A DNA stretch of 37,205 nucleotides from a virus (taxonomy: Duplodnaviria; Heunggongvirae; Uroviricota; Caudoviricetes). Of this stretch, positions 1-37,205 are shown piece by piece. The notes under the pieces are model-generated. The model was not told the origin of the DNA. It did not search any database and was given only the letters and a program-made list of their open reading frames with translations. The translations under genes and the position numbers were made by a program. Numbering within the stretch: position 1 is the stretch's first letter; the number at the start of each line of letters is the position of its first letter. The DNA lies in IMG/VR virus record IMGVR_UViG_2721755652_000006; one strand, written 5' to 3'.

Positions 1-8684: not shown

Positions 8685-9147
8685 TCCTCAGCGTAAAGCC
8701 TTCCTCGATATGTTGGCGTGGTCAGAAGGAACGGATAACGGGCGACAACCGACACGTAACCACGGTTATGATGTTATTGTTGGCGGCGAACTGTTTACTG
8801 ATTACTCCGATCACCCTCGCAAACTTGTCACGCTACACCCCAAACTCAAATCAACAGCCGCCGGACGTTATCAGCTTCTTTCACGCTGGTGGGATGCTTA
8901 CCGTAAACAGCTTGGTTTGAAAGACTTCTCCCCCAAAAGCCAGGACGCAGTGGCATTGCAGCAGATTAAAGAGCGTGGTGCTTTACCTATGATTGATCGC
9001 GGTGATATCCGTCAGGCAATCGACCGTTGCAGTAATATCTGGGCTTCACTGCCGGGCGCTGGTTATGGTCAGTTCGAGCATAAGGCTGACAGCCTGATTG
9101 CAAAATTCAAAGAAGCTGGCGGAACGGTCAGAGAGAGTGAGGTATGA
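8671..9147 (+). CDS. R: Endolysin R (lambda-type lytic transglycosylase)
   Basis: 158-aa product matches lambda R over almost its whole length as recalled (…[20 protein letters not shown]…[22 protein letters not shown]…). Confidence 0.95.
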
Positions 9148-9605
9148 GCAGAATAACCGCGATTATCTCCGCTCTGCTCATCTGCATCATCGTCTGCCTG
9201 TCATGGGCTGTTAATCATTACCGTGATAACGCCATTACCTACAAAGCCCAGCGCGACAAAAATGCCAGAGAACTGAAGCTGGCGAACGTGGCAATTACTG
9301 ACATGCAGATGCGTCAGCGTGATGTTGCTGCGCTCGATGCAAAATACACGAAGGAGTTAGCTGATGCGAAAGCTGAAAATGATGCTCTGCATGATGATGT
9401 TGCCGCTGGTCGTCGTCGGTTGCACATCAAAGCAGTCTGTCAGTCAGTGCGTGAAGCCACCACCGCCTCCGGCGTGGATAATGCAGCCTCCCCCCGACTG
9501 GCAGACACCGCTGAACGGGATTATTTCACCCTCAGAGAGAGGCTGATCACTATGCAAAAACAACTGGAAGGAACCCAGAAGTATATTAATGAGCAGTGCA
9601 GATAG
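9144..9605 (+). CDS. Rz: Spanin inner-membrane subunit Rz
   Basis: 153-aa product matches lambda Rz as recalled ([39 protein letters not shown]…). Confidence 0.93.
9364..9546 (+). CDS. Rz1: Spanin outer-membrane lipoprotein subunit Rz1, embedded in Rz in the +1 frame
   Basis: 60-aa product [46 protein letters not shown]… with lipobox LVVVGC and a proline-rich region; lies entirely inside Rz. Confidence 0.9.
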
Positions 9606-9636
9606 AGCTGCCCATATCGATGGGCAGCTCATGCAA

Positions 9637-9930
9637 TTATTGTGAGCAATACACACGCGCTTCCAGCGGAGTATAAATGCCTAAAGTAATAAAACCGAGC
9701 AATCCATTTACGAATGTTTGCTGGGTTTCTGTTTTAACAACATTTTCTGCGCCGCCACAAATTTTAGCTGCATCGACAGTTTTCTTCTGCCCAATTCCAG
9801 AGACGAAGAAATGGTGGGTGATGGTTTCCTTTGGTGTTACTGCTGCCGGTTTGTTTTGAACAGTAAACGTCTGTTGGGCACATCCTGTAATAAGCAGGGC
9901 CAGCGCAGTAGCGAGTAGCATTTTTTTCAT
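9637..9930 (-). CDS. bor: Bor lipoprotein (serum-resistance lysogenic conversion protein)
   Basis: 97-aa product MKKMLLATALALLITGCAQQTFTVQNKPAAV… matches lambda Bor; lipobox LITGC. Confidence 0.93.
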   Translation of the reverse strand: MKKMLLATALALLITGCAQQTFTVQNKPAAVTPKETITHHFFVSGIGQKKTVDAAKICGGAENVVKTETQQTFVNGLLGFITLGIYTPLEARVYCSQ

Positions 9931-10221
9931 GGTGTTATTCCCGATGCTTTTTAAAGTTCGCAGAATCGTATGTGTAGAAAATTAAACAAACCCTAAACAA
10001 TGAGTTGAAATCTCATATTGTTAATATTTATTAATGTATGTCAGATGCGAAGGATCGTCACTGTATTCCCGGATTAACTATGTCCGCAGCCCTGACAGGG
10101 AAACTCCTCTGCGGGAGTGTCCGGGAATAATTAATAACGATGCACACAGGGTTTAGCGCGTACACGTATTGCATTATGCCAACGCCCCGGTGCTGACACG
10201 GAAGAAACCGGACGTGATGAT

Positions 10222-10632
10222 TTAGCGTGGAAAGATTTGTGTAGTGTTCTGAATGCTCTCAGTAAATAGTAATGAATTATCAAAGGCATAGTAATATCTT
10301 TTATGTTCGTGGATATTTGTAACCCATCGGAAAACTCCTGCTTTAGCAAGATTTTCCCTGTATTGCTGAAATGTGATTTCTCTTGATTTCAACCTATCAT
10401 AGGACGTTTCTATAAGATGCGTATTTCTTGAGAATTTAACATTCACAACCTTTTTAAGTCCTTTTATTAACACAGTGTTATCGTTTTCTAACACAATGTG
10501 AATATTATCTGTGGCTAGATAGTAAATATAATGTGAGACATTGTGACGTTTTAGTTCAGAATAAAACAATTCACAGTTTAAATCTTTTCGCACTTGATCG
10601 AATATTTCTTTAAAAATGGCAACCTGAGCCAT
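10222..10632 (-). CDS. ybcV: YbcV-like hypothetical protein (moron)
   Basis: 136-aa product from [32 protein letters not shown]…; the ORF track shows an in-frame 41-codon upstream extension to 10755; AT-rich. Confidence 0.7.
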
Positions 10633-10917
10633 TGGTAAAACCTTCCATGTGATACGAGGGCGCGTAGTTTGCATTATCGTTTTTATCGTTTCAATCTGGT
10701 CTGACCTCTTTGTGTTTTGTTGATGATTTATGTCAAATATTAGGAATGTTTTCAATTAATAGTATTGGTTGCGTAACAAAGTGCGGTCCTGCTGGCATTC
10801 TGGAGGGAAATACAACCGACAGATGTATGTAAGGCCAACGTGCTCAAATCTTCATACAGAAAGATTTGAAGTAATATTTTAACCGCTAGATGAAGAGCAA
10901 GCGCATGGAGCGACAAA

Positions 10918-11124
10918 ATGAATAAAGAACAATCTGCTGATGATCCCTCCGTGGATCTGATTCGTGTAAAAAATATGCTTAATAGCACCATTTCTATGAG
11001 TTACCCTGATGTTGTAATTGCATGTATAGAACATAAGGTGTCTCTGGAAGCATTCAGGGCAATTGAGGCAGCGTTGGTGAAGCACGATAATAATATGAAG
11101 GATTATTCCCTGGTGGTTGACTGA
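10918..11124 (+). CDS. ybcW: YbcW-like small hypothetical protein (68 aa)
   Basis: ATG-initiated 68-aa ORF, divergent from ybcV; AT-rich; function unknown. Confidence 0.6.
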
Positions 11125-11288
11125 TCACCATAACTGCTAATCATTCAAACTACTTAACCTGTGACAGAGCCAACACGCAGTCTGTCACTGTCAGGAAAGT
11201 GGTAAAACTGCAACTCAATTACTGCAATGCCCTCGTAATTAAGTGAATTTACAATATCGTCCTGTTCGGAGGGAAGAACGCGGGATGT

Positions 11289-11483
11289 TCATTCTTCATC
11301 ACTTTTAATTGATGTATATGCTCTCTTTTCTGACGTTAGCCTCCGACGGCAGGCTTCAATGACCCAGGCTGAGAAATTTCCGGACCCTTTTTGATCAAGA
11401 GCGATGTTAATTTGTTCAATCATTTGGTTAGGAAAGCGGATGTTGCGGGTTGTTGTTCTGCGGGTTCTGTTCTTCGTTGACAT
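11289..11483 (-). CDS. ylcI: YlcI-like small protein with a ribbon-helix-helix-like signature
   Basis: 64-aa ORF; the segment RNIRFPNQMIEQINIALDQKGSGNFSAWVIEACRRRL fits a beta-strand, helix, G-x-S turn, helix RHH pattern. Confidence 0.55.
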   Translation of the reverse strand: MSTKNRTRRTTTRNIRFPNQMIEQINIALDQKGSGNFSAWVIEACRRRLTSEKRAYTSIKSDEE

Positions 11484-11682
11484 GAGGTTGCCCCGTATTC
11501 AGTGTCGCTGATTTGTATTGTCTGAAGTTGTTTTTACGTTAAGTTGATGCGGATCAATTAATACGATACCTGCGTCATAATTGATTATTTGACGTGGTTT
11601 GATGGCGTAGATGCACGTTGTGACATGTAGATGATAATTATTATCATTTTGCGGGTCCTTTCCGGCGATCCGACAGGTTACG

Positions 11683-11694
11683 GGGCGGCGACCT
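11683..11694 (+). other. cosN cohesive-end sequence GGGCGGCGACCT (lambda-type cos); cosQ/cosB context spans roughly 11640-11870
   Basis: Exact 12-nt lambda cohesive end preceded by …CGACAGGTTACG and followed by the cosB-like region leading into nu1. Confidence 0.85.
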
Positions 11695-11871
11695 CGCGGT
11701 TTTTCACTATTTATGAAAATTTTCCGGTTTAAGGCGTTTCCGTTCTTCTTCGCCGTAACCTAATGTTTTTATTTAAAACACCCCCTGAAAAGAAAGGAAA
11801 CGACAGGTGCTGAAAACGGGCTTTTTGGCCTCTGTCGTTTCCTTTCTCTGTTTTTGTCCGTGGAATGAACA

Positions 11872-12391
11872 ATGGAAGTCAACAAAAAGCAGCTGGCTGA
11901 CATTTTCGGCGCGAGTATCCGTACCATTCAGAACTGGCAGGAGCAGGGAATGCCCGTTCTGCGGGGTGGTGGCAAGGGTAATGAGGTACTTTATGACTCT
12001 GCCGCCGCCATAAAATGGTATGCCGAAAGGGATGCTGAAATTGAGAACGAAAAGCTGCGCCGGGAAGTTGAAGAACTGAGGCAGGACAGCGAGACAGATC
12101 TCCAGCCAGGGACTATTGAGTACGAACGCCATCGACTTACGCGTGCGCAGGCCGACGCACAGGAACTGAAGAATGCCAGAGACTCAGCTGAAGTGGTGGA
12201 AACCGCATTCTGTACTTTCGTGCTGTCGCGGATCGCAGGTGAAATTGCCAGTATTCTCGACGGGATCCCCCTGTCGGTGCAGCGGCGTTTTCCGGAACTG
12301 GAAAACCGACATGTTGATTTCCTGAAACGGGATATCATCAAAGCCATGAACAAAGCAGCCGCGCTGGATGAACTGATACCGGGGTTGCTGA

Positions 12392-12417
<26 letters not shown>
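11872..12417 (+). CDS. nu1: Terminase small subunit Nu1
   Basis: 181-aa product matches lambda Nu1 as recalled (MEVNKKQLADIFGASIRTIQNWQEQGMPVLRGGGKGNEVLYD…). Confidence 0.95.
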
Positions 12418-16098
<3,681 letters not shown>

Positions 16099-16118
<20 letters not shown>

Positions 16119-17417
16119 TCTCCCGCATATTGCCAGCATGGCTTTTAATGAGCCGCTGATGCTTGAACCCGCCTATGCGCGGGTTTTCTTTTGTGCGCTT
16201 GCAGGCCAGCTTGGGATCAGCCGCCTGACGGATGCAGTATCCGGCGACAGCCTGACTGCCGGAGAGGCACCCGCGGCGCTGGCGTTATCCGGTGATGATG
16301 ACGGACCACGACAGGCCCGGAGTTATCAGGTCATGAACGGCATCGCCGTGCTGCCGGTGTCCGGTACGCTGGTCAGCCGGACGCGGGCGCTGCAGCCGTA
16401 TTCGGGAATGACCGGTTACAACGGCATTATCGCCCGTCTGCAACAGGCTGCCAGCGATCCGATGGTGGACGGCATTCTGCTCGATATGGACACACCGGGC
16501 GGGATGGTGGCGGGAGCATTTGACTGTGCTGACATCATCGCCCGTGTGCGAGACATAAAACCGGTATGGGCGCTGGCCAACGACATGAACTGCAGTGCAG
16601 GTCAGCTGCTTGCCAGCGCCGCCTCCCGGCGTCTGGTCACGCAGACCGCCCGGACAGGCTCCATCGGCGTCATGATGGCTCACAGTAATTACGGTGCTGC
16701 CCTGGAGAAACAGGGCGTGGAAATCACGCTGATTTACAGCGGCAGCCATAAGGTGGATGGCAACCCCTACAGCCATCTACCGGGTGATGTCCGGGAAACA
16801 CTGCAGTCCCGGATGGATGCAACCCGCCGGATGTTTGCGCAGAAGGTGTCGGCATATACCGGCCTGTCCGTGCAGGCTGTGCTGGATACCGAGGCTGCAG
16901 TGTACAGCGGTCAGGAGGCCATTGATGCCGGACTGGCTGATGAACTTGTCAACAGCACCGATGCGATCACCGTTATGCGTGATGCACTGGATGCACGTAA
17001 ATCCCGTCTCTCAGGAGGGCGAATGACCAAAGAGACTCAATCAACAACTGTTTCAGCCACTGCTTCGCAGGCTGACGTTACTGGCGTGGTGCCAGCGACG
17101 GAGGGCGAAAACGCCAGCGCGGCGCAGCCGGACGTGAACGCGCAGATCACCGCTGCGGTTGCGGCAGAAAACAGCCGCATTATGGGGATCCTCAACTGTG
17201 AGGAGGCTCACGGACGCGAAGAACAGGCCCGCGTGCTGGCAGAAACCCCGGTATGACCGTGGAAACGGCCCGCCGCATTCTGGCCGCAGCACCACAGAGT
17301 GCACAGGCGCGCAGTGATACTGCGCTGGATCGTCTGATGCAGGGGGCACCGGCACCGCTGGCTGCAGGTAACCCGGCATCTGATGCCGTTAACGATTTGC
17401 TGAACACACCAGTGTAA
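16099..17417 (+). pseudogene. C: Prohead protease C with nested scaffold Nu3 region; reading frame broken about 54 codons before the end (N-terminal frame stops at 17254-17256, C-terminal 54 codons continue in another frame to 17415-17417)
   Basis: GTG start at 16099 overlaps the B 3' end by 20 nt as in lambda; 16099..17417 is 1319 nt, not a multiple of 3; frame switch localises to the CCCC run at 17246-17249. Confidence 0.6.
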
Positions 17418-17426
17418 GGGATGTTT

Positions 17427-17759
17427 ATGACGAGCAAAGAAACCTTTACCCATTACCAGCCGCTGGGCAACAGTGACCCGGCTCATACCGCAACCGCGCC
17501 CGGCGGATTGAGTGCGAAAGCGCCTGCAATGACCCCGCTGATGCTGGACACCTCCAGCCGTAAGCTGGTTGCGTGGGATGGCACCACCGACGGTGCTGCC
17601 GTTGGCATTCTTGCGGTTGCTGCTGACCAGACCAGCACCACGCTGACGTTCTACAAGTCCGGCACGTTCCGTTATGAGGATGTGCTCTGGCCGGAGGCTG
17701 CCAGCGACGAGACGAAAAAACGGACCGCGTTTGCCGGAACGGCAATCAGCATCGTTTAA
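17427..17759 (+). CDS. D: Head decoration protein D
   Basis: 110-aa product [41 protein letters not shown]… matches lambda gpD; the ORF track starts 2 codons upstream at 17421. Confidence 0.93.
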
Positions 17760-17779
17760 CCTGACCCTTCATCACTAAA

Positions 17780-17802
17780 GGCCGCCTGTGCGGCTTTTTT
17801 TA
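17780..17802 (+). terminator. Terminator-like hairpin between D and E (GCCGC-CTGT-GCGGC followed by TTTTTTT)
   Basis: 5-bp GC stem, 4-nt loop and a 7-T run directly read from sequence. Confidence 0.5.
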
Positions 17803-17814
17803 CGGGATTTTTTT

Positions 17815-18840
17815 ATGTCGATGTACACAACCGCCCAACTGCTGGCGGCAAATGAGCAGAAATTTAAGTTTGATCCGCTGTTTCTGCGTCTCTTTTTCCG
17901 TGAGAGCTATCCCTTCACCACGGAGAAAGTCTATCTCTCACAAATTCCGGGACTGGTAAACATGGCGCTGTACGTTTCGCCGATTGTTTCTGGTGAGGTT
18001 ATCCGTTCCCGTGGCGGCTCCACCTCTGAATTTACGCCGGGATATGTCAAGCCGAAGCATGAAGTGAATCCGCAGATGACCCTGCGTCGCCTGCCGGATG
18101 AAGATCCGCAGAATCTGGCGGACCCGGCTTACCGCCGCCGTCGCATCATCATGCAGAACATGCGTGACGAAGAGCTGGCCATTGCTCAGGTCGAAGAGAT
18201 GCAGGCAGTTTCTGCCGTGCTCAAGGGCAAATACACCATGACCGGTGAAGCCTTCGATCCGGTTGAGGTGGATATGGGCCGCAGTGCGGCGAACAACATC
18301 ACGCAGTCCGGCGGCACGGAGTGGAGCAAGCGTGACAAGTCCACGTATGACCCGACCGACGATATCGAAGCCTACGCGCTGAACGCCAGCGGCGTGGTGA
18401 ATATCATCGTGTTTGACCCGAAAGGCTGGGCGCTGTTCCGTTCCTTCAAAGCCGTCAGGGAGAAGCTGGATACCCGTCGCGGCTCTCATTCCGAACTGGA
18501 GACAGCGGTAAAAGACCTGGGCAAAGCGGTGTCTTATAAGGGAATGTATGGCGATGTGGCCATCGTCGTGTATTCCGGACAGTACGTGGAAAACGGCGTC
18601 AAAAAGAACTTCCTGCCGGACAACACGATGGTGCTGGGGAACACTCAGGCACGCGGTCTGCGCACCTATGGCTGCATTCAGGATGCGGACGCACAGCGCG
18701 AAGGCATTAACGCCTCTGCCCGTTACCCGAAAAACTGGGTGACCACCGGCGATCCGGCGCGTGAGTTCACCATGATTCAGTCAGCACCGCTGATGCTGCT
18801 GGCTGACCCTGATGAGTTCGTGTCCGTACAACTGGCGTAA
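17815..18840 (+). CDS. E: Major capsid protein E
   Basis: 341-aa product from MSMYTTAQLLAANEQKFKFDPLFLRLFFRESYPF… matches lambda gpE; the ORF-track start at 17788 is an upstream extension. Confidence 0.95.
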   Translation: MSMYTTAQLLAANEQKFKFDPLFLRLFFRESYPFTTEKVYLSQIPGLVNMALYVSPIVSGEVIRSRGGSTSEFTPGYVKPKHEVNPQMTLRRLPDEDPQNLADPAYRRRRIIMQNMRDEELAIAQVEEMQAVSAVLKGKYTMTGEAFDPVEVDMGRSAANNITQSGGTEWSKRDKSTYDPTDDIEAYALNASGVVNIIVFDPKGWALFRSFKAVREKLDTRRGSHSELETAVKDLGKAVSYKGMYGDVAIVVYSGQYVENGVKKNFLPDNTMVLGNTQARGLRTYGCIQDADAQREGINASARYPKNWVTTGDPAREFTMIQSAPLMLLADPDEFVSVQLA

Positions 18841-18842
18841 TC

Positions 18843-18869
18843 ATGGCCCTTCGGGGCCATTGTTTTTCT
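18843..18869 (+). terminator. Hairpin ATGGCCC-TTCG-GGGCCAT followed by TGTTTTTCT (partial terminator after the capsid gene)
   Basis: Perfect 7-bp stem with a UUCG tetraloop and a downstream U-rich tract. Confidence 0.5.
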
Positions 18870-18881
18870 GTGGAGGAGTCC

Positions 18882-19280
18882 ATGACGAAAGATGAACTGA
18901 TTGCCCGTCTCCGCTCGCTGGGTGAACAACTGAACCGTGATGTCAGCCTGACGGGGACGAAAGAAGAACTGGCGCTCCGTGTGGCAGAGCTGGAAGAGGA
19001 GCTTGATGACACGGATGAAACTGCCGGTCAGGACACCCCTCTCAGCCGGGAAAATGTGCTGACCGGACATGAAAATGAGGTGGGATCAGCGCAGCCGGAT
19101 ACCGTGATTCTGGATACGTCTGAACTGGTCACGGTCGTGGCACTGGTGAAGCTGCATACTGATGCACTTCACGTCACGCGGGATGAACCTGTGGCATTTG
19201 TGCTGCCGGGAACGGCGTTTCGTGTCTCTGCCGGTGTGGCAGCCGAAATGACAGAGCGCGGCCTGGCCAGAATGCAATAA
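18882..19280 (+). CDS. FI: DNA packaging protein FI
   Basis: 132-aa product MTKDELIARLRSLGEQLNRDVSLTGTKEELALRVAELEEELDD… matches lambda FI. Confidence 0.92.
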   Translation: MTKDELIARLRSLGEQLNRDVSLTGTKEELALRVAELEEELDDTDETAGQDTPLSRENVLTGHENEVGSAQPDTVILDTSELVTVVALVKLHTDALHVTRDEPVAFVLPGTAFRVSAGVAAEMTERGLARMQ

Positions 19281-19291
19281 CGGGAGGCGCT

Positions 19292-19645
19292 GTGGCTGAT
19301 TTCGATAACCTGTTCGATGCTGCCATTGCCCGCGCCGATGAAACGATACGCGGGTACATGGGAACGTCAGCCACCATGACATCCGGTGAGCAGTCCGGCG
19401 CAGTAATACGTGGTGTTTTTGATGACCCTGAAAATATCAGCTATGCCGGACAGGGCGTGCGTGTTGAAGGCTCCAGCCCGTCCCTGTTTGTCCGGACTGA
19501 TGATGTGCGGCAACTGCGGCGTGGAGACACGCTGACCATCGGTGAGGAAAACTTCTGGATAGACCGGATTTCGACGGATGATGGCGGAAGCTGTCATCTC
19601 TGGCTTGGGCGGGGCGTACCGCCTGCCGTTAACCGTCGTCGCTGA
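19292..19645 (+). CDS. FII: Head completion protein FII
   Basis: 117-aa product (GTG start) MADFDNLFDAAIARADETIRGYMGTSATMTSGEQ… matches lambda FII. Confidence 0.92.
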   Translation: MADFDNLFDAAIARADETIRGYMGTSATMTSGEQSGAVIRGVFDDPENISYAGQGVRVEGSSPSLFVRTDDVRQLRRGDTLTIGEENFWIDRISTDDGGSCHLWLGRGVPPAVNRRR

Positions 19646-19656
19646 AGGGGGGATGT

Positions 19657-20235
19657 ATGGCCATAAAAGGTCTTGAGCAGGCCGTTGAAAACCTCAGTCG
19701 TATCAGCAAAACGGCGGTGCCTGGTGCGTCAGCAATGGCCATTAACCGCGTTGCTTCATCCGCGATATCGCAGTCGGCGTCACAGGTTGCCCGTGAGACA
19801 AGAGTACGCCGGAAACTGGTAAAGGAAAGGGCCAGGCTGAAAAGGGCCACGGTTAAAAATCCGCAGGCCAGAATCAAGGTTAACCGGGGGGATTTGCCCG
19901 TAATCAAGCTGGGTAACGCGCGGGTTGTCCTGTCCCGACGCAGGCGTCGTAAAAAGGGGCAGCGTTCATCCCTGAAAGGTGGCGGCAGCGTGCTTGTGGT
20001 GGGAAACCGTCGTATTCCCGGCGCGTTTATTCAGCAACTGAAAAATGGCCGGTGGCATGTCATGCAGCGTGTGGCCGGGAAAAACCGTTACCCCATTGAT
20101 GTGGTGAAAATCCCGATGGCGGTGCCGCTGACCACGGCGTTTAAACAGAATATTGAGCGGATACGGCGTGAACGTCTTCCGAAAGAGCTGGGCTATGCGC
20201 TGCAGCATCAACTGAGAATGGTAATAAAGCGATGA
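19657..20235 (+). CDS. Z: Tail completion protein Z
   Basis: 192-aa product MAIKGLEQAVENLSRISKTAVPG… matches lambda gpZ. Confidence 0.93.
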   Translation: MAIKGLEQAVENLSRISKTAVPGASAMAINRVASSAISQSASQVARETRVRRKLVKERARLKRATVKNPQARIKVNRGDLPVIKLGNARVVLSRRRRRKKGQRSSLKGGGSVLVVGNRRIPGAFIQQLKNGRWHVMQRVAGKNRYPIDVVKIPMAVPLTTAFKQNIERIRRERLPKELGYALQHQLRMVIKR

Positions 20236-20520
20236 AACATACTGAACTCCGTGCAGCCGTACTGGATGCACTGGAGAAGCATGACACCGGGGCGACGTTT
20301 TTTGATGGTCGCCCCGCTGTTTTTGATGAGGCGGATTTTCCGGCAGTTGCCGTTTATCTCACCGGCGCTGAATACACGGGCGAAGAGCTGGACAGCGATA
20401 CCTGGCAGGCGGAGCTGCATATCGAAGTTTTCCTGCCTGCTCAGGTGCCGGATTCAGAGCTGGATGCGTGGATGGAGTCCCGGATTTATCCGGTGATGAG
20501 CGATATCCCGGCACTATCAG

Positions 20521-22926
20521 ATCGGGTAGCAGTGATGCATTACTGCATCACCGCCCCCTAAGAACCGTACGTGCCAGTTTCCCGGCATACGGCTCAAGCC
20601 TTTCTAAGCCCACTCTCATGAGCCGGTTTCACTACATGTATACCTTTCGCATGAACAAGTGTGTGACACATCGGATGCAGCATAATCAAATTGGAGAGGC
20701 AGTTGCTCCCTCCATCGACTCGCCGTATGATGTGATGAACCTGCCACTGGGAATCAGATGTAATCCTCTCATCACATATGGGGCATCGGCCCCGCTGCTC
20801 AAACCAGATTTGAATGAGCTTTTTCCGTCCTTGCAGTTTGTGCCGCATTTTGTCTGCACAACGCTCCTCAAAGTACATCTCCCATTGAGGATCGAACGGA
20901 TTAGCTGCAATTTTAATCGGTTTAAACCGGTTGATAGGCGTATCGATTGCTTTCCTCAGATTTGCATACTGAGGCTTACCGTTGGCAAGGAGTTCTCCGG
21001 TAGCCGTGGAGAAAGACCAGTTTCGGGCACCTTGTTGATGGAAATATCTTTTCCGAATCCACTTCTTTCCCTTATTGGGATGACGCCGAACAGCCCAACG
21101 CCATAAAGCCAGCCAGATCTCATTGTCAACTTTGTTAAATGCGACCTTGGCCACAATGTGTTGATGGTAAGCCGCCCACCCTTTGATCATTGGGTTCAGC
21201 ATGCGGATCAACGTAAGCTGATCCATAGCTTTGTTGCCTTTGATTACAGCGCGTATTTTCTTTAAAAAGGAACTGACATTGGCTTTAGAGGGTTTGATCA
21301 GCATCTTACCGCCATATTTGCGAATGTTCTGTCCAAGAAAATCAAATCCTTCCTCGATATGTGTGATTTTCGTCTTTTCCGGAGAAAGCATTAATCCTCT
21401 TTCAGCCATAAACCGCCTGACGACGGGTAATACCTGAGACTCAAGAAGTTCTTTTGACTCTCCAGTGATAATAAAATCATCAGCATATCTCACATAGTTA
21501 ACTTTCGGGTTAACCAATCGTCCCTTGACTGTTCTCTTTTTAAACTCCGAAGCAAGAAGCGCCTCCAGTCCATCCAGAGCAATGTTAGCCAGTACAGGAG
21601 AAATTATTCCCCCCTGAGGAGTTCCTGAATTTACAGGGAATAACTGCCCCTTTTCCCTGTAACCCGCTTTAAGCCACTTTGTCAGGATTTGTCTGTCTGT
21701 TGAGGTGTTATCGATTAGCCATTGATGAGATATATTGTCAAAGCATCCCCGTATATCCCCCTCAAGCACCCATTCAGCGGATGTTTTCTGCGCAAGAACA
21801 CAGAAGCACTGTGCTATCGCATCTGCAGTAGACCTTCCAGTCCGAAAGCCGAAGGATCTCTGGTCAGCAGTGACTTCAGCAACGGGCTCAAGAGCCAGCA
21901 AATACAACGCCTGCATCGCCCGATCCTTCATAGTGGGTATCCCAAGGGGACGAGACTTCCCATTTGACTTAGGTATATAAACCCGCTTAAGTGGCTGTGG
22001 TTTGTAACCACGCCGTTTCAGCAGGTTAATAGCAAGAAATTTAACCTCCGGGGAAGACCATGTCTGACCATCAACCCCAGGAGTACGTTTCCCGCTATTC
22101 TCTGTAACTCGTCTGACAGCAACTGCTCTGCCACTAAACGAGTGAGTCAGTATCCATTGCAAGGATTTGACCTTGCCATGTTTACCTTCTCGTGTTGCCT
22201 TTACGATACGCGCTTGCAGTCTCCGCACTTCCCGATAGCACTGACGCCAGTTGATACTGTGCCAGGAGTCACCGTTAAGTAAGGACGCACCTTTACAGGT
22301 TGTAGCCTGCTCAGTCATCTGCTTTTCCTTTCTGGAAGATTACTCAAACTCTCTCGTAATGAAAGACCCAGTGGAAGTCTGCCCGCTTTCGCGTAGGGTA
22401 ATGTTGCCGGGCTCAACCCTTATCCGGTCCATTACAGACTGGCATTCGCTTTTTCCACCTTCTTTTACCCGCACCGCCAACAGTATCCCTTGCGGTTAAC
22501 CTGCCTCACGAGGCAGCGATACGGGCTTACCATGTTCCACCTGAATAACAACAGTAGGTTAGACTCTGCTCACAACACCGGTGGTTTATTGTCCGTGTAC
22601 CCCTAGCAAACAGAGGAGTAACCAACCACATACCTTTTGGTTCAAGCCTGTCAGCATCTTTGGCTTGTTCTGGTTAACGACGCTTCAGCAGTTCACATAT
22701 GTTAGTCATGCTACCGAGCCTAGACCTCCTCCGCCTGATGCTGGCAGATTACATGTAACCTCACGGTTTCATGCGATCCGAAGATCCGGTTTCATTGTCC
22801 TGACAGCTTCACACCCCACCGTTACCAGTGACGCATGTGTCAGTAGGCTACTGATGACGGAACATCAGGTTCCCTGACGGAATCGAACTCCGCTGGAACA
22901 ATTATTCAGGCGACTTCATGTCGCAC
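20521..22926 (-). mobile_element. Group II intron (about 2406 bp) with intron-encoded protein, oriented antisense to U
   Basis: On the minus strand the element begins 5'-GTGCGACATGAAG (plus 22926 downward) and ends …CTACCCGAT-3' (plus 20521); domain V-like GAGCCGTATGCCGGGAAACTGGCACGTACGGTTC at plus 20562-20595; the stop of the RT ORF overlaps the domain V start. Confidence 0.85.
20594..22318 (-). CDS. Group II intron-encoded protein: reverse transcriptase / maturase / HNH endonuclease
   Basis: 574 aa; RT motifs including YADD (VRYADDFIITG), a maturase X region, and a C-terminal Cys/His-rich HNH-like segment (CPICDERITSDSQWQVHHIIRRVDGGSNCLSNLIMLHPMCHTLVH). Confidence 0.88.
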   Translation of the reverse strand: MTEQATTCKGASLLNGDSWHSINWRQCYREVRRLQARIVKATREGKHGKVKSLQWILTHSFSGRAVAVRRVTENSGKRTPGVDGQTWSSPEVKFLAINLLKRRGYKPQPLKRVYIPKSNGKSRPLGIPTMKDRAMQALYLLALEPVAEVTADQRSFGFRTGRSTADAIAQCFCVLAQKTSAEWVLEGDIRGCFDNISHQWLIDNTSTDRQILTKWLKAGYREKGQLFPVNSGTPQGGIISPVLANIALDGLEALLASEFKKRTVKGRLVNPKVNYVRYADDFIITGESKELLESQVLPVVRRFMAERGLMLSPEKTKITHIEEGFDFLGQNIRKYGGKMLIKPSKANVSSFLKKIRAVIKGNKAMDQLTLIRMLNPMIKGWAAYHQHIVAKVAFNKVDNEIWLALWRWAVRRHPNKGKKWIRKRYFHQQGARNWSFSTATGELLANGKPQYANLRKAIDTPINRFKPIKIAANPFDPQWEMYFEERCADKMRHKLQGRKKLIQIWFEQRGRCPICDERITSDSQWQVHHIIRRVDGGSNCLSNLIMLHPMCHTLVHAKGIHVVKPAHESGLRKA

Positions 22927-23040
22927 ATTTGATCACCAGTATGGTGGCCAGTGGCTATGACTACCGGCGCGACGATGATGCGGGCCTGTGGAGTTCAGCC
23001 GATCTGACTTATGTCATTACCTATGAAATGTGAGGACGAT

Positions 23041-23781
23041 ATGCCAACACCAAATCCTCTGGCACCGGTGAAAGGGGCCGGGACCACACTGTGGGTTTAT
23101 AACGGGAACGGCGACCCATATGCAAACCCGCTTTCAGACAATGACTGGTCGCGTCTGGCAAAGGTTAAAGACCTGACGCCCGGCGAACTGACCGCTGAGT
23201 CCTATGACGACAGTTATCTCGATGATGAAGATGCGGACTGGGCCGCGACCGGACAGGGGCAGAAATCCGCTGGAGATACCAGCTTCACGCTGGCGTGGAT
23301 GCCCGGAGAGCAGGGGCAGCAGGCGCTGCTGGCGTGGTTTAATGAAGGTGATACCCGTGCCTATAAAATCCGCTTCCCGAACGGCACGGTCGATGTGTTC
23401 CGCGGCTGGGTCAGCAGTATCGGTAAGGCGGTGACGGCGAAGGAAGTGATCACCCGCACGGTGAAAGTCACCAACGTGGGACGTCCGTCGATGGCAGAAG
23501 ATCGCAGCACGGTAACAGCGGCAACCGGCATGACCGTGACGCCTGCCAGCACCTCGGTGGTGAAAGGGCAGAGCACGACGCTGACCGTGGCATTCCAGCC
23601 GGAAGGCGCAACCGACAAGAGCTTCCGTGCGGTGTCTGCGGATAAAACAAAAGCCACCGTGTCGGTCAGTGGTATGACCATCACCGTGAAAGGTGTTGCT
23701 GCAGGCAAGGTCAACATTCCGGTCGTATCCGGTAATGGTGAGTTTGCTGCGGTTGCAGAAATCAACGTCACCGCCAGTTAA
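23041..23781 (+). CDS. V: Major tail protein V
   Basis: 246-aa product from [33 protein letters not shown]… matches lambda gpV; the ORF-track start at 23011 is an upstream extension overlapping U. Confidence 0.93.
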
Positions 23782-23796
23782 TCCGGAGAATCAGCG

Positions 23797-24219
23797 ATGT
23801 TCCTGAAAACCGAATCATTTGAACATAACGGCGTGACCGTCACGCTTTCTGAACTGTCAGCCCTGCAGCGTATTGAGCATCTCGCCCTGATGAAACGGCA
23901 GGCAGAACAGGCGGAGTCAGACAGCAACCGGAAGTTTACTGTGGAAGACGCCATCAGAACCGGCGCTTTTGTGGTGGCGATGTCCCTGTGGCATAACCAT
24001 CCGAAGAAGACGCAGATGCCGTCCATGAATGAAGCCGTTAAACAGATTGAGCAGGAAGTGCTTACCACCTGGCCCGCGGAGGCAATTTCTCATGCTGAAA
24101 ACGTGGTGTACCGGCTGTCCGGTATGTATGAGTTTGTGGTGAATGATGCCCCTGAACAGGCAGAGGACGCCGGGCCTGCAGAGCCTGTTTCTGCGGGAAA
24201 GTGTTCGACGGTGAGCTGA
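23797..24219 (+). CDS. G: Tail assembly chaperone G
   Basis: 140-aa product MFLKTESFEHNGVTVTLSELSALQRIEHLALMKRQAEQ… matches lambda gpG. Confidence 0.93.
   Translation: MFLKTESFEHNGVTVTLSELSALQRIEHLALMKRQAEQAESDSNRKFTVEDAIRTGAFVVAMSLWHNHPKKTQMPSMNEAVKQIEQEVLTTWPAEAISHAENVVYRLSGMYEFVVNDAPEQAEDAGPAEPVSAGKCSTVS
24195..24201 (+). promoter_or_regulatory. Programmed -1 ribosomal frameshift slippery heptamer G GGA AAG (G to G-T fusion)
   Basis: GGGAAAG sits in the G frame as X XXY YYZ near the 3' end of G, with the T frame open in -1 from this point. Confidence 0.8.
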
Positions 24220-24635
24220 GTTTTGCCCTGAAACTGGCGCGCGAGATGGGGCGACCCGACTGGCGTGCCATGCTTGCCGGGATGTCATCCACGGAGTATG
24301 CCGACTGGCACCGCTTTTACAGTACCCATTATTTTCATGATGTTCTGCTGGATATGCACTTTTCCGGGCTGACGTACACCGTGCTCAGCCTGTTTTTCAG
24401 CGATCCGGATATGCATCCGCTGGATTTCAGTCTGCTGAACCGGCGTGAGGCTGACGAAGAGCCTGAAGATGATGTGCTGATGCAGAAAGCGGCAGGGCTT
24501 GCTGGAGGCGTTCGTTTTGGCCCGGACGGGAATGAAGTTATCCCCGCTTCCCCGGATGTGGCGGACATGACGGAGGATGACGTAATGCTGATGACAGTAT
24601 CAGAAGGGATCGCAGGAGGAGTCCGGTATGGCTGA
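24201..24635 (+). CDS. T: T portion of the G-T tail assembly fusion protein (expressed by -1 frameshift from G)
   Basis: 144-codon open frame in -1 relative to G, overlapping the G 3' end and ending at the H start; no strong independent start. Confidence 0.85.
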   Translation: MFDGELSFALKLAREMGRPDWRAMLAGMSSTEYADWHRFYSTHYFHDVLLDMHFSGLTYTVLSLFFSDPDMHPLDFSLLNRREADEEPEDDVLMQKAAGLAGGVRFGPDGNEVIPASPDVADMTEDDVMLMTVSEGIAGGVRYG

Positions 24636-27177
24636 ACCGGTAGGCGATCTGGTCGTTGATTTAAGTCTGGATGCGGCCAGATTTGACGAGCAGATGGCCA
24701 GAGTCAGGCGTCATTTTTCCGGTACGGAAAGTGATGCGAAAAAAACAGCGGCAGTCGTTGAACAGTCGATGAGCCGGCAGGCGCTGGCTGCACAGAAAGC
24801 GGGAATTTCCGTCGGGCAGTATAAAGCCGCCATGCGTATGCTGCCTGCGCAGTTCACTGACGTGGCCACGCAGCTTGCAGGTGGGCAAAGTCCGTGGCTG
24901 ATCCTGCTGCAACAGGGGGGGCAGGTGAAGGACTCCTTCGGCGGGATGATCCCCATGTTCCGGGGGCTTGCCGGTGCGATCACCCTGCCGATGGTGGGGG
25001 CCACCTCGCTGGCGGTGGCGACCGGTGCGCTGGCGTATGCCTGGTATCAGGGCAACTCAACCCTGTCCGATTTCAACAAAACGCTGGTCCTTTCCGGCAA
25101 TCAGGCCGGGCTGACGGCAGATCGTATGCTGGTCCTGTCCAGAGCCGGGCAGGCGGCAGGGCTGACGTTTAACCAGACCAGCGAGTCACTCAGCGCACTG
25201 GTTAAGGCGGGGGTAAGCGGTGAGGCTCAGATTGCGTCCATCAGCCAGAGTGTGGCGCGTTTCTCCTCTGCATCAGGCGTGGAGGTGGACAAGGTCGCTG
25301 AAGCCTTCGGGAAGCTGACCACTGACCCGACGTCGGGGCTGACAGCGATGGCGCGCCAGTTCCATAACGTGACGGCGGAGCAGATTGCGTATGTTGCTCA
25401 GTTGCAGCGTTCCGGCGAAGAAGCCGGGGCATTGCAGGCGGCGAACGAGGCCGCGACGAAAGGGTTTGATGACCAGACCCGCCGCCTGAAAGAGAACATG
25501 GGCACGCTGGAAACCTGGGCAGACAGGACAGCACGGGCATTCAAATCCATGTGGGATGCGGTGCTGGATATTGGTCGTCCTGATACCGCGCAGGAGATGC
25601 TGATTAAGGCAGAGGCCGCGTTTAAGAAAGCGGACGATATCTGGAATCTGCGCAAGGATGATTATTTTGTTAACGATGAAGCGCGGGCGCGTTACTGGGA
25701 TGATCGTGAAAAGGCCCGTCTTGCGCTTGAAGCCGCCCGAAAGAAGGCTGAGCAGCAGAGTCAACAGGACAAAAATGCGCAGCAACAGAGCGATACCGAA
25801 GCGTCACGGCTGAAATATACCGAAGAGGCGCAGAAGGCTTACGAACGCCTGCAGACGCCGCTGGAGAAATATACCGCCCGTCAGGAAGAACTGAATAAGG
25901 CACTGAAAGACGGGAAAATCCTGCAGGCAGATTACAACACGCTGATGGCGGCGGCGAAAAAGGACTATGAAGCGACGCTGAAAAAGCCGAAACAGTCCGG
26001 CGTGAAGGTGTCTGCGGGCGATCGTCAGGAAGACAGTGCTCATGCTGCCCTGCTGACGCTTCAGGCAGAACTCCGGATGCTGGAGAAGCATGCCGGAGCG
26101 AATGAGAAAATCAGCCAGCAGCGCCGGGATTTGTGGAAGGCAGAAAGTCAGTTCGCGGTACTGGAGGAGGCGGCACAACGTCGCCAGCTGTCCGCACAGG
26201 AGAAATCCCTGCTGGCGCATAAAGACGAGACGCTGGAGTACAAACGCCAGCTGGCTGTACTTGGCGACAAGGTCACCTATCAGGAGCACCTGAACGCGCT
26301 GGCACAGCAGGCGGATAAATTCGCACAGCAACAACGGGCAAAACGGGCCGCCATTGATGCAAAAAACCGGGGGCTGACTGACCGGCAGGCAGCGCGGGAA
26401 GCCACGGAACAGCGCCTGAAGGAACAGTATGGCGATAATCCTCTGGCGCTGAATAACGTCATGTCAGAGCAGAAAAAGACCTGGGCAGCTGAAGACCAGC
26501 TTCGCGGGAGCTGGATGGCAGGCCTCAGGTCAGGCTGGAGTGAGTGGGAAGAGAGCGCCACGGACAGTATGTCGCAGGTTAAAAGTGCTGCCACGCAGAC
26601 CTTTGATGGTATTGCACAGAATATGGCGGCGATGCTGACCGGCAGTGAACAGAACTGGCGCAGCTTCACCCGTTCCGTGCTGTCCATGATGACAGAAATT
26701 CTGCTTAAGCAGGCAATGGTGGGGATTGTCGGAAGTATAGGCAGCGCCATTGGCGGCGGCGCATCAGCGTCAGGCGGTACAGCCATTCAGGCAGCTGCGG
26801 CGAAATTCCATTTTGCGGCCGGAGGGTTTACGGGAACCGGCGGCAAATATGAGCCAGCGGGGATTGTTCACCGTGGTGAATTTGTCTTCACGAAGGAGGC
26901 AACCAGCCGGATTGGCGTAGGAAATCTTTACCGGCTGATGCGCGGCTATGCCACCGGCGGTTATGTCGGTACACCGGGCAGCATGGCGGACAGCCGGTCG
27001 CAGGCGTCCGGGACGTTTGAGCAGAATAACCATGTGGTGATTAACAACGACGGCACGAACGGTCAGATAGGGCCACAGGCACTGAAGGCGGTTTATGACG
27101 TAGCCCGTAAGGCGGCAATGGATGTTGTGACCGGGCAGATGCGCGATGGTGGTCTGTTCTCCGGAGGTGGACGATGA
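24628..27177 (+). CDS. H: Tail tape measure protein H
   Basis: 849-aa product matches lambda gpH as recalled (MAEPVGDLVVDLSLDAARFDEQMARVRRHFSGTESDAKK…); coiled-coil-rich. Confidence 0.95.
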   Translation: MAEPVGDLVVDLSLDAARFDEQMARVRRHFSGTESDAKKTAAVVEQSMSRQALAAQKAGISVGQYKAAMRMLPAQFTDVATQLAGGQSPWLILLQQGGQVKDSFGGMIPMFRGLAGAITLPMVGATSLAVATGALAYAWYQGNSTLSDFNKTLVLSGNQAGLTADRMLVLSRAGQAAGLTFNQTSESLSALVKAGVSGEAQIASISQSVARFSSASGVEVDKVAEAFGKLTTDPTSGLTAMARQFHNVTAEQIAYVAQLQRSGEEAGALQAANEAATKGFDDQTRRLKENMGTLETWADRTARAFKSMWDAVLDIGRPDTAQEMLIKAEAAFKKADDIWNLRKDDYFVNDEARARYWDDREKARLALEAARKKAEQQSQQDKNAQQQSDTEASRLKYTEEAQKAYERLQTPLEKYTARQEELNKALKDGKILQADYNTLMAAAKKDYEATLKKPKQSGVKVSAGDRQEDSAHAALLTLQAELRMLEKHAGANEKISQQRRDLWKAESQFAVLEEAAQRRQLSAQEKSLLAHKDETLEYKRQLAVLGDKVTYQEHLNALAQQADKFAQQQRAKRAAIDAKNRGLTDRQAAREATEQRLKEQYGDNPLALNNVMSEQKKTWAAEDQLRGSWMAGLRSGWSEWEESATDSMSQVKSAATQTFDGIAQNMAAMLTGSEQNWRSFTRSVLSMMTEILLKQAMVGIVGSIGSAIGGGASASGGTAIQAAAAKFHFAAGGFTGTGGKYEPAGIVHRGEFVFTKEATSRIGVGNLYRLMRGYATGGYVGTPGSMADSRSQASGTFEQNNHVVINNDGTNGQIGPQALKAVYDVARKAAMDVVTGQMRDGGLFSGGGR

Positions 27178-27503
27178 AAACCTTCCGCTGGAAAGTGAAA
27201 CCCGGTATGGATGTGGCTTCGGCCCCTTCCGTAAGAAAGGTGCGCTTTGGTGATGGCTATTCCCAGCGAGCGCCTGCCGGGCTGAATGCCGACCTGAAAA
27301 CGTACAGCGTGACGCTTTCTGTTCCCCGTTGGGAGGCCACGGCGCTTGAGTCGTTTCTGGCTGAGCACGGGGGCTGGAAGGCCTTTCTGTGGACGCCGCC
27401 TTATGAGTGGCGGCAGATAAAGGTGACCTGCGCAAAATGGTCGTCGCGGGTCAGTATGCTGCGTGTTGAGTTCAGCGCAGAGTTTGAACAGGTGGTGAAC
27501 TGA
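27174..27503 (+). CDS. M: Tail tip protein M
   Basis: 109-aa product MKTFRWKVKPGMDVASAPSVRKVRFGDGYSQRAP… matches lambda gpM. Confidence 0.93.
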   Translation: MKTFRWKVKPGMDVASAPSVRKVRFGDGYSQRAPAGLNADLKTYSVTLSVPRWEATALESFLAEHGGWKAFLWTPPYEWRQIKVTCAKWSSRVSMLRVEFSAEFEQVVN

Positions 27504-28201
27504 TGCAGGATATCCGGCAGGAAACACTGAATGAATGCACCCGTGCGGAGCAGTCGGCCAGCGTGGTGCTCTGGGAAATCGATCTGACAGAGGTCGGTGG
27601 AGAACGTTATTTTTTCTGTAATGAGCAGAACGAAAAAGGTGAGCCGGTCACCTGGCAGGGGCGACAGTATCAGCCGTATCCCATTCAGGGGAGTGGTTTT
27701 GAACTGAATGGCAAAGGCACCAGTACGCGCCCCACGCTGACGGTTTCTAACCTGTACGGTATGGTCACCGGGATGGCGGAAGATCTGCAGAGTCTGGTCG
27801 GCGGAACGGTGGTCCGGCGTAAGGTTTACGCCCGTTTTCTGGATGCGGTGAACTTCGTCAACGGAAACAGTGACGCCGATCCGGAGCAGGAGGTGATCAG
27901 CCGCTGGCGCATTGAGCAGTGCAGCGAACTGAGCGCGGTGAGTGCCTCTTTTGTACTGTCCACGCCGACGGAAACGGACGGCGCTGTTTTTCCGGGACGT
28001 ATCATGCTGGCCAACACCTGCACCTGGACCTATCGCGGCGATGAGTGCGGTTATCACGGTCCGGCGGTCGCGGATGAATATGACCAGCCAACGTCCGATA
28101 TCACGAAGGATAAATGCAGCAAATGCCTGAGCGGTTGTAAGTTCCGCAATAACGTCGGCAACTTTGGCGGCTTCCTTTCCATTAACAAACTTTCGCAGTA
28201 A
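27503..28201 (+). CDS. L: Tail tip protein L
   Basis: 232-aa product MQDIRQETLNECTRAEQSASVVLWEIDLTEVGG… matches lambda gpL; C-terminal Cys cluster. Confidence 0.93.
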   Translation: MQDIRQETLNECTRAEQSASVVLWEIDLTEVGGERYFFCNEQNEKGEPVTWQGRQYQPYPIQGSGFELNGKGTSTRPTLTVSNLYGMVTGMAEDLQSLVGGTVVRRKVYARFLDAVNFVNGNSDADPEQEVISRWRIEQCSELSAVSASFVLSTPTETDGAVFPGRIMLANTCTWTYRGDECGYHGPAVADEYDQPTSDITKDKCSKCLSGCKFRNNVGNFGGFLSINKLSQ

Positions 28202-28206
28202 ATCCC

Positions 28207-28950
28207 ATGACACAGACAGAATCAGCGATTCTGGCGCACGCCCGGCGATGTGCGCCAGCGGAGTCGTGCGGCTTCGTGGTAAGCACGCCGGAGGGGGAAA
28301 GATATTTCCCCTGCGTGAATATCTCCGGTGAGCCGGAGGCGTATTTCCGTATGTCGCCGGAAGACTGGCTGCAGGCAGAAATGCAGGGTGAGATTGTGGC
28401 GCTGGTCCACAGCCACCCCGGTGGTCTGCCCTGGCTGAGTGAGGCCGACCGGCGGCTGCAGGTGCAGAGTGATTTGCCGTGGTGGCTGGTCTGCCGGGGG
28501 ACGATTCATAAGTTCCGCTGTGTGCCGCATCTCACCGGGCGGCGCTTTGAGCACGGGGTGACGGACTGTTACACGCTGTTCCGGGATGCTTATCATCTGG
28601 CGGGGATTGAGATGCCGGATTTTCATCGCGAGGATGACTGGTGGCGTCACGGTCAGAATCTCTATCTGGATAATCTGGAGGCCACAGGGCTGTATCAGGT
28701 GCCGTTGTCATCAGCACAACCGGGCGATGTGCTGCTGTGCTGTTTTGGTTCATCGGTGCCGAATCATGCCGCCATTTACTGTGGTGATGGCGAGCTGCTG
28801 CACCATATTCCTGAACAACTGAGCAAACGAGAGAGGTATACCGACAAATGGCAGCGACGCACACACTCCCTCTGGCGTCACCGGGCATGGCGCGCATCTG
28901 CCTTTACGGGGATTTGCAACGATTTGGCCGCCGCATCGACCTTCGTGTGA
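28207..28950 (+). CDS. K: Tail assembly protein K (long form with N-terminal MPN/JAMM-like motif and C-terminal NlpC/P60-like region)
   Basis: 247-aa ORF; residues from MSPEDWLQAEMQ… (ATG 28351) match lambda K, but the frame is open from ATG 28207 and the upstream part carries E-x-CG … HSHPGG…S…D. Confidence 0.8.
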   Translation: MTQTESAILAHARRCAPAESCGFVVSTPEGERYFPCVNISGEPEAYFRMSPEDWLQAEMQGEIVALVHSHPGGLPWLSEADRRLQVQSDLPWWLVCRGTIHKFRCVPHLTGRRFEHGVTDCYTLFRDAYHLAGIEMPDFHREDDWWRHGQNLYLDNLEATGLYQVPLSSAQPGDVLLCCFGSSVPNHAAIYCGDGELLHHIPEQLSKRERYTDKWQRRTHSLWRHRAWRASAFTGICNDLAAASTFV

Positions 28951-29519
28951 AAACGGGGGCTGAAGCCATCCGCGCACTGGCCACACAGCTCCCGGTGTTT
29001 CGTCAGAAGCTGAGCGACGGCTGGTATCAGGTACGGATTACCGGGCGGGACGTCAGCACGTCCGGGTTAACGGCGCAGTTACATGAGACTCTGCCTGATG
29101 GCGCTGTGATTCATATTGTTCCCAGAGTCGCCGGGGCCAAGTCAGGTGGCGTATTCCAGATTGTCCTGGGGGCTGCCGCCATTGCCGGATCATTCTTTAC
29201 CGCCGGAGCCACCCTTGCAGCATGGGGGGCAGCCATTGGGGCCGGTGGTATGACCGGCATCCTGTTTTCTCTCGGTGCCAGTATGGTGCTCGGTGGTGTG
29301 GCGCAGATGCTGGCACCGAAAGCCAGAACTCCCCGTACACAGACAACGGATAACGGCAAACAGAACACCTATTTCTCCTCACTGGATAACATGGTTGCCC
29401 AGGGCAATGTTCTGCCGGTTCTGTACGGTGAAATGCGCGTGGGGTCACGCGTGGTTTCTCAAGAGATCAGCACGGCAGACGAAGGGGACGGTGGTCAGGT
29501 TGTGGTGATTGGTCGCTGA
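28848..29519 (+). CDS. I: Tail assembly protein I
   Basis: 223-aa product matches lambda gpI as recalled; overlaps the K 3' end by 103 nt as in lambda. Confidence 0.92.
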   Translation: MAATHTLPLASPGMARICLYGDLQRFGRRIDLRVKTGAEAIRALATQLPVFRQKLSDGWYQVRITGRDVSTSGLTAQLHETLPDGAVIHIVPRVAGAKSGGVFQIVLGAAAIAGSFFTAGATLAAWGAAIGAGGMTGILFSLGASMVLGGVAQMLAPKARTPRTQTTDNGKQNTYFSSLDNMVAQGNVLPVLYGEMRVGSRVVSQEISTADEGDGGQVVVIGR

Positions 29520-29537
29520 TGCAAAATGTTTTATGTG

Positions 29538-29563
29538 AAACCGCCTCCGGGCGGTTTTATCGT
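29538..29563 (+). terminator. Terminator-like hairpin between I and J (AACCGCC-TCCG-GGCGGTT followed by TTATCGTTT)
   Basis: 7-bp stem, 4-nt loop, U-containing tail. Confidence 0.4.
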
Positions 29564-29576
29564 TTATGGAGCATGA

Positions 29577-32978
<3,402 letters not shown>

Positions 32979-32996
32979 ATTTTATAACCCAGAACG

Positions 32997-33021
32997 GGCG
33001 TCAGAAATGACGCCTTTTTTA
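32997..33021 (+). terminator. Rho-independent terminator after J (GGCGTCA-GAAA-TGACGCC followed by TTTTTTATT)
   Basis: Perfect 7-bp stem with a GAAA tetraloop and a 6-T run. Confidence 0.75.
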
Positions 33022-33044
33022 TTGCAGAAAAGCGAGAGGTAATT

Positions 33045-33644
33045 ATGCGTAAACTTTATGCCGCCATTTTGTCCGCAGCCATTTGTCTGGCCGTATCCGG
33101 TGCGCCTGCATGGGCATCTGAACATCAGTCCACGCTGAGCGCGGGGTATCTTCATGCCCGGACCAACGTTCCCGGCAGTGATGATCTGAACGGGATTAAC
33201 GTGAAATACCGTTATGAGTTTACGGATACGCTGGGGCTGGTGACGTCATTCAGCTATGCAGGAGACAAGAATCGCCAGCTTACCCGTTACAGCGATACCC
33301 GCTGGCATGAAGATTCCGTTCGTAACCGCTGGTTCAGCGTAATGGCGGGGCCGTCTGTGCGCGTGAATGAATGGTTCAGCGCGTATGCGATGGCGGGTGT
33401 GGCTTACAGCCGTGTGTCGACTTTCTCCGGGGATTATCTTCGCGTAACTGACAACAAGGGGAAAACGCACGATGTGCTGACCGGAAGTGATGACGGTCGC
33501 CACAGCAACACGTCTCTGGCGTGGGGGGCTGGCGTGCAGTTTAACCCGACCGAATCCGTGGCCATTGATATTGCTTATGAAGGCTCCGGCAGTGGCGACT
33601 GGCGCACTGACGGTTTCATCGTGGGTGTCGGTTATAAGTTCTGA
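33045..33644 (+). CDS. lom: Outer membrane protein Lom (Ail/Lom family)
   Basis: 199-aa product with signal peptide ([24 protein letters not shown]) and a C-terminal beta-barrel ending …[10 protein letters not shown]. Confidence 0.9.
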
Positions 33645-33670
33645 TTAGCCAGGTAACACAGTGTTATGAC

Positions 33671-33698
33671 AGCCCGCCGGTTCAGGCGGGCTTTTTTG
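33671..33698 (+). terminator. Rho-independent terminator after lom (AGCCCGCC-GGTTCA-GGCGGGCT followed by TTTTTTG)
   Basis: Perfect 8-bp GC-rich stem, 6-nt loop, 6-T run. Confidence 0.8.
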
Positions 33699-33708
33699 TG
33701 GGGTGAAT

Positions 33709-36624
33709 ATGGCAGTAAAGATTTCAGGTGTACTGAAAGACGGCACAGGAAAACCGGTAGAGAACTGCACCATTCAACTGAAAGCCAGACGTAACAGCGC
33801 CACGGTGGTGGTGAACACGGTGGCCTCTGAAAATCCGGATGAAGCCGGTCGTTACAGCATGGACGTTGAGTACGGTCAGTACAGCGTTATTCTGTTGGTG
33901 GAAGGGTTCCCGCCGTCACATGCCGGGACCATCACCGTGTATGAAGATTCTCAACCCGGTACGCTGAATGATTTTCTTGGTGCCATGACTGAGGATGATG
34001 TCCGTCCGGAGGCACTGCGCCGTTTTGAGCTGATGGTGGAAGAGGTGGCGCGTAACGCGTCCGCGGTGGCACAGAACACGGCAGCCGCGAAGAAGTCAGC
34101 CAGCGATGCCAGCACATCAGCCCGTGAGGCGGCAACCCATGCGACTGATGCTGCGGACTCAGCACGCGCAGCCAGCACGTCAGCCGGACAGGCCGCGTCG
34201 TCGGCTCAGTCAGCGTCTTCCAGCGCAGGAACGGCATCAACAAAGGCTACTGAAGCATCAAAAAGTGCTGCCGCTGCAGAGTCCTCAAAAAGCGCGGCGG
34301 CTACCAGTGCCGGTGCGGCGAAAACGTCAGAAACGAATGCGGCAGTGTCACAACAATCAGCCGCCACTTCTGCATCCACCGCGACCACGAAAGCGTCAGA
34401 AGCTGCCTCCTCAGCCAGGGATGCGTCGGCTTCAAAAGAGGCGGCAAAATCATCAGAAACGAGCGCAGCCTCGAGCGCCAGTAGTGCAGCCTCCTCGGCA
34501 ACGGCGGCAGGCAATTCCGCGAAGGCGGCCAAAACGTCTGAGACAAACGCTAAGTCCTCTGAAACGGCAGCAGAACAGAGTGCCTCCGCAGCAGCAGGCT
34601 CAAAAACAGCGGCTGCATTATCTGCCAGTGCCGCGTCAACAAGTGCCGGGCAGGCCTCAGCCAGTGCCACCGCCGCCGGAAAATCGGCAGAAAGTGCCGC
34701 ATCGTCTGCTTCAACAGCCACAACGAAGGCTGGCGAAGCCACTGAACAGGCCAGCGCAGCAGCGAGTTCTGCTTCCGCAGCGAAGACATCCGAAACGAAC
34801 GCGAAAGCGTCGGAAACCAGCGCAGAATCCTCAAAAACGGCTGCCGCATCGTCAGCCAGTTCGGCGGCGTCATCGGCATCATCTGCGTCTGCTTCAAAAG
34901 ATGAGGCGACCAGACAAGCGTCAGCAGCGAAGAGCAGCGCCACGACGGCATCCACGAAGGCGACAGAGGCAGCTGGTAGTGCGACGGCAGCAGCTCAGAG
35001 CAAAAGTACGGCGGAATCTGCAGCAACGCGCGCTGAGACAGCGGCAAAACGGGCAGAGGATATTGCATCCGCCGTGGCGCTTGAGGATGCGAGCACGACG
35101 AAAAAGGGGATAGTACAGCTCAGCAGTGCGACTAACAGCACTTCCGAGTCACTGGCGGCAACGCCAAAAGCCGTTAAGGCCGCGTATGAGCTGGCTAACG
35201 GGAAATACACCGCACAGGATGCAACGACAGCACAGAAAGGGATAGTTCAGCTTAGCAACGCGACCAACAGCACATCTGAAATGCTGGCGGCAACGCCAAA
35301 GTCGGTAAAGGCAGCCTATGACCTTGCTAACGGGAAATATACTGCTCAGGACGCTACGACAGCACAAAAAGGAATTGTCCAGCTCAGTAGTGCAACCAAC
35401 AGCGCATCTGAAACGCTTGCCGCGACACCGAAAGCAGTGAAAGCAGCTAATGATAATGCGAATGGTCGGGTACCTTCTGCCCGTAAGGTGAATGGTAAGG
35501 CGCTTTCATCGGATATAACACTGACGCCGAAAGATATTGGTACGCTTAACTCAACAACAATGTCATTCAGCGGTGGTGCTGGTTGGTTCAAATTAGCAAC
35601 GGTAACCATGCCACAGGCGAGTTCTGTTGTTTCAATTACGTTGATTGGTGGCGCGGGATTTAACGTGGGGTCACCTCAACAGGCAGGTATATCTGAACTT
35701 GTTTTGCGTGCAGGTAATGGTAATCCGAAGGGGATTACTGGTGCTTTATGGCAGCGCACATCGACAGGGTTTACAAATTTTGCCTGGGTCAATACATCTG
35801 GTGATACTTACGATATTTACGTTGCAATCGGAAATTATGCGACTGGTGTAAATATTCAATGGGATTATACCAGTAATGCCAGCGTGACGATTCATACGTC
35901 ACCAGCATATTCTGCTAATAAGCCGGAAGGGTTAACGGACGGTACAGTTTATTCACTCTATACGCCATCAGAGCAGTTTTATCCGCCTGGCGCACCAATC
36001 CCGTGGCCATCAGATACCGTTCCGTCTGGCTATGCCCTGATGCAGGGGCAGACTTTTGACAAATCTGCATACCCGAAACTTGCAGCCGCTTATCCGTCAG
36101 GCGTGATCCCTGATATGCGTGGCTGGACGATTAAGGGCAAACCTGCCAGTGGTCGGGCCGTATTGTCTCAGGAACAGGACGGCATTAAATCGCACACCCA
36201 CAGCGCCAGCGCATCCAGTACGGATTTGGGGACGAAAACCACATCGTCGTTTGATTACGGCACTAAATCCACGAATAACACCGGGGCGCACACGCACAGT
36301 GTGAGCGGTACAGCCGCAAGTGCCGGAAACCATACTCATAGTGTCACAGGCGCATCAGCAGTCAGCCAGTGGTCACAAAATGGGTCAGTACATAAGGTAG
36401 TGTCTGCGGCCAGTGTGAATACAAGTGCTGCAGGAGCGCACACTCATAGTGTCAGCGGCACAGCTGCATCTGCAGGTGCTCACGCACATACTGTCGGTAT
36501 TGGTGCTCATACGCACTCTGTTGCGATTGGCTCACATGGACACACCATCACCGTTAACGCTGCGGGTAACGCGGAAAACACTGTCAAAAACATCGCATTT
36601 AACTACATTGTGAGGCTTGCATAA
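33709..36624 (+). CDS. stf: Side tail fibre protein Stf (long form with Ala/Ser-rich repeats, 3 tandem ~43-aa repeats and a His-rich C-terminal tip)
   Basis: N-terminus [30 protein letters not shown]… matches lambda Stf; C-terminal HxH repeats ([15 protein letters not shown]…); the ORF track starts at an upstream GTG (33703). Confidence 0.9.
35095..35448 (+). repeat. Three tandem direct repeats (129/132 bp, about 85-90% identical) inside stf, encoding a TT(A)[36 protein letters not shown] unit
   Basis: Repeat copies begin at 35095, 35224 and 35356. Confidence 0.85.
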
Positions 36625-37205
36625 TGGCATTCAGAATGAGTGAACAACCACGGACCATAAAAATTTATAATCTGCTGACCGGAACTAATGAATTTATTGG
36701 TGAAGGTGACGCATATATTCCGCCTCATACAGGTCTGCCAGCAAACAGTACCTATATTGCACCGCCAGATATTCCGGCTGGCTTCGTGGCTGTTTTCAAC
36801 AGTGATGAGTCATCGTGGCATCTCGTTGAAGATCATCGGGGTAAAACGGTTTATGACGTGGCTTCCGGCGACGCGTTATTTATTTCTGAACTCGGCTCAT
36901 TACCGGAAAATGTTACCTGGTTATCGCCGGAAGGGGAGTTTCAGAAGTGGAACGGCACAGCCTGGGTGAAAGATGCAGAAGCAGAAAAACTGTTCCGGAT
37001 CCGGGAGGCGGAAGAAACAAAAAACAGCCTGATGCAGGTAGCCAGTGAGCATATTGCGCCACTTCAGGATGCTGTAGATCTGGAAATCGCAACGGAGGAA
37101 GAAGCCTCATTGCTGGAAGCCTGGAAAAAGTATCGGGTGTTGCTGAACCGTGTTGATACATCAACTGCACCTGATATTGAGTGGCCTGTAATACCTGAAG
37201 TTTAA
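36624..37205 (+). CDS. tfa: Tail fibre assembly protein Tfa
   Basis: 193-aa product [42 protein letters not shown]… matches lambda Tfa; start overlaps the stf stop (TAATG); stop at the window end. Confidence 0.92.

What the first reader, a model, noticed from the sequence alone, without database searches (positions are those of the whole stretch)
17230..17260. Frame break in the C/Nu3 gene about 54 codons before its end
The GTG at 16099 opens the C frame and overlaps B by 20 nt, but this frame stops at 17254-17256. The last 54 lambda-like codons (MTVETARRILAAAPQSAQARSDTALDRLMQGAPAPLAAGNPASDAVNDLLNTPV) continue in a different frame to 17415-17417, 10 nt before D. The span 16099..17417 is 1319 nt, so one base is missing relative to an intact gene, most likely in the CCCC run at 17246-17249. 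This truncates both the protease and the nested scaffold Nu3, or it is a homopolymer sequencing error.
Basis: seen in the sequence. Interest (0 to 1): 0.55.

Follow-up and report, generated by a model that had tools for sequence, protein, structure and literature searches.

The report
Missing C: likely assembly error
The frame break in this prophage's head protease/scaffold gene is really in the sequence, but it is almost certainly a one-base homopolymer error left in a PacBio genome assembly rather than biology, so it is ordinary.

Summary
The lambda-C-like gene opens at GTG 16099 and stops at TGA 17254-17256. The last 54 lambda-like codons run in another frame to 17417, and the run at 17246-17249 has 4 Cs where lambda has 5.

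The window is an exact copy (37205/37205) of GenBank/RefSeq record CP017249 (E. coli O157:H7 86-24, NADC 6565). It is a defective lambdoid prophage beside icd, and RefSeq already flags this gene as "frameshifted".

An independent assembly of the same strain (CP038408) differs from the window at this one base only, and there the gene is an intact 439-codon ORF. Only 6 of 2893 matching complete E. coli genomes have the 4-C form. The four outside this project all carry other broken head or tail genes nearby.

The two NADC records (PacBio RS II, Quiver, Pilon) differ from CP038408 by 0 substitutions and 21 one-base run shortenings in 77 kb of prophage. Three of those are shared by both records.

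Best reading: a residual homopolymer deletion in the assembly (about 0.88). The main rival is a real slippage mutation in the NADC stock, in a prophage that is already dead. Recoding or a functional split is not supported. Interest is low.

The parts
16099..17417 (+). Lambda C homologue (S49 prohead protease with nested scaffold Nu3) as it stands in the record: 1319 nt, broken into two frames. RefSeq annotates it as a pseudogene, 'S49 family peptidase, frameshifted' (BHW76_RS12500).
17246..17249 (+). CCCC run. The run is CCCCC in lambda, EDL933, the independent 86-24 assembly, ATCC 43888 and F6294. This is the site of the missing base.
17254..17256 (+). Premature TGA in the C frame, created by the missing base. 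It overlaps ATG 17253 as ATGA.
17253..17417 (+). 54-codon ORF equal to the last 54 codons of C/Nu3 (Met386 to Val439 of the intact protein). It matches positions 148-201 of the 201-position Nu3 profile phrog_8940.
16813..17417 (+). Nested Nu3 (scaffold) reading frame. The ATG at 16813 corresponds to the lambda nu3 start (lambda 5132). Nu3 is in the C frame, so the same missing base breaks it.
16546..16989 (+). Peptidase_S49 domain (residues 150-297). It lies wholly upstream of the break and is intact.
14517..16118 (+). Portal gene B, intact, overlapping C by 20 nt as in lambda.
17427..17759 (+). Head decoration gene D, intact, immediately downstream.

Best explanation
The frame break is a residual single-base homopolymer deletion (C5 read as C4) in the deposited PacBio-based assemblies of E. 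coli O157:H7 86-24 isolates NADC 6564 and 6565. In the real DNA the gene is most likely an intact 439-codon lambda-C-type prohead protease with its nested Nu3 scaffold. Shown here: the window is that record, an independent assembly of the same strain has five Cs, and the source assemblies are full of exactly this type of error in prophage regions. Inferred: this particular site is one of those errors. Read-level data were not available.
For: (1) The window is 100.000% identical (37205/37205) to NZ_CP017249.1.
(2) The independent assembly of strain 86-24, NZ_CP038408.1, differs from the whole window at one column in 37206, namely this C. It annotates an intact 1320-nt gene, WP_000123254.1.
(3) Of the ten complete genomes that share the lineage-marking gpU::group II intron junction, only the two NADC records have the 1319-nt form of the gene. 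Four relatives were read directly and have 5 Cs: the independent 86-24 assembly, ATCC 43888, F6294 and EDL933, the last of which lacks the intron.
(4) The exact 4-C 68-mer occurs in 6 of 2893 matching complete genomes. The four outside this project each have 2-4 further 'frameshifted' head or tail genes within 12 kb.
(5) The stand-alone 54-aa ORF is called in 853 blocks of public assemblies. All ten long-contig examples have 5-41 gap openings per 6 kb against EDL933; deletions outnumber insertions in every one, and most fall in homopolymers. The exact 385-aa truncated product is on record in only one other assembly, which also has fragmented neighbours.
(6) Method: PacBio RS II, Canu, one round of Quiver, then Pilon with MiSeq reads (PMC5159565).
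(7) Error profile: the sister record 6564 differs from the window only by six further 1-nt run shortenings. In a second 40-kb prophage, 6565 and 6564 differ from CP038408 by 11 and 10 one-base run-length changes and 0 substitutions. Three of these are shared by both NADC records: two C-run deletions of the same kind, and a C8/C9 difference where the NADC records have the longer run.
(8) Over 77 kb, 7 of 69 C/G runs of length 5 are shortened in 6565.
Against: Two separately sequenced and assembled isolates (6564 and 6565) share the deletion, and both were polished with Illumina reads. Three run shortenings are shared by the two records against 0.64 expected if errors were independent within run classes. 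That needs either site-specific systematic bias or some real changes. The independent assembly comes from a different laboratory stock of 86-24, so a stock-specific mutation is not formally excluded. I did not find the near-identical second copy of this gene in the genome, so I could not show that short reads multi-map here.
Confidence: 0.88

Rival explanations
1. A genuine -1 slippage mutation (C5 to C4) arose in the NADC 5570 laboratory stock of strain 86-24. It truncates C to 385 residues and removes the last 54 of Nu3's 201 residues. The prophage is already defective, so the change would be neutral decay.
For: Both NADC isolates share it, and they were sequenced separately and Illumina-polished. 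The prophage is already dead, so nothing selects against the change. It lacks the immunity and early region, O is truncated, and gpU is split by an antisense group II intron. Shared run shortenings exceed the number expected under independence.
Against: There are no substitutions between the NADC and independent 86-24 assemblies in 77 kb, against 21 run shortenings in the NADC records. That is an error spectrum, not a mutation spectrum. Two further shared C-run deletions in the second prophage would also have to be real. Every other occurrence of 4 Cs is in an indel-rich assembly.
Confidence: 0.1
2. The two-frame arrangement is functional. Either ribosomes slip -1 on C CCC G to make full-length C/Nu3, or the ATGA stop-start overlap lets the 54-residue C-terminal segment be made separately by coupled re-initiation.
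For: The stop and the ATG overlap as ATGA at 17253-17256. In principle a Pro-tRNA on CCG could re-pair on CCC one base back (inference only).
Against: The arrangement is not conserved: 6 of 2893 genomes have it, all in error-prone records. Lambda and all close relatives have a single ORF. GAA ACC CCG GTA TGA is not an X XXY YYZ heptamer, and I see no Shine-Dalgarno-like sequence before ATG 17253 on reading the sequence. The window's real programmed frameshift site (G GGA AAG in G/T, 24196-24202) looks quite different.
Confidence: 0.02

Closest known systems
Bacteriophage lambda gene C (S49 prohead protease) with nested nu3 (scaffold), NC_001416 4418-5737 and 5132-5737
   Same: Same position between B and D, same 20-nt overlap with B, same nested ATG for Nu3, and a Peptidase_S49 domain. 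After one C is restored, the product is 430/439 aa identical.
   Different: The record has 1319 nt instead of 1320 and CCCC instead of CCCCC, so the last 54 codons are out of frame.
Residual homopolymer indels in long-read (PacBio RS II or Nanopore) bacterial assemblies, which PGAP reports as 'frameshifted' pseudogenes
   Same: A one-base deletion in a C run. It is absent from an independent assembly of the same strain. Many identical-type changes and no substitutions accompany it in the same records. It recurs at the same run in other indel-rich assemblies.
   Different: It is shared by two separately assembled isolates and survived Pilon polishing. That is less usual, although two other such shared C-run deletions were found.
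Lambda G/GT programmed -1 ribosomal frameshift (tail assembly chaperone)
   Same: It is also a two-frame arrangement inside a lambda morphogenesis gene, and it is present in this window at 24196-24202.
   Different: G/T has a conserved slippery heptamer, G GGA AAG, and is conserved across lambdoid phages. The C break has neither.

Membership tests
Lambda gpC / Nu3 (S49 prohead protease with nested scaffold) | Peptidase_S49 domain | tested here: met
   PF01343, E = 2.5e-43, residues 150-297; phrog_53 head maturation protease, E = 1.9e-172
Lambda gpC / Nu3 (S49 prohead protease with nested scaffold) | Single uninterrupted ORF of about 439 codons between portal B and decoration D | tested here: not met
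   In the record the ORF is split into 385 + 54 codons. The feature is met in the independent assembly of the same strain and after adding one C.
Lambda gpC / Nu3 (S49 prohead protease with nested scaffold) | Synteny Nu1-A-W-B-C-D-E and a 20-nt overlap with B | tested here: met
Lambda gpC / Nu3 (S49 prohead protease with nested scaffold) | In-frame internal start for Nu3 | tested here: met
   The ATG at 16813 aligns with the lambda nu3 start. Residues 239-384 match positions 1-146 of phrog_8940, and the 54-aa ORF matches 148-201.
Lambda gpC / Nu3 (S49 prohead protease with nested scaffold) | Protease and scaffold activity in head assembly | not testable with these tools
   Needs complementation or procapsid assembly assays.
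Long-read homopolymer assembly artefact | One-base length change inside a homopolymer run | tested here: met
   C5 to C4 at 17246-17249
Long-read homopolymer assembly artefact | Absent from an independent assembly of the same strain | tested here: met
   NZ_CP038408.1 has 5 Cs, and this is the only difference in 37206 columns.
Long-read homopolymer assembly artefact | The same records carry many other errors of this class and no substitutions | tested here: met
   21 run shortenings and 0 mismatches in 77 kb across the two NADC records
Long-read homopolymer assembly artefact | Raw reads or Sanger sequence show the longer run | not testable with these tools
   No read data were accessible.
Programmed ribosomal frameshift / recoding site | Two-frame arrangement conserved among relatives | tested here: not met
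   6 of 2893 genomes have it. Lambda and 80 phage records that cover most of the gene show no shared break; the 30 listed rows all span 1320 nt.
Programmed ribosomal frameshift / recoding site | Canonical slippery heptamer X XXY YYZ in the zero frame | tested here: not met
   The zero-frame sequence is GAA ACC CCG GTA TGA.
Programmed ribosomal frameshift / recoding site | Downstream stimulatory RNA structure | not tested
   Not pursued, because the first two features failed.

The most novel reading that the evidence does not exclude
The four-C state is real in the NADC stock, and the split gene still works, either through low-level -1 slippage on C CCC G or through ATGA-coupled re-initiation that yields a separate 54-residue capsid-binding tail. 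A defective prophage could then still supply protease and scaffold in trans to co-resident lambdoid prophages.
Probability: 0.02. Interest if true: 0.3.

Novelty: not a real feature. Interest (0 to 1): 0.04.

Why it matters
It matters only as data hygiene. The gene should be read as intact lambda-type C/Nu3, and the 'frameshifted' flag in CP017249 and CP017251 should not be counted as prophage decay. The same C run is mis-called in many long-read assemblies. That has seeded protein databases with a spurious 54-residue 'hypothetical protein', seen on 415 contigs, and with fragment families. Even if the deletion were real, it would be a neutral lesion in a prophage that already lacks its early region and has a disrupted tail-terminator gene.

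Tried and rejected
(1) I looked for the near-identical second copy of C that megablast reported in the NADC genome ('places_in_record 2'), to test whether short reads multi-map at the site. Three regions were fetched. The prophage at 3.436-3.476 Mb has a protease only 67-70% identical. The ybhC prophage at 3.709-3.758 Mb has an HK97-type head. The mlrA/yehV remnant at 1.718-1.762 Mb has no C gene. The copy was not found and I dropped the search.

(2) I looked up the exact 385-aa truncated product, hoping to find short-read (Logan) assemblies of the NADC isolates. Only one unrelated, error-rich NCBI assembly holds it, so this was uninformative for the NADC stock.

(3) I checked whether the many short-contig occurrences of the 54-aa ORF point to real 4-C alleles. 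The cluster is dominated by 'partial' contig-end fragments, so they are not evidence either way.

(4) The comparative-genomics paper on NADC 6564 does not mention pseudogenes, frameshifts or this gene.

(5) I considered recoding and translational coupling and rejected both for lack of conservation and lack of a slippery motif.

Full report
**What is in the sequence.**
- GTG 16099 opens the frame of a lambda-C-like gene and overlaps the portal gene (14517-16118) by 20 nt.
- That frame ends at TGA 17254-17256 after 385 codons.
- ATG 17253 opens a 54-codon ORF (MTVETARR...NTPV) that ends at 17415-17417. The decoration gene D follows at 17427.
- The run at 17246-17249 is CCCC. Lambda (NC_001416; C = 4418-5737, nu3 = 5132-5737) has CCCCC at the same place and a single 439-codon ORF.
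- Adding one C to the window restores a 439-codon ORF. It is DNA-identical to the EDL933 gene and 430/439 aa identical to lambda C.
- The nested Nu3 start corresponds to ATG 16813.
- The Peptidase_S49 domain (residues 150-297) lies upstream of the break. The break separates positions 1-146 from positions 148-201 of the 201-position Nu3 profile.

**Where the window comes from.** The window is 100.000% identical over all 37205 bases to NZ_CP017249.1, E. coli O157:H7 strain 86-24 isolate NADC 6565.
- It is a lambdoid prophage beside icd.
- The prophage is defective in all O157:H7 genomes examined here. int and xis are followed directly by an O gene missing its N-terminus, with no immunity or early region.
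- In the 86-24 lineage, gpU is also split by a group II intron on the opposite strand.
- RefSeq already annotates the gene as 'S49 family peptidase, frameshifted' in this record and in the sister record NZ_CP017251.1, isolate NADC 6564.

**How common the 4-C form is.**
- With the whole gene as query, 3354 E. coli records match. Only the two NADC records have the 1319-nt form.
- With a 68-nt query centred on the run, the exact 4-C form occurs in 6 of 2893 matching records.
- The four outside this project are MBT-5, PNUSAE008512, ET474 and OY754853. Each has two to four further 'frameshifted' head or tail genes within 12 kb.
- The 30 listed phage records all span 1320 nt.
- The stand-alone 54-aa ORF has been called in 853 blocks of public assemblies. 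All ten long-contig examples carry 5-41 gap openings per 6 kb relative to EDL933; deletions outnumber insertions in every one, and most fall in homopolymers.
- The exact 385-aa truncated product is on record in one other assembly, again with fragmented neighbours.
- The short-contig occurrences of the 54-aa ORF are largely 'partial' contig-end fragments.
- So wherever the 4-C state appears, it sits among other indel errors.

**The direct test.** An independent complete assembly of the same strain, NZ_CP038408.1 (E. coli O157:H7 86-24), covers the whole window. It differs at exactly one of 37206 aligned columns, this C, and annotates an intact 1320-nt gene, WP_000123254.1.
- Ten complete genomes share the gpU::intron junction that marks this lineage. 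Only the two NADC records among them have the 1319-nt form.
- 86-24 (CP038408), ATCC 43888 and F6294 were read directly and have five Cs. So does EDL933, which lacks the intron.

**Error profile of the source assemblies.** The two NADC genomes were made from PacBio RS II reads (Canu, one round of Quiver) and then polished with Pilon using MiSeq reads (PMC5159565).
- The sister record 6564 differs from the window only by six further one-base run shortenings. Five are in the intron and one is in gpK.
- In a second 40-kb prophage, 6565 and 6564 differ from CP038408 by 11 and 10 one-base run-length changes and no substitutions.
- RefSeq flags different sets of genes as 'frameshifted' in the two records.
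- Three of those changes are shared by both NADC records. Two are C-run deletions (C5 to C4 in gpJ, C6 to C5 in gpK). The third is a C8/C9 difference where CP038408 is probably the one in error.
- Over the 77 kb examined, 7 of 69 C/G runs of length 5 are shortened in 6565 and 3 of 69 in 6564.
- A C5-to-C4 change in gene C is therefore exactly what these records produce. The spectrum of 21 shortenings and 0 substitutions is that of consensus error, not of mutation.

**Weighing the rivals.** The main rival is a real slippage mutation in the NADC 5570 stock.
- In its favour, both isolates share the change and both were Illumina-polished. Shared shortenings (3) also exceed the 0.64 expected if errors were independent within run classes.
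- Against it, the two other shared C-run deletions would also have to be real while no substitution occurred in 77 kb.
- Site-specific systematic bias at C runs explains the excess more simply.
- I put the artefact at about 0.88 and the real mutation at about 0.10.
- If real, the change would remove the C-terminal 54 residues shared by C and Nu3. In lambda, C, Nu3 and the portal B form the head-assembly initiator, and Nu3 is reported to interact with the capsid protein E (PMC3224144). The prophage is already non-functional, so the effect would be neutral.

**Functional readings.** Slippage of -1 on C CCC G, or re-initiation at the ATGA overlap, get about 0.02.
- The arrangement is not conserved.
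- There is no X XXY YYZ heptamer.
- I see no Shine-Dalgarno-like sequence before ATG 17253.

**Verdict.** The feature is already flagged in RefSeq and is most likely not a real property of the genome. Interest is very low. The only practical point is that this C run is a recurrent mis-call in long-read assemblies and has seeded databases with spurious fragments of gene C.

Noticed in passing
window 20521-22923 (minus strand): A group II intron with an intact ltrA (20594-22318, minus strand) is inserted antisense inside the tail-terminator gene gpU, so it cannot splice out of the gpU message. Rfam hits are RF00029 at 20521-20597 and RF02012 at 22723-22869. The same junction is present in 10 complete O157:H7 genomes, and the same intron sequence is on pO157 plasmids.
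   Followed up: partly
window 1-2297: The prophage beside icd goes from int (1-1143) and xis straight to an O gene missing its N-terminus (1509-2297). There is no N, cI or cro region. It is therefore defective in all O157:H7 genomes examined here, independently of the C gene.
   Followed up: partly
window 24196-24202: The lambda-type programmed -1 frameshift site G GGA AAG lies at the end of gpG, giving the G/GT tail assembly chaperone. This is the one frame change in the window that is expected to be biological.
   Followed up: no
window 36967-37165 (+): A full-length Rfam IS009 hit (229 bits, gathering score 117) lies inside the tail fibre assembly gene at the right end of the prophage.
   Followed up: no
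window 21264, 21473, 21609, 21757, 21982, 28308 (versus L001): The sister record NADC 6564 (CP017251) lacks one base at each of these six homopolymer runs relative to the window. That makes ltrA and gpK 'frameshifted' there but not here.
   Followed up: yes
L018/L019 versus L020 (second prophage; L020 12630, 13908, 25044): Three run-length differences are shared by both NADC records. Two are C-run deletions in gpJ and gpK. The third is a C8/C9 run where the independent assembly CP038408 has the shorter run and a split terminase, so CP038408 is probably wrong there.
   Followed up: partly
protein databases: Several small PHROG families (phrog_4759, 24195, 20963, 24209) and a 1396-member protein cluster look like fragments of gene C produced by broken or contig-end gene calls. 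The 54-aa ORF is on 415 contigs as 'hypothetical protein'.
   Followed up: no
window 3362-5465: The prophage carries DLP12-like cargo and nin-region genes (emrE, ybcK recombinase, then ybcN, ninE, ybcO, rusA, Q). These are identical in EDL933 and 86-24.
   Followed up: no

Follow-up and report, generated by a model that had tools for sequence, protein, structure and literature searches.

A second, chromosomal copy of the pO157 group II intron EcI5 was found in the tail terminator gene U of an Sp8-type prophage, antisense to the gene, and it very probably arose by a single recent ectopic retrotransposition of EcI5 from a co-resident pO157 copy into a site in Sp8 U that resembles the home site of the intron. 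The DNA analyzed here (37,205 nucleotides, hereafter the window) comprises the whole Sp8-type lambdoid prophage located beside icd in Escherichia coli O157:H7, with the integrase gene at one end and the gene for tail-fibre assembly at the other. Over its first 25 kb it does not differ from NZ_CP017249.1, which comes from a derivative of 86-24. The intron occupies positions 20521–22926 on the minus strand, and all of its nucleotides (2406/2406, 100%) are identical to positions 35666–38071 of pO157 Sakai (NC_002128.1). Judged by this identity, the element is EcI5 of pO157, an established intron of subgroup IIB1 with an RT of the CL1 lineage, and not an unclassified intron; the class assignment, which the sequence-only reading had left to a protein search, is thereby settled. 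EcI5 was defined from its natural insertion in pO157 (PMC8643678; the primary citation, given there and in PMC3898094, is Zhuang et al. 2009, RNA 15:432). Its mobility is high, it has been studied thoroughly and it serves as a targetron (PMC8643678, PMC3898094), its activity is among the highest of the group II introns studied (PMC12584367), and the identical sequence showed a retrohoming efficiency of ~88% when over-expressed (PMC8643678).

On the minus strand the element runs from 22926 to 20521, starting with GTGCGAC and ending with CCCGAT, and the consensus group II ends (5′ GUGYG and 3′ AY) are present as GTGCG at 22926–22922(−) and AT at 20522–20521(−). The whole window was scanned against Rfam at gathering thresholds, and two group II intron matches were obtained, both on the minus strand. 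One of them, to group-II-D1D4-7 (RF02012), lies at 22723–22869(−) and represents a part of ribozyme domain I (intron nt 58–204; score 133.4 bits, gathering cut-off 34, E = 2.8e-28, model matched over its full length). The other, to Intron_gpII (RF00029, domains V and VI), lies at 20521–20597(−) (score 66.2 bits, gathering cut-off 40, E = 4.8e-11, full-length model), and its end coincides exactly with the proposed 3′ splice site. A structured domain I was indicated by the RF02012 match as well as by the fold of the first 400 nt, whose z-score was −2.8. The RF00029 alignment placed the catalytic hairpin of domain V, GAGCCGUAUGCCGG-GAAA-CUGGCACGUACGGUUC, at 20562–20595(−), with the AGC triad and a GNRA-type GAAA loop, followed by domain VI with its bulged A and the 3′ splice site (…CUACCCGAU) at 20521–20559(−). 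The sequence-only reading had described a minus-strand group II intron of 2406 bp with GTGCG and AT ends and a domain V-like hairpin at 20562–20595, and the analysis bears it out to the nucleotide.

The intron-encoded protein (IEP; ltrA, WP_000138832.1) is encoded at 20594–22318(−), where an ORF of 574 aa with RT, maturase and HNH functions had also been recognized from the sequence. Its domain order is RT-0/RT, X/maturase, D and HNH endonuclease, i.e. the RT and X/maturase expected of an ORF in domain IV together with the optional D/En part. Pfam identified RVT_N, RVT_1 (E = 1.7e-45), GIIM and HNH, all above cut-off, and a YADD motif is present. The stop codon of the IEP extends into the opening bases of domain V. 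Among solved structures, the protein is closest to the Th.e.I3 maturase/RT (6ME0_C, E = 1.7e-200, residues 15–558). The element displays every property of a mobile group II intron that can be examined in its sequence, and activity has been published for the identical sequence (PMC8643678). As for its expression, a search for sigma-70-like promoters on both strands of 20200–23900 found none, which is weak negative evidence, and all genes from V to the right end of the prophage are on the plus strand; the chromosomal copy of EcI5 may be transcriptionally silent.

The gene U is divided by the intron into a 5′ fragment at 20232–20520(+), consisting of codons 1–96 and the first base of codon 97 (Pfam Phage_tail_U, E = 1.3e-44), and a 3′ fragment at 22927–23035(+), which contains the rest of codon 97 through the stop codon and is no longer translated within U. 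When the two fragments were joined, the translation gave a protein of 131 aa, identical at 131/131 residues to lambda gpU (PDB 1Z1Z, 3FZ2, 3FZB), which is here interrupted after residue 97. The split of a lambda-like U after codon 96, as read from the sequence alone, is therefore correct, with the break lying one base into codon 97. Since the intron is antisense to U, it cannot be removed from the U mRNA, and the interrupted frame encodes residues 1–97 followed by 12 unrelated residues (RVAVMHYCITAP), 109 aa in total, ending at a stop codon at 20559–20561; the expected failure of splicing and truncation of gpU thus stand. The 5′ fragment covers profile positions 1–103 of 130 of the gpU family (Pfam PF06141). 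The RefSeq annotation of the locus already places ltrA between two gpU pseudogene pieces, labelled by PGAP as 'gpU ... missing C-terminus' for the 5′ piece and 'gpU ... missing N-terminus' for the 3′ piece.

No target-site duplication is present at the insertion, and removal of the intron from the sequence yields a precise empty site. The exact empty site that had been anticipated in related prophages, TCAG directly followed by ATTTGATC, was found in prophage Sp8 of strain Sakai, where U is intact. Excluding the intron, the flanks in the window differ from Sakai Sp8 by one SNP (at 19392) and one homopolymer indel (at ~17250) in ~34.8 kb. These near-identical flanks, together with the identity of the intron copies to each other, indicate that the insertion is recent. 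The proposal of recent retrohoming consequently holds as regards a recent mobility event, but not as regards retrohoming, because U is not the home site of EcI5.

The home site of EcI5, as seen in pO157 and in six further plasmid copies that were inspected and are all located at the same place, lies 21 nt into (at codon 7 of) a plasmid gene of the DUF1281 family downstream of sopAB, and the intron is there in the sense orientation. The copy in the window sits not in this gene but in prophage gene U; it is therefore an ectopic copy and a case of retrotransposition rather than of strict retrohoming, which leaves the identity of the intron unaffected. We compared the two sites over positions −18 to +5 in the intron sense, with the insertion point setting the register. 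The home site reads CCAAACTGGTGCTCGAAT upstream and CGTAT downstream of the intron, and the U site reads CCATACTGGTGATCAAAT (−1 to −18, at 22927–22944(−)) and CTGAT (+1 to +5, at 20516–20520(−)). Identical bases were found at 18/23 positions (P(≥18/23) = 1.3e-7 at 0.25 per base). The bases reported to be critical for EcI5 targeting are C−18, C−17, A−15, A−14 and T+5, with A−15 the second most critical (PMC8643678). Four of these five are present in the U site (C−18, C−17, A−14, which is IBS2a, and T+5), and −15 is T; the whole IBS2 (CTGGT) and IBS3 (C+1) are also retained. The segment upstream of the intron includes IBS1 as well. The mismatches to the home site are at −15 (A to T), −7 (A in the U site), −4 (G to A), +2 and +3. 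The replacement of A−15 by T, together with the mismatches at −7, +2 and +3, makes the U site sub-optimal. The G-to-A change at −4 occurs also in two occupied natural home sites. Since the look-alike is on the strand antisense to U, the intron came to lie antisense to the gene.

In the lambda U gene the same site is present except for C at +5 (CTGAC), leaving 3/5 critical bases. This base corresponds to a synonymous difference between the two alleles, Leu being encoded by CTA in Sp8 U and by CTG in lambda U, and it is CTA that supplies T+5 of the intron target. The diverged U of Stx1a phages contained no such target site when it was compared.

The pairing partners of the target were then located in the intron. 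EBS2 (ACCAG, intron nt 253–257, at 22670–22674(−)) is the unique perfect complement in domain I of positions −13 to −9 (CTGGT), and EBS2a, a U two nt upstream, pairs with A−14. The published numbering of EcI5 fits these positions, as EBS2 ends at nt 257, A258 is directly 3′ of it and EBS2a is the U two nt upstream (PMC8643678). For EBS1, a scan for complements, the local fold and the natural home-site variants point to GUUUG at intron nt 316–320 (22607–22611(−)), which would pair with positions −5 to −1 in either target, CGAAT in the home site and CAAAT in U. Downstream of EBS2, at a distance of ~60 nt, an ID3-like hairpin carries this putative EBS1 in its loop of 9 nt, and with this partner the A at −4 would exchange a U·G wobble for a U–A pair. 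Two other candidates were rejected on position, GUUCGA at nt 39, ~215 nt upstream of EBS2 and near the 5′ end, and GUUUGA at nt 578, ~320 nt downstream of EBS2. We also looked for EBS1/IBS1 sequences in PMC3792343, PMC3898094 and PMC12584367, none of which states them. EBS–IBS complementarity is accordingly present for EBS2 and EBS2a, and for EBS1 at the location proposed here.

The exact junction between U and the intron was found in 10 out of 5,426 complete E. coli genomes, namely three records of 86-24, F6294, ERL05-0623, ERL06-2497, ATCC 43888 and strains 105, 108 and 124, which represent at least eight strains. In all 10 the junction lies within the same Sp8-type prophage, with ~100% identity over 25 kb, and the same prophage with an empty site was found in ~290 further genomes, including those of Sakai and EDL933, where EcI5 is on pO157 (PMC3522654) and the U site is unoccupied. 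Strain 108 has both the plasmid and the chromosomal copy of EcI5. When all intron-like matches were considered, 217/277 were on plasmids, and both full-length chromosomal copies among the matches listed were those in gpU. No match to the intron was found in 50,697 deposited phage records. The occurrence of the home-site copy in every plasmid inspected, the excess of plasmid matches and the restriction of the U copy to 10 genomes argue for movement from plasmid to chromosome. As to earlier reports, a survey of 2012 listed only one E.c.I5 copy in EDL933 and Sakai, whose homing behaviour it was unable to define (PMC3522654), and a search of the literature for an earlier description of a chromosomal EcI5 copy found none.

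These observations are best accommodated by the following course of events. The donor would have been the pO157 copy, which lies in the sense orientation in the DUF1281 gene, and it would have been transcribed and spliced there. The resulting EcI5 lariat RNA and the RT/maturase/HNH protein would have formed a ribonucleoprotein particle, which would then have met the home-site look-alike antisense to Sp8 U in an ancestor of the 86-24 sublineage of O157:H7. The intron RNA would have entered the target by reverse splicing at the −1/+1 boundary, the opposite strand would have been nicked by the HNH domain, and a DNA copy would have been made by target-primed reverse transcription. After that, the U::EcI5 insertion would have been passed on vertically in one O157:H7 sublineage; a single origin is the most parsimonious reading of its presence in the genomes listed above. 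An endonuclease-dependent route into double-stranded DNA is suggested by three points, i.e. the distal bases recognized by the protein and T+5 are kept in the target, the HNH domain is intact, and the intron would lie in the leading-strand template.

Three other explanations were weighed against this course of events. If U were a genuine second homing site invaded at high frequency, EcI5 would invade lambda-like U genes as a matter of routine, and the closeness of the U site to the home site (18/23 positions and 4/5 critical bases) as well as the high retrohoming efficiency of over-expressed EcI5 (PMC8643678) would agree with such behaviour. However, the identical site is empty in the ~290 genomes mentioned above, even in Sakai and EDL933 which bear EcI5, the intron is absent from all 50,697 phage records, A−15 is replaced by T, and all 10 occupied genomes share one prophage background, so that we regard frequent invasion of U as highly improbable. 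The insertion could also have been independent of the endonuclease, by reverse splicing into transiently single-stranded DNA at a replication fork with a nascent strand as the primer, the route of RmInt1 and of Ll.LtrB retrotransposition in Lactococcus. For Ll.LtrB, ectopic retrotransposition into single-stranded targets has been documented, and the distal bases are then less strictly required (PMC8643678); the mismatch at −15 would count for less on this route. Against it, C−18, C−17, the whole IBS2 and T+5 have all been kept although single-stranded targets need none of them, the IEP has retained an intact HNH domain, and the pathway prefers the lagging-strand template, whereas the intron would be in the leading-strand template, judging from the location of Sakai Sp8 at 1.62 Mb with U on the plus strand and from the standard replichore layout of E. 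coli. We therefore consider insertion at a replication fork to be highly improbable.

The last explanation is that the interrupted U was imported by recombination with another phage or prophage, or that the junction is an artefact of assembly. Lambdoid prophages of O157 do recombine often (PMC2669165), but to the left and right of the intron, as far as the junction itself, the 34.8 kb of flanking sequence are virtually the same as in Sakai Sp8, and the phage records offer no source, as none of the 50,697 has the intron. An assembly artefact was rejected because the identical junction occurs in ten complete assemblies of at least eight strains, made in different laboratories. Import or artefact is thus exceedingly improbable, and a single recent retrotransposition of EcI5 from pO157 into Sp8 U remains the reading that we prefer.

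Regarding the consequence for the prophage, the sequence-only reading had predicted that tail completion would be lost. This applies to the U gene in the window, but it probably has little consequence for the prophage, as Sp8 is already defective. The prophage in the window is without cI, cro and N, its O gene is without the N-terminus, and Sakai Sp8 shows no circularization, replication or packaging (PMC2669165); given these defects, loss of U is probably neutral for the host, which fits the persistence of the insertion. On the other hand, Sp8 is one of only three lambdoid prophages of Sakai with a complete set of morphogenesis genes (PMC2669165), so the insertion takes one potential supplier of the tail terminator out of the pool of defective prophages, and loss of U could slightly lower the complementation capacity of that pool.

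The kind of element, its mechanism and the annotation of the locus are already known, and no new kind of element is described here. What is new is modest, a natural ectopic site of a model intron that is linked to a synonymous polymorphism. A stronger claim would be that no natural retrotransposition of EcI5 had been documented before this one, that the intron is mobile at native expression in wild O157:H7, that T at −15 is tolerated if the rest of the target is good, and that the choice between CTA and CTG (T+5) decides whether U is vulnerable; we regard that claim as about evenly poised between right and wrong. If it is true, EcI5 targetrons would predictably have Sp8-type U genes as a natural off-target, and insertion of an intron would be one route by which the 'defective prophage pool' of O157 loses morphogenetic genes. 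The insertion provides a natural data point for the targeting rules of EcI5, in which a wild intron accepted a target with T−15, A−7 and A−4, and it indicates that the intron of pO157 has recently been active within the O157:H7 population. Its practical value is small but real, and the U::EcI5 junction can serve as a clean, stable marker of the 86-24 / ATCC 43888 / F6294 group of O157:H7.

Compared with known systems, the element is closest to EcI5 on pO157, with which it shares the same 2406 nt, the same 574-aa IEP (WP_000138832.1) and the same positions of EBS2 and EBS2a, differing only in location and orientation, since it is here chromosomal, in Sp8 gene U and antisense to the host gene. 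The Th.e.I3 (T.el4h) ribonucleoprotein of Thermosynechococcus (PDB 6ME0/6MEC) belongs to the same IIB1/CL1 class and follows the same EBS2a–IBS2a logic (PMC8643678), but it comes from another organism with another target and serves as a structural reference only. The event itself resembles the ectopic retrotransposition of Ll.LtrB in E. coli and L. lactis and the off-target insertions of targetrons (PMC3898094), which are rare and rely on EBS/IBS pairing and a few bases recognized by the protein at sites that match the home site in part. As in those cases, the junctions are precise, there is no target duplication, and the insertion is tolerated since the disrupted gene is dispensable. Unlike them, it took place naturally, in wild O157:H7, rather than under laboratory selection, and its match to the home site at 18/23 positions is unusually good.

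Across the whole prophage, the sole SNP against Sakai Sp8, the same prophage with an empty U site, was found at window position 19392 (A in the window, G in Sakai), inside an FII-like head-tail joining gene. ATCC 43888 and 86-24 also have A at this position, so the SNP may be a lineage marker that goes with the EcI5 insertion. A length difference was located in the head protease/scaffold gene (S49 peptidase, lambda C/Nu3-like; about 16099-17418), where the homopolymer at 17246-17250 consists of four C residues in the window versus five in 86-24 (CP038408.1), ATCC 43888 and Sakai, so that the gene is frameshifted. The 'frameshifted' label was assigned to this gene by PGAP in NZ_CP017249.1 only, and the missing C in this 86-24 derivative probably reflects either a sequencing error in the homopolymer or a mutation acquired in the laboratory.

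Within EcI5, the UGA stop codon (20594-20596, minus strand) of ltrA, the gene for the intron-encoded protein, overlaps the start of ribozyme domain V (…UUGAGCCGU…), indicating that the ORF extends fully to the catalytic hairpin. Some occupied home sites of EcI5 on plasmids were diverged: in pRM14516, the home site carries A at position −12, a mismatch in IBS2, and in pJNE120442-1, the intron is 1 nt shorter and its ltrA contains an internal stop. These two look like decaying EcI5 copies.

A full-length Rfam match to IS009 (RF02111; 229 bits, 36967-37165, plus strand) was observed inside the tail-fibre assembly gene, which lies at the prophage's right end, showing that this Rfam 'sRNA' family overlaps the coding sequence of prophage tfa. 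Farther right in Sakai Sp8 there is a weaker repeat (89% over 121 nt).

Gene by gene, the left arm of the prophage (window 1-12000) is similar to DLP12 of K-12, with emrE, ybcK, ybcN, ninE, ybcO, rusA, ylcG, Q, the lysis genes, bor, ybcV, ybcW and nohD. In this arm cI, cro and N are absent, and replication gene O is without its N-terminus. This DLP12-like arm is joined to a structural module identical to that of lambda. Lambda DE3 lysogens, for instance HMS174(DE3), serve in EcI5/targetron assays, and if the DE3 prophage retains the U sequence of lambda, such lysogens would contain a weaker version of the natural EcI5 off-target site: lambda's own U (NC_001416.1, about 8840) has an EcI5-like site, but with C instead of T at position +5 when compared with window 20516-20520.

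Follow-up and report, generated by a model that had tools for sequence, protein, structure and literature searches.

The gene at positions 33709 to 36624 is very probably the side tail fiber gene, stf, of a lambda-like, Sp8-type prophage of E. coli O157:H7, encoding a modular fiber in which each apparent "repeat" is a known structural element. The gene is already annotated and its repeats are familiar phage-fiber building blocks; the finding is correct but ordinary. The features of the window (the whole stretch of DNA that was analyzed, 37,205 nucleotides) on which this reading is based are as follows.

29580-32978: J, upstream of lom and stf
33045-33644: lom (PF06316, E 1.5e-120)
33671..33699, + strand: predicted terminator-like hairpin and T-run between lom and stf (consensus match)
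33709..36624, + strand: stf, side tail fiber gene, 971 aa from ATG (Pfam, 100% identity to ECs_1650)
33709..33990, + strand: StfN domain, aa 3-96 (PF08400), collar around the tail tube/tip junction
34024..35091, + strand: proximal shaft, aa 108-463, ~51 A-x-x-S-A-x-x heptads (autocorrelation, heptad stacking)
34106..35113, + strand: other-frame ORF of 335 aa inside the heptad region
34206..34955, - strand: other-frame ORF of 249 aa inside the heptad region
34550..35068, - strand: other-frame ORF of 172 aa inside the heptad region
35092..35223, + strand: PF03406 (Phage_fiber_2) unit 1, 44 aa (TRF, Pfam, repeat search)
35224..35355, + strand: PF03406 unit 2, 44 aa, the unit missing from natural 2-unit alleles
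35356..35487, + strand: PF03406 unit 3, 44 aa, last ~13 residues divergent, matches phage Mu fiber protein S
35488..35937, + strand: middle module, aa 596-745, predicted all-beta sandwich
35938..36621, + strand: T4 gp37-type receptor-binding tip, aa 746-973 (PDB 2xgf)
36343..36432, + strand: hypervariable head segment, aa 881-910, identity trough versus T4 gp37
36624..37205, + strand: tfa, tail fiber assembly chaperone (PF02413, Caudo_TAP, E 8.1e-45)

Identity and boundaries of stf

E. coli O157:H7 strain Sakai carries this gene in its prophage Sp8: over 2922 nt there is 100% identity to ECs_1650, which is annotated as "phage side tail fiber protein." Every complete E. coli genome among the matches listed (30 of 30), including Sakai and EDL933, has these 2922 nt without change, and 304 records match stf at an identity of at least 99%. 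The protein matches four Pfam families (PF08400, PF03406 three times, PF07484, and PF03335); an NCBIfam scan of the Stf and Tfa proteins gave no family match. The gene order is J-lom-stf-tfa, which places the gene in the Stf position and concurs with the Sakai Sp8 annotation. The preliminary description had named this gene stf, and the Pfam domains, the J-lom/tfa context, and the identity to ECs_1650 all bear this out; no observation speaks against it.

The length of 973 aa given earlier is obtained if the open reading frame (33703..36624, +) is read from the GTG at 33703. The ATG at 33709, however, is the start in the RefSeq annotation and corresponds to the N terminus of lambda Stf (MAVKISG...), and the GTG sits within a Shine-Dalgarno-like GGGGTGA (33701-33707), right after the T-run of the predicted terminator (an 8-bp stem with 7 GC pairs, followed by TTTTTT). 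From this ATG, which is preceded by a ribosome-binding site, the product has 971 aa. At the other end of the gene, the TAA stop codon overlaps the start codon of tfa (TAATG).

Among the closest known systems is the 774-aa Stf of Ur-lambda (N-terminal domain, PDB 9e7m/9mgh; full model, Wang et al. 2025, PMC12617516), which is encoded at the same genomic position (J-lom-stf-tfa) and has the heptad shaft, a PF03406 unit, the gp37-like distal tip, and the Tfa chaperone in common with Sp8 Stf. The PF08400 match of the Sp8 protein spans profile positions 1 to 134 of 134 (E 3.1e-72), and its StfN domain is near-identical over 94 residues to that of Ur-lambda (PDB "Tail fiber protein," residues 1-94, E 7.7e-52), for which the role of StfN has been described (PMC12617516). 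The Ur-lambda protein forms trimers, with four fibers per virion, and accelerates adsorption via an outer-membrane receptor; lambda Stf is described as a coiled coil with a gp37-like distal part that uses OmpC as its receptor and confers faster adsorption (PMC12617516). By homology, Sp8 Stf is probably trimeric as well.

Heptad shaft and open reading frames in other frames

A short linker separates StfN from a region of ~1.05 kb (aa 114-466) that is rich in Ala (37%), Ser (24.5%), and Thr (11%) and that contains three exact copies of AAKTSETNA (nt 34315, 34525, and 34777) and one AAKSSETSA. The preliminary description presented this as about 1 kb of low-complexity sequence; the composition and the AAKTSETNA units are as it stated, but the region has the strict heptad pattern of a coiled coil and is not amorphous. 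The residue autocorrelation at lag 7 is 0.43 (z = 10.9 versus shuffles) and is high at all multiples of 7 up to 56, and Fourier peaks occur at 3.5 and 7 residues. When stacked by sevens, the sequence forms 51 rows in a single unbroken register with no stutter, in which position 1 is Ala in 47 of 49, position 4 is Ser in 37 of 49, and position 5 is Ala in 35 of 49. A search for a longer period gave no clear super-repeat in the heptad region, with shifts of 12, 16, and 22-23 heptads giving no more than ~60% identity versus a background of 40%.

An AF2 monomer model of aa 95-620 is helical over aa 97-464, ending exactly at residue 464. In this model the coiled coil is folded back on itself, and we used it as secondary-structure support only; the structure predictions were monomeric, were made without an alignment, and have pLDDT values of 61 to 62. 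At the sequence level, then, Sp8 Stf has the long coiled-coil shaft after a short linker that characterizes a side tail fiber, and we read aa 108-463 as a probable trimeric alpha-helical coiled coil. With an assumed rise of 0.148 nm for each residue, its length would be ~53 nm.

Since Ala, Ser, and Thr together make up 73% of this kilobase and long open reading frames run through it in three other frames, it might be regarded as a disordered spacer or as a hiding place for real overlapping genes. In the +2 frame (34106..35113), an open run as long as the observed 355 stop-free codons indeed arises in only 2% of codon shuffles. Nevertheless, we consider either possibility highly improbable. The 51 heptads in strict register and the helical prediction argue against disorder, as do the lambda homologue, whose coiled-coil model agrees with cryo-ET (PMC12617516), and the allelic length variants, which retain the heptad register (e.g., a 105-aa block of 15 heptads). 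As for overlapping genes, the stop-free runs of 355, 262, and 182 codons (34106..35113, 34206..34955, and 34550..35068, respectively) compare with codon-shuffle means of 204, 240, and 100; runs at least this long arose in 2%, 37%, and 3% of the shuffles. Because six frames were tested, a tail value of 2 to 3% is not significant, and shuffles routinely give open runs of 100 to 240 codons in the same frames. The products of these frames are Arg/Pro/Gln-rich or Ala/Asp/Phe-rich. The long ORFs on both strands that had been described as spurious are therefore present, and codon shuffling indicates that they are by-products of codon composition.

Middle module and receptor-binding tip

The middle module (aa 596-745) had only a chance match in a PDB sequence search, to rusticyanin at E 4.3, and at least two alternative modules occupy its position among alleles. 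The tip that follows is homologous to T4 gp37 from end to end. Query residues 746-973 align to residues 15-242 of 2xgf_A at E 2.5e-88, with 154 of 227 positions (68%) identical and a single one-residue gap on each side. Within the tip are a collar domain (PF07484, aa 763-810, E 6.6e-12) and a needle with seven HxH motifs, at aa 831, 863, 877, 913, 927, 936, and 945 (nt 36193, 36289, 36331, 36439, 36481, 36508, and 36535). All seven align one to one with an HxH motif of gp37, which substantiates the earlier remark that such motifs are typical of fiber tips. The seven motifs, the collar, and an 11-residue C-terminal sequence of the gp37 tip (2XGF; Bartual et al. 2010) are thus conserved in Sp8. 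In gp37, the HxH motifs hold iron (Bartual et al. 2010, cited in PMC11705849 and PMC9659904). By analogy, each of the seven motifs, contributed by three chains, would coordinate a metal (iron in T4) along a beta needle in the Sp8 tip.

In contrast to the rest of the tip, the head (aa 881-910) has diverged, with 7 to 33% identity to T4 gp37 versus 73 to 100% in the flanks. The T4 receptor is OmpC; with the head identity this low, the receptor specificity of the Sp8 fiber need not be OmpC/LPS. The head loop differs not only from that of T4 gp37 but also from those of other gp37-type alleles, and it is mainly in this segment that alleles differ, by replacement and by indels, in both sequence and length. 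The equivalent head region of T4 is a putative specificity determinant (PMC9659904), and we presume by analogy that aa 881-910 form the receptor-contact loops. The relationship to T4 is confined to the tip: the rest of Sp8 Stf is unrelated to gp37, and the chaperone is of the lambda Tfa type (PF02413) rather than the gp38 type.

PF03406 array and variation among stf alleles

Between the shaft and the middle module lie three units of PF03406 (aa 464-595), which the Pfam profile matches in three stretches with a score of 172.4 bits against a gathering cut-off of 22 (E 1.2e-51). TRF reports a period of 132 with 2.6 copies and 78% matches (35102-35447), and a repeat search finds three 132-nt copies at spacings of 132 and 132. 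There are three tandem units, as previously described, but rather than being 129 or 132 bp long, all are 132 nt and in codon register. The three unit pairs are 76%, 65%, and 58% identical at the nucleotide level, and exact matches in register extend over at most 17, 11, and 8 nt. Between any two units, 25 to 38 codons differ, and 18 to 23 of these differences are purely synonymous, which indicates that the array is old. The AF2 monomer confidence over the units is below 50. Unit 3 also aligns to residues 100-157 of phage Mu fiber protein S (PDB 5yvq and 8ju3, E 4e-8 to 5e-8), but the Sp8 units, unlike the Mu protein, form a strict head-to-tail 132-nt array.

Comparison with 70 complete relatives (652 to 1,260 aa) shows that shafts of this family have 48, 33, 31, or 10 strict heptads and that the number of PF03406 units ranges from 0 to 3. 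The Sp8 shaft is longer than the lambda-like one by a single in-register block of 105 aa (48 versus 33 strict heptads), and the lambda-like allele that lacks this 15-heptad block keeps its register. A sampled lambda-like allele of 767 aa has one PF03406 unit, compared with three in Sp8, and a different sequence downstream of it; by megablast, lambda covers only 46% of Sp8 stf, at ~87% identity. Other lambdoid prophages, among them Rac of E. coli K-12 with its StfR, encode Stf alleles of 942 to 1,260 aa that share StfN, the heptad shaft, and PF03406 unit 1 with Sp8. At ~94% nucleotide identity, stfR matches the final 400 nt of the Sp8 shaft and the beginning of unit 1. Many lambdoid alleles also have an identical C-terminal needle, including the same 12 terminal residues. 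On the other hand, these alleles have one or two PF03406 units rather than three, as well as other middle modules and head inserts. The differences among lambdoid Stf alleles are the result of mosaic module exchange.

Some near-identical pairs of alleles are exactly one unit apart. The alleles L064 and L050 are such a pair: the difference is exactly 132 nt, with 4 mismatches over the 3' 1.5 kb; units 1 and 2 of L050 are 89% identical, with an exact run of 60 nt. Strains FCI1 and SC434 have natural alleles with two units. The first unit of these alleles agrees with copy 1 at 126 of 132 positions and has mixed copy-1 and copy-2 characters in its last ~35 nt, a mixture that does not single out the 17-nt run shared by units 1 and 2 as the crossover point of the unit deletion. 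All of the sampled O157 rows in the test for 2-unit alleles span 1196 nt, which corresponds to three units. In this family, the repeat number changes by in-register gain or loss of whole units. The suggestion in the preliminary description that the repeats can expand or contract and so alter fiber length is therefore upheld at the family level, where alleles have 0 to 3 units and clean 132-nt indels, but not for frequent slippage in Sp8, whose copies are too diverged. Fiber length in the family varies mainly by blocks on the scale of 15 heptads and by the exchange of middle modules, and less by the 44-aa units.

The whole-unit differences between near-identical alleles (L064 versus L050, FCI1 and SC434 versus the Sp8 allele), together with the 89% identity and 60-nt run of L050 units 1 and 2, which fit a recent duplication or gene conversion, are what would be expected if the three 132-bp units were a hot spot of slippage or recombination that, like a contingency locus, often gained or lost copies within a lineage and so tuned fiber length on short time scales. 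For the Sp8 array this is very unlikely. Its units are far from identical, its exact runs of 17, 11, and 8 nt fall below the ~23 to 27 bp reportedly needed for efficient RecA-dependent exchange in E. coli (Shen and Huang 1986), and its synonymous differences mark it as old. The identical 3-unit gene is found in all 30 O157-type genomes listed, and the sampled O157 rows are all three-unit; within one lineage, neither set shows any copy-number polymorphism, which is seen only between more distant alleles. Because 132 is divisible by 3, gain or loss of a unit cannot cause phase switching. An assembly artifact, which the preliminary description had named as the outcome that would overturn its reading, has a negligible probability, whether copies were collapsed or expanded: the same 2922 nt are recovered at 100% identity, as one aligned piece, from 30 of 30 listed, independently assembled complete genomes, and the copies differ at 24 to 42% of positions, so that reads place uniquely. 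Just as improbable is diversification of the tip by a diversity-generating retroelement acting through a reverse transcriptase gene elsewhere in the window. The tip is hypervariable among alleles and a reverse transcriptase ORF is present at 20594-22318 (-), but this enzyme has the domains of a group II intron maturase together with an HNH domain (RVT_N, RVT_1, GIIM, and HNH) and is called ltrA by RefSeq, and the tip variants are indels and wholesale replacements, not point changes at fixed positions. A search for a template/variable pair found no part of stf repeated elsewhere in the 37,205 nt at E ≤ 1e-3. We therefore rejected this explanation. Since the units of the Sp8 allele are old and diverged, we regard the 132-bp array as stable; this diverged triple module of PF03406 is neither a slippage hot spot nor an assembly problem.

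From the N to the C terminus, the fiber consists of the StfN collar, a short linker, a shaft of ~51 heptads, three 44-aa PF03406 units, the predicted beta-sandwich middle module, and the gp37-type tip. The collar would anchor the fiber to the tail, the PF03406 units lie at the transition from the shaft to the distal part, and the short hypervariable head loop would contact the host receptor. The downstream Tfa chaperone would fold the tip. Such a fiber would speed reversible adsorption before J engages its receptor. The present prophage has a group II intron, in antisense orientation, within its tail terminator gene gpU, and virions with the Sp8 fiber may therefore not assemble from this prophage alone.

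It is conceivable, but in our judgment doubtful, that the discrete shaft sizes (48, 33, 31, and 10 heptads) and the 0 to 3 PF03406 units are an adaptive polymorphism in reach, in which the length of the fiber and its geometry where the shaft joins the distal part are matched to the thickness of the host O antigen or capsule, with the Sp8 allele tuned to smooth LPS such as O157 and the middle module serving as a second, glycan-binding site. If this were so, the 48-heptad, 3-unit Sp8 allele would reach outer-membrane receptors through O157-like smooth LPS.

As a textbook mosaic tail fiber, Sp8 Stf has little significance beyond annotation quality: its "low-complexity" kilobase is best understood as a coiled coil of 51 heptads, and long ORFs in other frames of this kilobase should not be annotated as genes. 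The natural alleles nevertheless mark the junctions at which modules can be gained, lost, or exchanged: those of whole heptad blocks, of whole 44-aa units, of the middle module, and of the head loop. These tolerated junctions are a practical guide for engineering chimeric lambda Stf fibers to retarget host range.

Identity and surroundings of stf

The stf gene is a 2922-nt open reading frame at 33703 to 36624 (+), which encodes 973 aa when read from its first in-frame start, GTG. The preliminary description gave that length, which stands for the GTG at 33703, but the ATG at 33709, giving 971 aa, is the more likely start. A Shine-Dalgarno-like GGGGTGA lies directly ahead of this ATG; the GTG falls inside that GGGGTGA, right behind a terminator-like hairpin and T-run (33671 to 33699); and the RefSeq annotation and the solved lambda Stf N terminus both start with MAVKISG. 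Residue numbers follow the 973-aa numbering (GTG start) throughout.

The assignment as a side tail fibre gene is borne out. From end to end, the window stf has 100% identity with ECs_1650, the "phage side tail fiber protein" of Sp8, a lambda-like prophage of E. coli O157:H7 Sakai, and the same holds for 30 of the 30 complete genomes listed, EDL933, Xuzhou21, and 86-24 among them. At ≥99%, there are 304 matching records, and a site covering at least 80% of the gene occurs in 1270 genomes. Lambda itself matches 46% of the window stf, with ~87% identity. The genes run J (host specificity), lom, stf, and tfa (tail fibre assembly chaperone), PHROGs places Stf in tail fibre families, and homologues in related phages are annotated as side tail fibre protein. 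The Pfam matches are as follows:

Stf aa 3-136: PF08400, E 3e-72
Stf, three stretches: PF03406, E 1e-51
Stf aa 763-810: PF07484 collar
Stf: PF03335
Next gene after stf: Caudo_TAP chaperone

We conclude that the window stf is an already known, annotated, and structurally understood lambdoid side tail fibre.

GC-rich hairpins with T-runs lie on both sides of lom (32996 to 33015, after J, and 33671 to 33692, before stf). These are consensus matches only, no more numerous in that region than in shuffles; a possible role is to set lom apart so that it can be expressed as a unit from the lysogen. Outside the window, 3' of tfa in Sakai Sp8 (locus L001, 9623 to 10513), Sp8 has a gene annotated as catalase, as well as another short fragment annotated as "tail fiber assembly protein", which adjoins the IS66-family element ISEc8. 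This arrangement is one which points to cargo and rearrangement at this prophage end.

Relative to Sakai Sp8, the window carries an additional ~2.4 kb:

20523-22923: insertion without counterpart in Sp8, antisense within the tail terminator gene gpU (Sakai ECs_1639)
20594..22318 (-): group II intron reverse transcriptase/maturase, 574 aa (RVT_N, RVT_1, GIIM, HNH)

Targeting of stf by a DGR was rejected, since the window reverse transcriptase is this group II intron maturase; no repeat of any part of stf was found elsewhere in the window. Only 10 of 5426 complete E. coli genomes share this insertion junction, including the O157:H7 strains 86-24, ATCC 43888, and F6294. Because the intron is antisense in gpU, it cannot splice from the tail mRNA, and the prophage therefore probably cannot, alone, build tails or display the fibre.

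The Ala/Ser-rich shaft

As previously described, stf contains about 1 kb rich in Ala, Ser, and Thr codons (aa 114 to 466; 37% A, 24.5% S, 11% T) in which AAKTSETNA recurs (three exact copies, and one AAKSSETSA). However, "low-complexity" does not describe its strict order. Residue autocorrelation at lag 7 is 0.43 (z = 10.9), with peaks at all multiples of 7 up to 56 and troughs between, and Ala gives Fourier power maxima at periods of 3.5 and 7.0 residues. Stacked by sevens, aa 108 to 464 form 51 rows in one register with zero stutters; Ala occupies position 1 in 47/49 rows, Ser position 4 in 37/49, and Ala position 5 in 35/49. This register excludes a disordered spacer. An AF2 single-sequence monomer model has helix from aa 97 to 464 (helices at pLDDT 70 to 89), stopping exactly at the start of the first 44-aa unit. 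The chain in this model doubles back, as happens when trimeric coiled coils are modelled as monomers. In Ur-lambda Stf, analyzed by cryo-EM, cryo-ET, and AlphaFold3, StfN (1-91) and a linker (92-101) precede a proximal coiled-coil domain (102-393), a hinge (394-422), and a distal gp37-like part (PMC12617516). Based on the heptad periodicity, the helical model, and this architecture, we read the Ala/Ser-rich kilobase as the known proximal coiled-coil shaft. At the textbook rise of ~0.148 nm per residue, it would be ~53 nm long.

The preliminary description also noted spurious long open reading frames in other frames, and three such ORFs do overlap this region. When the codons of the heptad region were shuffled, which keeps the Stf composition, the mean stop-free runs in the three frames concerned were 204, 240, and 100 codons, and runs at least as long as the observed 355, 262, and 182 codons turned up in 2%, 37%, and 3% of the shuffles. 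Across six frames, the observed lengths are unremarkable. At codon position 2, the heptad region has 65% C and just 3% T. These ORFs are by-products of GCN/TCN/ACN-rich codons, and the shuffles exclude overlapping real genes.

The distal module and tip

Between the 44-aa units and the tip is a module (aa 596 to 745) with zero matches in Pfam and zero PDB sequence matches. It is an all-beta sandwich in the AF2 prediction (pLDDT 62, pTM 0.64), whose fold-search hits are limited to beta-sandwiches of a generic kind and to other fibre proteins.

The His-rich tip is indeed typical of fibres. Residues 746 to 973 align with the receptor-binding tip of T4 gp37 (crystal structure 2xgf; E 2.5e-88), with 154/227 residues identical (68%). 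The seven HxH motifs of Stf (aa 831 to 947) pair one-to-one with HxH motifs of gp37. Along its needle, gp37 uses these motifs to coordinate seven iron ions (Bartual et al. 2010, as related in PMC11705849 and PMC9659904). Identity falls to 7-33% at Stf aa 881 to 910, whose gp37 equivalent is the head/specificity segment (PMC9659904).

Tandem units and length variation

The three tandem repeats reported at ~130 bp are present, but each is 132 nt, rather than 129/132. Tandem Repeats Finder gives a period of 132 at 35102 to 35447 (2.6 copies, 78% matches), and a repeat search of the window gives three copies of 132 nt at a spacing of 132/132. Their coordinates in codon register are as follows:

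35092-35223: unit 1, 132 nt
35224-35355: unit 2, 132 nt
35356-35487: unit 3, 132 nt

They encode [44 protein letters not shown] and two variants of it, all three of them PF03406 units, and phage Mu fibre protein S (5yvq/8ju3) aligns with unit 3 (E ~5e-8). Pairwise, the units are 76%, 65%, and 58% identical in nucleotides versus 84%, 70%, and 66% in amino acids; the longest stretches they have in common measure 17, 11, and 8 nt, and 18 to 23 codons per pair differ only synonymously. The array is identical in every listed O157-type genome. The divergence, short common runs, synonymous differences, and sameness across these genomes indicate that the array is old and stable in the window allele and the O157 lineage. 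A repeat number created by assembly is rejected, since 30/30 of the closed genomes listed have the identical sequence and the copies have diverged from one another.

With the N-terminal domain as the query, we gathered 113 related loci (80 from IMG/VR and 33 from GTDB species-representative genomes), including 70 complete Stf proteins of 652 to 1260 aa. Nine complete ORFs across all collected loci have 401 aa, the length of lambda orf-401. The genome-contig scan found near-identical lambda stf regions (L084-L092 and others) on contigs of up to ~48.5 kb, several at ~1x coverage, in assemblies labelled Leeuwenhoekiella, Pseudomonas, Shewanella, Desulfosporosinus, Oceanobacillus, Neobacillus, Kitasatospora, and others, which suggests that public genome assemblies are contaminated with lambda control DNA.

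Shaft length is quantised: by one strict criterion, the window and most relatives have 48 heptads, and others have 33, 31, or 10. One in-register 105-aa block, or 15 heptads, separates the shaft of the lambda-like 767-aa allele from that of the window. The shaft length differences seen are all multiples of seven residues, with the sole exception of an IMG/VR Stf (L030), in which a 4-residue insertion, TSAS, at aa ~220 shifts the register, a coiled-coil "stutter". Alleles also differ by an exchanged middle module and head insert, the usual tail-fibre mosaicism.

The 70 complete Stf proteins have 0, 1, 2, or 3 of the 44-aa units. Two alleles, L064 (942 aa) and L050 (986 aa), are exactly one 132-nt unit apart, with 4 mismatches across the 3' 1.5 kb. 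A synthetic 2-unit version of the window stf has one-piece matches to natural 2-unit alleles in E. coli FCI1 (97.9%) and SC434 (96.6%), whose flanks are 96-100% identical to the window as far as the tip; comparison of 2- and 3-unit alleles fixed neither the junction nor the direction of the event separating them. Taken together, the L064/L050 pair, the range of unit numbers, and the FCI1 and SC434 alleles show that whole-unit gain and loss does occur in the Stf family.

The preliminary observation and its interpretation were essentially correct. Four points refine it: the region called "low-complexity" is a heptad coiled coil, the repeats have an exact 3 x 132 register, the HxH motifs match those of gp37 one-to-one, and, for the proposed expansion and contraction of the repeats by slippage, the array is stable in the window's lineage but varies by whole units across alleles.
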